DNA from: an uncultured Gemmatimonadales bacterium
GTDB taxonomy: Bacteria; Gemmatimonadota; Gemmatimonadetes; Longimicrobiales; RSA9
Reading direction: 5' to 3'
NCBI GenBank assembly: GCA_963798845.1
Contig: CAWCUS010000001.1
Coordinates: 352,001-416,000, forward strand
Length of the DNA stretch: 64,000 bases
Below, piece by piece: positions 1 through 64,000 of the stretch (position 1 is its first letter; each line of letters begins with the position of its first letter). The translations under genes and the position numbers were made by a program. Below the pieces are notes generated by a model, which did not search any database, was not told where the DNA came from, and saw only the letters and a list, made by a program, of their open reading frames with translations.

Positions 1-457
1 GAACAGCTACAAGCGGCTGGTCCCCGGATACGAGGCGCCGGTGAACGTGGCGTGGTCGCACCACAACCGTTCGCCGATGGTGAGGGTCCCGGCGCGTCGG
101 GGCAAGGGAACGCGCCTGGAGCTGCGCATGCCGGATCCGTCGTCGAACCCGTACCTGGCCCTGGCGGTCCAGCTGGCGGCGGGGCTGGATGGCATCCGGA
201 ACGAGACGGAGCCGCCGGAGCCGGTGGACAAGAACATATTCGAGCTGACGGTGCGGGAGCGTCGGCGCTACAAGATCCAGGAGCTGCCGAAGGACCTGGG
301 TGAAGCGGTGGGTGAGTTCCGGAAGAGCCAGCTGATGAAGGATACGCTGGGCGATCACGTCTTCCAGCACTTCATCACGGCGAAGGAGCACGAATGGGCG
401 GACTACATCGCCCAGGTGCACGAGTGGGAGATCGACCGTTACCTGGCAGCGTACTAG
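1..457 (+). CDS. glnA: Glutamine synthetase type I, C-terminal part (5' truncated by window)
   Basis: Frame from nt 2 reads [44 protein letters not shown], the canonical GS catalytic motifs. Confidence 0.95.
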
Positions 458-488
458 GGCGCGCCGGGCACGGGAGCCGGGTCCGCCC

Positions 489-1658
489 TTACGCTCTCCG
501 TGCCGCGGCGGCGGCGGGAGCGCTGCGAGGGACGGAGACGCGGACGCGGGATCCCTGGGTGGCCGGGTCGGAGGTGACCTGGCCACCCAGCTCCGTTTCC
601 ACGAGGGCGCGCAGCACCGACTGCTCCATCTCGACGGACACCCGCCCCTCCTCCCCCGCACCGGTGTAGGGAATCCCGTCGTCGGCGAGGATGATCTCGA
701 TGCGATCGGGTTCGGAGCGGAAGGTGGCGGCGATCTGCCCCTTCCTCCCATCGGGGAAAGCGTGGCGGAGCGCGAGCGAGCCGAGCTCGTTGACGGCGAG
801 GGCGAGGGCGAAGCCGTAGCGCTCGGGGATGGTGTCGTCGTCGCCCGTGACGGAGATCGCGATGTCGGCGTCGGGGCGGAGCGTATTCTTGAGGCGCTGC
901 AGAACGCGGTCGATGATCTCGCGCATCCGGATGCCGCGATAGCTGGTCTGGCGGAAGCCTTCGTAGGCGACGAGGAAGGAGCGGAGCCGGTTTTCGAGGC
1001 TGAGCAGCGCCTCGCTGGCGGAGCGTCCGGAGTCGCGAGTCCGCTCCAGCGTGACGAGCCCCATGATGATGGAGAGGTTGTTCCGGACGCGGTGATCGAG
1101 CTCTCGGAGCAGGGCCGCCCGGTCCTCGGCGTCGCGGCGGGCCTGCTCGTAGAGGCGATAATTCTGTTCGGCGAGCTCGGAAGCCTGGCGCGTCGCGGTC
1201 TGCAGCGCCCGCTCGGTGCGGTGGGCCCGCAGTCGCGAATCGATGCGCGCCCGTAGCTCGGCTACCTGGAACGGCTTGGCCACGTAGTCGTCGGCGCGCG
1301 CGTCGAACGTCCGGACCACGTCCTCCGGCGCGGTTCGGGCGGTGACCATGATGACGGGAAGGAGCGGATCGATCCGCTCTTTGATCTCCCGGCAGATGGT
1401 CCAGCCGTCGGTGCCGGGGAGCATGGCATCGAGCAGGATGAGGTCGGCTCTGTGCAGGCGGTCGAACGCCTCCTCGGCGTTGGAGGCCGCGATGACGTGA
1501 TAGCCGTGGGCTTCGAGCAGGTCGGAGAGCGTGTCACGCGCGAGCGGCTCGTCGTCCACGACCAGGATCGTCGGAGGCCCTTCGGGGGCGAGGACCTCCG
1601 ATGCGGGGTCGGGCCGGCTCATGGCGACGCCGGACGGGGCGGAAGCTGCAAGGGCCAC
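489..1658 (-). CDS. Hybrid response regulator / HisKA_2-type histidine kinase
   Basis: N-terminal REC (VVDDE, LLDAMLPG, YVAKPF), ELDHRVRNNL H-box, degenerate HATPase; GTG start after GAGGGGG; alternative ATG at 1623. Confidence 0.85.
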   Translation of the reverse strand: MALAASAPSGVAMSRPDPASEVLAPEGPPTILVVDDEPLARDTLSDLLEAHGYHVIAASNAEEAFDRLHRADLILLDAMLPGTDGWTICREIKERIDPLLPVIMVTARTAPEDVVRTFDARADDYVAKPFQVAELRARIDSRLRAHRTERALQTATRQASELAEQNYRLYEQARRDAEDRAALLRELDHRVRNNLSIIMGLVTLERTRDSGRSASEALLSLENRLRSFLVAYEGFRQTSYRGIRMREIIDRVLQRLKNTLRPDADIAISVTGDDDTIPERYGFALALAVNELGSLALRHAFPDGRKGQIAATFRSEPDRIEIILADDGIPYTGAGEEGRVSVEMEQSVLRALVETELGGQVTSDPATQGSRVRVSVPRSAPAAAAARRA

Positions 1659-1665
1659 GTCCCCC

Positions 1666-2256
1666 TCAATCCCTTTGCAGAAGCGGTGCTGCGAGCAGAA
1701 TCTTCCGAGCGAGGTCGATCATTGGAGTGTTCTTGTCCTGACTGGTCTTCTGCAGGAAGCGGTAGGCGTCCTGCTCGGACATCTTGCGAGTCTCCATGAG
1801 GATCCCCTTCGCGCGCTCGAGCACCTTCCGCTCTTCCAGCTTGCTGGCCAGCGTGTCCCGCTCCTGGCGCGCCCGCATCCACTCGTCGAACCTGGCCTTC
1901 GCCACGGATATGGCCGGGGCGAGGTCGTCCGGATCGACGGGCTTGACCAGGTAGTGGAAGACGGGGGAGCGCGTGGCGTCGTCGACCGTCCGCGCATCAC
2001 TGTACGCCGACAGGATGATGATGGGGATCGGGCGTTCCTCGTGGATCTTGAGCGCAGCCTCCGGGCCGGTCATCACCGGCATGCGGATGTCCAGGATCGC
2101 CATATCCGGCCGCTTCTCCCGGGCGAGCTCCACGGCCTCCTGCCCGTTCGCGGCGGTGGCGACGATCTCGTGGCCGAGCGCTTCCAGCTGACTGGTGAGC
2201 GCCAGGTTGTGCAACGCCTCATCGTCGGCAATGAGAAACCGAAAGGACTGCGCCAT
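1666..2256 (-). CDS. ANTAR-domain response regulator (PdtaR/NasT/AmiR-like)
   Basis: REC (IADDE, LDIRMP, YLVKP) + ANTAR (LEERKVLERAKGILM..SEQDAYRFLQKTSQDKN); GGAG RBS before ATG 2256. Confidence 0.92.
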   Translation of the reverse strand: MAQSFRFLIADDEALHNLALTSQLEALGHEIVATAANGQEAVELAREKRPDMAILDIRMPVMTGPEAALKIHEERPIPIIILSAYSDARTVDDATRSPVFHYLVKPVDPDDLAPAISVAKARFDEWMRARQERDTLASKLEERKVLERAKGILMETRKMSEQDAYRFLQKTSQDKNTPMIDLARKILLAAPLLQRD

Positions 2257-2309
2257 GGAACACCACTCCGTGAAAGTGAACGCCCTGCGCCGGAACGCGT
2301 CCGTGGAAC

Positions 2310-2343
2310 AAAAAAAACGGCCCGGCTCCAGACGGGAGCGGGC
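2310..2343 (-). terminator. Intrinsic terminator inside the 5' leader of the ANTAR gene
   Basis: Minus strand GCCCGCUCC-CGUCU-GGAGCCGGGC followed by CG and U8, about 55 nt upstream of the start codon. Confidence 0.7.
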
Positions 2344-2653
2344 AGGCAACACCCATTCGATCGGCCGTATCCGACAGCGCTGAAGTTGCCGGGGGCGCGA
2401 TCCGCGCGCAAGAGGCTGAGGCATCGCGCCACCGGCGGGGGGCGGCCCCTGCGGCACCGGCGTCCTGACGGAGCCAGGTCCAACCCCGTACCAACTATCA
2501 TCGATGCGCAATATATTTCCGCGGTGCGGGGGGCGCGGTGTGTCGGACCGGGCGACCCCGGGCTGGTCCCGTCCTTGCATTTTTCATATTCGACACGTTG
2601 CGCTCATCCGCGCTGTCGCGGTCGCAGGCATCCGATATGGACGAAGCCACGGA

Positions 2654-4609
2654 ATGATCAAGCGTTTGCTCCTGCTCCTCGCCGCCGCTCTGGCGGCTCC
2701 CCCGGCCACCGCCGTCCTGCGCGCCCGACCCCTCCTCCCACCTGGTGGTTCAGCGATCTCGAGCGCGGCTCTTCCGGCGGCGACTTCGAGGGCCGGAGTG
2801 ACTCGAGGGACTCCGGCCTCTCCGTCCGCGGCGGAAGCTCCGGCGGCTCGGGCCGCGGCGGTGGCGGCGGTGAGCGCGCTGTCGCAGGAGGTGGAGCGAG
2901 CGATCGTGTCGCAGCGGTGGCGAGGCGACCACTGGGGAGTGTTGGTGGTTTCGCTGGACGCCGGAGACACGCTGGTGTCGCACGAACCGACGCGGGAGCT
3001 GGAGCCGGCATCGAACCTGAAGCTGTTCACCACGGCGGCGGCGCTGCACTACCTGGGTCCGGAGTTCCGCTACACGACGTACCTGGCTGGAACGGGCCCG
3101 ATGCAGCGGGGCGTGCTGCAGGGGGACCTGGTGCTGTACGGGACCGGTGATCCGACGCCCTCGGGGAAGTTCTACGAGCCGGAGCAAGGCGCGTACGAGG
3201 CGCTGGCCGACTCCCTGGTGGAGATGGGGGTGCGTCGGATCGCGGGTGACATGGTGGGCGACGGCTCCTATTTCGAGGGTCGGCCGGTGGGAAGCGGTTG
3301 GGAGATGCGGTACGTGACGCACACGTACGCCGCGCAGGGAGCCGCGCTGTCGTACAACGACAACGTGGCGACGCTGCACGTGAAGCCGGCGGACAGTGTG
3401 GGCGCGCCGCCGCGAGTGGAAGTGCTGCCCGCCGGGGCGGTGCAGCTGCGCAACGAGGCGAAGACTGTCGCGTCGGGCCGGTCGTGGATCGAGGTGGAGC
3501 GGGCGGGCTACGACGCGCCCATCGTGGTGCGCGGGCAGATCCAGCGGAGCCACGCCGGGCTCTGGCGGGCCGTGCCGGTGGTGGACCCGGCGCGCTTCGC
3601 CGCGTCGGTGATGCGGGACCTTCTGGCCGAGCGGGGGATCACCGTGGAAGGGGCGGTTCGCGCGGTGCACGACCCATCGGAGTCGCCGATCACGGGAAAG
3701 CACGTGTTCGCCCCGTCTCTGGAGAACTCCCCGGCGATCCAGGTCCTGGCGGTACACCACTCGCCTCCACTGATCGACATCATCCGGGTGATCAACCAGC
3801 GGAGCCACAACGTGTACGCCGAGGCGGTGCTGCGTACTCTGGGTCGGGTGACGGAGGGCCGCGGCTCGGTGGAAGGCGGCCAGTCCGCCGTGCACGCACT
3901 GCTCGAGGACGTCGGCGGCGGCGCGGCTTCGATGGTGCACATGGATGACGGCTCCGGGCTTTCGCCCCTGAACCGCGTCACGCCCGCGGCGGTCATCGAC
4001 CTCCTCCGCTACATGGCGGACTCGGCCCATTTCGACGACTTCCTGACCACGCTCCCGGAAGCCGCCACGTCGCGAGGGCTGCGCCGGATGCAGAACACGC
4101 CGGCGGCCGGCAACCTGCGCGCGAAGACGGGGACGATCGAGCATGTCTCGGCGCTCTCCGGCTATGTCCGGGCGCGAAACGGCGAGCGGCTGGCCTTCTC
4201 CATCATCAGCAACGGCGTGCCTTCCACATGGAAGGCGAAGCGGATCGAGGACCGGATCGGCGCCCGCCTCGCCGCGTTCGACCGCCCCGTCCCGGTGCGG
4301 CGTCCCATCGCCGCGGCGCCGGCGACAGGGCCGCAGACCGACCCCGCCCCGCCGCCGTCCGCGCCGGTGGAGGCCCGCGTTGCGGCGGGCGACACGACCG
4401 CCGCCAGCGCGCCAACAAGAGAGAAGGCGGAGGCCTCGCCGGCCTCCCCGATGCCTTCGACCTACACGATCCGCTCGGGCGACACGCTGGACGGGATCGC
4501 GCACCGCTACGATCTCACGGTCGCGGCGCTGCGCCGTGCCAACCCGGACGTGAACCCGCGCCGGCTGATCCCGGGCAGGACGCTGAAGCTCCCCACCGGA
4601 ACGGACTGA
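2654..4609 (+). CDS. dacB: D-Ala-D-Ala carboxypeptidase/endopeptidase (PBP4, peptidase S13) with C-terminal LysM
   Basis: Signal peptide MIKRLLLL; SNLK (SxxK), SHN, KTGT motifs; LysM YTIRSGDTLDGIAHRY. Confidence 0.9.
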   Translation: MIKRLLLLLAAALAAPPATAVLRARPLLPPGGSAISSAALPAATSRAGVTRGTPASPSAAEAPAARAAAVAAVSALSQEVERAIVSQRWRGDHWGVLVVSLDAGDTLVSHEPTRELEPASNLKLFTTAAALHYLGPEFRYTTYLAGTGPMQRGVLQGDLVLYGTGDPTPSGKFYEPEQGAYEALADSLVEMGVRRIAGDMVGDGSYFEGRPVGSGWEMRYVTHTYAAQGAALSYNDNVATLHVKPADSVGAPPRVEVLPAGAVQLRNEAKTVASGRSWIEVERAGYDAPIVVRGQIQRSHAGLWRAVPVVDPARFAASVMRDLLAERGITVEGAVRAVHDPSESPITGKHVFAPSLENSPAIQVLAVHHSPPLIDIIRVINQRSHNVYAEAVLRTLGRVTEGRGSVEGGQSAVHALLEDVGGGAASMVHMDDGSGLSPLNRVTPAAVIDLLRYMADSAHFDDFLTTLPEAATSRGLRRMQNTPAAGNLRAKTGTIEHVSALSGYVRARNGERLAFSIISNGVPSTWKAKRIEDRIGARLAAFDRPVPVRRPIAAAPATGPQTDPAPPPSAPVEARVAAGDTTAASAPTREKAEASPASPMPSTYTIRSGDTLDGIAHRYDLTVAALRRANPDVNPRRLIPGRTLKLPTGTD

Positions 4610-4635
4610 CCGGCGGCGTCGCGAGCGCGCCGCCG

Positions 4636-5685
4636 TCAATCGGCGAGGAGACGGCGGGCGGAATGGAAGGAGTGGCGGAGAAAACGCTCCAGGTGGAGGT
4701 CCCCCGACAACACGTTGAGTTCCACACCGCCGTTGCCGGCGGAAGCGTGGATGATGCGGGGGCCGCCCAGGGCGAGAGCGACGTGGTTGACGCGGCGCCG
4801 CTCGGCGAAGAACAGGAGATCGCCGGGGACGAGGTCGTCCCACTCGTCTCCGGGCGACACCTCGACCCCGATGCGGACCTGCATGTCGGAGTCGCGGGGG
4901 AGCGGCAGGCCGTGGAGCCGGAACACGGACTGGACGAAGCCCGAGCAGTCCACACCGCCTGGCGTCACTCCGCCCCAGAGGTACGGCGCCCCGAGCCACC
5001 GCCGCGCTGTGCTTGTGATGCTCTCGCCGCGGGGCGGGAACCGATCCCGGAGCCCGTCCACCGCCACCACCTCCCCCTCGCCCAGGCGGCCGGTCCGCCC
5101 GTCGGGCAGAACCACGCGGCCCGGAGCGTGCTGAAGGAAGCGCGCGCCCCAGGGCAGGCGCGCGAACGGGCGATCAGCCTCGTCGACCACGACCGCGCCG
5201 AGAGACACGAGCGGATCTCCGCCCGTGCCCCGCTCCCACGCCAGCGCCCACTCGGCGGGCCCACGCACGATGAATCCGCCGTGGACCCACCCCACGTGGC
5301 GGTCCTCGCCGCGGATTCGCCAGAAGGGGCCGCGCCGTGACAGCAGTCCGAGACGGCTCCCGAGGACGTACTGCGTGAGCTGAGTGGAGTTCATCGTGGG
5401 GCGCCGATAGACCGGGGCAATGGGCGCCCGCACGAGCGCCTCTCCGCGTTCCCCGAGCGCCGGATCGGGGAGCGTCCGGATCCGGACTTCGGCCTCGACG
5501 CCAGCGTCGCGAAGCCGCTCCCGCAGCGTCGCTTCCGCAGCGGGGATCGTGCTGGCGCCATCCACGCGGATCCCCACGGCTCCAAGCCCGGTGCGGATCT
5601 CGAACACGTCCAGCCGCGGGTCGGGCACCAGCTCGGCGCTGACCGACCCGGCGATCCGGCGGACTCGATCGAGGGCGTCGTCCAC
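4636..5685 (-). CDS. NlpC/P60 (C40) peptidase with SH3-like domain (YkfC-like)
   Basis: LGAPYLWGG..GVDCSGFVQ..LPRDS..GDLLFF..HVA..IIHAS; GTG start inferred just after the upstream gene. Confidence 0.88.
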   Translation of the reverse strand: MDDALDRVRRIAGSVSAELVPDPRLDVFEIRTGLGAVGIRVDGASTIPAAEATLRERLRDAGVEAEVRIRTLPDPALGERGEALVRAPIAPVYRRPTMNSTQLTQYVLGSRLGLLSRRGPFWRIRGEDRHVGWVHGGFIVRGPAEWALAWERGTGGDPLVSLGAVVVDEADRPFARLPWGARFLQHAPGRVVLPDGRTGRLGEGEVVAVDGLRDRFPPRGESITSTARRWLGAPYLWGGVTPGGVDCSGFVQSVFRLHGLPLPRDSDMQVRIGVEVSPGDEWDDLVPGDLLFFAERRRVNHVALALGGPRIIHASAGNGGVELNVLSGDLHLERFLRHSFHSARRLLAD

Positions 5686-5693
5686 GCTGCGCG

Positions 5694-6011
5694 CTATCCG
5701 GCTGCGGTGCCGCCCTTCGTCCCGGGCCCACCCGCTTTCCACTGTCCGAACGGGTTGCGGGCGGCGCCCGGCGTGTCCTGGCGGAGCGCGGCCATGCGCA
5801 GGCGGCGCCTCAGCTCGAAGACGGACATGGCGCGGATGCTCCGCTCGGCGGTCATGCGGTTCTGCCAGCGGACCTCCGCGAGCATGAGATGGTGCGGCTC
5901 GTCGCCCGCGGGGTGGAGCACCAGGTACCACCGGCCGTGATGGCGCGGCGAATCCTCCTCGAGCGCGGTGGCGATCCACTCGCGCCCGTCCTCACCAGTG
6001 AAGTTCTTCAT
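5694..6011 (-). CDS. Hypothetical protein (105 aa)
   Basis: Fits the operon (ATGA overlap with the upstream gene); non-spurious composition. Confidence 0.7.
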   Translation of the reverse strand: MKNFTGEDGREWIATALEEDSPRHHGRWYLVLHPAGDEPHHLMLAEVRWQNRMTAERSIRAMSVFELRRRLRMAALRQDTPGAARNPFGQWKAGGPGTKGGTAAG

Positions 6012-6238
6012 GCCAGTCTCTTCGGCTCCGATCGTTCGAACAGGTCGGCGAGCTCAGCGTCCGTGAGCCCGTCCAGCTCCCGGCCCGCCTCGCCTTTCGA
6101 GTCGCCGGGGAGTGGCGTCTGCCGCGGTTCGCCGGCATTGCCGGCAGCGGGGGCGAAGATGGCATAGAGCGCGCCGAAGGACTCGCGCCCGACCACGACG
6201 TCCCAGATGCGGCCGCGGCCGTCGGTGAAGCGCCGCAC
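6008..6238 (-). CDS. Hypothetical protein (76 aa)
   Basis: Starts 4 nt after the fabI stop; N-terminus resembles that of the next gene. Confidence 0.7.
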   Translation of the reverse strand: MRRFTDGRGRIWDVVVGRESFGALYAIFAPAAGNAGEPRQTPLPGDSKGEAGRELDGLTDAELADLFERSEPKRLA

Positions 6239-6241
6239 GGG

Positions 6242-7012
6242 TCAGTACCCCAGGATGTTGTAGCCCGAGTCGACGTGCAGGACCTCGCCGGTGATCCCAG
6301 CGCTGGCGTCGGACAGGAGGAAGAGCGCGGCGCGGCCGACATCTTCCTGGCTGACGTTGCGGCGGAGCGGCGCCCGCTCCTCCACGATGTTCAGGATACT
6401 GCGGAAGTCGCGGACGCCGGAGGCGGCGAGGGTCTTGATGGGCCCGGCGCTGACGGCGTTGACGCGGATGCCGTCGGGGCCCAGGTCGGCGGCCAGGTAG
6501 CGGAGCGATGCCTCGAGAGCGGCCTTGGCGACGCCCATGACGTTGTAGTTCTCCACGACCTTCTCGGCACCATAGTACGTCATGGTGAGGATGCTGCCGC
6601 CTTCGGCCATGAGCGGGCGCGCCTCGCGGGCCAGGTGCACGAGTGAGTAGGCGCTGATCTCCATGGCCTTGAGGAAGCCCGCGCGGCTGGTTTCCGAGAA
6701 GCGGCCGTTCAGGTCCTCGCGGTTGGCGAAGGCGATGGAGTGGACGAGGAAGTCCAGCCCGCCCCAGGTCTCGCGGATGCGGTCGAACGTCTGGCGGACC
6801 TCGTCGTCATCGGCGACATCGCACTGAAGGACGAGCTCGGCATCGACGCTGTCTGCCAGGGGCCGGACCCGCTTCTCCAGCGCCTCCCCCAGGTAATTGA
6901 ACCCGAGCTTCGCCCCCGCGGCGTGGAGGGCGCGGCTGATCCCCCATGCGATGCTGCGGTCGTTGGCGACGCCGAAGACCATCGCCCGCTTCCCTGCCAT
7001 TGAACCCGGCAT
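6242..7012 (-). CDS. fabI: Enoyl-ACP reductase
   Basis: [36 protein letters not shown]. Confidence 0.96.
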
Positions 7013-7021
7013 CCGTCCTCC

Positions 7022-7297
7022 TCAGTCGAACATCTCGTAGGCGGCATTGAGGTCGCCACGGGAATAGACGCGGAACGCCACGAGCGTCTGCGTGCGGTCC
7101 AGGCCATCCACCCGGGCGACGTGCTCGGTCACCACTTCGGCGATCTGCTCCCATTCCGGAACGCGCACAATGGCGATGAGATCCCACTCGCCCGAGACCG
7201 AGTACACCTCCGCCACACCCTCGATTTCGGCCACCTTCCGCGCTGCGGTGGGAATCGCTTCCCGCTTCGCCCGGATCAGGACCACTGCGGCTACCAT
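7022..7297 (-). CDS. Lrp/AsnC ligand-binding-domain-only protein
   Basis: IEGVAEVYSVSGEWDLIAIVRV..TQTLVAF; no HTH. Confidence 0.85.
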   Translation of the reverse strand: MVAAVVLIRAKREAIPTAARKVAEIEGVAEVYSVSGEWDLIAIVRVPEWEQIAEVVTEHVARVDGLDRTQTLVAFRVYSRGDLNAAYEMFD

Positions 7298-7416
7298 ATG
7301 CCCCTCCCGTCGCGATATAGGTCGTGCCGGCGCGAAGTTAGCCGCGGCTTCCGGACGGCCGCAAGCCGCATCCCACCTTGCGACATGACGATCGGCCCGG
7401 GATCTTATTCGCCTTC

Positions 7417-8337
7417 ATGTCCGCACCCGCACTCACCCCCGCACCCGGCGCGCGCTCGATGCGGCAGGCCGAGATCGGCCTGCTCGTCATGGTCGCGCTG
7501 TGGGCCATCAACTTCCCGGTCATCAAGATCGGACTGGCGTACATACCGCCGTACGGCTTCAACGCGCTCCGCTTCCCGCTGGCCGCCCTGTTCCTGGCGG
7601 CCGTGCTTCTGGCGCGGGAAGGGCTGAGCGTGCCCGACCGCGGCGACGCGGCCAGGATCGTGGTGCTGGGCATCATCGGCAACTTCCTGTACCAGCTGCT
7701 GTTCATAGCCGGTCTGGCGCGCTCACGCGCAGGGAACGCGAGCGTGCTCCTGAACACGAGCCCGATCTACACGGTGATCCTGAGCTCCCTGCTGGGACAC
7801 GAGCGCATCCGGACGGCCGCATGGGCCGGGATCGCCGCCACGGTGGCGGGGATCGCACTGGTGGTGGGGAGCGGGGAGGGCGGACTGCGGTTCGGCACCG
7901 CGACCGTGGGCGGCGACCTGATGATGCTCTCGGCCGCGGCGATCTGGGCCGTCTACACCGTGGGCTCCCGGGACATGGTGCGGAAGTACGGGTCGGTTCC
8001 CGTGACGGCGTGGACGCTGTGGGCGGGCGCGGCGCTGCTGGTGGTGGCGGGGATCCCGGAGCTTCGCGGGATGGAGGGCTCGATCCCGCCGACGGCGTGG
8101 GCGAGCCTGATCTACGCCGGCTTTCTCGGGCTCGGCCTGTCGTACCTCCTCTGGTACCGGGGGGTTCACGTCCTGGGGAACACGCGCACGTCGGCGTTCG
8201 GGAACCTGGTGCCGGTGGTGACCATCCTGCTGGCGTGGCCCATGCTCGGAGAGGTCCCGAACCTCTGGCAGATCGTGGGAGCCATTGTGATCATTGCGGG
8301 CATCAGCGTGGTGCGACGGGTGACGGAAGCTGCGTGA
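7417..8337 (+). CDS. DMT/EamA family transporter
   Basis: About 10 hydrophobic segments in a duplicated EamA pattern (LWAINFPVIK, GDLMMLSAAAIWAVY); start may be 7459. Confidence 0.9.
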   Translation: MSAPALTPAPGARSMRQAEIGLLVMVALWAINFPVIKIGLAYIPPYGFNALRFPLAALFLAAVLLAREGLSVPDRGDAARIVVLGIIGNFLYQLLFIAGLARSRAGNASVLLNTSPIYTVILSSLLGHERIRTAAWAGIAATVAGIALVVGSGEGGLRFGTATVGGDLMMLSAAAIWAVYTVGSRDMVRKYGSVPVTAWTLWAGAALLVVAGIPELRGMEGSIPPTAWASLIYAGFLGLGLSYLLWYRGVHVLGNTRTSAFGNLVPVVTILLAWPMLGEVPNLWQIVGAIVIIAGISVVRRVTEAA

Positions 8338-9627
8338 TGGGCCCCGCTACTCCGGGCCCATGGTACGTGGAGCGCGCCCGCAGCGCGCTGAGGGAGTTCG
8401 GGCTCACAGCCGGAACGCTGGGCACGACATTGGCGCAGACGGCCATGGTGGCGCTGCTCCCGATCCTGCTGGCGCGCTACACGAACTCGGCGGTCCTCAT
8501 CGGGTTCGCCATCGGCGGTGAGGGGATCGTGGCGATGCTCGTTCCCTACTGGGTCGGCGCGGCGAGCGACCACCTGTCGCCGCGGCTGGCGCAGCGCTTT
8601 GGCCGACGGACCTTCTTCCTCGTGGTCACCGCCCCGCTGATCGCCGCATCCGTGGTGGTGGCGCCTCTCCTGCACGGCTACTGGCCGATCGCCGGCGCCG
8701 CCTTCGTCTTCTTCTTCGCCCTGCACGGCTACCTCGCCCCCCTCTGGGCGCTGCTGGCCGACGAGGTCCCGCAGGAGCGGCGGGGCCGCGTGCAGGGCGT
8801 GCGCGGGGTGCTGCACGCCGTCGGGCTCGGCTTCGGACTGGTGGCCGGCGGGCTGCTCTTCGCCATTCTGGGAGCCGCTCCCGTTCGTGGTCGCGGCGGC
8901 GCTGGTGCTGGCCACCACGGCCATCACCTTCTATGCCGCACCGCGCTCGGCGACGGCCGCCCCAGCGGGGGACCCGTCGGATGTGCTGAAGGTCTGGCGT
9001 CGCCTCAGGGGTAGGCCGGCCGTGACCTGGATGCTGGTGGCGAACGCGCTCTGGACGAGCGGCGTGGACGGGATCCGCCCCTACATCTTCCTGTTCGCGA
9101 CCGTTGTGCTGGGAATCACGGTCGCGCAGACGTCGCTTCTGCTCATCGTGGTGGTGGCGGGCGTAGGGCTCGGCGCACTCGCGCTGGGCTACCTGGGGGA
9201 CAAGCTGGGGCATGCGAAGCTGCTGGCGGTCGGCGCCGCCATCACGGGGATCGCCATGGTCCTCGGCTTCTTCGTCCGCAGCTGGGTCCCGGCCGTGGGG
9301 CTGATGCTGTTCGCCGGCCTGGGCGCGGCGACCCAGGTCTCGCTGTCCTATCCGCTCTTCACCTCGCTCATCCCCGATCGCGCGGTCGGCCGCGACACAG
9401 GGCTCTACATCGTGACCATCGGCGTGGGTCGTATCGTGGCGCCCGTGCTGATCGGCGCGGCCATCGACCTGGGACGCTCCACGCTCCCCGAGACGAGGGG
9501 CTATCCGTTCATGTGGCCCATCGCCGGCACGCTGACGCTGCTGGGCCTGGTGGCCCTCGCCCGGTCGATGCACCACTCGCGCCGCGCCGCTCGCCAGCGC
9601 GAGCACCCAGGAGGAACTGCCCGATGA
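8337..9627 (+). pseudogene. MFS transporter interrupted by a +1 frameshift (or sequencing error)
   Basis: N-half (SDHL..RFGRR motif) starts at 8337; C-half is in the next frame; removing one T at 8866/8867 gives a continuous LLFAIWEPLPFVVAAALV. Confidence 0.8.
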
Positions 9628-10739
9628 GTCGAGGCACGAACGAAGACGAGCCGACTCGCCCTCCGCCTCCTCTGAGGGCCGCGGAGCGTCTGGACCCGGA
9701 GATCTTTCATCTGCCGGTGGAGCGGATGCGGAGCGGGTACTACTCGGACAAGTACTTCGTCCGCGCCCGGGAGGTGCTCCTCGCCGACGACTACGACCCC
9801 GTGGTCACGATGCAGGTGTTTCAGAAGAGGCCGGCGTGGCTGGGCGGGATGGACGAGGCGATCGCGATCCTGAAGCTGTGCCTGACCCGCGGGTACGAAT
9901 GGGCGGACCTCCTGGTGCGGGCGCTGCACGATGGGGACCGGATCGAGCCGTGGGAGACGGTGCTCGAGATCACCGGACCTTACGCCGCGTTCTCGCACCT
10001 GGAGACGCTCTTCGTCGGGGTGCTGGCCCGGCGCACGAGCGTGGCCACCAACACCCGCAAGGTGGTGGAGGCGGCGTGGCCGAAGACCGTCATGTTCTTC
10101 CCGGCGCGTCACGACCACTGGCTGGTGCAGACCGGCGATGGCTACGCGGCCCACATAGCGGGGGCGATCGGCGTGTCCACGGACGCGCAGGCGTCGTGGT
10201 GGGGCTCGGAAGGGCTGGGTACGGTTCCGCACGCCCTGATCGCGGCCTACGCCGGCGACACGGTGCGCGCCACCGAAGCGTTCGCCCGCCACATGCCCGA
10301 GGACGTGCGCGTGATCTCGCTGGTGGACTTCGAGAACGATTCCGTCCGCACCTCCCTGGCGGTGGCCCGTGCACTGGGCAACCGACTCCACGGGGTGCGG
10401 CTGGACACGGCCGAGAGCATGGTGGATGAGTCAGTCCGGGGCGAGATGGGGGACTTCGACCCTCGTGGTGTGAACCCGCAGCTGGTCCGGAACGTCCGGG
10501 AGGCGCTGGACCGGGAGGGTTTCCAGCACGTGGAGATCGTGGCGTCCGGGGGATTCACCGCCGAGAAGATCCGCCACTTCGAGCGCCTGGGCGTCCCCGT
10601 GCAGAGCTACGGCGTGGGCTCGTCGCTTTTCAAGGAGCGCTTCGACTTCACGGCCGACGTGGTGCGGCTGGGGGGCGAGCCCATGGCGAAGGTGGGGCGG
10701 CGCTACCGTCCGAACCCGCGGCTGGAACGCGTCGCCTGA
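9624..10739 (+). CDS. Nicotinate/quinolinate phosphoribosyltransferase-family protein
   Basis: YYSDKYF, FFPARH, GTVPHAL, GVRLDT, IVASGGF, YGVGS, DFTAD motifs of type II PRTases. Confidence 0.85.
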   Translation: MSRGTNEDEPTRPPPPLRAAERLDPEIFHLPVERMRSGYYSDKYFVRAREVLLADDYDPVVTMQVFQKRPAWLGGMDEAIAILKLCLTRGYEWADLLVRALHDGDRIEPWETVLEITGPYAAFSHLETLFVGVLARRTSVATNTRKVVEAAWPKTVMFFPARHDHWLVQTGDGYAAHIAGAIGVSTDAQASWWGSEGLGTVPHALIAAYAGDTVRATEAFARHMPEDVRVISLVDFENDSVRTSLAVARALGNRLHGVRLDTAESMVDESVRGEMGDFDPRGVNPQLVRNVREALDREGFQHVEIVASGGFTAEKIRHFERLGVPVQSYGVGSSLFKERFDFTADVVRLGGEPMAKVGRRYRPNPRLERVA

Positions 10740-10837
10740 GAAGGCGGATCGATCCGCGACGGGATTCCCCGCGTGTCGCCGCGCACCCGCCAGCCGCACC
10801 CGACCCGGTTTCCTTCCCTGGCGCAGTGGCGCGTCCG

Positions 10838-11914
10838 CTACCAGCGAGCGCGCCGACCCCGCACGTCGATGTGGATGAATGGGCCGTGGGCGCCGTTGTC
10901 GTGGTACACGCCGGCCCCCCCAACGAGTTCCGGGTGGCGCGCTTCGACGCGCTCGACGGCCCGGAGGATCACGCGGGCATCGGCGATGTCGCGCCGGCCG
11001 TCCCCGTTCAGGTCATCCATGTACCAATCGCCGTCGTTGTCGACCCAGACATCGGCGGCGTCGCCGTACTGGTGGCGGCTGAGCACCGCGCGTCCGTTCG
11101 ACAGTCCCTTGCGATTGTACTGCGGAGTCCGGAACCCGCTCATGACCACCATGTGGCTCGCGGGGACGCCGCTTTCGTCCAGCCGTTCGAGGACGAGCTC
11201 GAGCTTCTCCAGGAGCCGCTCCTCCAGCGCGACGTACTTCGGCCACTCGCCGCCCTGGTCGTGCGTCAGGAACTCGCCGAGGGTGAAGTGGTCGCTGAGC
11301 CGGAGGCCCTCGTTCCCCGGAGTCACCCGGATGAAGCCGGACGGCGGCGCGTAGCGGTCCGTGCGCCCTTTCCCTTCCGTCGGCCATACGCCCATGAAGT
11401 AGCGGCCGACGTACCCCCCGTGCTTTTCCCCGAAAGGAACCCGGACCAGCAAGCGGAATTCACCGGAGAAGGCGCGGCGGGCGGCGCCATCGGTGAGCTC
11501 GAGCTCGTACACTCCGGGCTCGGAGGGGACCACCGCCCGGTCCTCCCCGTCCAGCGCTCCGCCGGTCCCGCTCCCATCGGTGTCGAACGCCGGGCGCCAC
11601 TGATAGCGGACGCCCACGGGGCGAGGCCCGTCCCAGTCCAGCGGCAGGGCCACGAGGGAGCCGGCCTCCACGATGCGGACCTGCAGCCGCCCGCTCGTGC
11701 CGTGCGCAGCGGCGTCCAGCCGCACCGCCAGCGCCCCGGAGCCGGCCGGTCTGGGGCCGTGTCGGCCGGTCGCAGACCGGGCGGGTCCGTCGGCGCGAGC
11801 GGTAGTGGAAGGACCGTCGTTCGCCATGGACGGCGTCCATGCCGTGGCGGCGCCGGCCGCCGTCAGGGCGAGCGCGGCTGCGAGCGGACGAAGGGCGCGC
11901 GCGGTTGCGGGCAT
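10838..11914 (-). CDS. Secreted peptidase M15 family (D-Ala-D-Ala metallo-carboxypeptidase-like)
   Basis: Signal peptide; SGFRTPQYN, SRHQYGDAAD, FIHIDVRG zinc motifs. Confidence 0.88.
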   Translation of the reverse strand: MPATARALRPLAAALALTAAGAATAWTPSMANDGPSTTARADGPARSATGRHGPRPAGSGALAVRLDAAAHGTSGRLQVRIVEAGSLVALPLDWDGPRPVGVRYQWRPAFDTDGSGTGGALDGEDRAVVPSEPGVYELELTDGAARRAFSGEFRLLVRVPFGEKHGGYVGRYFMGVWPTEGKGRTDRYAPPSGFIRVTPGNEGLRLSDHFTLGEFLTHDQGGEWPKYVALEERLLEKLELVLERLDESGVPASHMVVMSGFRTPQYNRKGLSNGRAVLSRHQYGDAADVWVDNDGDWYMDDLNGDGRRDIADARVILRAVERVEARHPELVGGAGVYHDNGAHGPFIHIDVRGRRARW

Positions 11915-11959
11915 CGCATCTCCTTTCTGCGGTCGAGCGGTGCCGAGGCCAACCCGGCC

Positions 11960-13078
11960 TCAGCTGCTGGAGGTGATCTCGAGCAGGTCGAGCACCGGCG
12001 CCGCCGTGAGTGCGGAGCTGGCGGTGCGGACCCGCGCGAGGATCCGGAGCCGCTGGAGCGGCTCCAACTTCTTCACTTCTTCCAGGCGGTCGGGTGGGAC
12101 CGCCACGTAGACGAAGCCGGCGTCGTCGCCCGGAATGCGGGCGAGGATGAACGGCTCGCCTTCCACGAAATCGCGCCGGAAGGCCTCCGCCGTCTGCAGC
12201 GCGATGAACTGCACTGTCCATTGTACCAGCGAGCCACGATATCGGTCCGGGTCGGCCTGAAGGGTGGCCACGTCAATGGTGAGCGCGGGGCCGGCGCCGG
12301 CGGTGTCGCCGGGCGCGAGGGCCGACTCGAGCACCCAGCCCTCGACGCGCACGCGGGCCCACCTTCCCTGCCGGGCGGTCACTTCCACCGTGCCCCGCGG
12401 CCGGACGGTGGCCAGCGTGTCGCCGGACGGGTTTTGGAGCACGGCCACCGACCGGCTGCCGGTCCGAACGAAGCCGACGACCCTGCTGGCCGCTCCGGCG
12501 GCGCCATCCTGGTTCTCGTCGTCCGGCTGCCCCGGCGCGGGGGAGGTCGCCCGGGGGCGGGGGCCGGCGGTAGCTGCGGCCGCCGCACCGGTGTCCACCG
12601 TGCGTTCGGGCGGGCGGGACGGAGCCTTGGCCGACGGCGCGCTGGCCGCAGCAATGCGCAGCGACGGCTCCCAGATCCAGCCGGCTCGCCGGACGCGGAT
12701 CCAGCGCCCGTCCTCCTCCACCCGATCGAGGCGCATCCCTTCGTGGAGGCGCGCGACGATCCGTCCGTTGCGCGTGGCCCGCAGGTTCTCGCCGCCGTCC
12801 GCCGAAACGACCAGGTCGTGGCCGGCGGCGGGCTCGCGGCGTACCGATGCGGCCCAGATCCAACCCTCCAGGGTGCCGGCGCGCCAGCGCGACTGGCGTT
12901 CGCCCACCGAGAGCTCCGCGCCCTTGCGAAGGGTGGCGAGAACGGCGGCCGATGGGGCCGCGCGGAAGTTCTCGCTGTCGGGGAGCACGGCGGCCGTCTG
13001 GCCGGCCGTGCCTGCGGCCGTCCCCAGGAGGACTGAGGCAGCGAGCACTGCCGGGGCGAACGGTCCGCAGGTCACCAC
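11960..13078 (-). CDS. Secreted protein with repeated SH3b-like domains and a C-terminal OB-like domain
   Basis: Signal-like N-terminus; three repeats resembling ENLRA.P.G.IVA.L..G......GRW.RV...GWIW; start uncertain. Confidence 0.7.
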   Translation of the reverse strand: MVTCGPFAPAVLAASVLLGTAAGTAGQTAAVLPDSENFRAAPSAAVLATLRKGAELSVGERQSRWRAGTLEGWIWAASVRREPAAGHDLVVSADGGENLRATRNGRIVARLHEGMRLDRVEEDGRWIRVRRAGWIWEPSLRIAAASAPSAKAPSRPPERTVDTGAAAAATAGPRPRATSPAPGQPDDENQDGAAGAASRVVGFVRTGSRSVAVLQNPSGDTLATVRPRGTVEVTARQGRWARVRVEGWVLESALAPGDTAGAGPALTIDVATLQADPDRYRGSLVQWTVQFIALQTAEAFRRDFVEGEPFILARIPGDDAGFVYVAVPPDRLEEVKKLEPLQRLRILARVRTASSALTAAPVLDLLEITSSS

Positions 13079-13264
13079 GTCGGCCAAGCCTCTGTGATCC
13101 AGGTATTTAGAGGGTGAAAGTGGAAGGGTATGACGCCCGGACCGGACCGTCAACGCGTGAGCGGCCCTTCGCTTGCGTCCCCCCGGGGCCGATCCTAGCT
13201 TCCGCGCACCGTTGCACGCGGCCGGATGAGCCGCTTTCCCGGAGCCGAGCCGATTTCCGTGAGC

Positions 13265-13987
13265 ATGCGCTGGACCCTTGCCGCCGCCACAGCAGTGGCG
13301 AGTCTCGCTTCCGCCGCCGCACCGACGGCGGCACAGACCATCCCGTCTCCGTACGACTTCGTCGAGTCATCACAGAGCGTCCAGCTCTACGGGACGTACA
13401 TCTCCGCCGACCAGGGCACGATCGGAACCGGCCCTGCCTCGGGCCCGGCGGCGGCGTTGGGGTACACGTTGCGGATCAGCGGGCCGTTCGAGCTGGATAC
13501 CCGGCTCACCTACTTCCCCACGACGCGCCCGGTCTACGACCTTGCGGAGCCCGCGCCGGACACGGCCACGCTGCGCGCCGACCCGACGGCCGGTCTGGAA
13601 AGTCTGGGCACGGCCGACCTGACGCTCCTCATGCTGGACGCGTCGCTGCGCTTCGATCTCACGGGCCCCCGCACATGGCACCGGCTCCAGCCGTTCGCGC
13701 TCATCGGCGTGGGCGGCGTGGTGAAGGCGAGCAGCAACAACGCGGTGGAGGAGAACCTGCCCACCGACGTGGACCTGCGCGTGCGGTTCCACGACGGCTT
13801 CACCGGCCACGTCGGCGCCGGCGTCGAGTGGCACGCGAGCGACCACCTCAGCTTGCGCTTCGACGCCCGCGACCTCCTGTGGAAGCTCCACATCCCGCAG
13901 GGCTTCATCAACCAGGGGCGCCTCATCAGCTCGGAGGAGTGGGTGCAGACCGGTCAGCTGAACCTGGGACTGGCGCTCCGCTTCTGA
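13265..13987 (+). CDS. Outer-membrane beta-barrel protein
   Basis: Signal peptide ending AAQ; alternating beta-strand pattern; C-terminal Phe (LALRF). Confidence 0.8.
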   Translation: MRWTLAAATAVASLASAAAPTAAQTIPSPYDFVESSQSVQLYGTYISADQGTIGTGPASGPAAALGYTLRISGPFELDTRLTYFPTTRPVYDLAEPAPDTATLRADPTAGLESLGTADLTLLMLDASLRFDLTGPRTWHRLQPFALIGVGGVVKASSNNAVEENLPTDVDLRVRFHDGFTGHVGAGVEWHASDHLSLRFDARDLLWKLHIPQGFINQGRLISSEEWVQTGQLNLGLALRF

Positions 13988-14106
13988 CGGGAACACCCGG
14001 GGGCGCGACGAGCCGGCGCCGGCCCAGTCCTCCTTCCCCGTCCCCCGGCCTCCACGGGGCCGCCGAATGGCCGGACCTGCACAGCCGGACGCCGCACGCC
14101 TCGCCC

Positions 14107-14122
14107 CGGCACCGCCGTTGCG
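14107..14122 (+). promoter_or_regulatory. Putative sigma-54 promoter of the BON gene
   Basis: CGGCACCGCCGTTGCG: GG(-24) and TTGC(-12) at canonical spacing. Confidence 0.6.
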
Positions 14123-14159
14123 TCATTCCCCGTTCGAACCACCGAACGGAGGCAATGCC

Positions 14160-14645
14160 ATGACGCGGGACTACGAAGGCGCGATCAACCTGGACCAGAT
14201 GACGGACGAGGACGTGTGCGACCTGGTTCGGCAGCGGCTGGGCGAGGACGAGGAGTTCGACGCCGACAACGTCGAGGTGTCCATGTCCGGAGGCCGCGTG
14301 GTGGTGGACGGGCGGGTTGGAACGGAGGGGGAGCGGCAGTACGTGGACCAGACGCTGAGCGCCCTCGGAGCCACCGACTTCGACAACAACGTGGTGGTGG
14401 ACGAGACGCGCCGGGCCGAGCGGTCCGAAGCGGCGGACATCGCCCGCATGGAGGACGACGCGAACCAGGCTCCGCTCGGCGAGTCCGCAAAACGGACCAC
14501 GGACAGCGCGGACCACCGCCTCGACCAGGACAGCGACGAGCTGTACGGGACGCAGGACTTGAAGAAGGCCATCGAGGAAGGCGACACCTACGTCCCGCCC
14601 ACCGGTCCGGTACAGGAGGGGATCCGCGGCGACGAGAACCACTAG
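14160..14645 (+). CDS. BON-domain protein (acidic)
   Basis: FDADNVEVSMSGGRVVVDGRV..DNNVVV BON pattern; GGAGG RBS. Confidence 0.82.
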   Translation: MTRDYEGAINLDQMTDEDVCDLVRQRLGEDEEFDADNVEVSMSGGRVVVDGRVGTEGERQYVDQTLSALGATDFDNNVVVDETRRAERSEAADIARMEDDANQAPLGESAKRTTDSADHRLDQDSDELYGTQDLKKAIEEGDTYVPPTGPVQEGIRGDENH

Positions 14646-14724
14646 TCGACCGCGTGCTCCCGCCGGTGTCCCCGGGATGCCGCCACCTTGCGCGCTCCCG
14701 GGGCGGCCGTGACAATTCGCGGGA

Positions 14725-15534
14725 GTGATGAACCGCGCCCTCGTTCTCGCCCTCGTCCTCGTCTCCGCATGCGCCGGCCCCGCCGCCCGGCGGGATCGCG
14801 TCCTGCTGATCACCACGACCACCATCCAGGGGTCGGGGCTGCTGGACCGGCTGGTGGAGGCGTACAACGCGTCCCAGGACCGCTATCGCGTATCCGCGAC
14901 GGCGGTGGGGAGCGGGGCGGCGCTCGCCATGGCGAGGCGGGGGGACGCCGATCTCCTGATCACGCATTATCCGGAGGGCGAGGCCGCGTTCATGGCTGAC
15001 GGCCTGGGACAGGAGCAGGGCGCTTTCATGCGCAACGAGTTCATCCTGGCCGGACCCACGTCCGACCCGGCGGGGATCCGCGGTGACGCGGACCTCGGCC
15101 AGGCTCTGGACCGGATCGCCCGGACGGAATCCCGCTTCGTGTCGCGTGCGGACGATTCCGGGACGCACCACCAGGAGATGAAGCTCTGGTCCGGCATCGG
15201 GCGCTCGCCCTGGACGTCGCCGCCGAAGTGGTACGTCCAGTCGGGGTCCGGGATGGCCGAGACGCTGCGGGTGGCGGACGAGCTGGGCGCGTACGTGCTC
15301 ACCGACGTGGCCACGTTTCGGCACCTGCGGCGGACGCTCGGGCTCGAATCCCTGGCGATCGGCGACCCGCCCGTGGGCAATCCGTACCAGTACACGCTCC
15401 CGAAGCGGCCGATGAACCCCGAGGGTGCCCGCGACCTGCTGCGCTGGCTGCTCGGCCCGGGCCAGGACGTGGTCGCCAGCTACGGCACCGAGGAGAACGG
15501 CGAGCCGCTCTTCCACCCCGCCCGCCCCCGCTGA
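14725..15534 (+). CDS. tupA: Tungstate ABC transporter substrate-binding lipoprotein
   Basis: Lipobox VSAC; TTTTIQGSGLL, GSGAALAMARRGDAD, FVSRADDSGTH, SGSGM. Confidence 0.88.
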   Translation: MMNRALVLALVLVSACAGPAARRDRVLLITTTTIQGSGLLDRLVEAYNASQDRYRVSATAVGSGAALAMARRGDADLLITHYPEGEAAFMADGLGQEQGAFMRNEFILAGPTSDPAGIRGDADLGQALDRIARTESRFVSRADDSGTHHQEMKLWSGIGRSPWTSPPKWYVQSGSGMAETLRVADELGAYVLTDVATFRHLRRTLGLESLAIGDPPVGNPYQYTLPKRPMNPEGARDLLRWLLGPGQDVVASYGTEENGEPLFHPARPR

Positions 15535-15536
15535 CC

Positions 15537-16262
15537 GTGGACCTGATCCGCGACGCGCTCGTGGAAGCGGTCCGGATGCTGTTCTCCCTGGACGGCTACG
15601 TGGTCCGGATCGTCTGGCGCTCGATCCAGGTCTCCGGCAGCGCCATGGTCGTGGCCGTGGCCGCCGGCATCCCGGTGGGGGTTCTCCTCGGAGTCTCGCG
15701 GTTCCGCGGCCGCTCTCTCCTCGTCTCCGTGGTCTACACCGGGTTCGCGCTCCCGCCCGTGGTGATCGGGCTGTTCGTCTACCTGCTCCTTTCGCGGCAG
15801 GGCCCGCTGGGCGGGGCGGAGCTGCTGTTCCGGCCCTCCGCCATGATCGCCGCGCAGGCGCTCCTCGCCGCCCCCTACGTGGCGGGTGTGACGCTCGCGG
15901 CGGTGCAGGCCGTCCCGCCCGACATCCGTCTCCAGGCCCGCGCGCTGGGGGCCTCGCGTGCGCGAGCCCTCTGGATGCAGGTGCGAGAGGCAAGGCTGGG
16001 CGTGCTGGCCGCCGTGATCGCCGGCTTCGGCGCCGTGATCTCGGAAGTGGGCGCCGCCATGATGGTGGGCGGGAACATCGCCGGCGAAACGCGCGTCCTG
16101 ACCACGGCCATAGTGCTCGAGACGGAGCGCGGGCACTTCGCCACGGCCATGGCGCTGGGCATCATCCTGCTGGCCATCGTTCTGGTCGTGAACGTGCTCC
16201 TGACGCGCGTGCAGCAGGGCCGCGGGTGGCGGGAAGCGGCGTCGGAGCGGCCGTGGGCATGA
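15537..16262 (+). CDS. tupB: Tungstate ABC transporter permease
   Basis: LPPVVIGLFVYLLLSRQGPLG, ISEVGAAMMVGGNI..TRVLTTAIVLET. Confidence 0.92.
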   Translation: MDLIRDALVEAVRMLFSLDGYVVRIVWRSIQVSGSAMVVAVAAGIPVGVLLGVSRFRGRSLLVSVVYTGFALPPVVIGLFVYLLLSRQGPLGGAELLFRPSAMIAAQALLAAPYVAGVTLAAVQAVPPDIRLQARALGASRARALWMQVREARLGVLAAVIAGFGAVISEVGAAMMVGGNIAGETRVLTTAIVLETERGHFATAMALGIILLAIVLVVNVLLTRVQQGRGWREAASERPWA

Positions 16263-17410
16263 GCGATGTCGCCGATCTCGGCGGTGCGGCCCCCCCGGGC
16301 TCCGTGGCCCCGCCGCTCCTCGAGGCGGAGCACCTGGTCCGGCGCTACGGCGGCCGCGCCGTGGTCGACGTGGAGCGGCTGGCCGTCCATGCGGGGGAAA
16401 TCCTGGCGGTGCTGGGCCCGAACGGCGCCGGCAAGTCCACACTGTTCCGCCTCCTCCTCCTGCTGGAGTCGCCCGACGCCGGCGAGATCCGCGTGGGGGG
16501 GCGCGCGGCGGGGCGACGGGACGAGGAGTCCCGGCGTCGCCTGGCCGGCGTGTTCCAGCGGCCGCAGCTGTTCACCGGGAGCGTCCGCGCCAACGTACGT
16601 TTCGGTCTGGCCGCGACGGGGGTGCCCCGAGCCCGGCGTGACGAGCGCGTGGATCGGATGGCGGCCGAGCTGGGTCTGTCGGCGCTCCTGGACGAGGACA
16701 CGCGCCGGCTGTCCGGCGGCGAGGCGCAGCGGGTGGCGCTCGCCCGGGCGCTGGTGCTCGAGGCGGACGTCCTCCTCCTGGACGAGCCCACGGCCAACCT
16801 GGACGTGACCGTCCGACGCCGCTTCCGCGAAGAGCTCGGCCGGCTCCTGCGACACCGTGCCGGGGCCGTGGTCCTCATCACCCACGACCCCGCGGACGCG
16901 TTCGACCTGGCCGACCGCGTGGCCGTGATGGAGGCGGGGCGGGTGGTGCAGGTGGGGACCCCCGAGGACCTGACCACGGAGCCGGCGACGCCCTTCGTCG
17001 CCGCTTTCACCGGCGCGGAGCTGCTTCTGGACGGGCGGGTGGAGGGCATGGGCGAGGGCACGCTGGACGTGCGCGTGGGCGAGACGCGGCTGGTGGTGCG
17101 CTCCCCGGAGGGGCACCTCCGGCCAGGCGACCCCGTGCACGTTCGCTACCGCCCGGAGGACGTGGTCCTCGCCCCGGTCGAGGCGACGGGCCCCAGCAGC
17201 GCCCGCAACCGCCTGCGCATGCGGGTGAGCGCCACGTCACCGGCAGGAGGAATGGTCCGCGTGCGGCTCGAAGGCCCGCTCACGCTGGCGTCGCTCATCA
17301 CCCGCGGCAGCGCGGAGCGTCTCGGGATCACGCCGGGCGCCGAAGTGACGGCGCTGCTGAAGACCGCGGCGCTCAACGTATTCCTCCCCGACGAGAGCCA
17401 CGGCGGTTGA
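16259..17410 (+). CDS. tupC: Tungstate ABC transporter ATPase with TOBE domains
   Basis: GPNGAGKST, LSGGEAQR, LLLDEP; C-terminal SSARN..LASLIT..LG TOBE pattern. Confidence 0.88.
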   Translation: MSDVADLGGAAPPGSVAPPLLEAEHLVRRYGGRAVVDVERLAVHAGEILAVLGPNGAGKSTLFRLLLLLESPDAGEIRVGGRAAGRRDEESRRRLAGVFQRPQLFTGSVRANVRFGLAATGVPRARRDERVDRMAAELGLSALLDEDTRRLSGGEAQRVALARALVLEADVLLLDEPTANLDVTVRRRFREELGRLLRHRAGAVVLITHDPADAFDLADRVAVMEAGRVVQVGTPEDLTTEPATPFVAAFTGAELLLDGRVEGMGEGTLDVRVGETRLVVRSPEGHLRPGDPVHVRYRPEDVVLAPVEATGPSSARNRLRMRVSATSPAGGMVRVRLEGPLTLASLITRGSAERLGITPGAEVTALLKTAALNVFLPDESHGG

Positions 17411-17441
17411 GGCGACCCGCCCCTCGCCTATATTCCGGCGC

Positions 17442-18173
17442 ATGCCCCGCGAAGTGACGGCCGTCCCCGAAGAGCCTGTGCGTCTGACCGTGAACGGCGA
17501 CATCGTCGCCGCCTGGAGCTGCTCGCCCAATGCGCTGGAAGCCCTCGGCGCAGGCCGCCTCCTCTCCCTCGGCTTCGTACGCGCGCGCGATGACATCGTA
17601 TCGTTGCGCGTGCCCCCTGCCGACACCGGCGTGCTGCGCATCGACGCGGAGGTGGCGGTCGAGCGCGCGGTCGGCGCGCGCGAGGAGCGGGAGCACCGCC
17701 GCATACACGGGTGTGGGCTCCGCTTCCTCCTCGAATGTCGGCCGGACCTCCTCCCGCGCCCCGACCGATCCGGGTCGGCGCCACCCGGGGGCGACGCCGC
17801 CGCCGCGCTGTTCCGCGACCTCATGGATCGGTCGCCCAGCCGGCGAGGGGCGGGCGGCCACCACACCGCGGCGGTGAGCGACGGCGAGCGGCTGCGGTAC
17901 GTGCACGAGGAGGTCGGGCGCCACAACGCCGCGGACAAGGCGATCGGCGCGGCGCTCCTCGACGGCGTCGCCCTGGAGAGGCTCGGTCTGGTCACGAGCG
18001 CCCGGATCAGCGGCGAGATGGCGGAGAAGGCCGCGCGGGCGGGACTCGCCTGGGTGGCCAGCCGCTCGGTGCCCACGACGCTGGCCGTGGCCATTGCCTC
18101 GGCGGCCGGGCTGCCCCTGCTGGCCCGGGCGACGTCGCCCGACGCGCGACTGTTCGCGCCGGAGCGGTCGTGA
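17442..18173 (+). CDS. fdhD: Formate dehydrogenase accessory sulfurtransferase
   Basis: EEPVRLTVNG, GGHH, EEVGRHNAADKAIG, SARISGEM. Confidence 0.85.
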   Translation: MPREVTAVPEEPVRLTVNGDIVAAWSCSPNALEALGAGRLLSLGFVRARDDIVSLRVPPADTGVLRIDAEVAVERAVGAREEREHRRIHGCGLRFLLECRPDLLPRPDRSGSAPPGGDAAAALFRDLMDRSPSRRGAGGHHTAAVSDGERLRYVHEEVGRHNAADKAIGAALLDGVALERLGLVTSARISGEMAEKAARAGLAWVASRSVPTTLAVAIASAAGLPLLARATSPDARLFAPERS

Positions 18174-18820
18174 GCCCGTTCGGCGCCATTCTGGCAGGCG
18201 GGGAGAGCAGCCGTTATGGCTCGCCAAAGGCGCTCGCCCGCGTGGGTGGCGTCCGCATCATCGAGCGCGTGGCCGGGGCGCTGCGCGTCGTCACGACCGA
18301 CCTCGTGCTGCTGGCCAACGAGCCGGCGCTCTTCGACGACCTGCGGCTCCCGACCCGCCGCGATCTGCACCCTGGCCTCGGCGCGCTGGGCGGAATCCAT
18401 ACCGCTCTGGCGTGGGCCCGGGAAGCCGGCCGGCCGGGTGTCCTGGCCGTGGCGTGCGACATGCCCTTCCCCTCCTCCCCCCTGCTCCGCCGCCTCGCGG
18501 AGCTGGCTTTCGGCGAGGAAGATGGGCCGCCGGAAGGCGCGCCTCGACCAGAGGCGCCCGACGTGGTCGTGCCGGAAAGCCCCGGGCGCCGGGGGATCGA
18601 GCCGCTGTTCGCCGCGTATGGCGTGCGCTGCCTGGACGCCATCGAAGCGCGCATCGCCGCGGGCGACCACCGCATGATCGGGTTCCACGCCGACGTCCGC
18701 GTCCGCCGGATCGCGCTCGCGGAGGTGGAGGCCATGGGCGACCCGGCCCGGATGTTCCTGAACGTGAACACGCCCGCGGAGCGGGAGCGGGCGGAGCGCA
18801 TGGAGGAGGAGCGGGAATGA
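18170..18820 (+). CDS. mobA: Molybdenum cofactor guanylyltransferase
   Basis: ILAGGESSRYGSPKA, VACDMPF, EPLFAAY, FLNVNTP. Confidence 0.92.
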   Translation: MSPFGAILAGGESSRYGSPKALARVGGVRIIERVAGALRVVTTDLVLLANEPALFDDLRLPTRRDLHPGLGALGGIHTALAWAREAGRPGVLAVACDMPFPSSPLLRRLAELAFGEEDGPPEGAPRPEAPDVVVPESPGRRGIEPLFAAYGVRCLDAIEARIAAGDHRMIGFHADVRVRRIALAEVEAMGDPARMFLNVNTPAERERAERMEEERE

Positions 18821-20145
18821 GCGGAGCAGGTGCGGGAAAGCGCGAGGTCGTCGACTGGTCCGGGCGCACTGCCGACTGGATCTCGGTGCGCGACGCTGTG
18901 GAGCGCGGGCTCGCTGCCGTGGAGCTGATGCCCCCGGAGGAGGTGGCGCTCGAGGAGTCGCTGGGGCGGGTGCTGGCCGAGGACGTGTCGTCTCCCGTGA
19001 CCCAGCCGCCGTGGGACAACAGCGCCATGGACGGCTACGCGGTCCGCTCCGGCGACGTGACCGGAGCTTCAGCCGAGCGCCCGGCCCGGCTGCGCGTCGT
19101 GGACGACATCCCCGCCGGCGGCTTCCCCACCCGCCCGCTACGCCAGGGCGAGGCGGCCAGGATCATGACCGGCGCGCCCGTGCCCGAGGGCGCCGACTCC
19201 GTGATCCGCGTCGAGGACACCGACGCGGGCGAGAAGCTCGTCTCAATCCTGAGCGACGGCGACGCGCTCGGTAACGTGCGCCGGCGGGGCGAAGACATCG
19301 TCGAAGGGGACGTGGCGCTGGCCGCCGGCGCCTCCATCGACCCGGCCGCGATGGGCGTGCTGGCCATCGTGGGACGCGCCCGCCCGCGCGTTCGCCGCCG
19401 CCCCGTCATCGCCGTTCTCTCGAACGGGGACGAGCTGGCGTCGCTGGACGAGTTCGACGACGTCATCGCCGGGCGACGCATCGTCAACTCCAACTCCTAC
19501 TCCCTCGCGGGCGCCATCGCCGCCGTCGGCGCCGTGCCCCGCCTCCTCGGCATCGCCCGCGACGACCTGGCGGACATCCGTGCAAAGCTGGAGGCCGGCT
19601 TCGACGCCGACGCCCTCATCACCACCGCGGGCGCCGCGGTCGGGGAGCATGACCGCGTCAAGGACGCGCTCGACCAGCTCGGCTACGAGCCCGACTTCTG
19701 GCGCGTACGCATGCGACCCGGGAGCCCCGCCTCCCTCGGCCGGATCCCGCGTTCCGGCCGACCGTCGCTCCCCGTGTGGGGGCTCCCGGGCAACCCTGTG
19801 TCCGCCCTCGTCACCTTCATGGTGCTGGTGCGCCCTGCGCTCCGCCGCATGGCCGGGCGAAGCGACGTCCACAACGCCACGTTCCCGCTGGAGGCCGCCG
19901 CTCCCATCCCGTCCAAGGCCGACAAGACGCACTTCCAGCGCGTCACCCTCGAGCCCGGCGACCCCTTCCCACTCGCCCGCACGACGGGCTCCCAGGGCTC
20001 CGGCATCCTGACTTCCATGACCCGCGCCGACGCCCTCTTCGTCGTGCCGGAGGGGCGCAACGGCATGGAGACCGGCGAGCGCTCCGTCGCGATCCCCGTC
20101 GTGGGCCCGGATCCCGGCTCGGAGATCTACGGGCTTCCGGACTGA
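18817..20145 (+). CDS. moeA: Molybdopterin molybdotransferase
   Basis: SAMDGYAV, IMTGAPVP, GDEL, MRPG, GLPGNPVS, QGSG. Confidence 0.95.
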   Translation: MSGAGAGKREVVDWSGRTADWISVRDAVERGLAAVELMPPEEVALEESLGRVLAEDVSSPVTQPPWDNSAMDGYAVRSGDVTGASAERPARLRVVDDIPAGGFPTRPLRQGEAARIMTGAPVPEGADSVIRVEDTDAGEKLVSILSDGDALGNVRRRGEDIVEGDVALAAGASIDPAAMGVLAIVGRARPRVRRRPVIAVLSNGDELASLDEFDDVIAGRRIVNSNSYSLAGAIAAVGAVPRLLGIARDDLADIRAKLEAGFDADALITTAGAAVGEHDRVKDALDQLGYEPDFWRVRMRPGSPASLGRIPRSGRPSLPVWGLPGNPVSALVTFMVLVRPALRRMAGRSDVHNATFPLEAAAPIPSKADKTHFQRVTLEPGDPFPLARTTGSQGSGILTSMTRADALFVVPEGRNGMETGERSVAIPVVGPDPGSEIYGLPD

Positions 20146-20287
20146 GGCGGGACCGTCAGCCGCTGGCCGCTGAGCGTCTGTCCGGGATCGTCGACCCGGA
20201 GACCGCTGGCGGCCGGTCGCCTTGCTTCGGCGGCCGGCCCGGCCGAAGATACCGCGGACGCGCACCCCAGCCGGAGACCGATTCGCC

Positions 20288-21952
20288 ATGGCCGATACGA
20301 TCGTCCCCAAGGACTATCAGCCGCCGCTCCCCACCGACCGCCTCATCGTCCGGGAGCCGCCGGACGATGAGGCGGTCCCAATGGATGTCGTGTTCGTTGG
20401 GGCGGGGCCCGCGGGGCTGGCCGGCGCCATCGAGCTGGCGCGGCTGGTCGCCGAGGCCAACCAGGCGGGGAACGGCCCGGGGGACGTGGAGATCGCGGTG
20501 CTGGAGAAGGCCGAGAGCCTCGGTGAGCACAACCTGTCCGGCGCGGTGGTCAATCCGGGGCCGTTCCGCGCGCTCTTCCCGGACATCCCGGACGAAGATT
20601 TTCCGTTCCGCGGTCCCGTGGAGGAGGAGCGGGTCTACGTACTGACGGAGGGCGGGGCGCGCCGCATCCCGGTGCCGCCACCGATGCGCAACCACGGCAA
20701 CCGGATCGCATCGATCTCGGAGGTCGTGCGCTGGATGGGTGAGAAGGCGGAAGCGGCGGGGGTCAACCTGTTCACGGGCTTCGCTGCGGACTCGCTGCTG
20801 GTCGAGGGGGACCGCGTGCTGGGCGTCCGCACCGCCGCCACGGGGCTGAATCGGGAAGGCGAGCCGGGGAGCGGCTACATGCCCCCCACCGACGTGCTGG
20901 CGAAAGTGACCGCGCTCTCGGAGGGGACGCGCGGGCCGCTGGCGCAGGCCTACATCGGCTGGCAGCAGATCCCGTCGGAGAACCCTCAGATCTTCGCGCT
21001 GGGCGTGAAGGAGATCTGGGAGACGAAGAAGCCGCTCGAGGCCGTGATCCACACCATGGGGTGGCCGCTGCCGAGGGACGCGTTCGGCGGCAGCTTCATG
21101 TACCCCCTGGCCCCGGATGTGGTCTCCATCGGGCTCGTCGTGGGTCTCGACTACCACGACGCGACGCTCGATCCCCACGTCCTCTTCCAGCGCATGAAGA
21201 CGCACCCGATCTTCCGGGAGTACCTCGTGGGCGGCGAGATGGTCGAGTGGGGGGCCAAGACGATTCCGGAAGGCGGATACTACGCGCTGCCGAAGCGCCG
21301 GAGCGGGAACGGCGTCGTCATCCTGGGCGACGCCGCCGGCTTCGTCGACGTCCCATCGCTCAAGGGGATCCACTACGCCGTCCAGTCCGGCATCTTCGCG
21401 GCCCGCGCCATCTTCGACGCGCTGACGGCCGATGACGTCTCGGCCGCCAGGCTTTCCCGCTACGACCAGCTGGTGAACGACAGCATCATCGTCGAGGACC
21501 TCCACCGCACGCGCAACATGCGCCTGGCGTTCAAGAGCGGCTTCTACCGGGGCGGTATGAAGGCCGGGCTAATGACGCTCACCGGCGGCCGGCTGTTCGG
21601 CGCCAGAATCGAGATGGAGCCGGACGCGGCGGCCCCCAAGCGGACCGACTCGCCCGAGCCGGCGTTCGTCCCCGACGGCGACCTGACGTTCAGCAAGGTC
21701 GATGCGGTCTTCAAGTCCGGGAACCAGACACGCGACGACATCCCGTCCCACCTCATCGCCCCCGATGACGTTCCGCCGGAGCTCGCGGACGTCTACGTCC
21801 ACATGTGCCCCGCGGGCGTCTACGAGAAGGACGAGGACGGCAACCTCGTCATCAACGCGCCCAACTGCATCGACTGCAAGGCCACCGACGTGCTCGGCCC
21901 CCGCTGGACCCCCCGGGAAGGCGGCAGCGGCCCGAAATACCGAAGCATGTGA
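20288..21952 (+). CDS. ETF-quinone oxidoreductase (FixCX-like)
   Basis: VGAGPAGLA FAD motif, LSGAV, LGVKEIW, GAKTIPEGG, KGIHYA, C-terminal ferredoxin-like CPAGVY..NCIDCK. Confidence 0.92.
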   Translation: MADTIVPKDYQPPLPTDRLIVREPPDDEAVPMDVVFVGAGPAGLAGAIELARLVAEANQAGNGPGDVEIAVLEKAESLGEHNLSGAVVNPGPFRALFPDIPDEDFPFRGPVEEERVYVLTEGGARRIPVPPPMRNHGNRIASISEVVRWMGEKAEAAGVNLFTGFAADSLLVEGDRVLGVRTAATGLNREGEPGSGYMPPTDVLAKVTALSEGTRGPLAQAYIGWQQIPSENPQIFALGVKEIWETKKPLEAVIHTMGWPLPRDAFGGSFMYPLAPDVVSIGLVVGLDYHDATLDPHVLFQRMKTHPIFREYLVGGEMVEWGAKTIPEGGYYALPKRRSGNGVVILGDAAGFVDVPSLKGIHYAVQSGIFAARAIFDALTADDVSAARLSRYDQLVNDSIIVEDLHRTRNMRLAFKSGFYRGGMKAGLMTLTGGRLFGARIEMEPDAAAPKRTDSPEPAFVPDGDLTFSKVDAVFKSGNQTRDDIPSHLIAPDDVPPELADVYVHMCPAGVYEKDEDGNLVINAPNCIDCKATDVLGPRWTPREGGSGPKYRSM

Positions 21953-21971
21953 GGGGCCCGCGGCCGTACGC

Positions 21972-22086
21972 CTGCGAGCGCAGCGAGCCCCTCTGCGAGC
22001 GAAGCGAGCCCCTCTGCGAGCGCAGCGAGCCCCTCTGCGAGCGCAGCGAGCCCCTCTGCGAGCGAAGCGAGCCCTCCCCCGCCTAC
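21972..22086. repeat. Five tandem 21-bp units CTGCGAGCG(C/A)AGCGAGCCCCT plus GTAG-containing terminus
   Basis: Units at 21972, 21993, 22014, 22035, 22056; between convergent ETF-QO and etfA. Confidence 0.95.
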
Positions 22087-23069
22087 CGCGACCGTGCGCG
22101 CCTGACCTCTTCCGTCAACCTCGGGACCACCTCGAATGCGTCCCCCACGATGCCGTAATCGGCCACCTTGAAGATGGGCGCATCGGCATCCTTGTTGATG
22201 GCGACGATGGTCTTGGCCGTGCGCATGCCGGCCAGGTGCTGGATGGCGCCGCTGATCGCCACCGCGACGTACAGCTTGGGCGCGACAGTCTTCCCGGTCT
22301 GCCCGACCTGCTCGCCATGCGGGCGCCAACCGGCGTCCACGACGGCGCGCGACGCGCCGAGCGCGACGCGGTCGCCGAGCGCGTCGGCGAGGTCCTCCAG
22401 AAGCCTCCAGTTTTCGGGCCCCTTGAGCCCGCGGCCGCCGGAGACCACGACAGGGGCCTCGGCCACGTCCGGCTTGTCGCCGGCGCTGGCCTTCACCTCG
22501 CGCACCTTCACTTTCCACGACGTCGGATCCGGCGACGACGTGACCTGCTCCACCGAGGCCTCCCCGGGCGCTTCCTGCGGCCGGAACACGTTGGCGCGCA
22601 GCGTCACCAGCCTGGGGGAAGCCTCGATCACCACCTCCGCGAACGCCTTGCCGGCGTAGACCGGTCGTGTGATCACCAGCTCGCCGCCGTCCACCTCGAG
22701 GGCCGTGGCCTCGGACGCCAGAGGCACGTCGAGCCTCGCCGCCACGCGAGGCGCCAGATCGCGGCCGGTGGCCGTCGCCGCGAAGAGGATGGCGAAGTAG
22801 TCGCCGTCTTTCGCCACGTCCGCCATCGCGGCGGCGTAGCCGGTGGCCTGGTACGCGGCCAGGTCGGCGTGCTCCACGGCCCGGATCCTGTCTGCTCCGT
22901 ACGTCGCCAGAGACTTCGCCGCCTCGCCCACGCCCGCGCCGCCCACGATGGCGACGTGCACCTGGCCGCCGATGGCGTCCGCCACCTTCCGCGCGGCCGT
23001 GACCACTTCCTCGGAGACCCGCCTGAGGGCGCCGTCCCGTTGTTCCGCAACTGCCAGTACGTTTGCCAT
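22083..23069 (-). CDS. etfA: Electron transfer flavoprotein alpha subunit
   Basis: VVVSGGRG, GASRAVVDAGW, QVGQTGK, ISGAIQHLAGM, AINKD. Confidence 0.96.
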   Translation of the reverse strand: MANVLAVAEQRDGALRRVSEEVVTAARKVADAIGGQVHVAIVGGAGVGEAAKSLATYGADRIRAVEHADLAAYQATGYAAAMADVAKDGDYFAILFAATATGRDLAPRVAARLDVPLASEATALEVDGGELVITRPVYAGKAFAEVVIEASPRLVTLRANVFRPQEAPGEASVEQVTSSPDPTSWKVKVREVKASAGDKPDVAEAPVVVSGGRGLKGPENWRLLEDLADALGDRVALGASRAVVDAGWRPHGEQVGQTGKTVAPKLYVAVAISGAIQHLAGMRTAKTIVAINKDADAPIFKVADYGIVGDAFEVVPRLTEEVRRARSR

Positions 23070-23077
23070 GTCGCCTC

Positions 23078-23821
23078 CTACAGGACTTTCGCTTCGTCGC
23101 GCAGCAGGCGGACCAGCTCCGGCACCGCGTCCGGGCCCTCGCCCACGATCTTCCCTTCCGGCCTCGCCGGCGGCTCGCTGTAGCGCCGCACCTTCAGTCG
23201 CGGGGCCGGCACGTCGGCGTCCTTCTCCGTCATCGGCTTCCGCTTCGCTGCCATGATCCCCTTGAGCGAGGGGTAACGCGGGTCGTACGGCCCCTTCGTG
23301 ATGGTCACGACGGCGGGCAGCACCACCTCCACGACCTCGGTGCCGCCCTCGACCTCGCGCTGGCAGACCAGGACGTCGCCATCCTTCGCGACCTCGGCCA
23401 CACCCGTGACGCACGGGAGGCCCAGGATCTCGGCCACCATGGTGCCCACCTGTCCCTGGTCGTCATCGGCAGCCTTCATCCCGAACAGCACCAGGTCGGC
23501 GCCGATCTCCTTCAGCTCGGCCGCCAGCGCCCGGGCCACGGACAGACCGTCCATGGAGCTCTCGCCGTTCAGGCGGACCGCGCTGTCCACGCCCATGGCC
23601 AGCGCCGAGCGCAGCTGCTCGCCCGCCAAGGCGTCGCCGAGCGAGACCGCCACCGTCTCGCCCTCTCCCGCCGCCTCCTTCAGCCGCAGCGCCGCCTCGA
23701 CCGCGAACTCGTCGTACGGGCTCACGATGAACTTGAGGCCGCTCTCATCCACCGAGTCCCCGCTCACTCGTATGCGCGCCTCGGTGTCAGGCACGCGCTT
23801 TATGCAGATCGCCGTCTTCAA
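23078..23821 (-). CDS. etfB: Electron transfer flavoprotein beta subunit
   Basis: CIKRVPD, SPYDEFAVEAALRLKE, PRYPSLKGIMAAK; TTG start. Confidence 0.96.
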   Translation of the reverse strand: MKTAICIKRVPDTEARIRVSGDSVDESGLKFIVSPYDEFAVEAALRLKEAAGEGETVAVSLGDALAGEQLRSALAMGVDSAVRLNGESSMDGLSVARALAAELKEIGADLVLFGMKAADDDQGQVGTMVAEILGLPCVTGVAEVAKDGDVLVCQREVEGGTEVVEVVLPAVVTITKGPYDPRYPSLKGIMAAKRKPMTEKDADVPAPRLKVRRYSEPPARPEGKIVGEGPDAVPELVRLLRDEAKVL

Positions 23822-23943
23822 AGCCTCGTCTCCTTCTTTCTCCGGCTACGGTTTCGGGCGCAATGTAGACCGTCCCCGGAAACGAGAAAAGGCGGCCCCG
23901 ACGCGCGCGGGCCGCCTTCCCTCCTGGCACCGTACTACCGGGA

Positions 23944-24141
23944 TCAGATCGGCGTCGGCTCGCCGATCTCCTCCTCTTCCTTCTCCGGGCTCCACTTCTC
24001 CGGCTTCCAGCCGGGCTCCGGCTCGTCGGAGCGTCGGGGAGCCGGCTCGTATCGCTCGGGCTCCTCCCGCGGCGGCTCCTTCGCGGGCGCGCCGGGAATC
24101 GGCAGCGGCTTGTTCGGATCGGGTCCGGGGACCGTCGCCAT
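23944..24141 (-). CDS. Small Pro/Glu-rich hypothetical protein (65 aa)
   Basis: Strong RBS AGAGGAGG; upstream sigma-54-like promoter. Confidence 0.6.
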   Translation of the reverse strand: MATVPGPDPNKPLPIPGAPAKEPPREEPERYEPAPRRSDEPEPGWKPEKWSPEKEEEEIGEPTPI

Positions 24142-24194
24142 ATCGGGGCCTCCTCTGATCAACAGCTCAACTCCGGATGGTCTCCCCCCTGACG

Positions 24195-24210
24195 TGCACG
24201 GGCCATGCCA
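24195..24210 (-). promoter_or_regulatory. Putative sigma-54 promoter
   Basis: Minus strand TGGCATGGCCCGTGCA: GG and TGC at -24/-12 spacing. Confidence 0.6.
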
Positions 24211-24250
24211 TGTGCAGCCGGCTCCTCTCCTCCGGCGGCGTCCGCCGCCG

Positions 24251-27200
24251 TCAACCGCCCCCGATCCGCTCGAGCAAAGTCTTCACCGCAGCCTCCAGCT
24301 GATGGTCCCGCCCCAGGTACGTTTCACCGAGCGGGCGCGAGACCGCCACGTCCACGGGCCGCGGGTGCATTTCCATCACCTCGCCATCATGGGCCCGCAC
24401 CCGGGTTCGCGGCATGCGCAGCGTGGAGCCGTCCACCAGGCGAGCGCTCCACGTGTAGATGATCCACCCGGCCGTGGGCTCGCCCACCACCGGTCCCAGG
24501 TCGAGGGCGCGGAATCCCTCGGTGAAGTCCTCGGCATCGGAGAGGGAGTTCATGTCGGTCACGAGCACGGTGGGGCGCTCGAGGGAGCGCTGGCCGAGCA
24601 TGCTCCGCGCGGGAACCGTCGGGTAGCCGCGCACCTCCATGGTGATGTAGCCGCGCCGGGAGAACACATCGAGCGCGTACGCGTTCACGAAGCCGCCGTT
24701 GTTGGCGCGCACGTCCACCACCACGCCCTCCTTCGCGAAGTTGGCGGCGTCCAGGTCCACCAGGAGCTGCTGGAGGGAGCCCCACCCCATGTCCGGCATG
24801 TGGACGTAGCCCAGCCGTCCGCCGCTGATGGAGTCCACGAAGGCACGCCGCCCCTCCACCCACGCGCGGTACGCCAGAGCGCGCTCCCCGGACGTGGACA
24901 CCGGCTGCACGATCACCGCGCGCCCGTTCCGACCCTGCGCGTCCTCCACCGTCAGCGTCACGCGGTCTCCCACCGTGTTCTCCAGCAGCCGGTCGACGGC
25001 GACTCCGCGCCCCAGCGCGACACCCCCGATGTCCATCACCCGCGACCCGGCCGGGATCCCGGCCACGGCCGCAGGTCCACTCGCCAGAGCCTCGGCGACG
25101 ACGAAGCGGCCGTCCGCCAGCGCCGCGGGGTCCCAGCGCACGCCCAGCCGTCCCGTCTCCGCGTGCCCCTCCGACGGCTCGCGGTGGCCCAGGTGGCTGG
25201 CGTTCAGCTCGCCCAGCATCAGGTTCATCAGCCGCTCCAGCCCCGCCGGCGTCTGGGCCGCGGCCACGCGCGGCGCCCACGCCGTTCGGACCGCCTCCCA
25301 GTCGGCGCCGTGCAGCGCCTCATCGAAGAAGTGGTCGCGCATGTATGACCACGCTTCGTCGAACACCTCCGTCTTGTCGGCGTCGAAATCCGTCTCTACC
25401 TCCGCGGTCGCGTCAATGGCGCGGTCCTTTCCGCCCTCCAGCTTCACGGCCCGGAGCCTGCCGCGGTCGAGGAAGAACACATCCTTGCCGTCCTTCCCGA
25501 ACGCCGGCAGACCCTTCGATCCGGGAGACGACGTGAGCTGCCTCGCCACCCGCTCCCCGTCCGCGAGCGGGTCGAGGGTCCACGCGTACAGGTTCTGCTG
25601 GCCCTCTGCCTCGCCCACGAACACCAGCGTCTTGCCGTCCGGGGAGATGGCCAGCGATCCCGCGCTCACGCCCAGCGGGAGCAGCTCCAGCCGCGTCTCG
25701 ATCCCGTCGAACACGATCTGCACCGGCGGCGGCGCGGGTGCGCTGGCGGCGTCCCGTTCACGGCCGCCCTTCTCGCCTCCGCGGGGCCCCGCTTCCGGCG
25801 CGAAGAGGGAGTCGAACTTCGCTTCCCGGTAGACCGGCACGCGCGGCACGAGGTCGACGCGGGCGATCCGCCCGTCCTCGGTGCGCTGCTGCGTGTCGAA
25901 GTAGAGCGCCTTCCCATCCGGAGACCACGCCAGCGACCGCCCGTTGCCGTTGGCCAGGCGACTGACGGCCCGAGCGTCCGCCGAGCCGTCCGACGGCACC
26001 ACGTAGACGTTCGTGAACATGCGGCCGTCCGTGGCGAAGAACGCCAGCCACTTCCCGTCCGGCGACCACGCCACGCCACGGGCCGCGGTGAACGGCGGGC
26101 TCCACAGCTGCGCCCGCGCCACCACCCGCTCCTTTTCCCCGTCCAGCTCCGCCACCACCAGCGCGGTCCCGTCCCGCACGAAAGCGAGCCGCTTCCCGTC
26201 GGGCGAGAAGGCGGGCGAGGCATGGTCGGCCCCTGCGCTCGACAGCGCGCGCTCGTCGCCCGTGGCGAAGTCGAACACGAAGGTGCGCACCGACCCGCCG
26301 CGACGCGACGTGTACGCCAGGCGACGGGAGTCCGCCGCCCACGTCGGCTCCGCCTCCGGCGCCACGGTCCGCGTCACGCGCCGGGCCTGGCCCCCGTCCT
26401 CCGCGGACACGGCGAAGACCTCGCCACGGGCGACGAACGCCACCTTCTTCCCATCGGGCGAGAGCGCCATGTCGGAGAAGTCGGAGGACAGCCGACGCGT
26501 CTGGGTGGACGCGCTCAGGACCTCGCCGGTGAGGGTCACCGGGACGACGGCGGCGTGCCCGCTGGCGACGTCCAGCGTCCAGATGCCGAAGTCACGCTCG
26601 AACGCCACGGTCGCGGCACCCCGGCTCGCAGTGGGCCACAGGACGCGGCCGCGGTCGAAGTTCGTGAGGGGCCGCGCGTCGTCGCCCGAGACCGACTGGA
26701 GCCAGAGGTTCTCGGCGCCCGAGCGGTCCGACATGAAGAGCAACGCTCCGCCGTCGCCGGTCCACATCGGCCACACGCTTTTCTGCCCCTCGGCCGTCAC
26801 CCGCCGGAACGATGGCGCCGCGCTCTCGCCCGGGCCCGGACGAACGAGCCAGATCTCCGACTCGTCGATGTGGCTGTGACCGTTCCGCCACCACTGCGAG
26901 AACGCCATCCGACCGCGGGCCGACACGGCCACCGTCTCGCCGTCGGGCGATGGGGCGGCGAAGAACTCGGCCTGGTACGGGCTGGCGGACACCGGGATCG
27001 GCGTGCCCCCGCCGGCAGCCACCCGGAACACGTCGGTCATTCCGCCCAGGTCCTCCTCGCCGGACGTGAAGTACAGCCACCCGCCGTCGGGCGACCACGC
27101 GTCGAGCGACTCCGCCCCGTCGCCCCACGTCACTCGTGACACCCGACCGCTGGCCCGGTCCAGGACGTAGAGGTCGTCGCTGCCCGCCCGGTCCGAAACG

Positions 27201-27523
27201 AACGCCAGCCGTGCGCCGTCGGGCGAGAAGAGCGGCCGCGAGTCGTTCGCGGCGCCGGCCACGAGCCGGCTCGCCTCGCCACCGGCCGCCGGAACCACCC
27301 AGATGTCCCCGCGCGCCACGAACGCGATCTCCCGCCCGTCCGGGCTGATCCCGGGCTGCGACAGTGCGGGCTGGGCTGCGGCCAGCGGGGCCGAGGCGGA
27401 CGCGGCGGACACTGGGTGCGAAGGCGTCGGGTCGCCAGCGGCCGGGGTCCCGGACTGCGGGGCCGCGATGACAATGACCAGGGCGAGGGCGGCGGTAAGC
27501 GGCTGCACTTTGAGATCCTCCAT
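24251..27523 (-). CDS. Tricorn-like S41 protease with PD40/WD40 propellers and PDZ-like domain
   Basis: Repeated FSPDG/WSPDG; LGELNASH, VDVRANNGG, SDAEDF, VGEPTAG. Confidence 0.92.
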   Translation of the reverse strand: MEDLKVQPLTAALALVIVIAAPQSGTPAAGDPTPSHPVSAASASAPLAAAQPALSQPGISPDGREIAFVARGDIWVVPAAGGEASRLVAGAANDSRPLFSPDGARLAFVSDRAGSDDLYVLDRASGRVSRVTWGDGAESLDAWSPDGGWLYFTSGEEDLGGMTDVFRVAAGGGTPIPVSASPYQAEFFAAPSPDGETVAVSARGRMAFSQWWRNGHSHIDESEIWLVRPGPGESAAPSFRRVTAEGQKSVWPMWTGDGGALLFMSDRSGAENLWLQSVSGDDARPLTNFDRGRVLWPTASRGAATVAFERDFGIWTLDVASGHAAVVPVTLTGEVLSASTQTRRLSSDFSDMALSPDGKKVAFVARGEVFAVSAEDGGQARRVTRTVAPEAEPTWAADSRRLAYTSRRGGSVRTFVFDFATGDERALSSAGADHASPAFSPDGKRLAFVRDGTALVVAELDGEKERVVARAQLWSPPFTAARGVAWSPDGKWLAFFATDGRMFTNVYVVPSDGSADARAVSRLANGNGRSLAWSPDGKALYFDTQQRTEDGRIARVDLVPRVPVYREAKFDSLFAPEAGPRGGEKGGRERDAASAPAPPPVQIVFDGIETRLELLPLGVSAGSLAISPDGKTLVFVGEAEGQQNLYAWTLDPLADGERVARQLTSSPGSKGLPAFGKDGKDVFFLDRGRLRAVKLEGGKDRAIDATAEVETDFDADKTEVFDEAWSYMRDHFFDEALHGADWEAVRTAWAPRVAAAQTPAGLERLMNLMLGELNASHLGHREPSEGHAETGRLGVRWDPAALADGRFVVAEALASGPAAVAGIPAGSRVMDIGGVALGRGVAVDRLLENTVGDRVTLTVEDAQGRNGRAVIVQPVSTSGERALAYRAWVEGRRAFVDSISGGRLGYVHMPDMGWGSLQQLLVDLDAANFAKEGVVVDVRANNGGFVNAYALDVFSRRGYITMEVRGYPTVPARSMLGQRSLERPTVLVTDMNSLSDAEDFTEGFRALDLGPVVGEPTAGWIIYTWSARLVDGSTLRMPRTRVRAHDGEVMEMHPRPVDVAVSRPLGETYLGRDHQLEAAVKTLLERIGGG

Positions 27524-27597
27524 CGGATCGTTTGGTCGGGCCGACGGCGGGCTGCGCGCCGGCCGGGGCGCCGGAATTCCTGGAAGCTACCCCGCGC

Positions 27598-28185
27598 TCA
27601 GCGCGACAGCCAGCGGCTGCCGCGCAAGGTGAAGCGGAGCGGGGCTTCGACAGCCCGGTTGATGCCGATGCGGGGCGTCGCCACGATCTCGCCGGGCGCC
27701 ACGGACGGGGCGTCGTGGATGCTGAGCGGCGGGAGGTGGAGGGGGTGGCCATCCAGGGCGCCGGTGATTGCGAGCGCCTGTGTCAGCCGGCCCGGCCCGC
27801 GCGCCAGGTCGCGGTCGGGGGTGCCGCGTCGCCTCCGCACGAGCGACAGGTCGCCCAGCGGCTCGAGCGCCCGGATGAGCACGGCCGCCGGGAACCCCTC
27901 GCGGTCGGTGACCGCATTCAGGCACCAGTGGATGCCGTAGCTACGGTACACGTACGCCGTCCCGGGTACGCCGAACATCGCCTCGTTGCGGACGGTCCGG
28001 CCAATGCGCTCCGCAGCGTGCGACGCCGCGTCCTCCGGGCCGGTGTACGCCTCCGTCTCCACGATCCGGCCCAGCGCCTCGCCATCCACGGTGGAGCGCA
28101 CGACCATCCCGATGAGCTGGCGCGCCACCTCCCGCGCCGGCCTCGCGTAGAAAGCGGGCGGCAGCGGCGCGCCGAGCTCCGTCAC
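27598..28185 (-). CDS. DNA-3-methyladenine glycosylase (MPG/AAG family)
   Basis: GRIVETEAY, AYVYRSYGIHWCLN, AVLIRALEP, GPGRLTQAL, TPRIGI. Confidence 0.95.
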   Translation of the reverse strand: MTELGAPLPPAFYARPAREVARQLIGMVVRSTVDGEALGRIVETEAYTGPEDAASHAAERIGRTVRNEAMFGVPGTAYVYRSYGIHWCLNAVTDREGFPAAVLIRALEPLGDLSLVRRRRGTPDRDLARGPGRLTQALAITGALDGHPLHLPPLSIHDAPSVAPGEIVATPRIGINRAVEAPLRFTLRGSRWLSR

Positions 28186-28195
28186 GACCGGCCCG

Positions 28196-30589
28196 TCAGC
28201 TGCGGACGGCTTCTCCGGCGCTCGCGCTCCCCGCCGAGGTGCGCCGGCGATAGTCGCGCTGCCACGCGCTCAGCAGCCCGTCCGTACGTCGGCCGCTGCC
28301 CAGCACTTCGCGCACCCGGTCGGGGTCCGCTTCCAGGCCATTGAAAACGCGCTCGGCGCCGAACGTCTTGATCAGCGCCTCCGCCGTCTTCTGCCCCACG
28401 CCCTGATAGCTGTTGGAGAGGTAGCGGATCACCGCGCCCTCCTCCGTGGGCAACCCCAGATCGTTCGGATCGAACCCGGCCAGCTCCGGCGCCGGCTCCG
28501 CGCCGGCCGCCGGCTCGGTGACGGCGTCCTGCTCCGTCTCGGGCTCCGCCAGGGCTTCCGTGCTCGGCCGCGACCCGGGCGCGGCCGCGCCGTTGTCGTC
28601 CGGCGAGCCTGCCGACGCCGCGGGGCTCTCCGGCCCCACCTCGGGCACCTCCACCGCCTGCGCGGGCTCACTTGCCGCCGGCGACGACTCCTCGGCCACC
28701 TGCGATGCCGCCCCGCCGCCCGTGGCCGCACTGCCCACTACCTGGCCCGGAAGGAGCGGCGGCGGACCGTCGCTCGCGCCAGCACGGCGCCCGCCCCTGC
28801 GACCGTAGCTGCGCGGCTTCTTCTCGCCGGCGCCACCAGCCGCTGCCATCCCGGCCGGCCTGGCCGGAGCCTCCGCGTCGGCCGGCTTCTCCGTCTCGGC
28901 CTCCGTCTCGGCCTCCGGCTCTGACGGCTTCTCCGTCTCGAGCGCCGCCGGCTCGGCCGCCTCTTCGGCCGCCGGCGCCGCGGCTTCCCTCACCGTCTCC
29001 TCACGCTCCGTCGTGGCTCCGGGGCGAGCCCGGTCCTCCGCCGCGGCCGTGGCCTGCGTGGCCGGCTCCTCCCGCTCCTCCCGCTCCTCCCGCTCCTCCC
29101 GCTCCTCCCGCTCCTCCCGCTCCTGCGGCTCCTGCCGCTCTCCGCGCTCCTTGTCGCGCTCCGATCGCTGCGAGCGCTCCCGCCCGCGCGGCCGCTCACG
29201 TGCCTCGCGTGCCTCGCTGCGCTGCTCCTCGCGGCCCCGGTCGCGCTGCTCCGGACGCGACGCAGCGGCCTGAGCGCCCCTGCGGAGACGCGCCTCGTAG
29301 TACCCGTCGGGCGACTTCTGGAGGTCGATGACCTCCACGTCGTGCGCCTGTCGGAGGAAGCGGCTGAACTTCGTGAAGCCGAGCGAGGATTCGTCCCACC
29401 CGGACTCCAGCTCCAGCATCTGGCGCTTGATGTCCGAGTCGCGCGCCGCATCGCCGGTCTGGTTCACCAGCTTCGAGATCGCCTGCTGGAGCAGGTCGTA
29501 GCCGTGCTGGAGGTCCTCCTCCCGGCGCTCGCGCGTGGACGGGTGCGGTTTCGGCCGCTCGGTGCGGGGCGAGCGTTTCGACTCCGCTCGCGGCTCCGAC
29601 CGTGGCTCCCGCTTCGGCTCCCGCTTCGGCTCCGGCCGCGCCGTGGACTCACGCCTCGACTCCGGCTGCCCGGGCTGCTCCGGCTGCTGCTGCTCCGGCT
29701 GCGGCAGCGGTGCGGCCGCCTCGGCCCGGGGCTCGTCGCGGCGATCGCGGCGGCCACGGCCCCGGCGGCGCTCATCGCGCCGGTCGTCCCGGCTCTCGTC
29801 CCGGCTCTCCCGTTCGCCGTTCTCGTACGGCTGGACCTCGTACTGTCCGTTCTCCAGCTTCCGCAACGCAAGCCGGTTCCGGGATGCGGCTTCCGTCAGG
29901 AACTTGTTGAACTTGCTGAACCCGAGCTGGCTCTCGTCGAAATTGCTGTCCAGCTCCAGCATCACCTGCTTCAGCCGGTCGGAGCGCATGACGTCGTTCT
30001 GCGACGCCATCTGCTCCACCGCCCGCTGCGTCAGCTCCCACGGGTCCGTGCGCGACACCACGTCCTCTTCGCCCGCCTTCGTGAGACCGGTGAGGGAGGA
30101 GTAGGAGAAGTACTCGTCGCAGTTCTGGACCAGCAGGTCCGACGCCGATTCACGCAGCCCGACGCCGATGACGTACTTGCCGTACTCCTTCAGCTTCAGG
30201 ACCAGGCTGCTGAAGTCGGAGTCGCCGGAAAGCAGGATGTAGGTCCCGATCTCCGGGCGAGTGAAGACCAGCTCCAGCGCATCGATGGCCAGCCGTATGT
30301 CCGTGGCGTTCTTCTTCGAGCTGCCGTACGCCGGCGCGAAGATCAGGTCCACGCTGGCTTCGCTCAGCGGAACGATGTACTGCGCGTAGCGGCGCCAGTC
30401 CGCGTAGGCGCGCTGCACCGCCACCTTTCCCTTGATGATGTCGCTGTTGAGGAGTTCCTTCAGCTGGCGGGTGAGATCACTGCGGATGCCCATCGTGACG
30501 TTGTCGAAATCGATGAGCAGCGCTGCGTTCGGCGCAACTTCGGGCGCGCCGGCGCCCCCACGATGAGGGGCGTTGATGAAGTTCTGCAT
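28196..30589 (-). CDS. NYN-domain protein with two LOTUS/OST-HTH domains, long disordered regions and C-terminal HhH
   Basis: IDFDN, AYADW, KNATDIRLAIDA, SGDSDFS; two (F/W)DESxLGFxKFxxFL repeats; YLSNSYQGVGQKTAEALIKTFG. Confidence 0.88.
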   Translation of the reverse strand: MQNFINAPHRGGAGAPEVAPNAALLIDFDNVTMGIRSDLTRQLKELLNSDIIKGKVAVQRAYADWRRYAQYIVPLSEASVDLIFAPAYGSSKKNATDIRLAIDALELVFTRPEIGTYILLSGDSDFSSLVLKLKEYGKYVIGVGLRESASDLLVQNCDEYFSYSSLTGLTKAGEEDVVSRTDPWELTQRAVEQMASQNDVMRSDRLKQVMLELDSNFDESQLGFSKFNKFLTEAASRNRLALRKLENGQYEVQPYENGERESRDESRDDRRDERRRGRGRRDRRDEPRAEAAAPLPQPEQQQPEQPGQPESRRESTARPEPKREPKREPRSEPRAESKRSPRTERPKPHPSTRERREEDLQHGYDLLQQAISKLVNQTGDAARDSDIKRQMLELESGWDESSLGFTKFSRFLRQAHDVEVIDLQKSPDGYYEARLRRGAQAAASRPEQRDRGREEQRSEAREARERPRGRERSQRSERDKERGERQEPQEREEREEREEREEREEREEPATQATAAAEDRARPGATTEREETVREAAAPAAEEAAEPAALETEKPSEPEAETEAETEKPADAEAPARPAGMAAAGGAGEKKPRSYGRRGGRRAGASDGPPPLLPGQVVGSAATGGGAASQVAEESSPAASEPAQAVEVPEVGPESPAASAGSPDDNGAAAPGSRPSTEALAEPETEQDAVTEPAAGAEPAPELAGFDPNDLGLPTEEGAVIRYLSNSYQGVGQKTAEALIKTFGAERVFNGLEADPDRVREVLGSGRRTDGLLSAWQRDYRRRTSAGSASAGEAVRS

Positions 30590-30784
30590 GTCCTCGCGTT
30601 AACCTTCCGTTCGTGTGTTCCAGCGCGAGGCCCCTCGTTGCCGAGGGCGCCGATACAGGACCGGGTGCCGGGCGACGGATGTCGGCCGGCAGCCGGGCCG
30701 CATCGTGCGGCCTCCGGACAACCGAGGAGTCCCGCGACTCGGGCCCCGGAGCCATCCGGCTCGGAGACCCGTTCCGATTGGGTC

Positions 30785-32383
30785 CTACGGTCGGCGGCTC
30801 GATTCCTCGGCGCTGACCATCCGCGCCAGCTCGACCCGCCGGACCTTCCCGCTCCCCGTCAAGGGGAACGAATCGAAGAAGCGGACCAGGTCCGGGACCT
30901 TGAAATCCGCCAGCGCGCTCCGGCACCAATCCCTGATTTCCTCGCCGGTGATGATGGCGCCTTCGACGGGCACCACGCACGCGCAAACCTGCTCGCCGAG
31001 AACCTCGTGCGGCAACCCGACCACGGCCACGTCCATCACGGCCGGGTGGGCGTGCAGTCGGTCCTCGACTTCACGGGGGTAGACGTTGAAACCCCCGCGG
31101 ATGATCAACTCCTTCCGTCGGCCCACGAGGTGGAGATAGCCCTCCTCGTCGATCATGCCCAGGTCTCCGGTCTGGAAGTACCCGGCCTCGTCGAACGCGT
31201 GGGACGTCTCCCCGGGCTGACGGTAGTAGCCTTTCATCACGCCGGGGCCTCTTACCCCGATCTCCCCAAGACTTTCCACCGGCAGCACGCTGCCGTCGAA
31301 GTCCAGGATCCTGACATCAATGGAAGGGAGCGGCTTCCCCACCGTGAACACCTTCTTCTCATCGGGGTCGCTCGGCTGCGTCATGGCCACGGTGGACGCC
31401 GTTTCCGTGAGGGAATAGGCGACGCACAGCTCCGGACACAGCTCCGCTCTGATGCGGCGGACCAGGTCATCCCCGACCGGCGCGCCCGCCACGATTCCCG
31501 CGCGCAGCGAGCTCAGGTCGTAGGACCGCTCCTCCAGCTCCCGCAGCTCGGTGATGAACACCGTGGGCACGCCGTAGTGCACGGTCGCGCGGTGCTCCTC
31601 GATGAGCGACAGCGCGGCCGCAGGCTCGAACGTCTCCTGCAGCACCAGCGTCGCGCCGGCAATCAGCGTGCCGAGAATGCCCGGGCCGAGCCCGAACACG
31701 TGGAAAACCGTGGTGACGCCGAAGACGACGTCGTCGTGGCGCAGCCCGATGGCGTCCGCCGTGGCGGCCGCCGTTTCCAGCAGGTTGGCGTGTGTGAGGG
31801 CCACCCCCTTCGGCTTTCCCATCGTGCCGGAGGTGTAGAGGATGGCGAAGACCTCGTCCGCGGCGGTGGGGGCGGGCTCGAACGCGCGGCTCTCGCCGCT
31901 GGAGAGCAGATCTTCGAACTGGTAGATCCGGTCGTCGTACCAGAGGTCCGCCTCGCCGACCGTGACCAGGTACTGCAGCTCCGGCAGCGAAGTCAGGAAG
32001 CCCTCGAACAGCTCCAGGTAGTCCACGCCATTGAAGTCCTCGGCCGACACCACGGCCGCCGCTTCCGAGTGCCGCAGCATGTACTGCAGCTCCGGCATCG
32101 TGTAGCGCGGATTCAGCGGGACGATCACGGCTCCGAGCTTGGCGGCCGCGAACAGCGAGATGGCGAACTCGGTCCAGTTCGGCAGATCCAGCGCGATTCG
32201 GTCGCCAGCCTCGATCCCCAGCTCCCGCAGGGACGCGGCCAGCGCCGTTGAACGCTCGTCGACCTGGCCATAGGTCAGCCTGCGGTTTCCGGAAATCAAG
32301 AAGACGCGGTCGGCGTCCTCCGCAGTCCGCGCCTCCAGCGCTTCGGCGACCGTCCTTCCCTGTATGCGCTCGACGAGCGCCAT
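30785..32383 (-). CDS. Class I adenylate-forming enzyme (long-chain acyl-CoA ligase-like)
   Basis: YTSGTMGKPKG, YSLTE, TGDLG, GRRKELIIRGGFNVYPREVE, GSGKV. Confidence 0.93.
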   Translation of the reverse strand: MALVERIQGRTVAEALEARTAEDADRVFLISGNRRLTYGQVDERSTALAASLRELGIEAGDRIALDLPNWTEFAISLFAAAKLGAVIVPLNPRYTMPELQYMLRHSEAAAVVSAEDFNGVDYLELFEGFLTSLPELQYLVTVGEADLWYDDRIYQFEDLLSSGESRAFEPAPTAADEVFAILYTSGTMGKPKGVALTHANLLETAAATADAIGLRHDDVVFGVTTVFHVFGLGPGILGTLIAGATLVLQETFEPAAALSLIEEHRATVHYGVPTVFITELRELEERSYDLSSLRAGIVAGAPVGDDLVRRIRAELCPELCVAYSLTETASTVAMTQPSDPDEKKVFTVGKPLPSIDVRILDFDGSVLPVESLGEIGVRGPGVMKGYYRQPGETSHAFDEAGYFQTGDLGMIDEEGYLHLVGRRKELIIRGGFNVYPREVEDRLHAHPAVMDVAVVGLPHEVLGEQVCACVVPVEGAIITGEEIRDWCRSALADFKVPDLVRFFDSFPLTGSGKVRRVELARMVSAEESSRRP

Positions 32384-32503
32384 CACGCCTCCGTCCGGAG
32401 TCCTGTACCGGCGCGCCGCGCCGCGCGACCACGCCTCCCACCCAAAAACCGCAGAAACATAGTCTGGGTGCCCAGGAGCGTCAAACGCCCCCAGGCGTGC
32501 GGA

Positions 32504-33640
32504 TTATCGGCGCCGCGAGGCCTCCAGCGCCGCCAGCACCAGGGCGTCGGGCAGCGCGTGCGTCCACTCTCCCGCACCGCCGCGCGCCGGCTCACCGGGG
32601 CGCGCCACGAGCGCGTAACGGATGGCGCCGGCCCTCGCCTTCTTGTCCGATCTCGCCGCCTTCAGCACCTTTTTCGGTTCCATCCGATCGGGCACGGCCG
32701 TGGGGAGCCCGAACGCGGCCAGCGCCTCGGCGATGCGGGCGCTCGTGCCCGCGGCCGTCACACCCTCACGCTCTCCGGCCGCCGCCTCCACCACCATCCC
32801 GATGGCCACGGCGTCCCCGTGCGAGAGCCCGTAGCCGGAGACCCGCTCCAGCGCGTGCCCCACGGTGTGGCCGAAATTCAGCACCGCGCGCTCCCCCGCT
32901 TCCAGCACGTCCCGGGCGACCACGCCCGTCTTGATCCGGACCGAGCCCGCTACCAGCGCGGCCAGCGCCCGATCGTCTCGCCGGAAGATGGCATCCGCGT
33001 CGGCCACCAGGCGATCGAGGTAGTCGACGTCGGCGATGGCGCCGTGCTTGACGGCCTCGGCGAGGCCGGCGCGCAGCTCGCTGTCCGGCAGCGTGCTCAG
33101 GAAGCGCGGGTCCACCACCACCAGGCGCGGCTGGTGGAACGCGCCGACCAGGTTCTTTCCGGCGCTCAGGTCGAGCCCCGTCTTCCCGCCGATGGAGGCG
33201 TCCACCATGGCCAGGAGCGTGGTCGGCACCTGGACGAAGGCGACTCCCCGGCCGAACGTCGCGGCGGCGAAGCCCGCCACGTCGCCGGTCACGCCCCCGC
33301 CCAGCGCGACAATGCAACCATCGCGGCCGAGGCCGAGGTCGCCCAGCGCCTCCACCAGCGCCGCCCATCGCCCAGGCGTCTTGTGCGCCTCGCCCGCACG
33401 GAGCCGCACCGCCTCGACGGCGTGCCCGGCCTCCCGAAGACGCGACAGGACGCGCTCGCCATGGAGGTCGGCGACGATGTCGTCGCAGACCAGGACGTAC
33501 TGCTGCGCCGGGACGTGGCGGCGCACCACCTCGCCCAGCCGGTCGGCGACGCCCGCGCCGATGATGATCTCGCACCGCTCCGGCGGGCGGGGCAGCACCA
33601 GCGACACCAGCGCTTCGCCGCCGGCGGTCTCCTCGATCAC
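32504..33640 (-). CDS. aroB: 3-dehydroquinate synthase
   Basis: LGGGVTGDVAGF, PTTLLAMVDASIGGKTG, KNLVGAFHQP, LNFGHTVGHALE. Confidence 0.95.
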   Translation of the reverse strand: MIEETAGGEALVSLVLPRPPERCEIIIGAGVADRLGEVVRRHVPAQQYVLVCDDIVADLHGERVLSRLREAGHAVEAVRLRAGEAHKTPGRWAALVEALGDLGLGRDGCIVALGGGVTGDVAGFAAATFGRGVAFVQVPTTLLAMVDASIGGKTGLDLSAGKNLVGAFHQPRLVVVDPRFLSTLPDSELRAGLAEAVKHGAIADVDYLDRLVADADAIFRRDDRALAALVAGSVRIKTGVVARDVLEAGERAVLNFGHTVGHALERVSGYGLSHGDAVAIGMVVEAAAGEREGVTAAGTSARIAEALAAFGLPTAVPDRMEPKKVLKAARSDKKARAGAIRYALVARPGEPARGGAGEWTHALPDALVLAALEASRRR

Positions 33641-34779
33641 TCCGCCCGCTGCTTCCGCCGACGGTCGAAGCCCGTCCCCAGCAGCGTCTCCCGAACCAGC
33701 CACGCCATCACCTCCTCGAAGGACCCCGTCTCCGCGTGCACGCGACGCAGACGATCCGCGCCGTTGCCCCGCTCCAGCATCGTCTCCACCCGCTCCAGCA
33801 CCCCCAGATCCCCCACCGCCGACGCCAGCTGCGCCGCGCCGTCGAGGATCCGCCGTATCGCCGGTCGCACGCCCGTCTTCCCGCTCGGGGTCTCCGGGTC
33901 CGTGAGCGCGCCGTCCAGCCCGAACCTCGCCGCGTGCCACTCGTTCTCGGTCAGGACCTCGCGCCAGACGTCCGGGCTCAGCCCCCCGGAGCCGGGCGCC
34001 TCGAGCTCCCCTTCCGCCACGCCCATGACCACGAGCCTCGCCAGCGCGGCGATCGTGGCGGCGTCTTCGAGCCGCGGGCAGACGTCCATCGCCCGGAACT
34101 CCAGCGTCGGATAGGAGAAGTGGGGACGCAGGCTCCAGTACACGTTGCCCCGGTCCTGGATCGCTTCGCTCCGCAGCAGAAGGCTGATGAACCTGCGGTA
34201 CTCCTCGTCACTTTCGAAGCGCGGCGGCACGCCGGTGTAGGGGTACTGCCGCCACAGGATCGAACGGTACGATGCGAACCCGGTGTCCTCCGCGTCCAGG
34301 AACGGTGAGCTGGCGGAGAGCGCCACCAGGTGCGGGATGAAGCCGCGAACCTGCTCCATCAGCATCGTCCGGTCGATGCGGTCCGGCACGCCCACGTGCA
34401 CGTGCATGCCGAAGATGTTGACCTCCCGGGCGATCCGGTCATGGCGCTCGACGATGGCCCGGTAGCGCTCGTCCGGGTGGATCCCCGCGCCTTCCCACGC
34501 GCTGAACGGGTGCAGCCCCGCCGCCGCGATGTCCACCCCCTCCGCCGCGGCCGTCGTGGCCGCCTGGAAGCGCTGGCGACGGAGCTCTCCCTCCACCTCC
34601 TCCACCGTCCCGCACACCGGCGTGCCGATCTCCACGGTGGTCTCGTGCAGCTCACCGCGCAGCTCGTTCGCCCAGTCCGTGGCCAGCACGTCGGACGCGC
34701 GGCTGCGCAGCGCACCCGTGTCGGGGTCCACCAGCTGGTACTCCTCCTCCACGCCCATCGTGTATTCGTGGTTGGCCAT
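33637..34779 (-). CDS. ybdK: YbdK-family carboxylate-amine ligase (GCS2)
   Basis: TMGVEEEYQLVD, GLHPF, GMHVHVG, SASSPF, WSLRP..TLEFR.MD. Confidence 0.9.
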   Translation of the reverse strand: MANHEYTMGVEEEYQLVDPDTGALRSRASDVLATDWANELRGELHETTVEIGTPVCGTVEEVEGELRRQRFQAATTAAAEGVDIAAAGLHPFSAWEGAGIHPDERYRAIVERHDRIAREVNIFGMHVHVGVPDRIDRTMLMEQVRGFIPHLVALSASSPFLDAEDTGFASYRSILWRQYPYTGVPPRFESDEEYRRFISLLLRSEAIQDRGNVYWSLRPHFSYPTLEFRAMDVCPRLEDAATIAALARLVVMGVAEGELEAPGSGGLSPDVWREVLTENEWHAARFGLDGALTDPETPSGKTGVRPAIRRILDGAAQLASAVGDLGVLERVETMLERGNGADRLRRVHAETGSFEEVMAWLVRETLLGTGFDRRRKQRAE

Positions 34780-34835
34780 GCTTCTCGGGGCTCACCGTGT
34801 CGGGTGCCGCAGGGTACGGCTCTGAGGGTTTCGGT

Positions 34836-34851
34836 GGCAAATGCGGGGCCC
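34836..34851 (-). promoter_or_regulatory. Possible sigma-54 promoter of ybdK-aroB
   Basis: Minus strand GGGCCCCGCATTTGCC: GG..TTGC at correct spacing. Confidence 0.4.
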
Positions 34852-34929
34852 GGAGAAACAGCGAGGCGCGCGCTCCACACACGAGCCTCTTCCATTCCGA
34901 AATCGCTTCATTATATTCTCTTCCCGACG

Positions 34930-35010
34930 GAGCACAGGTGCTCAAACGGGGCGCTCCGGCCATATGACGGAACGGCTAACAACCGCGTCTCTTTGCAGGG
35001 GCGCTTTTTT
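34930..35010 (+). ncRNA. Candidate cis-regulatory RNA (riboswitch-like) with antiterminator/terminator
   Basis: GGGGCGC 34948-54 can pair with GCGUCUC 34985-91; inner UCCG/CGGA stem with GCC/GGC pseudoknot; competing terminator 34985-35010. Confidence 0.6.
34985..35010 (+). terminator. Intrinsic terminator in the leader of the ATP-grasp/KamA operon
   Basis: GCGUCUCU-UUGC-AGGGGCGC followed by U6, 20 nt before ATG 35031. Confidence 0.75.
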
Positions 35011-35030
35011 CATGGGGTACGAACGAACCG

Positions 35031-36065
35031 ATGCCGCTGAATATCGGGCTCGCGTACAATCAGAAGCCTGACCCGGAGGACGAGCCTCCCGGTACCAGGC
35101 GTCCCCTCGACGACCGATTCGCCGAGTGGGACGACCCCTCGACAATCGCGGCCGTCGAGGCTGCGCTCGCCGAAGCCGGCGATGTGATCCGGCTCGAAGC
35201 CGATGAGGACTTCCCCGCCCGCCTCCGGGCGACCCGGCCCGACATCGTCTTCAACATCGCGGAGGGGCTGAACGGCCCCAACCGGGAAGCGCACGTCCCG
35301 GCCATCTGCGAGTTCTTCGGCATTCCCTACACCGGCAGCGACCCCCTCGCCCTGGCGCTCAGCCTGGACAAGCGGCGGGCCAAGGACGTGTTCCGTGCCG
35401 CCGGGGTCCCGACGCCCGCGGGCGTGTCGGTGTCGCGGCCGGAAGAGCGGCAGCTGGCGCTGCACGTGCCGATCCCGGCCATGGTGAAGCCGCTCTTCGA
35501 GGGCTCCAGCAAGGGCATCCCCGAGAGCGCGCTGTGCGAGAGTCCGGACGACGTGCTGGCACGCGTGGACGCCGTCCTGGAGGAGTACGGCCAGCCGGCG
35601 CTCGTGGAGACCTTCCTCCCCGGCCGGGAGTTCACGTGCGCCGTGCTGGGCAACGGTGACGGCGCGCGGGCGCTCCCGCTGGTGGAGATCCGGTTCGACG
35701 CGCTGCCGGCGGGCGCGAAGCCGATTTACGGCTACGAGGCGAAGTGGGTCTGGGACACGCCCGACCGGCCGCTCTCCATTTTCAGCTGCCCCGCGGCGGT
35801 GGATGGGGCGCTGGGGTCGCTGATCGAGGGCACTGCGGTCGCCGCGTTCACCGCGCTCGGCTGCCGCGACTGGGCCCGGGTCGACCTCCGCCTCGACGAC
35901 GCCGGGCTCCCCCACGTGCTGGAGATCAATCCGCTCCCCGGCGTCCTGCCGGATCCGGAGCAGAATTCCTGCTACCCCAAGGCGGCACGGGCGGCCGGAA
36001 TGGACTACGGCCAGATGATCCGGGCCGTGCTCGATGCTGGGCTGAACAGGTACGGCCTGCGATGA
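35031..36065 (+). CDS. D-Ala-D-Ala ligase-like ATP-grasp enzyme 1
   Basis: VFNIAEG, PYTGSD, LDK, VKPLFEGSSKGI, GREF, YEAKW, RVDLR, LEINPLPG; lacks the canonical Ddl GGxSxE N-terminus. Confidence 0.9.
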   Translation: MPLNIGLAYNQKPDPEDEPPGTRRPLDDRFAEWDDPSTIAAVEAALAEAGDVIRLEADEDFPARLRATRPDIVFNIAEGLNGPNREAHVPAICEFFGIPYTGSDPLALALSLDKRRAKDVFRAAGVPTPAGVSVSRPEERQLALHVPIPAMVKPLFEGSSKGIPESALCESPDDVLARVDAVLEEYGQPALVETFLPGREFTCAVLGNGDGARALPLVEIRFDALPAGAKPIYGYEAKWVWDTPDRPLSIFSCPAAVDGALGSLIEGTAVAAFTALGCRDWARVDLRLDDAGLPHVLEINPLPGVLPDPEQNSCYPKAARAAGMDYGQMIRAVLDAGLNRYGLR

Positions 36066-37099
36066 GGATCGCCGTCGCCTACGACCGCGCCGCCGACGCC
36101 CGCGAGGGCGACGCCCCGCACTCCGGCCGTGACGACGCGGCCGTCCGGGACCGCCCCGCTTCCTCCCCCGCCCCCGCGCTCCCGGAGCGATCCGCCGCCG
36201 CGCCCGATGTGGCCGGGGTGCGCGAGGCGGTGGACGCCGTGGTCGAGAGCCTGGGGCGCCTCGGCCACGCCGCGTTCCCCGTCGCAGTGCACGCGCCGCT
36301 GGAGCGGTTCCTCACCCGATTGAGAGGCGTGGAGCTGGTCTTCAACCTCGCCGAGGGGCTCGACGGACGGGCGGAGGACGAGCCGCGCCTCGCCGCCCTC
36401 ATGGAGCTCTCCGGGCACCCCGTCACCGGCGCGTCCTCGGACACGCTGGCGCTGTGCCGGCGCAAGGACCGGGTCAACACCCTGGCCGCCAGCCGCGGGC
36501 TGGCCGTTCCGCCCTGGGCGGTGGCCCGGCCAGGCCGGCCCGGATGCCCGCTCCCCGGCTGGACGATCTTCCCGGCCATCGTCAAGCCGGTGGACGAGGA
36601 CGGGTCCGTCGGCATCCACGGGGACTCCGTGGTGGAGGACGCGCTCGAGCTCACCGCCTCGCTCGAGCGCGCGGACGGCGAGGTCCTCGTCCAGGCCTTC
36701 GTCGCCGGTCGCGAGTTCAACGTCGGCTTCGTCGGTGAAGAGGCCCTGCCGCTGGCGGAGATCGTGTTCGCCGGAACGCAGCGGGTGGTGAGCTACGCTG
36801 CCAAGTGGGCACCGGGCTCGGCCGACGACCTGTCGACCCTCCCCGTCTGCCCCGCCCGCGTCACCGCCACGTTCCACGACGACGCCGTGGCGCTCGCCCG
36901 TGAGGCCTGGGGCGCCGTGGGCGGACACGGGTACGGCCGCGTGGACCTCCGCACGAACGCAGATGGTCGGCTGAACCTGCTGGACGTCAACCCGAACCCC
37001 GACCTGGCTCCCTCCGCCGGGCTGGCGCGCATGGCGCGCGTGGCCGGCTGGGGCTTCGACGATCTGGTGGCACGGATCGTGGAGGAAGCGGTCGCATGA
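36062..37099 (+). CDS. D-Ala-D-Ala ligase-like ATP-grasp enzyme 2
   Basis: VFNLAEG, IVKPVDEDGSVGI, GREFNV, YAAKW, GYGRVDLR, DVNPNP; ATGA overlap. Confidence 0.88.
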   Translation: MRIAVAYDRAADAREGDAPHSGRDDAAVRDRPASSPAPALPERSAAAPDVAGVREAVDAVVESLGRLGHAAFPVAVHAPLERFLTRLRGVELVFNLAEGLDGRAEDEPRLAALMELSGHPVTGASSDTLALCRRKDRVNTLAASRGLAVPPWAVARPGRPGCPLPGWTIFPAIVKPVDEDGSVGIHGDSVVEDALELTASLERADGEVLVQAFVAGREFNVGFVGEEALPLAEIVFAGTQRVVSYAAKWAPGSADDLSTLPVCPARVTATFHDDAVALAREAWGAVGGHGYGRVDLRTNADGRLNLLDVNPNPDLAPSAGLARMARVAGWGFDDLVARIVEEAVA

Positions 37100-37608
37100 C
37101 TATCAAAACCCTTCAAAACGAGATGGCGACCGTGTTGCGGGCGCTGGAGCCGGGAGACCGGCCGGCGCTCGAGCGGCTGGTCCGATCCGTGGAGCTGTTC
37201 AGCGCCGCGGAGAAGGACGTGGCGATGGAAGTGCTGGACGGATACATGGAGCACCCCGGGAAGGACTACCACGCGCTGGGCGCCTTCACCCACAGTGGCG
37301 ACCTCCTGGGCTACGCGTGCTACGGCCCCACGCCGTGCACCGAGGGCACCTGGGACCTCTACTGGATCGCCGTGTCCGGGGAGTCCCGGGGCCGAGGCAT
37401 CGGAACCCTGCTGATGGAGGAGATTGAACGAAGGCTCGTCGAACAACACGCTCGACTCGTGCTCATCGAGACCGCCTCGCGCGCCGACTACGCCCCTACC
37501 CGGGCGTTCTACGAGCGGCGCGACTACCAGGTGGTCGCACGGGTCCCGGATTTCTATGCGCCGGGCGACGATCGCGTGATCTTCGCCCGCACCTTCCCCA
37601 GCGTTTGA
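37096..37608 (+). CDS. GNAT N-acetyltransferase
   Basis: DLYWIAV..RGRGIGTLLM acetyl-CoA motif A; TRAFYERRDY. Confidence 0.92.
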   Translation: MTIKTLQNEMATVLRALEPGDRPALERLVRSVELFSAAEKDVAMEVLDGYMEHPGKDYHALGAFTHSGDLLGYACYGPTPCTEGTWDLYWIAVSGESRGRGIGTLLMEEIERRLVEQHARLVLIETASRADYAPTRAFYERRDYQVVARVPDFYAPGDDRVIFARTFPSV

Positions 37609-37622
37609 CCGACGAGAGAGAA

Positions 37623-39092
37623 ATGTCCAACTGGCAAGAGACCCTGAGGCAGAGCGTCACGACGGTAGACGATCTGATCGACCGCTTCGGTGCCGAGAAC
37701 GTGGACCGTGAAGCGGTCGAGAAGGCCATCGAGAAGTTCAACCTTCGCATCACCCCGGCCGCGCTTGCGCAGATCAAGGCGCCGGGCGACTGGGCATGGA
37801 ACCAGTACGTACCCACGGGCGCGGAGAACGAGGTCGTGGACGGGATCGTCGACTCGCTGGACGAAGACGCGGACTCGCCCGTCCCGAACATCACGCACCG
37901 CTACCCGGACCGCGTGCTGTTCCTGGTCTCGCCGGTGTGCTCCACCTACTGCCGGTTCTGCACGCGCCGACGGAAGGTGGGCGACCCGGAGAAGATCCCG
38001 CTGAACCAGTTCGACGCCGCGTTCGCATACCTGCGCGAGCATACGGAAGTGCGCGACGTGGTGCTCTCCGGCGGCGATCCGTTCATGCTGAGCGACCGGC
38101 GAATCGAGTACTTCCTCTCGACACTGCGCGCCATCCCGCACATCGAGATCATCCGAATCCACTCCCGGGTGCCCAACCACCTCCCCGAACGTGTCACGCC
38201 CGAGCTGGCGGACATGATCAGGAAGTACCACCCGGTGTACGTGAACGTGCACTTCAACCACCCGGACGAGCTCACGCCGGAGTCCATGAAGGCGCTCGGC
38301 CTGCTGGCAGACGCCGGCATCCCGCTCGGTTCCCAGAGCGTGCTGCTCAAGGGCGTGAACGACGACCCGGCGATCATGAAGCGGCTGATGCAGCGGCTCC
38401 TCGTCGCCCGCGTGAAGCCGTACTACATCTACCAGGCGGACGTGGTGGCCGGCGGCGAGCACTTCCGCACGTCCGTGCAGAAGGGGATCGAGATCATCCA
38501 GGCGATCCGCGGCTGGACTTCCGGGCTCGGCGTCCCGCACTACGTCATTGACGCCCCCGGCGGCGGCGGCAAGATCCCGATCCTGCCCGAGTACGTGCAG
38601 GCGGTCACCGACAGCGAGATCGTGCTCCGCAACTACGCGGGCGAGGAGTTCCGCTACCCGCTCCCGCAGGAGCCTGCGCGCGTCGGCAACGGGTGCGACA
38701 TCCCGAGCATCCCGAGCCGCATCGCCGCCCGCACCGCCCGCTCCGGCGGCGTCGCCGGCGCCGGCAAGAACGAGAACGGGCGGGCGCGGCACAAGAAGGC
38801 GGCGAGCGCCCAGGCCAACGCCAACCGCAGCGGCGGGGCCGCAGGCCGGTCCAGCCGCCCGTCCAATGGGAACGGCCGCAAAGCCGACCGCGCGATCGGC
38901 ACGTCCGGGCCGAGCAACGGCGGCGGAAATGGCGGACCGAGGATATCCTCTGACGGCGGCGCGGGCTCGAACGGCAACCGCCAGCCCAGGACGAACGGCA
39001 ACGGGCACCGGAACGGCCGCGGGAACGGCCACGCCGACCCGGCTCAGATCACCATCGAGACGCTGGGCGGCATCGTGCCGATGGACGTGTAG
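37623..39092 (+). CDS. kamA: KamA-family radical SAM/PLP aminomutase (lysine 2,3-aminomutase-like) with Gly/Asn-rich tail
   Basis: THRYPDRVL, CSTYCRFCTRRR, SGGDP, HFNHP, QSVLLKGVND, PYYIYQAD, YVIDAPGGGGK. Confidence 0.93.
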   Translation: MSNWQETLRQSVTTVDDLIDRFGAENVDREAVEKAIEKFNLRITPAALAQIKAPGDWAWNQYVPTGAENEVVDGIVDSLDEDADSPVPNITHRYPDRVLFLVSPVCSTYCRFCTRRRKVGDPEKIPLNQFDAAFAYLREHTEVRDVVLSGGDPFMLSDRRIEYFLSTLRAIPHIEIIRIHSRVPNHLPERVTPELADMIRKYHPVYVNVHFNHPDELTPESMKALGLLADAGIPLGSQSVLLKGVNDDPAIMKRLMQRLLVARVKPYYIYQADVVAGGEHFRTSVQKGIEIIQAIRGWTSGLGVPHYVIDAPGGGGKIPILPEYVQAVTDSEIVLRNYAGEEFRYPLPQEPARVGNGCDIPSIPSRIAARTARSGGVAGAGKNENGRARHKKAASAQANANRSGGAAGRSSRPSNGNGRKADRAIGTSGPSNGGGNGGPRISSDGGAGSNGNRQPRTNGNGHRNGRGNGHADPAQITIETLGGIVPMDV

Positions 39093-39108
39093 CCTCGCGG
39101 ACGCGTCC

Positions 39109-39376
39109 GAGCGCTGGCGTCGGCCCGGCGGCCGGCGGAGGGTTGGCTTAGCCCGGCGGCGGCGGAGCGCTGGCCCCGGCCCGGCGGCGCCCGAGCGCTG
39201 GCCCCGGCCCGGCGGCCGGCGGAGCGCTGGCGTCGGCCCGGCGGCGGCCGAGCGCTGGCGTCGGCCCGGCGGCCGGCGGAGGGTTGGCTTAGCCCGGCGG
39301 CGGCGGAGCGTTGGCTTAGCCCGGCGGCGCCCGAGCGCTGGCCCCGGCCCGGCGGCGCCCGAGCGCTGGCGTCGGG
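39109..39376. repeat. About 10 degenerate 27-29 bp tandem units GAGCGCTGGC(GTC/CCC)GGCCCGGCGGC
   Basis: Direct reading; variants with GGTTGGCTTAGCC. Confidence 0.9.
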
Positions 39377-39561
39377 CGGGAACCTGGCAAACGCCCGTCG
39401 TCGCCAGCCCTTCTGAGGCGCCTCGGGGGTTTCCCGCGCTATGTCCTGGAAACTCCCGAAGCGCCTCCAGCAGCCAGATCGATTGGGGGATTCCCCGGAC
39501 CAAGGGCAGGAAAGGCCCCAGACGCACCCAAACGCGCCGCGGGCACGGGAGTTCTCCGCAG

Positions 39562-39890
39562 CAGGCGGGCTCCGCCTTCGAGGCCAGGCGGGCTCCGCCT
39601 TCCCGGCGCCAGGCGGCCTCGGCCTTCGAGGCCAGGCGGGCTCCGCCTTCCCGGCGCCAGGCGGCCTCGGCCTTCGAGGCCAGGCGGGCTCCGCCTTCGC
39701 GGCCAGGCGGGGTCGGCGTTCGAGGCCAGGCGGGCTCCGCCTTCGAGGCCAGGCGGCCTCGGCCTCTGCGGCCAGGCGGCCTCGGGGCTTCCGCGCCAGG
39801 CGGCCTCGACCTCCGCGGCCAGGCGGCCTCGGGGCTTCGGCGCCAGGCAGCCTCGGGGCTTCCGCGCCCGGCGGGCTCGGCCTTCCGCGC
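39562..39890. repeat. About 14 degenerate 23-25 bp tandem units CAGGCGG(GCTCCGCC/CCTCGGCC)TTCGAGGC
   Basis: Direct reading; ends at the stop codon of the convergent gene. Confidence 0.9.
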
Positions 39891-41320
39891 TAGGCGCCCT
39901 CGTCCAGTCTGATGAGCGCCGGGGCCAACACGGTCGCGGGGTCGCCGCCGGCCGGGGTTTCAACGACACGGACCACGGGGCGTCCCTTGACGGTCATGCG
40001 GTCCACGGTCCCGGCCCGCCCGGGGCGGGCGGCGAGGACGCGGCGGTAGTCGGTGGCGAAGCGGTCGGCGGAGGCGTCGTCGTCCCACACGGAGTACCAG
40101 ACCAGCGCCTGTCGGCCGTCGGGGCCGTCCAGGAGCGCGTAGCGGTCACCGTCCCAGCCGCGGGCGAAGTCGACGCCGGCCGCGCCCGGCCGAGCGCCCT
40201 CCCCATTCCGTGGGGCGCCGGCCGCGCCCGGCCGAGCGCCCTCCCCATTCCGCCGGGCGCCGGCCGCCCGGGGCGAACCGTCGGCGGCGGCCTCATCTCC
40301 GAGGTACTCGTCGAGGATGATGGACGTCTCGAGCTCGCCGAAATCGTTGGCGTAGGCCACGCTCCAGCCGTCGCCGGGAGCGCCCAGGTAGAGCGTGGTG
40401 GGCGCGTCGCGCGAGTCGATGAAGCGGTCCACGGGTCGCAGGACCTGCTCGGTGGACTGCGGAAGGAGGTCGCCGAAGGGGATGGGGATGTCGTCGCCCC
40501 GGCGGTGGCGAAAAAGCGCCTGCACGAACACGGCGCCGCCCATGTAGGGGAAGATGAGCGTCTCCCGGATGATGCGAGGGGCGCGCTGGAAGACGGGGTA
40601 GCGGTCGTTATGCCCCTCGATGGCCGGACGAAGGAGGCCGCGCATGTCAGGGAGGGTGCCCGGGTCGACGCGCTTGCCGGTTGCCCGCGCGGTCTGGAGG
40701 GCGGCCATGACCAGCGTCGCCTGCCCCTCGGCCGCGGCCTGCGCGGCCATCTGGCGGTCGTTGCCGCGCTCCCGCGACACCAGGGAGTCCAGGTCGGTGT
40801 ACTGGTCCTGGAGCGCGTGCACCAGCTCGTGGGCGACCACCGGCGCAGCGGAGTCCGCGGCCACCCCCGCCAGCACGTAGAGCCGGTCCGACTTGGGATC
40901 GTAGTAGCCCACCACCTGCTCGGCGTACAGCTCCAGCAGGAGCACGCGCAGGTCCATGGTGTCCGGGATCAGCCCGAGCGCGCGGTACACCCGCTCGGTC
41001 CCGCGCAGCTCCTCCGGGCCCATATCCTCGTCGAGCTGCGCGTCGATGAACGCCCGCGCGTCCGAGCGGGACTGGAGCGCGTACGCCACCGGGTGCTGCA
41101 CGGGCAGCCCGCTCGCCTTGGAGATCTCCGGGACCAGCGCGTCGATCATGGCCGCGAGCCCCGCCGAGTCCAGGGGCGCCCCCGGCGTCGAGCCCGCGCG
41201 GGCGACGCCGCCGCCCGCCTCCGAGCGCTGTCGGGCCGCCGCGCCGCCCCAGCTGTCGCAGGCGGCCTGGGACAGCGCGAGGGCCGCCACGGCGACGGCC
41301 GCGATGCTACGCCCCGTCAT
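39890..41320 (-). CDS. Putative lipoprotein zinc metallopeptidase (HExxH)
   Basis: Signal ending ALSQAAC; VVGYYDP, AHELVHALQDQ, AEGQAT, FPYMGG, GWDGDRY. Confidence 0.8.
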   Translation of the reverse strand: MTGRSIAAVAVAALALSQAACDSWGGAAARQRSEAGGGVARAGSTPGAPLDSAGLAAMIDALVPEISKASGLPVQHPVAYALQSRSDARAFIDAQLDEDMGPEELRGTERVYRALGLIPDTMDLRVLLLELYAEQVVGYYDPKSDRLYVLAGVAADSAAPVVAHELVHALQDQYTDLDSLVSRERGNDRQMAAQAAAEGQATLVMAALQTARATGKRVDPGTLPDMRGLLRPAIEGHNDRYPVFQRAPRIIRETLIFPYMGGAVFVQALFRHRRGDDIPIPFGDLLPQSTEQVLRPVDRFIDSRDAPTTLYLGAPGDGWSVAYANDFGELETSIILDEYLGDEAAADGSPRAAGARRNGEGARPGAAGAPRNGEGARPGAAGVDFARGWDGDRYALLDGPDGRQALVWYSVWDDDASADRFATDYRRVLAARPGRAGTVDRMTVKGRPVVRVVETPAGGDPATVLAPALIRLDEGA

Positions 41321-41933
41321 CCTGGGCCTCGCGACGCTGCAGCGCCTCGCCGTCGGGATCCTCCGGTCCCGGCAGCCCCTCGCCATCCTCGTCCTCCCGC
41401 CCCTGCAGCGCCTCGCCATCCTCGTGCTCCCGGCCCAGCAGCGCTTCGCCCCGCCCCAGCGCGCGCATCCCCGGCGTCGGCGACGCTGCGGGTTCCTCGC
41501 GCAGCGACCGTCCGGTGGCCGGGTCCAGCAACTCCGGATCCAGCTCGAGGAGCGGCACCAGCACGAAGGGCCGGTCTCGCATCCGGGGATGCGGGATCGT
41601 GAGCCCGGGGCGGTCGATCCGCCGGTCATCGTAGAGCAGGATGTCGACGTCGAGCGTGCGCGGGCCGTTGCGTACGGTCCGCTCGCGCCCGCGCTCTCGT
41701 TCCAGGCGGCGCGCCAGGACGAGCAGCGCGTCGGGCGCCAGGGCAGTGTCGACGCGGGCCACCATGTTCAGGAAGCGGGGCTGCTCCGTGTAGCCCACCG
41801 GCTCGGTCTCGTAAACGGTCGACATGCCGGTGAGCTCGACGTCGGGCTCGCGGGCGAGGGCGCGGAGTGCGTGAGCCAGGTGACGCTCGCGCTCGCCGAC
41901 GTTGGTGCCGAGGCCGAGCCAGGCGGTGGCCAC
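41307..41933 (-). CDS. folK: 2-amino-4-hydroxy-6-hydroxymethyldihydropteridine diphosphokinase
   Basis: LGLGTNVG, YETEPVG, FLN, GPRTLDVDIL, LTIPHPRM..RPFVLVPL. Confidence 0.95.
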   Translation of the reverse strand: MATAWLGLGTNVGERERHLAHALRALAREPDVELTGMSTVYETEPVGYTEQPRFLNMVARVDTALAPDALLVLARRLERERGRERTVRNGPRTLDVDILLYDDRRIDRPGLTIPHPRMRDRPFVLVPLLELDPELLDPATGRSLREEPAASPTPGMRALGRGEALLGREHEDGEALQGREDEDGEGLPGPEDPDGEALQRREAQDDGA

Positions 41934-41943
41934 GTCGCCGCTA

Positions 41944-42333
41944 TCAGGCGCGGCCGTAGCGGTCCTGGAGCCGGACGACGTCGTCGAGCTCGGGCGTGGA
42001 CGCTTCCAGGATGTCCACGTCCGTGATCGCCGTCATGCGGTGCACCGTGCCGGGCGTGACGTGATAGCTCCCGCCCGTCTCCAGCGGCACTTCCGCCAGC
42101 GCCTCCACGCTGGGACCGGCCTCGAACTTCATGCGTCCGGTGAGCAGGTGGATGGTCTCGTCCTTCCGCTCGTGGTACTGGAGCGACAGGGCGTGGCCCG
42201 CCTTCACGTGCAGGATCTTGCCCACGTAGCGCCCGGTGTGCGCCCAGATCAGCTCATGGCCCCACGGCTTGTCCACGCGCACGGGCTGCGTCAGACCGCC
42301 CTTTTCCGCCGCCTTCCCGGCCGGCCCGCTCAT
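41944..42333 (-). CDS. Cupin-domain protein (type II PMI-like)
   Basis: VDKPWGHE, LSLQYHERKDE, HVTPGTVHRM, LEASTPELDDVVRLQDRYGR. Confidence 0.88.
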   Translation of the reverse strand: MSGPAGKAAEKGGLTQPVRVDKPWGHELIWAHTGRYVGKILHVKAGHALSLQYHERKDETIHLLTGRMKFEAGPSVEALAEVPLETGGSYHVTPGTVHRMTAITDVDILEASTPELDDVVRLQDRYGRA

Positions 42334-43574
42334 GCGACGAACCTCACGCGCGCGAACCGCCGCTTCCCCCGGCGGAAGACCTTCTCGTCCCCTTCATCCG
42401 CTATCACCATGGCGTTCCGATCCTCCACCGAGTCTCCGTCCACGGCCACCGCTCCCTGTTCGATGAGTCGCGCCGCCTCGCTGTTCGACGACGCCAGCCC
42501 CGCCACGACGAGGACGCCGGCCACCCAAACCTGCCCGTCCTCGTGACGGACGCGCTCGTCGCCGAGCCGGACGGCGATCTCCGGCATCTCGTCCGGGTCC
42601 TCCTTCTTCCGGAAGACCTGGTCGAAGTGCGCTTCTCCCGCCTTCGCGCCATTCTCCCCGTGGTACGTGGCCGTGATCAGCCTGGCCAGCGCCCGCTTGG
42701 CCGCGTACGGCTCGTCGCCGGCGTGGCCAAGGGCGGTCTCCAGGGCGTCGCCCGTCAGCCCGCTGGCCATCCGGTACCACTCGCCGATGAGCGTGTCGGG
42801 GATCGACATGGTCTTCCCGTACATCTCCTCCGGCGGCTCCGTGAGGCCGATGTAGTTGTCGTACGACTTCGACATCTTCTGCTCGCCATCCGTGCCCCGG
42901 AGCAGCGGCATGATCAGGCAGACCTGGGGCTCCTGCCCGTATCGCTCCTGAATGGTCCTCGCCACAAGCAGGTTGAACTTCTGGTCGCTCCCGCCCAGCT
43001 CCACGTCGGCGCCCAGCGCCACCGAGTCGTACGCCTGCATGAGCGGGTACATGAGCTCCATCATGGAGATCGGGCGGTTCTCCTTGAGCCGCTTCTCGAA
43101 GTCGTCCCGTTCCAGCATGCGGGCGACCGTGTAGCCCGCCGTGAGCTTGAGGATGTCCGCCAGGTTCAGCGGTGCCAGCCACTTCGAGTTCGGCTCCACG
43201 CGCACGCGGTCCACGTTCAGGATACGCCCCACCTGCTCCGCGTACGTGGCCGCGTTGGCCTCGATCTCCTCCGGCGACAGCGCCGGCCGGGTCTCGCTCC
43301 GCCCGCTCGGGTCCCCCACCCGGGCCGTGTAGTCGCCCACCACGAACACCACGCTGTGGCCCAGCTCCTGGAACGTGCGGAGCTTCCGCATGCTCACGGC
43401 GTGGCCGATGTGCAGGTCCGGCCGCGTGGGGTCGAAGCCCTGCTTGATGATCAGGGGCGTCCCCTGCTCCGAGCTCCGCTCCAGCTTCCGGACCAGGTCG
43501 ACTTCGGGGATGATCTCCAGCGCGTCGCGCCGGATCTCGTCCATCTGCTCGTTCACGGGTGGGAACTTCGGCAC
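42330..43574 (-). CDS. tyrS: Tyrosine--tRNA ligase
   Basis: GFDPT..LHIGH, YPLMQAYD, GGSDQKFN, KMSKS, C-terminal S4 domain. Confidence 0.97.
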   Translation of the reverse strand: MPKFPPVNEQMDEIRRDALEIIPEVDLVRKLERSSEQGTPLIIKQGFDPTRPDLHIGHAVSMRKLRTFQELGHSVVFVVGDYTARVGDPSGRSETRPALSPEEIEANAATYAEQVGRILNVDRVRVEPNSKWLAPLNLADILKLTAGYTVARMLERDDFEKRLKENRPISMMELMYPLMQAYDSVALGADVELGGSDQKFNLLVARTIQERYGQEPQVCLIMPLLRGTDGEQKMSKSYDNYIGLTEPPEEMYGKTMSIPDTLIGEWYRMASGLTGDALETALGHAGDEPYAAKRALARLITATYHGENGAKAGEAHFDQVFRKKEDPDEMPEIAVRLGDERVRHEDGQVWVAGVLVVAGLASSNSEAARLIEQGAVAVDGDSVEDRNAMVIADEGDEKVFRRGKRRFARVRFVA

Positions 43575-43657
43575 GTCTCTTCCCTTCGTGCGGTCGGGGC
43601 CGCGTCCACTGCCGTTCCTCTCCGGCGCCGTCGCGCGCGCGGGTGTCGGAACCGGGG

Positions 43658-43687
43658 AAGGTGCCGGGACCGTGCAGGGAGTGTCAA
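43658..43687 (-). promoter_or_regulatory. Putative sigma-70 promoter of tyrS
   Basis: TTGACA-18nt-CACCTT on the minus strand. Confidence 0.5.
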
Positions 43688-43696
43688 GCCGGTGGG

Positions 43697-43933
43697 GAAG
43701 GGACGAAGGGGACGAAGGGCACGACGTTAAGGCCTGACACGAAGCCCACGAAGAGACGAAGGGAACCGGGCTCGAGCGGGCGCGAGGGCGTGGCAGGCGG
43801 CTGGGGCCCGGCAGCGTCCGGGGAAAACAGAATGGATCGCCCCGCGCGTATCCGGGCGGCGAACCATCCTGGCCCGGAATGCGGCGGGGCTGCCGCTCTT
43901 CGTGCCCTTCGACCCTACGAGCCCTTCGTGTCA
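43697..43933. repeat. Inverted-repeat element built from ACGAAG 9-mers (REP/MITE-like)
   Basis: ACGAAGGGN units 43700-43763 versus CTTCGT units 43898-43933; TGACACGAAG/CTTCGTGTCA perfect inverted pair. Confidence 0.65.
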
Positions 43934-43989
43934 CGCCGTTCGGGCGGCCGGGCACACGCCCACATCCGCACCCGAGCCCCCCGGGCCGG

Positions 43990-44793
43990 CTACCACCCCC
44001 CCTTGATCCCCCTGAACATCAGCGGCCGCAGCCGTTTCCCCTTCTCCACGAAGTCGATGGTGTACGCCCGGATCTGCGGCCGCACCGGGCCGCCGTAGAA
44101 CTCGATGGCATAGAGCTCAGCGGGCTGTACCCCGAAGAGCATCTCCTCGGGCACGCGACGATCGTCGAGGAATACCGCGGGCTTCACCACGTTGCCGCGG
44201 TACCGCAAGCACAGCTTCCACGGCAGCGCGGTATCGCATGGCACGGGGAGGTACGGGCTGCGCCACCGGGCGGCGGTCAGCGCGTCGCTCGCCCCAACGC
44301 GCACCAGCTCCTCCCGCTCGATGGCCTTCACGGTTACCGGCGCCAGCCGCCGCCGCTCCTCCAGCCGCCTCGCCGTGACCCGGATCCGCTCGAGCTTCAC
44401 CGGCTGCGGCAGCAGGCCGATGGTGAGCATGTCCAGGTCCGCCACGCGCGTCCGCTCCTCCCAGGTGGCATACCCGAGCATCCGGATCCGCCACAGCTGC
44501 TCGCTCGCCGGCAGCCCACGCAGGAGGAAGCGGCCGTCGTCGTTCGTCACGGTGGTCCGGCCGAGCTCCGGCAGGCTCACGAGGGCGCCCGGGATGGCGG
44601 TGCCGCTCTGGATGTCCACCACGACGCCCGCGACCTCGATGGTGTCCGCCGGGATCGTGCGCTGTGCCCCGACCGCCGCCGGTGCCATGGCGAGCGCAGC
44701 CGTCGCCAGCACGGCCTGCCAGGAACGGGAGCGAGGCGATGTCGCACGGCTCGTCGCCGGTCGCCGGGTGGGTGAGGCGAGGAAGGTCAGCAT
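43990..44793 (-). CDS. Secreted carboxypeptidase-regulatory-like domain + Plug-like domain protein
   Basis: GVVVDIQSGTAIPGALV..TNDDGRFLL..RMLGY; PAVFLDD..LYAIEFY; no beta-barrel. Confidence 0.75.
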   Translation of the reverse strand: MLTFLASPTRRPATSRATSPRSRSWQAVLATAALAMAPAAVGAQRTIPADTIEVAGVVVDIQSGTAIPGALVSLPELGRTTVTNDDGRFLLRGLPASEQLWRIRMLGYATWEERTRVADLDMLTIGLLPQPVKLERIRVTARRLEERRRLAPVTVKAIEREELVRVGASDALTAARWRSPYLPVPCDTALPWKLCLRYRGNVVKPAVFLDDRRVPEEMLFGVQPAELYAIEFYGGPVRPQIRAYTIDFVEKGKRLRPLMFRGIKGGW

Positions 44794-44926
44794 GGCATGG
44801 CTCCGTTCCGAACGTGGGCCCGGGCAGTCCCCGGTGTCAAGCACCACGCCGGCCGTGCCCGCGCTGGGGCGTCGGTATATCTTTGGTGTGAGCCGCACCG
44901 TTTCCACGCCCAACCGAAGGAGGCGT

Positions 44927-45457
44927 ATGGCTCGCCAGCAGAGTCGTTCCTCGGCCCCATCCGACGCGGAGCTGCGCGCGCAGCTCGGCCCCGCCCACTC
45001 AGCCTACCGCGCCCTCCTCGACGGCCACCCGGCGCTGACGCCCGAGTGGAAGTGGTACGGGAAGAAGAACGGCTGGAGCCTCAAGCTCCTGGACGGGAAG
45101 CGGAACCTGTGCTTCATCGGTCCGCACGAAGGCTACTTCAACGCCGGGTTCGTGTTCGGTCATGATGCGGTCAACCGCGCGCTGGAGAGCGAGTCGCTTC
45201 CGGCCGACATCAAGCGCCTGATCGCCGATGCGCCCACGCTCCCCGAAGGCCGGGGCTTCCGCCTCGAGGTCCGGGACGAGTCGCTGCTCCCGGCCATCTC
45301 GCACCTCCTCGAAATCAAGCGCGGCCCGAAGCCCGCGACGGCTGCGCACGAGCGCGCCGCCCAGGGCCACAGCGCCCGGGAAGCCGCGGTGCCCAGGCCG
45401 CCGAGCGCGCCCCGGGCGGACCTGCGCATGCCGTCGCACCGGCGAGGACGGGGCTAG
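44927..45457 (+). CDS. DUF3788-like protein
   Basis: EWKWYGKKNGWSLK..KRNLCFI..EGRG; AGGAGG RBS. Confidence 0.75.
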   Translation: MARQQSRSSAPSDAELRAQLGPAHSAYRALLDGHPALTPEWKWYGKKNGWSLKLLDGKRNLCFIGPHEGYFNAGFVFGHDAVNRALESESLPADIKRLIADAPTLPEGRGFRLEVRDESLLPAISHLLEIKRGPKPATAAHERAAQGHSAREAAVPRPPSAPRADLRMPSHRRGRG

Positions 45458-45972
45458 AAGGCGCGGCCGGAGGGCAGCGCACCGGCGCCCGCTTCTGCTT
45501 CCCGGAGGAGCGGCGGCAGCGGCTCGACCGTGACCCGGACCTCGGCGCCCGAGCCATCCCTGCCGTAGACCCGGATCCGCCCGGTTCCCGACTCCTCGAA
45601 CACGAGCGCGGCCGTGTGGACGATCTCCACCGGCATCATGGTGCAGTAGCCGCCGCGATGGTGGTTGTCGTACGGCGTGATCGTGGCGACGAGGCCATCC
45701 ACCCCCGTCTCCGTGCGCGCGCGTCCCCAGCAGCCGTCCGGCCCCGTGGTCGTCACGGTGACCTCGAACACGCTCCCGACCCCGACCGTGTCCGGAGCTT
45801 CGACGGACCGCACGCTCCCGAGAACCTCGTCCGTCTCGTCCACAAGCCCGCACCCGGCGGCCAGGAGCGCGGCGGCGCAGGCGGCGATCACTGTCGGGCG
45901 CACGCTCGTCCGCCCCGCCCCGCCCCTCGCGGACCCAGCCGTCCTCCTGCCCCGTCTCGCTTCACCGGTCAT
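45454..45972 (-). CDS. Hypothetical lipoprotein
   Basis: Lipobox LLAAGC; beta-rich with two Cys (DGCW, GYCT); start uncertain. Confidence 0.65.
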   Translation of the reverse strand: MTGEARRGRRTAGSARGGAGRTSVRPTVIAACAAALLAAGCGLVDETDEVLGSVRSVEAPDTVGVGSVFEVTVTTTGPDGCWGRARTETGVDGLVATITPYDNHHRGGYCTMMPVEIVHTAALVFEESGTGRIRVYGRDGSGAEVRVTVEPLPPLLREAEAGAGALPSGRAF

Positions 45973-46510
45973 GGCCCACTCCCTGGCGGGGCGACGAAGG
46001 CAGCCGCCGCTCGAGCAGCTGCTCAAGCTCCTCGTCGCCGAGACCGCCGTCCAGGGCAATGATCCTCCCTTCCGGTCCCACCAGCAGCTTGGACGGAAGC
46101 GCATGGATGCGGTACGCGCTCCCCACCGGTCCCCGCGCCGGCCACCCCTCGCCGGCGTACGCCTGCGCCCACGGCATCGGCTGCCTCGTCAGGAACGAAC
46201 GCACCGTGTCGCGCGACACGTCGAACGACACGGTCACGATCCGGAATCCCCGCTCCGCGAACCGGTCGTGGAGCTCGCGCAGGTGGGGGATCTCGGCCAC
46301 GCACGGCTTCCACCACCCGGTCCAGGTACGCCGCCGCCCTCGCCGCCGCCGTGTCGCCCGCCGTGCCCCCAGCCTCACCGGCCGCGACACTCCCCGTCGA
46401 GCCCGCGCCCGTCGACAGCTCGCCGGCGTACCAGACCAGGCTGGCGGTCTCCGTGGGATCCGCCGCCCAGATGCGCGCCCCCGGCGCCACTTCCTCCAGG
46501 ACGCGCGTGA
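45962..46510 (-). pseudogene. TlpA-like thiol-disulfide oxidoreductase remnant
   Basis: ..WWKPCVAEIPHLRELHDRF..GFRIVTVSFD..YRIHALPSKLLVGPEG; first Cys of CxxC and upstream strand absent; upstream protein-like segment is in another frame. Confidence 0.65.
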
Positions 46511-46816
46511 GCGGTTTCCCGCCCGGGTTCCGAAAGACGCGTATGTCGGTACGGGTTCGCTGGCGGCTCCGATCGCTGGAGCGATGCGGGAGGGGTCGAG
46601 CCGCGCATGGGGCCTCGGGAACCGCCCGGGTCTCTTCATGGAACGATCGAACGCTTGCGGATCTTACGTCACGCGTCCTGACGCCATGGACGAGCAGCGG
46701 CGAGGTGTCGCCCCACCGCGAGTGGTGGGAGCGGGGGAGCCGACCGGAACGTGAATGCCCGGAGCGCCTGCCAGCGCTCCTCCCTGGAGGCACCGTCCGC
46801 GCCCCCCCGCCGCCGG

Positions 46817-47305
46817 TCATCGGTAGGGGGGTTCGTCGCCGCGCTTCAGGAAGACCAGGATCAGGCCCGTCGAGCTCCTGGCGTAGCCGGGGCGGGTGGT
46901 CACGCCCTGGGGATACACCTCGACGGAAGCCACGTCCCGGGGCGCGATGTCGCCGAGGGCGCACGTGCCGGTCGTTCTCGTCCCGTCCACGTAGACCACC
47001 GGAGAGGAGAGGGGCCCCGGCAAGCGGCTCCCTCTCAGCACGATGGCGGGGCAGGTCGGCCTGTCGACGACCCGGGTGCTGGGGATGCGGACGCGGAGCG
47101 CTTCCAGCAGGGTCGGATACGATGCCACGTCCCCGCCCAGGAGGACGGCCGCGGCCAGCCTCGCACCGGCGATCCCGCCGGACTCCGGCGAGCCCGCCGC
47201 TGCGGGTGCGCAACCTGGCAGAGGCGCGGCGAGGGCGAGCACGCCGACGAACGCAAGGGCGGTGTATCCGGCTGATTGGTGGGGCGCGGCTCGAGACGGG
47301 ATCAT
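46817..47305 (-). CDS. Standalone TonB-Plug-like lipoprotein
   Basis: Lipobox LPGC; PVVYVDG..DIAPRDVASVEVY..GLILVFLK. Confidence 0.75.
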   Translation of the reverse strand: MIPSRAAPHQSAGYTALAFVGVLALAAPLPGCAPAAAGSPESGGIAGARLAAAVLLGGDVASYPTLLEALRVRIPSTRVVDRPTCPAIVLRGSRLPGPLSSPVVYVDGTRTTGTCALGDIAPRDVASVEVYPQGVTTRPGYARSSTGLILVFLKRGDEPPYR

Positions 47306-47499
47306 GACGGCCTCCGGGTGTGGGGTTCCGCAGCTTGAGCGGGGCGGGCCGGCGTTGCTCCGCCCCCGGTGCGCGGGTACATTGGCCTGCAGCCCCCAAC
47401 GATCAGTCAGCGAACGCTCAACGCCGGTTGATCGGCTGCCTGACTCTCGCCCCAGGTCAGTGCTCGCGCTCCTGACCGGATCGCCAGAGCGCCCCTCGC

Positions 47500-49905
47500 A
47501 TGGTCTTCCTCAGGCTTTTCGCCGGCGCGTCGCTCGAGAGCGACGGCGAGGCGCTGAGCGGCCCGGCCGCCCAGCGGCACCGGCTCGCGCTGCTGGCCCT
47601 CCTGTGCGTGTCCCACCCGCGCTCCCTCAGCCGCGACAAGCTGATGGGCTACCTCTGGCCCGAGCGGGATGACCGGAGCGCCCGGAAGCTGCTGAACCAG
47701 TCACTTCACGTGTTGCGGAAGGCCCTCGGGGAGGATGCGATCGTTTCGGCGGGAGATGAGGTGGGCATCGCTTCGCCACCGCTGGAATGCGACGTCCTGG
47801 CGTTCCGGGAGGCGCTGGCATCCGGTGATCCATTACGCGCCGCCGAGCTGTACCCGGGCCCGCTGCTGGACGGCTTCTTCCTCGGCAACGCGCCCGACTT
47901 CGAGCACTGGCTCGACCGGGAGCGGGAGCGGCTCCGCAGGGAATGGCGAGGAGCACTCGCGGAGGTGGCGGAACGGAACCTCGCCGCCGGGGATGGGGTC
48001 GGCGCGGGGGAGTGCTGGCGCCAGCTGCTCGTGGACGACCCCTACGACGCGAAGGCCACGGTCGGCCTCATGGAGGCGCTGGACTCGGTCGGGGACCGGG
48101 CCGGTGCCATCCGCCAGGCCCGCCTGCACGAGATCCTCCTCCAGGAAGAGTTCGGGGCCGAGCCCGACCCCGCCGTCCGCGCCCTCGCCGCACGGATCCG
48201 CGCCGCGGAGAGCCTCGAGGCGCCGCGCTCGCCGGTGGCGGGGCCGCCTGTCGGAGATCCGGCCGGCGCCGCGGAGCCCGAGGGCGGCTCCACAGCCGGC
48301 GCTCCGCCGCCCGCCGGGGCTGGCGGCGCCGGATTCGACGTGACGCCTCCCTCGCCGGACTCACGGCTCCCCAGGCGACGACGGTGGCGGACGGTGGCGG
48401 GGGTCGCATCCGTAGTGATCGTGCTGGGGCTCCTGGCGTGGGCCGCCGGGCGCGCGCGCGCAAGCGACCCGGTCGAGATCCGGCGCATCGCCGTTCTCCC
48501 GCTCGCGAACCTCACGGGCGACCCGCAGCAGGACCACTTCGTGGCGGGAATGCACGACGCGCTGATCTCGGAGCTGGCCAAGGTCGGCTCCCTGGTCGTT
48601 CTCTCCCGGCAGTCCGTGCTTCGCTACCAGGGCAGCACCGAGCCGCTGCCGGCCATCGCGAAGGAGCTGAGCGCGGACGCCATCCTGGAAGGCGCGGTGT
48701 TCCAGGCCGGTGACACCGTCCGCATCACCGTGCAGCTGGTACGCGCGCACCCCGAGCGGCAGCTGATCTCCAGGACGTTCACCGGCCCCCTGGGCCGCGC
48801 GCTGGCGCTTCAGGGGACGGTGGCGCGCACCGTGGCCGAGGCGACCCGTGCACGGGTGACCTTCACCGAGCGAGCCCGGATGGCCAGCGCGCGAGCCGTC
48901 GATCCGGCTGCCCAGGAGGCGTACCTGTCAGGGCTGTACCACCTGGAGCGCGCCACGAACGGCCAGGACCTGACGTACGCCGAGCAGGGGGCTGAGGTCC
49001 GGCACGCCATCGCCGACCTGGAGGAGGCCGTGGCGCTGGATTCCACCTGGGCCACGGCCTACGCGAAGCTCGCCTACGCCGACCACTGGATGGCGAGCGG
49101 CGAGTGGGAAGACCCCGACGGCTTCTTCCGGAAGTCGAAGACCGCCGCGCTGCGCGCCATCGCCCTGGACGACACTGAATCACAGGCGTTCGCTTCCCTC
49201 GGGTTCGTGCTGCTCTATCACGAGCTCGACTGGGAAGGCGCGGAGCGGGCGATCCGACGGGCGAACGAGCTCGACCCGAACTCGCACCACTGGATCTACG
49301 CCATCTTCCTGAAGGCCATCGGCCGACACGATGAAGCGCTGGCGGAATTCCACAAGGCGCAGGAGCGGAACCCGGCGTCCGACGCCCTCAAGGCGCAGGT
49401 CGCGTGGGAATACGGGTGTGCCGGCCGCCATGACGACGCCATCGCCGAAGCCAGGGAGCTGCACGCCCGCGTAGCGGCGCCCGCGCGCGTGGACAGGTAC
49501 GTGCTCGGGGACACGACCTGGCTGCTGAGCATGATCGCCATCCAGTACACGCTCGCGGGCACGTACGACCGCGCCATCGACGCCGCGCAACGGCTCGTCA
49601 CCCTCACCGACACGACGCTCGGAGGTCCCGAGCTGGCGTTCGCCCTCGGCATGGCCGGGCGGCGCGACGAAGCACGCTCGATCATAGCGGGCCTCGACGA
49701 GGACTGGGAGCGCGGCTTCGACCGCCTGCAGCCCGAGGTCTTCCTCGCCCTGGGCGACACCGGGCGCGCCGTCGCACGGGCGGCCGCGCGCATCCGGCAG
49801 CACCCCGGAAGCATGGTGCTCCTCCGGTGCGCCCCGGTTTACCAGCTGCTGCGAGGCAGTCCGCAAATCGAGGAGCGGCTGAAGCCGATCGGCTACCCCG
49901 ACTGA
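47500..49905 (+). CDS. BTAD/SARP-type regulator with TM segment, TolB-N-like domain and TPRs
   Basis: LSRDKLMGYLWPE..LRKALG, CDVLAF, LLDGF..FEHWLDRER; IAVLPLANL..GMHDALISEL; TPRs. Confidence 0.88.
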   Translation: MVFLRLFAGASLESDGEALSGPAAQRHRLALLALLCVSHPRSLSRDKLMGYLWPERDDRSARKLLNQSLHVLRKALGEDAIVSAGDEVGIASPPLECDVLAFREALASGDPLRAAELYPGPLLDGFFLGNAPDFEHWLDRERERLRREWRGALAEVAERNLAAGDGVGAGECWRQLLVDDPYDAKATVGLMEALDSVGDRAGAIRQARLHEILLQEEFGAEPDPAVRALAARIRAAESLEAPRSPVAGPPVGDPAGAAEPEGGSTAGAPPPAGAGGAGFDVTPPSPDSRLPRRRRWRTVAGVASVVIVLGLLAWAAGRARASDPVEIRRIAVLPLANLTGDPQQDHFVAGMHDALISELAKVGSLVVLSRQSVLRYQGSTEPLPAIAKELSADAILEGAVFQAGDTVRITVQLVRAHPERQLISRTFTGPLGRALALQGTVARTVAEATRARVTFTERARMASARAVDPAAQEAYLSGLYHLERATNGQDLTYAEQGAEVRHAIADLEEAVALDSTWATAYAKLAYADHWMASGEWEDPDGFFRKSKTAALRAIALDDTESQAFASLGFVLLYHELDWEGAERAIRRANELDPNSHHWIYAIFLKAIGRHDEALAEFHKAQERNPASDALKAQVAWEYGCAGRHDDAIAEARELHARVAAPARVDRYVLGDTTWLLSMIAIQYTLAGTYDRAIDAAQRLVTLTDTTLGGPELAFALGMAGRRDEARSIIAGLDEDWERGFDRLQPEVFLALGDTGRAVARAAARIRQHPGSMVLLRCAPVYQLLRGSPQIEERLKPIGYPD

Positions 49906-49917
49906 CCCCCGCGCCCC

Positions 49918-50634
49918 CTACCAGATCCCGGGCACCAGCCTCGCCGGCGTCCGGTCGGCATACGCGCCGTAGCCGGCCAGGCCGCCGCGGAGCATCCGGT
50001 CCTCCCTGGCCGTGCGCAGCACGATGGCGGCGGCCACGGCCAGCGCGGGGATGAGCGCCCATGCGGAGTCGAGGAGGATCGGCGTGGCGATGGTGGCGAG
50101 GAACGAGGCGGCGTAGGCCGGGTGGCGGACGAGGGCGTACGGGCCGGTGGCCACCACCCGCTGTCCGCGGTCGTCCTGGATGCGCGCCACGGCGGAGAAC
50201 CACCGGTTCACGGCCATGGCCCAGGCGGCGAACGCGAGGGCGGCGGCGATGACCACGGCGGAGGCGAGCTGGACGGCGAGGAGCCCGGGGGGCGACCAGG
50301 CGAAGCGGTGGTCCAGGCCGGCCGTCGCCAGGACGACGACGGGGCCGAGCACGACCGCGGCCACCAGCGCCCGGTCCCCGGGCTGCACCCGCTCCACGCT
50401 CGCGAACCGGGCGCGCTCCACGAGGGTGTCGGGGCTGCGCACCGCGATCACCGCGCGGCTGGCGACGGAGCCCGCGGTCATCAGGGCGACGTACAGCCAC
50501 GCCAACGGCCAGCGCACGGTGCCGGCCAGGAGGAACAGGAGGGCGGGCACGGCCACGAGGAACACGGCGAACCCGATCATGGACTTCGCCAGCTGTCCGC
50601 GCGCCGGCCGCATCGCCGTGGCGCTTCCTTCCAT
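49918..50634 (-). CDS. Isoprenylcysteine carboxylmethyltransferase-family membrane protein
   Basis: NRWFS..RIQDDRGQRVVATGPYALVRHPAY, REDRML. Confidence 0.9.
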   Translation of the reverse strand: MEGSATAMRPARGQLAKSMIGFAVFLVAVPALLFLLAGTVRWPLAWLYVALMTAGSVASRAVIAVRSPDTLVERARFASVERVQPGDRALVAAVVLGPVVVLATAGLDHRFAWSPPGLLAVQLASAVVIAAALAFAAWAMAVNRWFSAVARIQDDRGQRVVATGPYALVRHPAYAASFLATIATPILLDSAWALIPALAVAAAIVLRTAREDRMLRGGLAGYGAYADRTPARLVPGIW

Positions 50635-50687
50635 GAGACCCTCCGTCGTGAATGTCGGGGGGCGCCCGCCGGTGGGTCCAATCTACA

Positions 50688-51486
50688 TCACGGATTCGTC
50701 GCGAACAGGAAGGCGGCGCCGGGCCCGGTATAGAGCCAGAGGTGCTCCTCGGGGATGCCCACCTGGCGGGCGAACGCCTCCACCGGGCGGCGCTCCACCG
50801 TGGGGGCGTCGAAGCCGGCGTCGCGGGCGAGGGCGAGGAGCGTGTCGTCGTCGTAGAAGCGGACGCGAGAGACGATGGGCTCGGGCGCGGCGGGCGTGTC
50901 CTTCCACGCGGGGTCGCTCCCCTCCACCATGAGCCGGCCGCCCGGGGCGAGCACGCGCCGCATCTCCGCGAGCGCTGCCACCGGGTCGGGGAGGAAGCCG
51001 TTAGAGCGGGTCGCGGTACGTGGCTCGGGCGTCGGACCCGGACGGGCGGCGCGCGCGCCGGTCGGTGATCCAGTCGCCCAGCCCGGCAGGGGACGACGCG
51101 GCCAGCAGCGGCGCCGCCACAGACTGCGCCAGCCACCCCAGCGGCTCCTCCCCCTCGCCCAGCACGCCCAGCCAGCCGTGCTGCTCGAGGACGATCCGGG
51201 CGACCCCGCCGTCGCCCGCTTCCGACCGGATCTCCACCTCCCCGGCGACGTCCGGGCTCCACGGGGCCGGGCGCCAGGCCAGCACCGCGCGACGTCCCGG
51301 CTCCCACGCGGTTACGGTCCCGACCTCCGCGTCGCCGGCGAGGATGCGGCCGCCGGGCCCGGGGGCATCGAAGCGGAGCCCGCGGGCATCGAGGGCGGCG
51401 GCGAGCTCCTGGAGGAACGCGCCGAACGCAGCGCCAGGGTCGAGGTGCAGCTCGGTGACGATGCGGACAATGGGTGGTGACGTCAT
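50688..51486 (-). pseudogene. SRPBCC-like + class I methyltransferase gene with internal deletion
   Basis: N-part ends ..YRDPL-stop at 51001; next frame resumes GFLPDPVAALAEMRRVLAPGGRL; SAM-binding GxGxG region absent. Confidence 0.7.
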
Positions 51487-53276
51487 GGCGAGTGTGTTGC
51501 GAGCCGTTCCATCAACCGACGTCCGCGCGGCGACTCGACCAGCTTTGGACCCATGAGCGCGGGGAGCACGGGCACGTAGATCGTGCTTGCCTCGGGACCG
51601 TCGGCGGTGGCTTCGAGGTACGACATCGCAGCGTCGTCTCCCAGAGACTTGCGGGCGGCGAGGAAGCGCAGAAAAACGTTCGAAAGGCCGCCGGTGTCCC
51701 GGGCCCCCTCGAGCCACCACGCGTCGGCGCCGTCCTCGGCCAGCGCCCGCAGGACGGCGCTTCGCCGCCCGGGGTCGCGCAGCGCCTGGGCCGCCTGCGT
51801 GGCCTTCGCCGAGTCCTGGCCCGCGATCCGCAACCCCGCCTCCAGGTGCTCCGCCGCCGAACTCCACCGATCGAGCACGACGTCGAACGCGAACGCCCAC
51901 GCGCGCACGAGAGGATTGGCTGGATGGAGCGCAACGGCGCGGTCCATCTCGGCGATGGCGTCGTCGTAGCGGGCCACCATCATGAGCGACTGCGCCGTTT
52001 CCGCCATGATGGCGGGCGCGACGGGGTCCAGCGACACGGCGATCTCCATCTGCTCGAGGGCCGCCTTTCCGTCGCGCGCCTCCATGAGCAGGTCGGCCAG
52101 CCAGTGATGGGCCGTGGCGTAGCCGGGATTCAGGGCGATCGCGCGGCGGAACGCACGCTCCGCCTCCTTCCGCTCCCCGCGCGCCCGGTAGGCGTCCCCT
52201 AGGGCCGTGTAGGCAGCCGCCTGGGTCGGGTCGAGCGCCAGCGCGCGGTTCGCGGCCGCCTCGGCGCTGTCGAGCGCCTCCTCCTGCGTGATCCCCGGCA
52301 CCGCATACTCCGATGGCGTATGGAGGACGTACGCCAGCGCCAACCCTGACCACGCCTCGGCATAGGCGGAGTCGGCCTGCACGGCCCGCCGGAACCACTG
52401 CGCCGCGGCCACGATGTCCGCCGTGGTCCGCAGCGTCCAGTGGTGCAGTCCCAGGAAATACGCGTCCTGCGCCGTCGGGTCCCGCGACCCGGCGTGGACG
52501 ATAGGGTCATCGCCCACGAGTCGGATCCGCAGCGCGTCGACGATCCGCCGCGCCACCTCGTCCTGGAGCGCGAACAGGTCGGACGCGCCGGCTTCCCGGT
52601 CGAAGCGCTCGGACCAGAGGGCCAGGCCCGAGCGGGCGTCGGTCAGGTCCGCCGTGACCCGGATCCGGTCCCCCAGCTGGGCGACGCTCCCTTCCAGCAC
52701 CGTGGCCACCCCCAGCCGGCCGGCGATCTCCCGCACGTCCAGCCCCGCCTGCCGGAACTGGAACGCCGACGTCCGCGCCACCACGCGCAGGCCCTCGACC
52801 CCGGCCAGGCTGTTGATGAGCGTCTCCGCGATGCCGTCGCCCAGGTATGCCCGGTCGCGCCCCGGGCTCAGGTCCGTGAACGGGAGAACCACGAGCGAGC
52901 GCGGGGCGGCCGCGTCGACCGCCGGGCCGAACGCCCCAGCCGCCTCGGCCCGCCCGGCCGCGACGTCGCCCCGCACGACCACGCCGGCGGCGCCCAGGCC
53001 CACCACACCGAGACCGGCCAGAAGCAGGAGCTCCATGGCCTCGACACGCTGAGCGCCTCGCTCCCCATGGAACCACGCCAGCACCACCGTGACCGGGAAA
53101 CCCGTGGCCAGCAGGACGAACGCGATCCTCCCCACCGTGTCCGGCCACCCCCATGTGCCGCCGAGCGTGGTCACCACCTCCAGCGTCAGCCACGCGCCAG
53201 CGGCGTAGCCGAGCGTCCACCGGCCCAGGTGGCGCCTGCGGATGCCGTCGGAGAGGTCCAGGATCCTGCGTGTCAC
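51483..53276 (-). CDS. Membrane-anchored TolB-N-like/TPR protein
   Basis: N-terminal TMs (RRRHLGRWTLGYAAGAW..GFPVTVVLAWFH), LVVLPFTDLS..VVARTSAF, TPRs; start uncertain (53276 or 53363). Confidence 0.82.
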   Translation of the reverse strand: MTRRILDLSDGIRRRHLGRWTLGYAAGAWLTLEVVTTLGGTWGWPDTVGRIAFVLLATGFPVTVVLAWFHGERGAQRVEAMELLLLAGLGVVGLGAAGVVVRGDVAAGRAEAAGAFGPAVDAAAPRSLVVLPFTDLSPGRDRAYLGDGIAETLINSLAGVEGLRVVARTSAFQFRQAGLDVREIAGRLGVATVLEGSVAQLGDRIRVTADLTDARSGLALWSERFDREAGASDLFALQDEVARRIVDALRIRLVGDDPIVHAGSRDPTAQDAYFLGLHHWTLRTTADIVAAAQWFRRAVQADSAYAEAWSGLALAYVLHTPSEYAVPGITQEEALDSAEAAANRALALDPTQAAAYTALGDAYRARGERKEAERAFRRAIALNPGYATAHHWLADLLMEARDGKAALEQMEIAVSLDPVAPAIMAETAQSLMMVARYDDAIAEMDRAVALHPANPLVRAWAFAFDVVLDRWSSAAEHLEAGLRIAGQDSAKATQAAQALRDPGRRSAVLRALAEDGADAWWLEGARDTGGLSNVFLRFLAARKSLGDDAAMSYLEATADGPEASTIYVPVLPALMGPKLVESPRGRRLMERLATHSP

Positions 53277-53499
53277 GATCGGCGGGGGTTCGGGGAGGCG
53301 AACGTCCCAAGATGAAACCGACTCGCCGCCCCCGCCATGGGGTCGTCCTGGAGCGCGTAGCATGGCAGCAGAAATGTCGTACTCCCATTGCAGCAGAAAT
53401 GTCGCACTCTGGAGTTCTGAGGCGGCTGGGGTCCGCCGTACGTGGTAACCGGTCCGGCGGTGCGGTGTGAGAGTGGGAGCGGGTTGACGCCGGGGGGTC

Positions 53500-53529
53500 T
53501 TGACGGAGTATAGCGATATGTCGCATAGT
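53500..53529 (+). promoter_or_regulatory. Putative padR promoter with overlapping palindromic operator
   Basis: TTGACG-18nt-CATAGT enclosing the imperfect palindrome GCGATATGTCGC. Confidence 0.55.
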
Positions 53530-53592
53530 TCTGGTATCGACGCGAGGGATGCGCCGAGGGGAACGACGTCCGCACAGAAACCGGAGGCAGCG

Positions 53593-54159
53593 ATGGGACC
53601 GAGAGGCAACGATTACGGCTGGAGCGCGTGGGCCAACATGTGCGGCCCGGGGTTCCACTTCGGGCGGGGGGGGCACCGGCGCCGGCGGGTGTTCCGGCGC
53701 GGGGACCTGAAGTACATGGTGCTGGGGCTTCTGGAAGAGCAGCCGATGCACGGGTACGAGGTGATGCAGCGTCTGGAGGAGGAGTCGGGCGGGTACTATT
53801 CGGCGAGTCCCGGCTCGGTCTATCCGGTGCTCCAGATGCTGGAGGACCAGGGGTACGTGCGGGGGGAAGAGCGGGAGGGGAAGAAGGTGTACGAGATCAC
53901 GGAGGACGGGAAGGCGTTCCTGCACGAGCACCGGGACCGTGTGGAGGACGTGTCGGACCGGGTGGAGGACTTCGCGTCGATGTTCGGCGGGCGCGGGATG
54001 GGGGACCTGACGCGTACATTCGTGCGCCTGGCGCAGGCCAGCTTCGAGCGGGCGATGGACGCGGCCGGTGATCCGGAGAAGGTGGCGGGGCTGAGGGAAG
54101 TACTGGAACGGGCGACGCGGGAGGTGGAGTCGTCCCGGGAACGTTCGAAGCAGGGCTGA
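53593..54159 (+). CDS. PadR-family transcriptional regulator
   Basis: RGDLKYMVLGLLEEQPMHGYEVM..SPGSVYPVLQMLEDQG..KKVYEITEDG. Confidence 0.93.
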   Translation: MGPRGNDYGWSAWANMCGPGFHFGRGGHRRRRVFRRGDLKYMVLGLLEEQPMHGYEVMQRLEEESGGYYSASPGSVYPVLQMLEDQGYVRGEEREGKKVYEITEDGKAFLHEHRDRVEDVSDRVEDFASMFGGRGMGDLTRTFVRLAQASFERAMDAAGDPEKVAGLREVLERATREVESSRERSKQG

Positions 54160-54187
54160 GGACCGAAACGCAGGAGAGGAGGCAAGC

Positions 54188-54538
54188 GTGCCCGAGTGGT
54201 TGATCATCGGCCTCGTGATCTGGTTCGTCTTCAACGTCCGCGGGCGGCGTCGCCGCTGGCGGCGGATGGTGCAGAGCCAGAATGGCGACGACTGGCTGTA
54301 CGTGGGCGGCCCGTGGGGCGGGGGCCGCTGGGGCGGAGGCTGGCGCCGCGGGTCGCTCCCGGGTGAGCGAATGGAGAGGGAGCTGCCAACGGCCGCGCGA
54401 TCCGGTCGGGTGGCGGCGCCCCGCCCGCCGGAGACGGCCGAGGAGCGACTGCGGCGCGAGTTCGTGGAAGGGAAGCTGACCATGGAGGAATACGAGTCCC
54501 GGCTCTGGCAGGAGCTGAGGCCGAGGGGCGGCGCGTAG
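54188..54538 (+). CDS. Small membrane protein with C-terminal SHOCT-like domain
   Basis: N-terminal TM; ETAEERLRREFVEGKLTMEEYE; AGGAGG RBS. Confidence 0.75.
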   Translation: MPEWLIIGLVIWFVFNVRGRRRRWRRMVQSQNGDDWLYVGGPWGGGRWGGGWRRGSLPGERMERELPTAARSGRVAAPRPPETAEERLRREFVEGKLTMEEYESRLWQELRPRGGA

Positions 54539-54770
54539 GCGGGGAGGGCTCGGCCTTGCGGCCTCGCAGAGGGGCGCGCCGCAGGCGCGCAGAGGGGCTC
54601 GCTTCGCTCGCAGAGGGGCGCCGCGGAGCGGCGCAGAGGGGCTCGCTTCGCTCGCAGAGGGGCGCCGCGGAGCGGCGCAGAGGGGCTCGCTTCGCTCGCA
54701 GAGGGGCTCGCTTCGCTCGCAGAGGGGCGCCGCGGAGCGGCGCAGAGGGGCTCGGCCTCGCGGCCTCGCA
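54535..54770. repeat. Modular array: 10 short palindromic or repeat modules separated by AGAGGG
   Basis: Modules GCTCGCTTCGCTCGC x4, GCGCCGCGGAGCGGCGC x3, others; starts GTAGGCGGGGAGGG. Confidence 0.92.
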
Positions 54771-54839
54771 ACGGCTCCGCCCCTGATGGGCGTCGCAATC
54801 GCGCTCGGCTCTGCCTCGCGTCGCACTGCTGCGCAGCGC

Positions 54840-54999
54840 CTGCGAGACGAAGTCGAGCCCCTCTGCGAGACGAAGTCGAGCCCCTCTGCGAGACGAAGTC
54901 GAGCCCCTCTGCGAGACGAAGTCGAGCCCCTCTGCGAGACGAAGTCGAGCCCCTCTGCGAGACGAAGTCGAGCCCCTCTGCGAGACGAAGTCGAGCCCC
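54840..54999. repeat. Seven tandem 23-bp units CTGCGAGACGAAGTCGAGCCCCT
   Basis: Perfect units without spacers; inverted relative to the 54535-54770 array. Confidence 0.95.
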
Positions 55000-55052
55000 G
55001 ATCTTGCACAAGCCCCCGCCCGGATGTGGAACAACCGAGCGGGGGCCGAGTC

Positions 55053-56723
55053 ATGGGACTGTCGATGAATCCGAAGCACATGACGCGCTACGCGCGGCTG
55101 GCGGGGCTGCTGGCGCGTCATGGCGGGTCGGACCTGGTGCGGCGGGCGGGCCTGGAATCGGCGTTGGAGGGTGACGCGGCGTCCCCGGAGGTGTCGGACG
55201 CGCACGCGCGGGATGGGAAGGCGGAGTCGCTGGCGGCAGACCTGGAGTCCATGGGCCCGGCGTACGTGAAGCTGGGGCAGCTGCTGTCCACGCGCGCCGA
55301 CCTCCTCCCGCCGCCGTACCTGCACGCGCTTTCCCGGCTCCAGGACCGGGTGGAACCCTTCCCGTACGAGGACGTGGAGCGGATCGTCGGGGAAGAGCTG
55401 GGGGTGCGGCTGTCGAAGGCGTTCGCGTCGTTCGAGCGGGCCCCGATGGCGGCGGCGTCGCTGGCGCAGGTGCACCGGGCGGAGCTGCGCGGCGGCGAAG
55501 CTGTGGCGGTGAAGGTGCAGCGGCCGGGGATCCGTGAGAACGTGCGCGAGGAGCTGGCGGTGCTGGAGGAGGTGGCCGGGTTCATGGACGATCACTCGGA
55601 CCGGGCGCACCGCTACCGCGTGGCCGCGGTCCTGGACCAGTTCCGCCGCTCGCTGCTCCTGGAGCTGGACTTCCGCAACGAGGCCCTGAACCTGGCGACG
55701 CTGGGCGAGAATCTCAGGGGCTTCGACCGGCTCGTCGTCCCCCGCCCCATTCCGGACTACACCACGCGCCGCGTGCTGACGATGGAGCTGGTGCGCGGGC
55801 ACAACGTAACGGCGCTGAGTCCGGTGGCGCTGCTGGAAGTGGACCGGCGCGCGCTGGCCGACGAGCTCTTCCGCGCCTACCTGAAGCAGATCCTGGTGGA
55901 CGGGTTCTTCCACGCCGACCCGCACCCCGGCAACGTCCTGCTCACCGACGACCACCGTCTCGCGCTCCTGGATCTGGGGCAGACGGCCACGCTCTCGCCC
56001 GGGTCGCGGGAAGCGCTGCTGAAGCTGCTGCTGTCGGTGGCCGATGGTGATGCCGACCAGGCATCGGACGTGCTGCTGGACCTGAGCGAGCCCGAGAAGG
56101 ACGCGGACCGCAGGGGCTTCCGCGCGGCCGTGGCCGAGCTGGTGGCGAGGGCGGAGGGGCGGAAGGCGGGCGACATCGCGCTGGGCGTGGTCGTGCTCCA
56201 ACTGGTCAGGATCGCGGGGACCCACCACGTCAGCCCGCCGCCCGAGCTGAGCATGCTGGGCAAGACGCTCTTCGACCTGGACCAGGTCGCCAAGACGCTG
56301 GACCCGGACCTGGAGCCGAACGCGGCCATCCGGCGCCACGCGGCCGAGATCATGGAGCGGCGGATGCTGTCGTCGCTGAGCCCGTCGTCGCTCTTCAAGC
56401 GGGCGCTGGAAGCGAACGAGCTGGTGCAGCACCTGCCCCGGCGCCTGAACCGGATCATGGAGCTGATGGCGGAGAACCGGCTGAGCGTGGGCGTGGACGC
56501 CATCGACGAGGTCCGCTTCATCGCGGGGCTCGAGAAGATCGCCAACCGCATCACGCTGGGCGTCATCATCGCCGCGCTCATCCTGGGCGCCGCCATGCTC
56601 GTGCGCGTGGACGCCGGGCCCCGGGTGCTGGGCTACCCGGCGCCCGCGTTCATTCTGTTCCTCGCCGCCGCCGTCGCGGGGGCCGCGCTGGCCATCAAGA
56701 TCGTGCTGACGGACCGGGGGTAG
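55053..56723 (+). CDS. AarF/UbiB/ABC1-family atypical kinase
   Basis: GPAYVKLGQLLSTR, AAASLAQVH, VAVKVQRP, ELDF, FFHADPHPGN. Confidence 0.93.
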   Translation: MGLSMNPKHMTRYARLAGLLARHGGSDLVRRAGLESALEGDAASPEVSDAHARDGKAESLAADLESMGPAYVKLGQLLSTRADLLPPPYLHALSRLQDRVEPFPYEDVERIVGEELGVRLSKAFASFERAPMAAASLAQVHRAELRGGEAVAVKVQRPGIRENVREELAVLEEVAGFMDDHSDRAHRYRVAAVLDQFRRSLLLELDFRNEALNLATLGENLRGFDRLVVPRPIPDYTTRRVLTMELVRGHNVTALSPVALLEVDRRALADELFRAYLKQILVDGFFHADPHPGNVLLTDDHRLALLDLGQTATLSPGSREALLKLLLSVADGDADQASDVLLDLSEPEKDADRRGFRAAVAELVARAEGRKAGDIALGVVVLQLVRIAGTHHVSPPPELSMLGKTLFDLDQVAKTLDPDLEPNAAIRRHAAEIMERRMLSSLSPSSLFKRALEANELVQHLPRRLNRIMELMAENRLSVGVDAIDEVRFIAGLEKIANRITLGVIIAALILGAAMLVRVDAGPRVLGYPAPAFILFLAAAVAGAALAIKIVLTDRG

Positions 56724-56877
56724 GCGACGCCGGCGGATCCTCCCGAACGCGTCAGGTCTACCTCGACCCGACCGACAGCGCGCTTCCTGGAGGCAGTGGC
56801 CGAGCGGATCGGGGCGGTCCGGCCCAGCGAGTATGGCCGCCGCCCCGGCGGGCGGCGACAATGTCGTCCTGCCGCAC

Positions 56878-58341
56878 TCAGGCCGCTCTGGCCCCGCTCC
56901 CCCGCACTACCGCGCTTCCCCACCCCACGGCCACGGTGAGCGCGGAGCCGATGAGCGCGAACCAGAGCGTGTTCACCACGGTAGGGATGGCGCCAAACGT
57001 CTGGGCCGCCCAGAGCGCGCTCATGGCGGCCACGGCCACGGCGATGCCGGTGACGGCGTCTTGCTGGTCGGGGCGTCGGAAGAGGGTGCCGAGGAGGAAG
57101 CCGCCCAGGAGCGGGCCGAAGGTGAAGGACGCGATCTGGAGCGCCACGACCACGACCGGGGTACCCTGCTGCGCGAAGTGGAAGAGCGTGGCGCCGCCCA
57201 CCAGGATTGCGGCCCAGAACAGCGTGAAGGCGCGGCCCACGCGGAGCAGGTGGTCCTCGTCGCCTTCCCGGCGGGCGAGCGGGGCGTACAGGTCGTGGGT
57301 GGCGGAAGAGGCGAGGGAGTTGAGCGATGAGGACACCGTGGACATGGCCGCGGCGAGCACGCCGGCGACGATGAGTCCGCTCAGCCCGCTGGGCAGCCCC
57401 TCGATGATGAACGCGGGGAACACCTCGTCGGGGGTGGCGAACGTGCGCCCGGCGTAGAACGTCCGCAGACCGGCGCCCACGAGGAGGAAGAGCGCGAACT
57501 GCCCCAGGACGACGATCCCGCTGCCGATCACCGCCTTCCTCGCCCCGCGCAGGTCGGGGGCGGCCAGGAGGCGCTGGACGACGAGGTGGTCGACGCCGTG
57601 CGTCGCCATGGACAGGAACGCGCCGCCGAGCAGCCCGGTGACCAGCCACGTGCCATCCGCGGGACCGCCGTCGAGATGTACCACGCGGAAGGTCCCGGCC
57701 GCGCGGCCGGCGTCCATGATGGCGCGCCAGCCGCCGGGCACCGCCCCCGCCAGGACCCAGAGCGCGGCGGCGCCGCCGACGATGTAGAGCCCCATCTGGA
57801 ACACGTCCATCCACACCACGGAGCGGAGTCCGCCGTACCAGGTGTAGAGGAGCGTGGCGGCGCCCACGAGCAGGATCACCTGCCAGTACGGCCAGCCGGT
57901 GATGAGGGCGATGGGAATGGCCGCAGCGAAGATGCGTACGGAGTCGGCGAACGCGCGGGTGACCATGAAGATGACCGAGGAGAACCGCCGCGCGCCGAGG
58001 CCGAAGCGCTCCTCCATGAGGGCGTAGGCGGTGGTCAGCTCGCCGCGGAAGTAGCCGGGGAGGAGGACGTACGCCACGCCGACGCGGCCGATCAGGTAGC
58101 CGGCGGCCAGCTGGAGGATCCAGAAGTCGGACGTATACGCGGTGGCCGGGATGCTGATGAACGTGAGGGCGCTGGTCTCGGTGGCGACCACGGACATCAT
58201 GATGGCCCACCACGGCATGGCGTGGCCGGCGAGGAAGTAGTCGCGGGCGCCGTGCTGGGACCGGCCGAGGTACGTGCCCACGCCCACCACGCCCACCAGG
58301 TAGGCGACGAGGACGACGATGTCGAGCGTGGTGAATGCCAT
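56878..58341 (-). CDS. Sodium:solute symporter (probably amino-sugar/muropeptide related)
   Basis: DYFLAG..PWWA..SVVATETSALTFISIP, YTWYGGLRSVVWMD, DHLVVQRLL, AAAMSTVSSSLNS. Confidence 0.92.
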   Translation of the reverse strand: MAFTTLDIVVLVAYLVGVVGVGTYLGRSQHGARDYFLAGHAMPWWAIMMSVVATETSALTFISIPATAYTSDFWILQLAAGYLIGRVGVAYVLLPGYFRGELTTAYALMEERFGLGARRFSSVIFMVTRAFADSVRIFAAAIPIALITGWPYWQVILLVGAATLLYTWYGGLRSVVWMDVFQMGLYIVGGAAALWVLAGAVPGGWRAIMDAGRAAGTFRVVHLDGGPADGTWLVTGLLGGAFLSMATHGVDHLVVQRLLAAPDLRGARKAVIGSGIVVLGQFALFLLVGAGLRTFYAGRTFATPDEVFPAFIIEGLPSGLSGLIVAGVLAAAMSTVSSSLNSLASSATHDLYAPLARREGDEDHLLRVGRAFTLFWAAILVGGATLFHFAQQGTPVVVVALQIASFTFGPLLGGFLLGTLFRRPDQQDAVTGIAVAVAAMSALWAAQTFGAIPTVVNTLWFALIGSALTVAVGWGSAVVRGSGARAA

Positions 58342-58446
58342 TCCGGGGTCCCGGGTGCGCGCCGGCGGGTATTATCGGGGACGCGCCGCTGCCGGGCCAG
58401 CGGGGGTCGCGCCGCCGCCTGGCCAGCGCCGTTGGTCCCGGGCGAA

Positions 58447-60333
58447 TCAGCGGACCACGAACGCCTCGACGGCGTGGAACTCCGGCAGCCCCAGTCGGTC
58501 CAGCTCTTCGGCCGTACCCCGATTGCGCGCGTCCACGCGCTGCCAGAACTCCCGATTGTCGTAGCCGCCCGGGAACGGCGCGGTGTCCTTCTGCGACTGG
58601 TGCTTGAAGATGGCGAAGATCTTACGACGCAGCTCTTCGCGCGAGAGCGGGACGAAGACGTCGGCCTCGTGGACCGCCCACTCCTGCCACGCCCCGCGGT
58701 ACAGCCACACCTCCGGGTCGGGCCCGGGGTAGTCCTCGAGGGCCAGGTCGATGGCCTCCTTGCACTGCCGGTGCGTGCCGTGAGGGTCCGACAGGTCCCC
58801 GGCGACGAAGATGACGTCCGGCTTCCGCTCCTCCAGCAGCGTCCGGACGATCTCCACGTCCGCGGGCCCGACAGCGTTCTTCTTGACGGTCCCGGTCTGG
58901 TAGAACGGCAGGTCGAGGAAGCGGCAGACCTCGCGGGAATACCCGAGCGACTCCACCGCGCTCACCGCCTCCGTCTCACGGATGTGGCGCTTGATGTCCT
59001 GCACCTCGCCGATGTCCACCTGGCCCGGCTGCTTGCGGGCGAGGAAGCCCTCCACCCTTTCGATGAGCCGGCCCAGCGCGGTGCTGGAATCCGGAGCCGG
59101 ATCCGGGCTGGACTCGCTCCGGACGACGCCCGCGCCGTTCGCCAGCACGTCCCTGTGGAAGCGGCGCACGAAGTCCAGGTAACGCCGAACCTCGTGGTCG
59201 AACACGGCGATGTTGCCGGAAGTCATGTACGCCACCACCACGTCGTTCCGGTTCTCGTGGAGCTTGCGAAGCATCCCGCCCATGCTGATGACGTCGTCGT
59301 CGGGGTGTGGGCTGAAGACGATCACGGAGGCGTCGCGGGGGAGCCGGGGGTTGTCCCGGATCTTGGCTGCCACGCGGTCGAAGGCGGTCGTGTTCAGGTC
59401 ATCGGCGGAGGGGTAGAGGGCGAGGAGCGAGGCCAGGTGGTGGTCCTGGTAGTCGGCCGCGGAGAGCTGCAGGATGGCGCGCTCGGATGCGCGGGCCAGC
59501 CAGACCACGGCGCGCAGGGCGAGGTCGTCATCCCACTCGACGGCGCGCACCAGCCATGGCGTCTTGATGCGCGTCAGCTCGCCCGCCGCGGCGGCGTCCA
59601 GGAAGAAGGTGGCGTCGGGGTGATCCTGGAGGTAGGTGGCCGCCACATCGGGCGAGATCTCGCCTTCCACTGCCCGCTTGACGATGGCCGCCTTGTGCTC
59701 CCCGGTGGCCATGAGAACGATCTCCCGCGCGTCGAGGATCGTGGCCACACCCATGGTGATGGCCTCGCGTGGCACGTTCTCCTCTCCGAAGAAGTCGGCG
59801 GCCGCGTCCTTCCGTGTGACCGCGTCCAGGTGGATCAGCCGGGTGCGGGAGTCGCGTCCCGAGCCCGGCTCGTTGAAGCCGACATGGCCCGTCTTGCCGA
59901 TCCCGAGCAGCTGGATGTCGATGCCGCCCTCGGCGCGGATGGCGGCCTCGTAGTCGCGGGCGTGGCGATCCACCTGGTCGCGCGGGACGTTGCCGCGCGG
60001 GATATGGACCTTCTCCTCCGGGATGTCGATGTGGTCGAACAGGTTTTCCCACATGAACCGGTGATAGCTGTGGATGCTCCCCGGGTCCATCGGGTAGTAC
60101 TCGTCCAGGTTGAACGTGACGACGTTGCGGAAGCTGAGCCCCTCCTCCCGGTGCATCCGGATCAGCTCCCGGTACACGCCGATGGGCGTGGATCCCGTGG
60201 CCAGCCCCAGCACCGCGGTCTCCGCCGACGCCTGACGCTCCCGCACCAGGTTGGCGATCCGCCCCGCCACGCGGCGGGCAATCTCGTCGTGCTCCTCGAC
60301 GATGACGACGTCTACGCGTTCCGTGATCGGCAT
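58447..60333 (-). CDS. nagB: Glucosamine-6-phosphate deaminase fused to a PIG-L-like domain
   Basis: LGLATGSTP, FNLDEY, LLGIG..GHVGFNEPGS; C-terminal PHPDDDVISMGG, DPHGTH, HQSQ. Confidence 0.93.
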   Translation of the reverse strand: MPITERVDVVIVEEHDEIARRVAGRIANLVRERQASAETAVLGLATGSTPIGVYRELIRMHREEGLSFRNVVTFNLDEYYPMDPGSIHSYHRFMWENLFDHIDIPEEKVHIPRGNVPRDQVDRHARDYEAAIRAEGGIDIQLLGIGKTGHVGFNEPGSGRDSRTRLIHLDAVTRKDAAADFFGEENVPREAITMGVATILDAREIVLMATGEHKAAIVKRAVEGEISPDVAATYLQDHPDATFFLDAAAAGELTRIKTPWLVRAVEWDDDLALRAVVWLARASERAILQLSAADYQDHHLASLLALYPSADDLNTTAFDRVAAKIRDNPRLPRDASVIVFSPHPDDDVISMGGMLRKLHENRNDVVVAYMTSGNIAVFDHEVRRYLDFVRRFHRDVLANGAGVVRSESSPDPAPDSSTALGRLIERVEGFLARKQPGQVDIGEVQDIKRHIRETEAVSAVESLGYSREVCRFLDLPFYQTGTVKKNAVGPADVEIVRTLLEERKPDVIFVAGDLSDPHGTHRQCKEAIDLALEDYPGPDPEVWLYRGAWQEWAVHEADVFVPLSREELRRKIFAIFKHQSQKDTAPFPGGYDNREFWQRVDARNRGTAEELDRLGLPEFHAVEAFVVR

Positions 60334-60428
60334 CCGTTTCCCGTCTCCGTTGCGCCAGCCGGGGCAGGTGCCCCGCGTCGGCGCTCGTGCGATGCACGTT
60401 CGATTCCCCGGGCGCGGGGGGGCGCCCG

Positions 60429-63400
60429 CTACGGGTCGGCGGAGATTCCGTCGGCGGCGCGGGCGGCCCAGGTCAGGACGGCCCTGCGGAGCGCGCCGAT
60501 GCCGGTGCCGTCGCGGCTGGGGTCGACGCGGTTGCTGAGCAGGACCACGTAGAGATCGCGGGTCGGGTCGAGCCAGAGAGTCGTGCCGGTGAAGCCGGTG
60601 TGGCCGAACGCGGCCGGGGAGAGGGCGGCTGCGATGTCGCCGGAGCCGGGGGCGAGATCCCAGCCCAGGGCGCGGCTGCCCGGGTTGCCCGGCCCCCCCC
60701 GGTCGCCCGCGCGCGACGTGAAGCGCAGCACCGTCTCCGGGTGGATCAGACGGACGCCGTCGGCGCGGCCGGCGCGGAGCAGGAAGCGAGCGAAGCGCGC
60801 CAGGTCGCCGGCGGTGGAGAAGAGGCCGGCGTGGCCGGACACGCCGCCCATGGTGAAGGCGTTCTCGTCGTGGACGACGCCGTGCACGTGCGTGTGGCGG
60901 AAGACGGTGTCCATCTCGGTCGGTGCGATGCGCTCGATCGGGATGCTCCAGGCGCTGTCGGATAGCGCTGGCAGCCCGCCCTCCGCCCGGACTGCCGCCA
61001 TGGCGGCGGGCCGGGGCAGGAAACCGGTGTCGCCCATCCCCAGCGGCGTCCAGATCTCGCGGTCGAGGAACGCGCTCAGCGGCTCCCCGGCCACGTGCGC
61101 CACCGCGGCGCCGAGAAGGATGAAGCCGAGGTCGCTGTAGACCGTCCGCGTGCCCGGCTCGTAGGACGCCGGCAGCCGGGCGATGGCGGCCACGACGGCG
61201 CTGTCGCCGCGCAGCCCGCCGGCGGACGGGTGCCAGAAGCGCTCGAACGGCGGGAGCCCGGCGGTGTGCGTGAGGAGGCGGCGGACGGTCACGGCATCGC
61301 GCCAGCCGCCCCGAGGCCACGCGGGGAGGTACGCCGAGAGGGGCCGGTCCAGGGACATCATCCCGCGATCCACGAGCAGCATCACGGCGGTGGTGGTCCC
61401 GACCACCTTCGTCAGCGAGGCCAGGTCGTAGACCGTCGAGTCGCTGGCGGGTGGCGAGCCCGCGGCGTAGTCGAGCCGACCGTACCCACGCAGGCGCAAC
61501 AGCCGTCCTCCCCTCCCCACGGCCACGGCCGCGCCGGGCGTCACGCGGGCGGCGATGGCGGCTTCCACGGCTGCGTCGAGGGAGTCCAGCGCGTTCCGGG
61601 CGACCGGGGACAGCGCGACATCACCTGGTCCCTCGACCTCGCCGGCGCCCCATCTCCCCGGCCCCGCCCGGTCGAGCCCGGCGCCGAGCGGCGCGAGCGG
61701 CGGGATGGAGGTCGGGAGCCGGCCGCCGATGGGCGCGTCGCCGAGGAGCGCGCGGGCGGTGGCCACCTGGCTCACCGGGGCGCCGCCCCATCCGAGCACG
61801 TACGTGCCGGCGTCCGGCAGCTGCTGGAGGATGTAGGGGCTGCCCAGCGACACGACGACGGTCGGCCGGGCAGCGATCAGCGCCCGGACCCGCTCCGCGA
61901 CCGGCTCCTCGATGGCGATGCTGCCTTTGGACGACCGGGCGCGGACATTGGAGACGAACACGGTCAGGTCCGCGCTTTCTGCCATGGCGAACACGGAGTC
62001 GAGCACGGCCACGGGCTCGCCGGGGCCGAGCCTCGCCGCGCGGAACGCGGGCAGGGCGGGGGCGAGGGTGGCGGCGAGATGGCGGGCGGCGAAGGGGTCC
62101 ACGTCGTCACTGTACGAGATCGCGAGCACGCGCGGGAAGCGGAGCGGCTGGAGGGGGACCAGACCGTCGCGATCCCGGACCAGGGTGATGCCGCGGGCGG
62201 CGACCTCCGCGGCGACGGCGCGGTGGGACGCGGCGCCCACCTGCCCAGCCACTTCTTCGAGCGGGACGGTCCCGCGGCCGCCGAGCCCGACGCGCGCCTT
62301 CGCTTCCAGGATCCTGCGCACCGAGCGGTCGATGCGCGCGGCCGTGACCCGACCCCCCTCCACCGCCTCCACCACCGCGTCCACCACGGCGCCGGGGTCG
62401 ACGGGCTGGAGCAGGATGTCGGCGCCCGCCTCGACGGCGCGGACGGCGGCATCCCGCGGCCCGAAGACCTCCACGAGCGCGCCCATGTCGAGGGCATCGG
62501 TGATGACCAGTCCCTGAAACCCCATCTCCCCGACGAGCAGGCTGTCGAGCATCCGGCGCGAGAGCGTGGCCGGGACGGTGGAATCGCCCGTGAGCGCGGG
62601 CACCGCGATGTGCGCGCTCATGACCGCGGCCACGCCCGCCTGGATGGCGGCGCGGAACGGGACCAGCTCGACGCTGTCCAGCCGCGCGGTGTCGAGGCGG
62701 AGGATGTAGGGAGCCAGGTGGGTGTCGCTGGAGACGTCGCCATGGCCGGGGAAGTGCTTGGCCGTGGCGAGCATCCCGTGCTCCTGCAGCCCGCGCAGCT
62801 GCGCCACCGCGAAGCGCGCCACCGCGGCCGGGTCCTCTCCGTAGCTGCGGGTGTTGATGACCGGATTGTCCGGGTTATTGTTCACGTCCGCCACGGGGGC
62901 GAGCGCCACGCGTATGCCGGCGGCCCGCCCCTCCTGGGCAGTGATCCGGCCCATCGAGTAGGCCAGCGACGGGTCGCCCGTGGCGGCGATGGCCATGGCG
63001 GGGGGGAAGTCGGTGCCGCCGCCCAGCTCCGAGCCCCACGGCAGCAGGACGCCCGCGTCCAGGCGCTGCCCGGGGCCGTGCTCGAGGTCGGTCATCACCA
63101 GCAGCGGCACGGACGCGGCGCGCTGGAGGCGGTTCAGCAGGTCCGCCAGCTCGAGGGGCGGGCCGATGGACGGGAGGATCCCGCCCACGCCCAGGTCCCG
63201 GACCCAGCTCCGCAGCCGGTCGAAGTGCGCGCTTTCCGTCGGCACGTACGCCCCGGCCGTCCAGGGCACGACCATCTGCGCGACGCGGTGGCGGAGATCG
63301 AGCGTCGCCAGGGTCGAGTCGACCCAGCGCCGGGCGTCGGTGTCCAGCGGGCGGAGCCGGAAGGTGTCGCCGACGAGCGGTGAGGAGGCAGCCGCCCCGG

Positions 63401-63521
63401 CGGCCGGCCGCGAGACCGGCGCGGACCCGGCAGCCGCCGGCCTGCCGCCGGTCGACGGCGGCGCGCACGACATCACGGTGGCGGCCGCGAGCAGAGCGGC
63501 CGGGAGGAATCGCAAGCGCAT
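60429..63521 (-). CDS. GH3 beta-N-acetylglucosaminidase fused to a beta-lactamase-like serine hydrolase (NagZ-AmiE-like lipoprotein)
   Basis: Lipobox VMSC; KHFPGHG..DTH, VITDALDM; C-terminal ASLTK, YSD, GHTGFTG. Confidence 0.92.
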   Translation of the reverse strand: MRLRFLPAALLAAATVMSCAPPSTGGRPAAAGSAPVSRPAAGAAASSPLVGDTFRLRPLDTDARRWVDSTLATLDLRHRVAQMVVPWTAGAYVPTESAHFDRLRSWVRDLGVGGILPSIGPPLELADLLNRLQRAASVPLLVMTDLEHGPGQRLDAGVLLPWGSELGGGTDFPPAMAIAATGDPSLAYSMGRITAQEGRAAGIRVALAPVADVNNNPDNPVINTRSYGEDPAAVARFAVAQLRGLQEHGMLATAKHFPGHGDVSSDTHLAPYILRLDTARLDSVELVPFRAAIQAGVAAVMSAHIAVPALTGDSTVPATLSRRMLDSLLVGEMGFQGLVITDALDMGALVEVFGPRDAAVRAVEAGADILLQPVDPGAVVDAVVEAVEGGRVTAARIDRSVRRILEAKARVGLGGRGTVPLEEVAGQVGAASHRAVAAEVAARGITLVRDRDGLVPLQPLRFPRVLAISYSDDVDPFAARHLAATLAPALPAFRAARLGPGEPVAVLDSVFAMAESADLTVFVSNVRARSSKGSIAIEEPVAERVRALIAARPTVVVSLGSPYILQQLPDAGTYVLGWGGAPVSQVATARALLGDAPIGGRLPTSIPPLAPLGAGLDRAGPGRWGAGEVEGPGDVALSPVARNALDSLDAAVEAAIAARVTPGAAVAVGRGGRLLRLRGYGRLDYAAGSPPASDSTVYDLASLTKVVGTTTAVMLLVDRGMMSLDRPLSAYLPAWPRGGWRDAVTVRRLLTHTAGLPPFERFWHPSAGGLRGDSAVVAAIARLPASYEPGTRTVYSDLGFILLGAAVAHVAGEPLSAFLDREIWTPLGMGDTGFLPRPAAMAAVRAEGGLPALSDSAWSIPIERIAPTEMDTVFRHTHVHGVVHDENAFTMGGVSGHAGLFSTAGDLARFARFLLRAGRADGVRLIHPETVLRFTSRAGDRGGPGNPGSRALGWDLAPGSGDIAAALSPAAFGHTGFTGTTLWLDPTRDLYVVLLSNRVDPSRDGTGIGALRRAVLTWAARAADGISADP

Positions 63522-64000
63522 GGTGCAGCGGAAGGTAGCCGCGATCGTTCGGCGCCGGCAATTCTCAGCGTCGGCCGTGCTGGTGCTGGCGCTCCTGTCG
63601 GCGTGCGGCACGGCCCCCCCGTCTCGGCCGGCGGCGGCGGATTCGGCCGGGGCGGACTCATCGGTGGTCGCGAAAGCGCCGCCGTCGCCGAGCTCGGCAT
63701 CGGCGGTCTTGCAGGCCGCGCAGCCGCCGTACCCCTCGTCGCCCGGAAGGGCCGGGTCCCCATCGGTGGTGCTGGGTGTGGACGTGCTGCTCCGGGACAG
63801 CCTGTCGCTCGTGCGCGGGCTGCGCGTCGGCCTGATCACCAACCACACCGGCCGCTCCTACGCCTCGCCCGCGGCTGGCGACACCGGGGTCAGCACCATC
63901 GACCTCCTGTCCGCCGCCCCGGGCGTTCGCCTGGTCGCGCTGTTCAGCCCGGAGCACGGGATCCGCGGCGAGGTGGACCGGAAGGTGGCGAGCGGCCAGG
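63520..64000 (+). CDS. namZ: DUF1343 exo-beta-N-acetylmuramidase (3' truncated; not in the ORF track)
   Basis: Frame from 63520: lipobox LLSAC; LGVDVLL..GLRVGLITNHTG..STIDLL..LVALFSPEHGIRG. Confidence 0.88.
   Translation, partial: MVQRKVAAIVRRRQFSASAVLVLALLSACGTAPPSRPAAADSAGADSSVVAKAPPSPSSASAVLQAAQPPYPSSPGRAGSPSVVLGVDVLLRDSLSLVRGLRVGLITNHTGRSYASPAAGDTGVSTIDLLSAAPGVRLVALFSPEHGIRGEVDRKVASGQ

Follow-up and report, generated by a model that had tools for sequence, protein, structure and literature searches.

The stretch of DNA analysed here, referred to as the window (64 kb, with a GC content of 71.8%), is placed among Longimicrobiales-type Gemmatimonadota by the names of the closest proteins and loci. 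On its plus strand, an operon of four overlapping genes encodes two Ddl-like ATP-grasp proteins, a GNAT acetyltransferase and a KamA-family protein. The first Ddl-like gene (35031-36065, 344 amino acids) matches the Pfam family Dala_Dala_lig_C (2.7e-29) and falls under all of the NCBIfam Ddl cut-offs; the second (36062-37099) has a start codon that overlaps the preceding stop codon (ATGA). The GNAT acetyltransferase gene (37096-37608) was assigned by a profile match. The last gene (37605-39092) encodes a radical-SAM aminomutase that passes the KamA-family subfamily model TIGR00238, and its top NCBIfam match, lys_2_3_AblA, scores 437 bits, below the cut-off of 525 bits. A GCS2/YbdK-type carboxylate-amine ligase gene (33637-34779) lies upstream on the minus strand, and the 251-nt spacer between this divergent gene and the operon contains the leader that is the subject of this analysis. 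An earlier, first-pass annotation made from the letters of the window had described the leader as a pseudoknotted, riboswitch-like RNA with an antiterminator/terminator switch.

The leader was compared with those of 80 loci, almost all of them titled Gemmatimonadota, in which a relative of the first gene is encoded; together with the window, this makes 81 leaders. The set does not extend to the DNA surrounding the approximately 50 most similar proteins (P0002-P0050, with identities of 74% or more). The window's own lineage consists of four sequences, namely the window and loci L001, L002 and L003, which have the closest leaders (79% protein identity) and of which the four-fold degenerate sites are saturated with respect to the window (0.51-0.52). 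According to tblastn, GNAT and KamA genes are found downstream of the two ligase genes in all 17 Longimicrobiales-type loci that have enough flanking sequence, and of the 38 other loci with enough flank, all have GNAT downstream and 29 have KamA, with some of these KamA matches having just 29-34% identity. The impression, gained from Pfam alone, that Gemmatimonadales loci are without GNAT and KamA was overturned by the same searches. In eight Gemmatimonadales loci (L029, L034, L042, L043, L053, L059, L070 and L080), the best KamA match has 29-34% identity and is located farther downstream, about 2.8-4.8 kb past the start of the first gene; it appears that a different radical-SAM protein has taken the place of the aminomutase in these loci, or has arisen from it by divergence. 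The GCS2 ligase gene is upstream in seven of 22 Longimicrobiales-type loci and in none of 44 others, and being present in so few it is therefore not tied to the leader. Upstream neighbours vary, from the divergent GCS2 gene of the window to thyX on the same strand in L043; therefore, the hairpin described below belongs to the Ddl-like/GNAT/KamA operon and not to the upstream gene.

Promoter-like boxes precede the terminator in both orders. The -10-like box of the window, TATATT (34912-34917, plus strand), is part of ATTATATTC, which is kept in L001 and L002, and the upstream box CTCTTCCATTCC (34887-34898, plus strand), a candidate -35 region or activator site, is identical in the same three sequences, so that all three have the arrangement CTCTTCCATTCC-N13-ATTATATTC. 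CTTCC-type boxes at the same distance from a TATA-like box were recognized by eye in L007, L012, L013, L015 and L018, and boxes of the type TATA(T/C)(T/A) occupy the same position in other Longimicrobiales-type leaders. A consensus scan called no sigma-70 promoter at the leader boxes. Given these boxes, transcription would be expected to start near 34924-34927. Leaders of the Gemmatimonadales type have a nearly invariant promoter-like pair instead, CTATTGTGC-N17-TACTTTAG, and TATTGT was present in 31 of the 31 that were examined. In L029-L080, the pair precedes the first Ddl-like gene by about 60-100 nt (at 3900-3960 in L043, for example), and its boxes resemble the -33/-7 promoter type of Bacteroidetes.

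The stem-loop GCGUCUCU-UUGC-AGGGGCGC (34985-35004, plus strand) has eight base pairs, including two G-U pairs, and a loop of four nucleotides, and is followed by a U6 tract (35005-35010) that is the sole plus-strand T6 in 64 kb. These are the marks of an intrinsic (Rho-independent) terminator, namely a GC-rich stem of 5 bp or more, a short loop and an adjoining U-run on the 3′ side. It is the sole terminator-like site found by a consensus scan of 34300-35500, and one of only four sites with a hairpin and U-run on either strand of the whole window. A terminator on the minus strand was ruled out because the homopolymer would precede the hairpin and the neighbouring gene is divergent.

A script that searched for a single hairpin of -7 kcal/mol or lower with an adjoining U-run, at most 130 nt upstream of a conserved N-terminal motif, found such an element just before the first Ddl-like gene in 53 of the 81 leaders; two of these positives (L010 and L024) are picks elsewhere in the sequence, and L024 has a proper hairpin by eye. 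Five of the 28 leaders that were missed had no match to the N-terminal motif, and one of the five, L008, has the element as judged both by eye and by covariance model. The hairpin is present with a degenerate U-run in L006 and L014, and inspection by eye indicates that several Gemmatimonadales lineages (L050, L060, L073 and others) have retained the hairpin without the U-run; a function of the hairpin other than termination is therefore conceivable.

A covariance model (CM R1) built from ten leaders matches the window terminator with 39.6 bits (E about 1e-9), and at E≤0.001 it places the element in 21 of 24 Longimicrobiales-type sources, at a constant position. When the stems of these 21 leaders were aligned by the model, a fit that in itself favours pairing, 93.5% of the cells were paired and seven of nine base pairs had double changes, which none of 500 shuffles equalled; slid controls of the same alignment gave 33-64% paired cells. 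The model-based alignment was used instead of a MAFFT alignment of the 35 distinct hairpins, in which the registers were misaligned and RNAalifold predicted no pairs. G-U pairs are used by 21 of the 35 distinct hairpins. The window stem folds with -10.0 kcal/mol on the plus strand versus -3.0 kcal/mol as its reverse complement, and across the 35 hairpins the plus strand is better in 20, equal in seven and worse in eight. The G-U pairs and the far weaker fold of the reverse complement therefore identify a plus-strand RNA feature, not a DNA palindrome. Altogether, the comparison of sequences establishes the predicted terminator as a real, covarying element of the plus strand that travels with the operon through Gemmatimonadota, as the first-pass annotation had anticipated when it placed a termination element in the 5′ leader of this ATP-grasp/GNAT/KamA operon.

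The two arms of the hairpin differ in composition: the 5′ arm has a higher pyrimidine content than the 3′ arm (0.70 vs 0.31) in 33 of the 35 distinct hairpins, which are phylogenetically related and do not represent 33 independent events. The pyrimidine-rich 5′ arm resembles an anti-Shine-Dalgarno sequence (CUCC), and the purine-rich 3′ arm resembles a Shine-Dalgarno sequence (GGAG). The core CGUCUC/GAGACG survives between orders, even where silent (four-fold) sites are saturated, and takes the form GGC-U-CGUCUC...GACGGCC with a bulged U in Gemmatimonadales. Sequence that is conserved between orders is limited to this hairpin core, the U-run and the ribosome-binding site. In some leaders (L032, L037 and L051; L050, L060 and L073; L064, L071, L072, L074, L076 and L077), a longer helix, either ACCGCG...CGCGGU or CACGUCG...CGACGUG, was seen by eye to enclose the hairpin, and the U-run is missing in several of them; this suggests that these lineages have put the hairpin to use within another kind of leader structure.

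Downstream of the U-run, a Shine-Dalgarno-like GGGG (35014-35017, plus strand) is located 13 nt before the ATG of the operon and corresponds to the conserved sequence YRUAGGGGU or GUAGAGGG that follows the U-run at once, and precedes the start codon, in relatives. Gemmatimonadales-type loci have GAGGG 6-7 nt before a TTG start. Because the U-run directly abuts the ribosome-binding site, there is no room for another promoter. An AUG right after the U-run opens a small orf of 19 codons in the window (35012-35071, plus strand), which overlaps the operon start codon out of frame. Such an AUG (CAUGG in place of CAUAGG) occurs in only six leaders and is therefore not the start of a conserved leader peptide, and the reading frames that end at the conserved UAG were without a consistently placed start codon. 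In L009 (3975-4004), L011 (3975-4004) and L020 (3981-4004), the corresponding orf has 7-9 codons and a UGA overlapping the main AUG; in L024 (3985-4044) it has 19 codons and overlaps the main start out of frame as in the window, and in L003 the AUG after the U-run (3980) shares the frame of the main orf. These AUGs have the purine-rich 3′ terminator arm 10-11 nt upstream, a placing like that of a Shine-Dalgarno sequence.

Between the promoter boxes and the terminator, the window leader contains a region designated P1 (34929-34957, plus strand) in which GGAGC (34929-34933) can pair with GCUCC (34953-34957). The smaller hairpin drawn in the first-pass annotation, 34930-34934 with 34939-34943, is an alternative within this region. 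On the alignment of the four sequences, GGAGC/GCUCC aligns with hairpins of L001 and L002 and 14 of 15 cells are paired; double changes are seen in three of the five pairs, a result equalled by 28 of 500 shuffles. L003 is misaligned at P1, yet has a hairpin of its own. A reading of P1 and the terminator stem as a DNA operator was rejected because the arms covary and use G-U pairs. Directly 3′ of P1 is the sequence GGCCATATGA (34958-34967, plus strand), an instance of the single-stranded-looking motif GGCCAUAKGA, which is invariant in all four sequences and at the same position of the leader despite the saturation of silent sites. P1 and GGCCAUAKGA are confined to the window and L001-L003 and are absent from other lineages; the only other matches to GGCCATAKG are on the minus strands of L020 and L050, far from the leader. 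Searches of the window for additional copies gave five one-mismatch matches to GGCCATAKGA versus 3.86 expected, and no match to the U-run/Shine-Dalgarno pattern, of which the window's own copy carries two mismatches. Within this small lineage, P1 and GGCCAUAKGA could serve locally as the sensor or as a binding site.

Other lineages have other sequences in this part of the leader. The k-mers shared by 20 Longimicrobiales-type leaders amount to GC-rich background and promoter boxes, and the enrichment of individual k-mers over shuffled sequences is mild and confounded by relatedness (GACA, 13 vs 4.9; GGCCA, 8 vs 1.6). In the Gemmatimonadales type, the promoter boxes and the terminator are separated by only about 27 variable nucleotides, and about 25-30 nt precede the terminator in the group as a whole; L012 has promoter boxes of the window type, yet it too has a short leader, with about 25-30 nt before the terminator. 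RNAalifold predicted the terminator only when applied to 29 Gemmatimonadales-type leaders. No aptamer with a conserved core and covarying helices was found across the 20 Longimicrobiales-type or 31 Gemmatimonadales-type leaders. Conservation among homologous leaders extends to the hairpin and U-run, and not to an aptamer-like core common to different lineages.

The sequences from which a metabolite-sensing riboswitch was proposed are all in place in the window leader: besides TATATT, there are GAGCAC/GTGCTC (34930-34943), GGGGCGC (34948-34954), UCCG (34955-34958) facing CGGA (34968-34971), GCC (34959-34961) facing GGC (34974-34976), and GCGUCUCU-UUGC-AGGGGCGC-U6 (34985-35010), and GGGGCGCU does occur twice. 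The RNA that begins at 34926 and is truncated at the terminator loop adopts the proposed antiterminator, in which GGGGCGC (34948-34954, plus strand) pairs with GCGUCUC (34985-34991), together with the UCCG/CGGA hairpin, at a minimum free energy of -20.1 kcal/mol. A riboswitch might consist of an aptamer specific to the lineage (P1, GGCCAUAKGA and the region up to the terminator) or of a tiny aptamer embedded in the terminator, with a ligand choosing between terminator and antiterminator. Its expression platform, the terminator, is real; P1 covaries; GGCCAUAKGA is invariant in the four leaders at a distance where silent sites are saturated; and there is no leader peptide. Conservation of the hairpin core at saturating divergence is also what would be expected of an aptamer embedded in a terminator, for which the HMP-PP riboswitch is a precedent.

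The antiterminator, however, is at the level of chance. When the 59 nt upstream were subjected to 2000 dinucleotide shuffles, 438 of these contained a 7-bp complement to the 5′ arm of the terminator, and in 51 distinct leaders the fraction of 5′-arm bases that pair upstream in the truncated fold is 0.533, versus 0.531 in shuffled sequences. The upstream copy of GGGGCGC is inside a 13-nt insertion specific to the window, and is missing from the closest leaders, L001-L003. When 70 nt of upstream sequence were included, only two of the eight arm bases paired upstream. The favoured fold of the full leader pairs the two copies of GGGGCGC with each other (-30.8 kcal/mol), the terminator fold having -27.7 kcal/mol and the antiterminator fold -23.1 kcal/mol; the whole leader folds with z = -2.06, and eight of 200 shuffles fold equally well. 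The pseudoknotted aptamer fares no better, as helices of 4 bp and 3 bp are trivial at 72% GC: on the four-sequence alignment, 83% of the cells of the four proposed helices are paired and 43 of 500 shuffles reach that value, and the inner helix and pseudoknot clash with P1 in L001-L003. The inner helix of L001 would consist of three consecutive G-U pairs using bases of the P1 3′ arm. The riboswitch fold thus does not exceed what chance would give, and relatives have not retained it; the case shows that one GC-rich sequence can by chance offer what looks like a riboswitch switch. Together with the putative aptamer being carried by only four sequences, the lack of any k-mer beyond GC-rich background common to the 20 Longimicrobiales-type leaders, the terminator-only prediction for the Gemmatimonadales type and the shortness of the leader both there and in L012, these results make a metabolite-sensing riboswitch unlikely.

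Database searches point in the same direction. As the first-pass annotation had supposed, the leader belongs to no known Rfam class: cmscan with Rfam 15 at gathering thresholds gave no matches in the whole window, and none of the families covered, including lysine, ydaO/c-di-AMP, preQ1, guanidine I-IV, nadA, thiS, nhaA-I and DUF1646, reached its threshold. A permissive search of 34780-35060 and of L001, L003 and L043 gave unrelated matches only, of 8-14 bits (E 0.8-8), and no described motif for this operon or phylum was found in the literature. The ligands suggested for the switch (lysine or beta-lysine, a polyamine, a SAM-related metabolite or an ion) followed from the gene context, which holds across the phylum. 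According to PMC5737381, kamA and lysine metabolism are known riboswitch targets tied to osmotic stress, and c-di-AMP (ydaO) and lysine riboswitches are found upstream of kamA. The gene context is alike for these two riboswitches. They are, however, large, well-defined aptamers, and cmscan finds neither of them here with gathering or permissive settings.

Very small or terminator-embedded riboswitches, namely HMP-PP/thiS, preQ1-I and guanidine-III, resemble the window leader in being short and in having conserved bases in the 5′ arm of the terminator, and an H-type pseudoknot is conceivable in the window leader; they differ from it in that their Rfam models do not match it even at E≤10, and no pocket-like core is common to the lineages. 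It is improbable that the phylum-wide hairpin core (CGUCUC/GAGACG) and the lineage-specific P1-GGCCAUAKGA constitute a new ligand sensor, a very small RNA built into its own terminator and controlling the Ddl-like/GNAT/KamA pathway. If true, a tiny RNA would control a conserved pathway of Gemmatimonadota that possibly makes a beta-amino-acid peptide or an osmolyte.

The best reading of the element is a new, putative leader attenuator that belongs to no Rfam family and of which the upstream part differs by lineage. We lean towards a transcription attenuator that would be governed by a trans-acting factor in preference to a metabolite aptamer, because the upstream part of the leader is short and differs from one lineage to the next, and because conservation between orders is confined to the core of the hairpin, the U-run and the ribosome-binding site. 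Transcription would start a few bases past the TATATT box and run through a leader of about 60 nt until the polymerase meets the intrinsic terminator (34985-35004 and U6), about 20 nt before the operon start codon. Since this terminator precedes the start codon and there is no further promoter, the operon would be expressed only by read-through. Termination is the presumed default state, and read-through would require that pairing of the pyrimidine-rich 5′ arm (core CGUCUC) be prevented. The candidate agent is an RNA-binding protein or a small RNA that recognizes the hairpin or its 5′ arm; such a factor is favoured because no upstream sequence was found to compete with the hairpin beyond the level of chance.

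Protein-dependent antitermination of the LicT/RAT, PyrR, TRAP and ANTAR types offers a model for this attenuator: in these systems, a conserved RNA segment overlaps the 5′ arm of the terminator and the rest of the leader is short. The window leader is alike in both respects. Unlike these systems, the window operon includes no RNA-binding regulator gene, and the leaders show neither a RAT-like nor a dual-hexaloop consensus and lack triplet repeats; GACA is only mildly over-represented (13 vs 4.9 expected) in sequences that are related. Among attenuators in general, according to Naville and Gautheret (2010; PMC2965389), the upstream sensor part is diverse and changes fast between lineages. The 'premature terminators' described there are similar to the present element in having a GC-rich hairpin and U-run between promoter and start codon, and also in the lineage-variable upstream part; the window leader differs in that neither a leader peptide nor an aptamer nor any known type of protein site could be assigned to it, and in being absent from Rfam 15. 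Gene regulation has hardly been studied in Gemmatimonadota, which are common in soil, and a phylum-wide four-gene operon that may be gated by a leader terminator absent from RNA-family libraries would offer a concrete way of testing how the pathway is regulated and to what it responds.

Another possibility, to which we assign a low probability, is that the terminator is a constitutive attenuator that stops a fixed fraction of transcripts and keeps operon expression low, or that the terminated transcript of about 85 nt is itself a small RNA derived from the 5′ UTR, with GGCCAUAKGA unpaired. The usual form of a bacterial small RNA is a promoter followed by a short RNA that ends in a hairpin and a long U-run, and the leader fits this form; the chance-level performance of all competitor structures and the variation of the leader 5′ parts by lineage are as would be expected. 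However, the position of the ribosome-binding site right after the U-run, with no room for a separate promoter, ties the element to expression of the operon, and P1 and GGCCAUAKGA are conserved without an identified target. It is highly improbable that the hairpin is not a terminator at all, and acts instead on translation or mRNA stability from its place next to the ribosome-binding site, or as an inverted-repeat DNA operator for a transcription factor: the retention of the hairpin and not the U-run in some lineages (by eye), the adjacency of the U-run to the Shine-Dalgarno-like GGGG, and the stems of group-B leaders, which are perfect DNA palindromes, would suit such a role, but the G-U pairs and the strand difference in folding energy argue for RNA, the stems covary instead of holding one sequence, and a U-run of 5-7 straight after a GC-rich stem in a genome of 72% GC is the hallmark of an intrinsic terminator.

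A covariance-model search of the window and the 80 loci for a second copy or a regulon gave no other leader-like match. The sole non-leader match below E 0.01, at 8027-8060 of L046, is an ordinary bidirectional terminator (A5-hairpin-U5) that ends the operon between convergent genes. In the window itself, a terminator-like hairpin followed by U5 (40516-40536, minus strand) is located inside a long orf (39890-41629, minus strand) that weakly matches the surface protein family Hvo_1808; this hairpin is due either to chance or to a mis-delimited orf.
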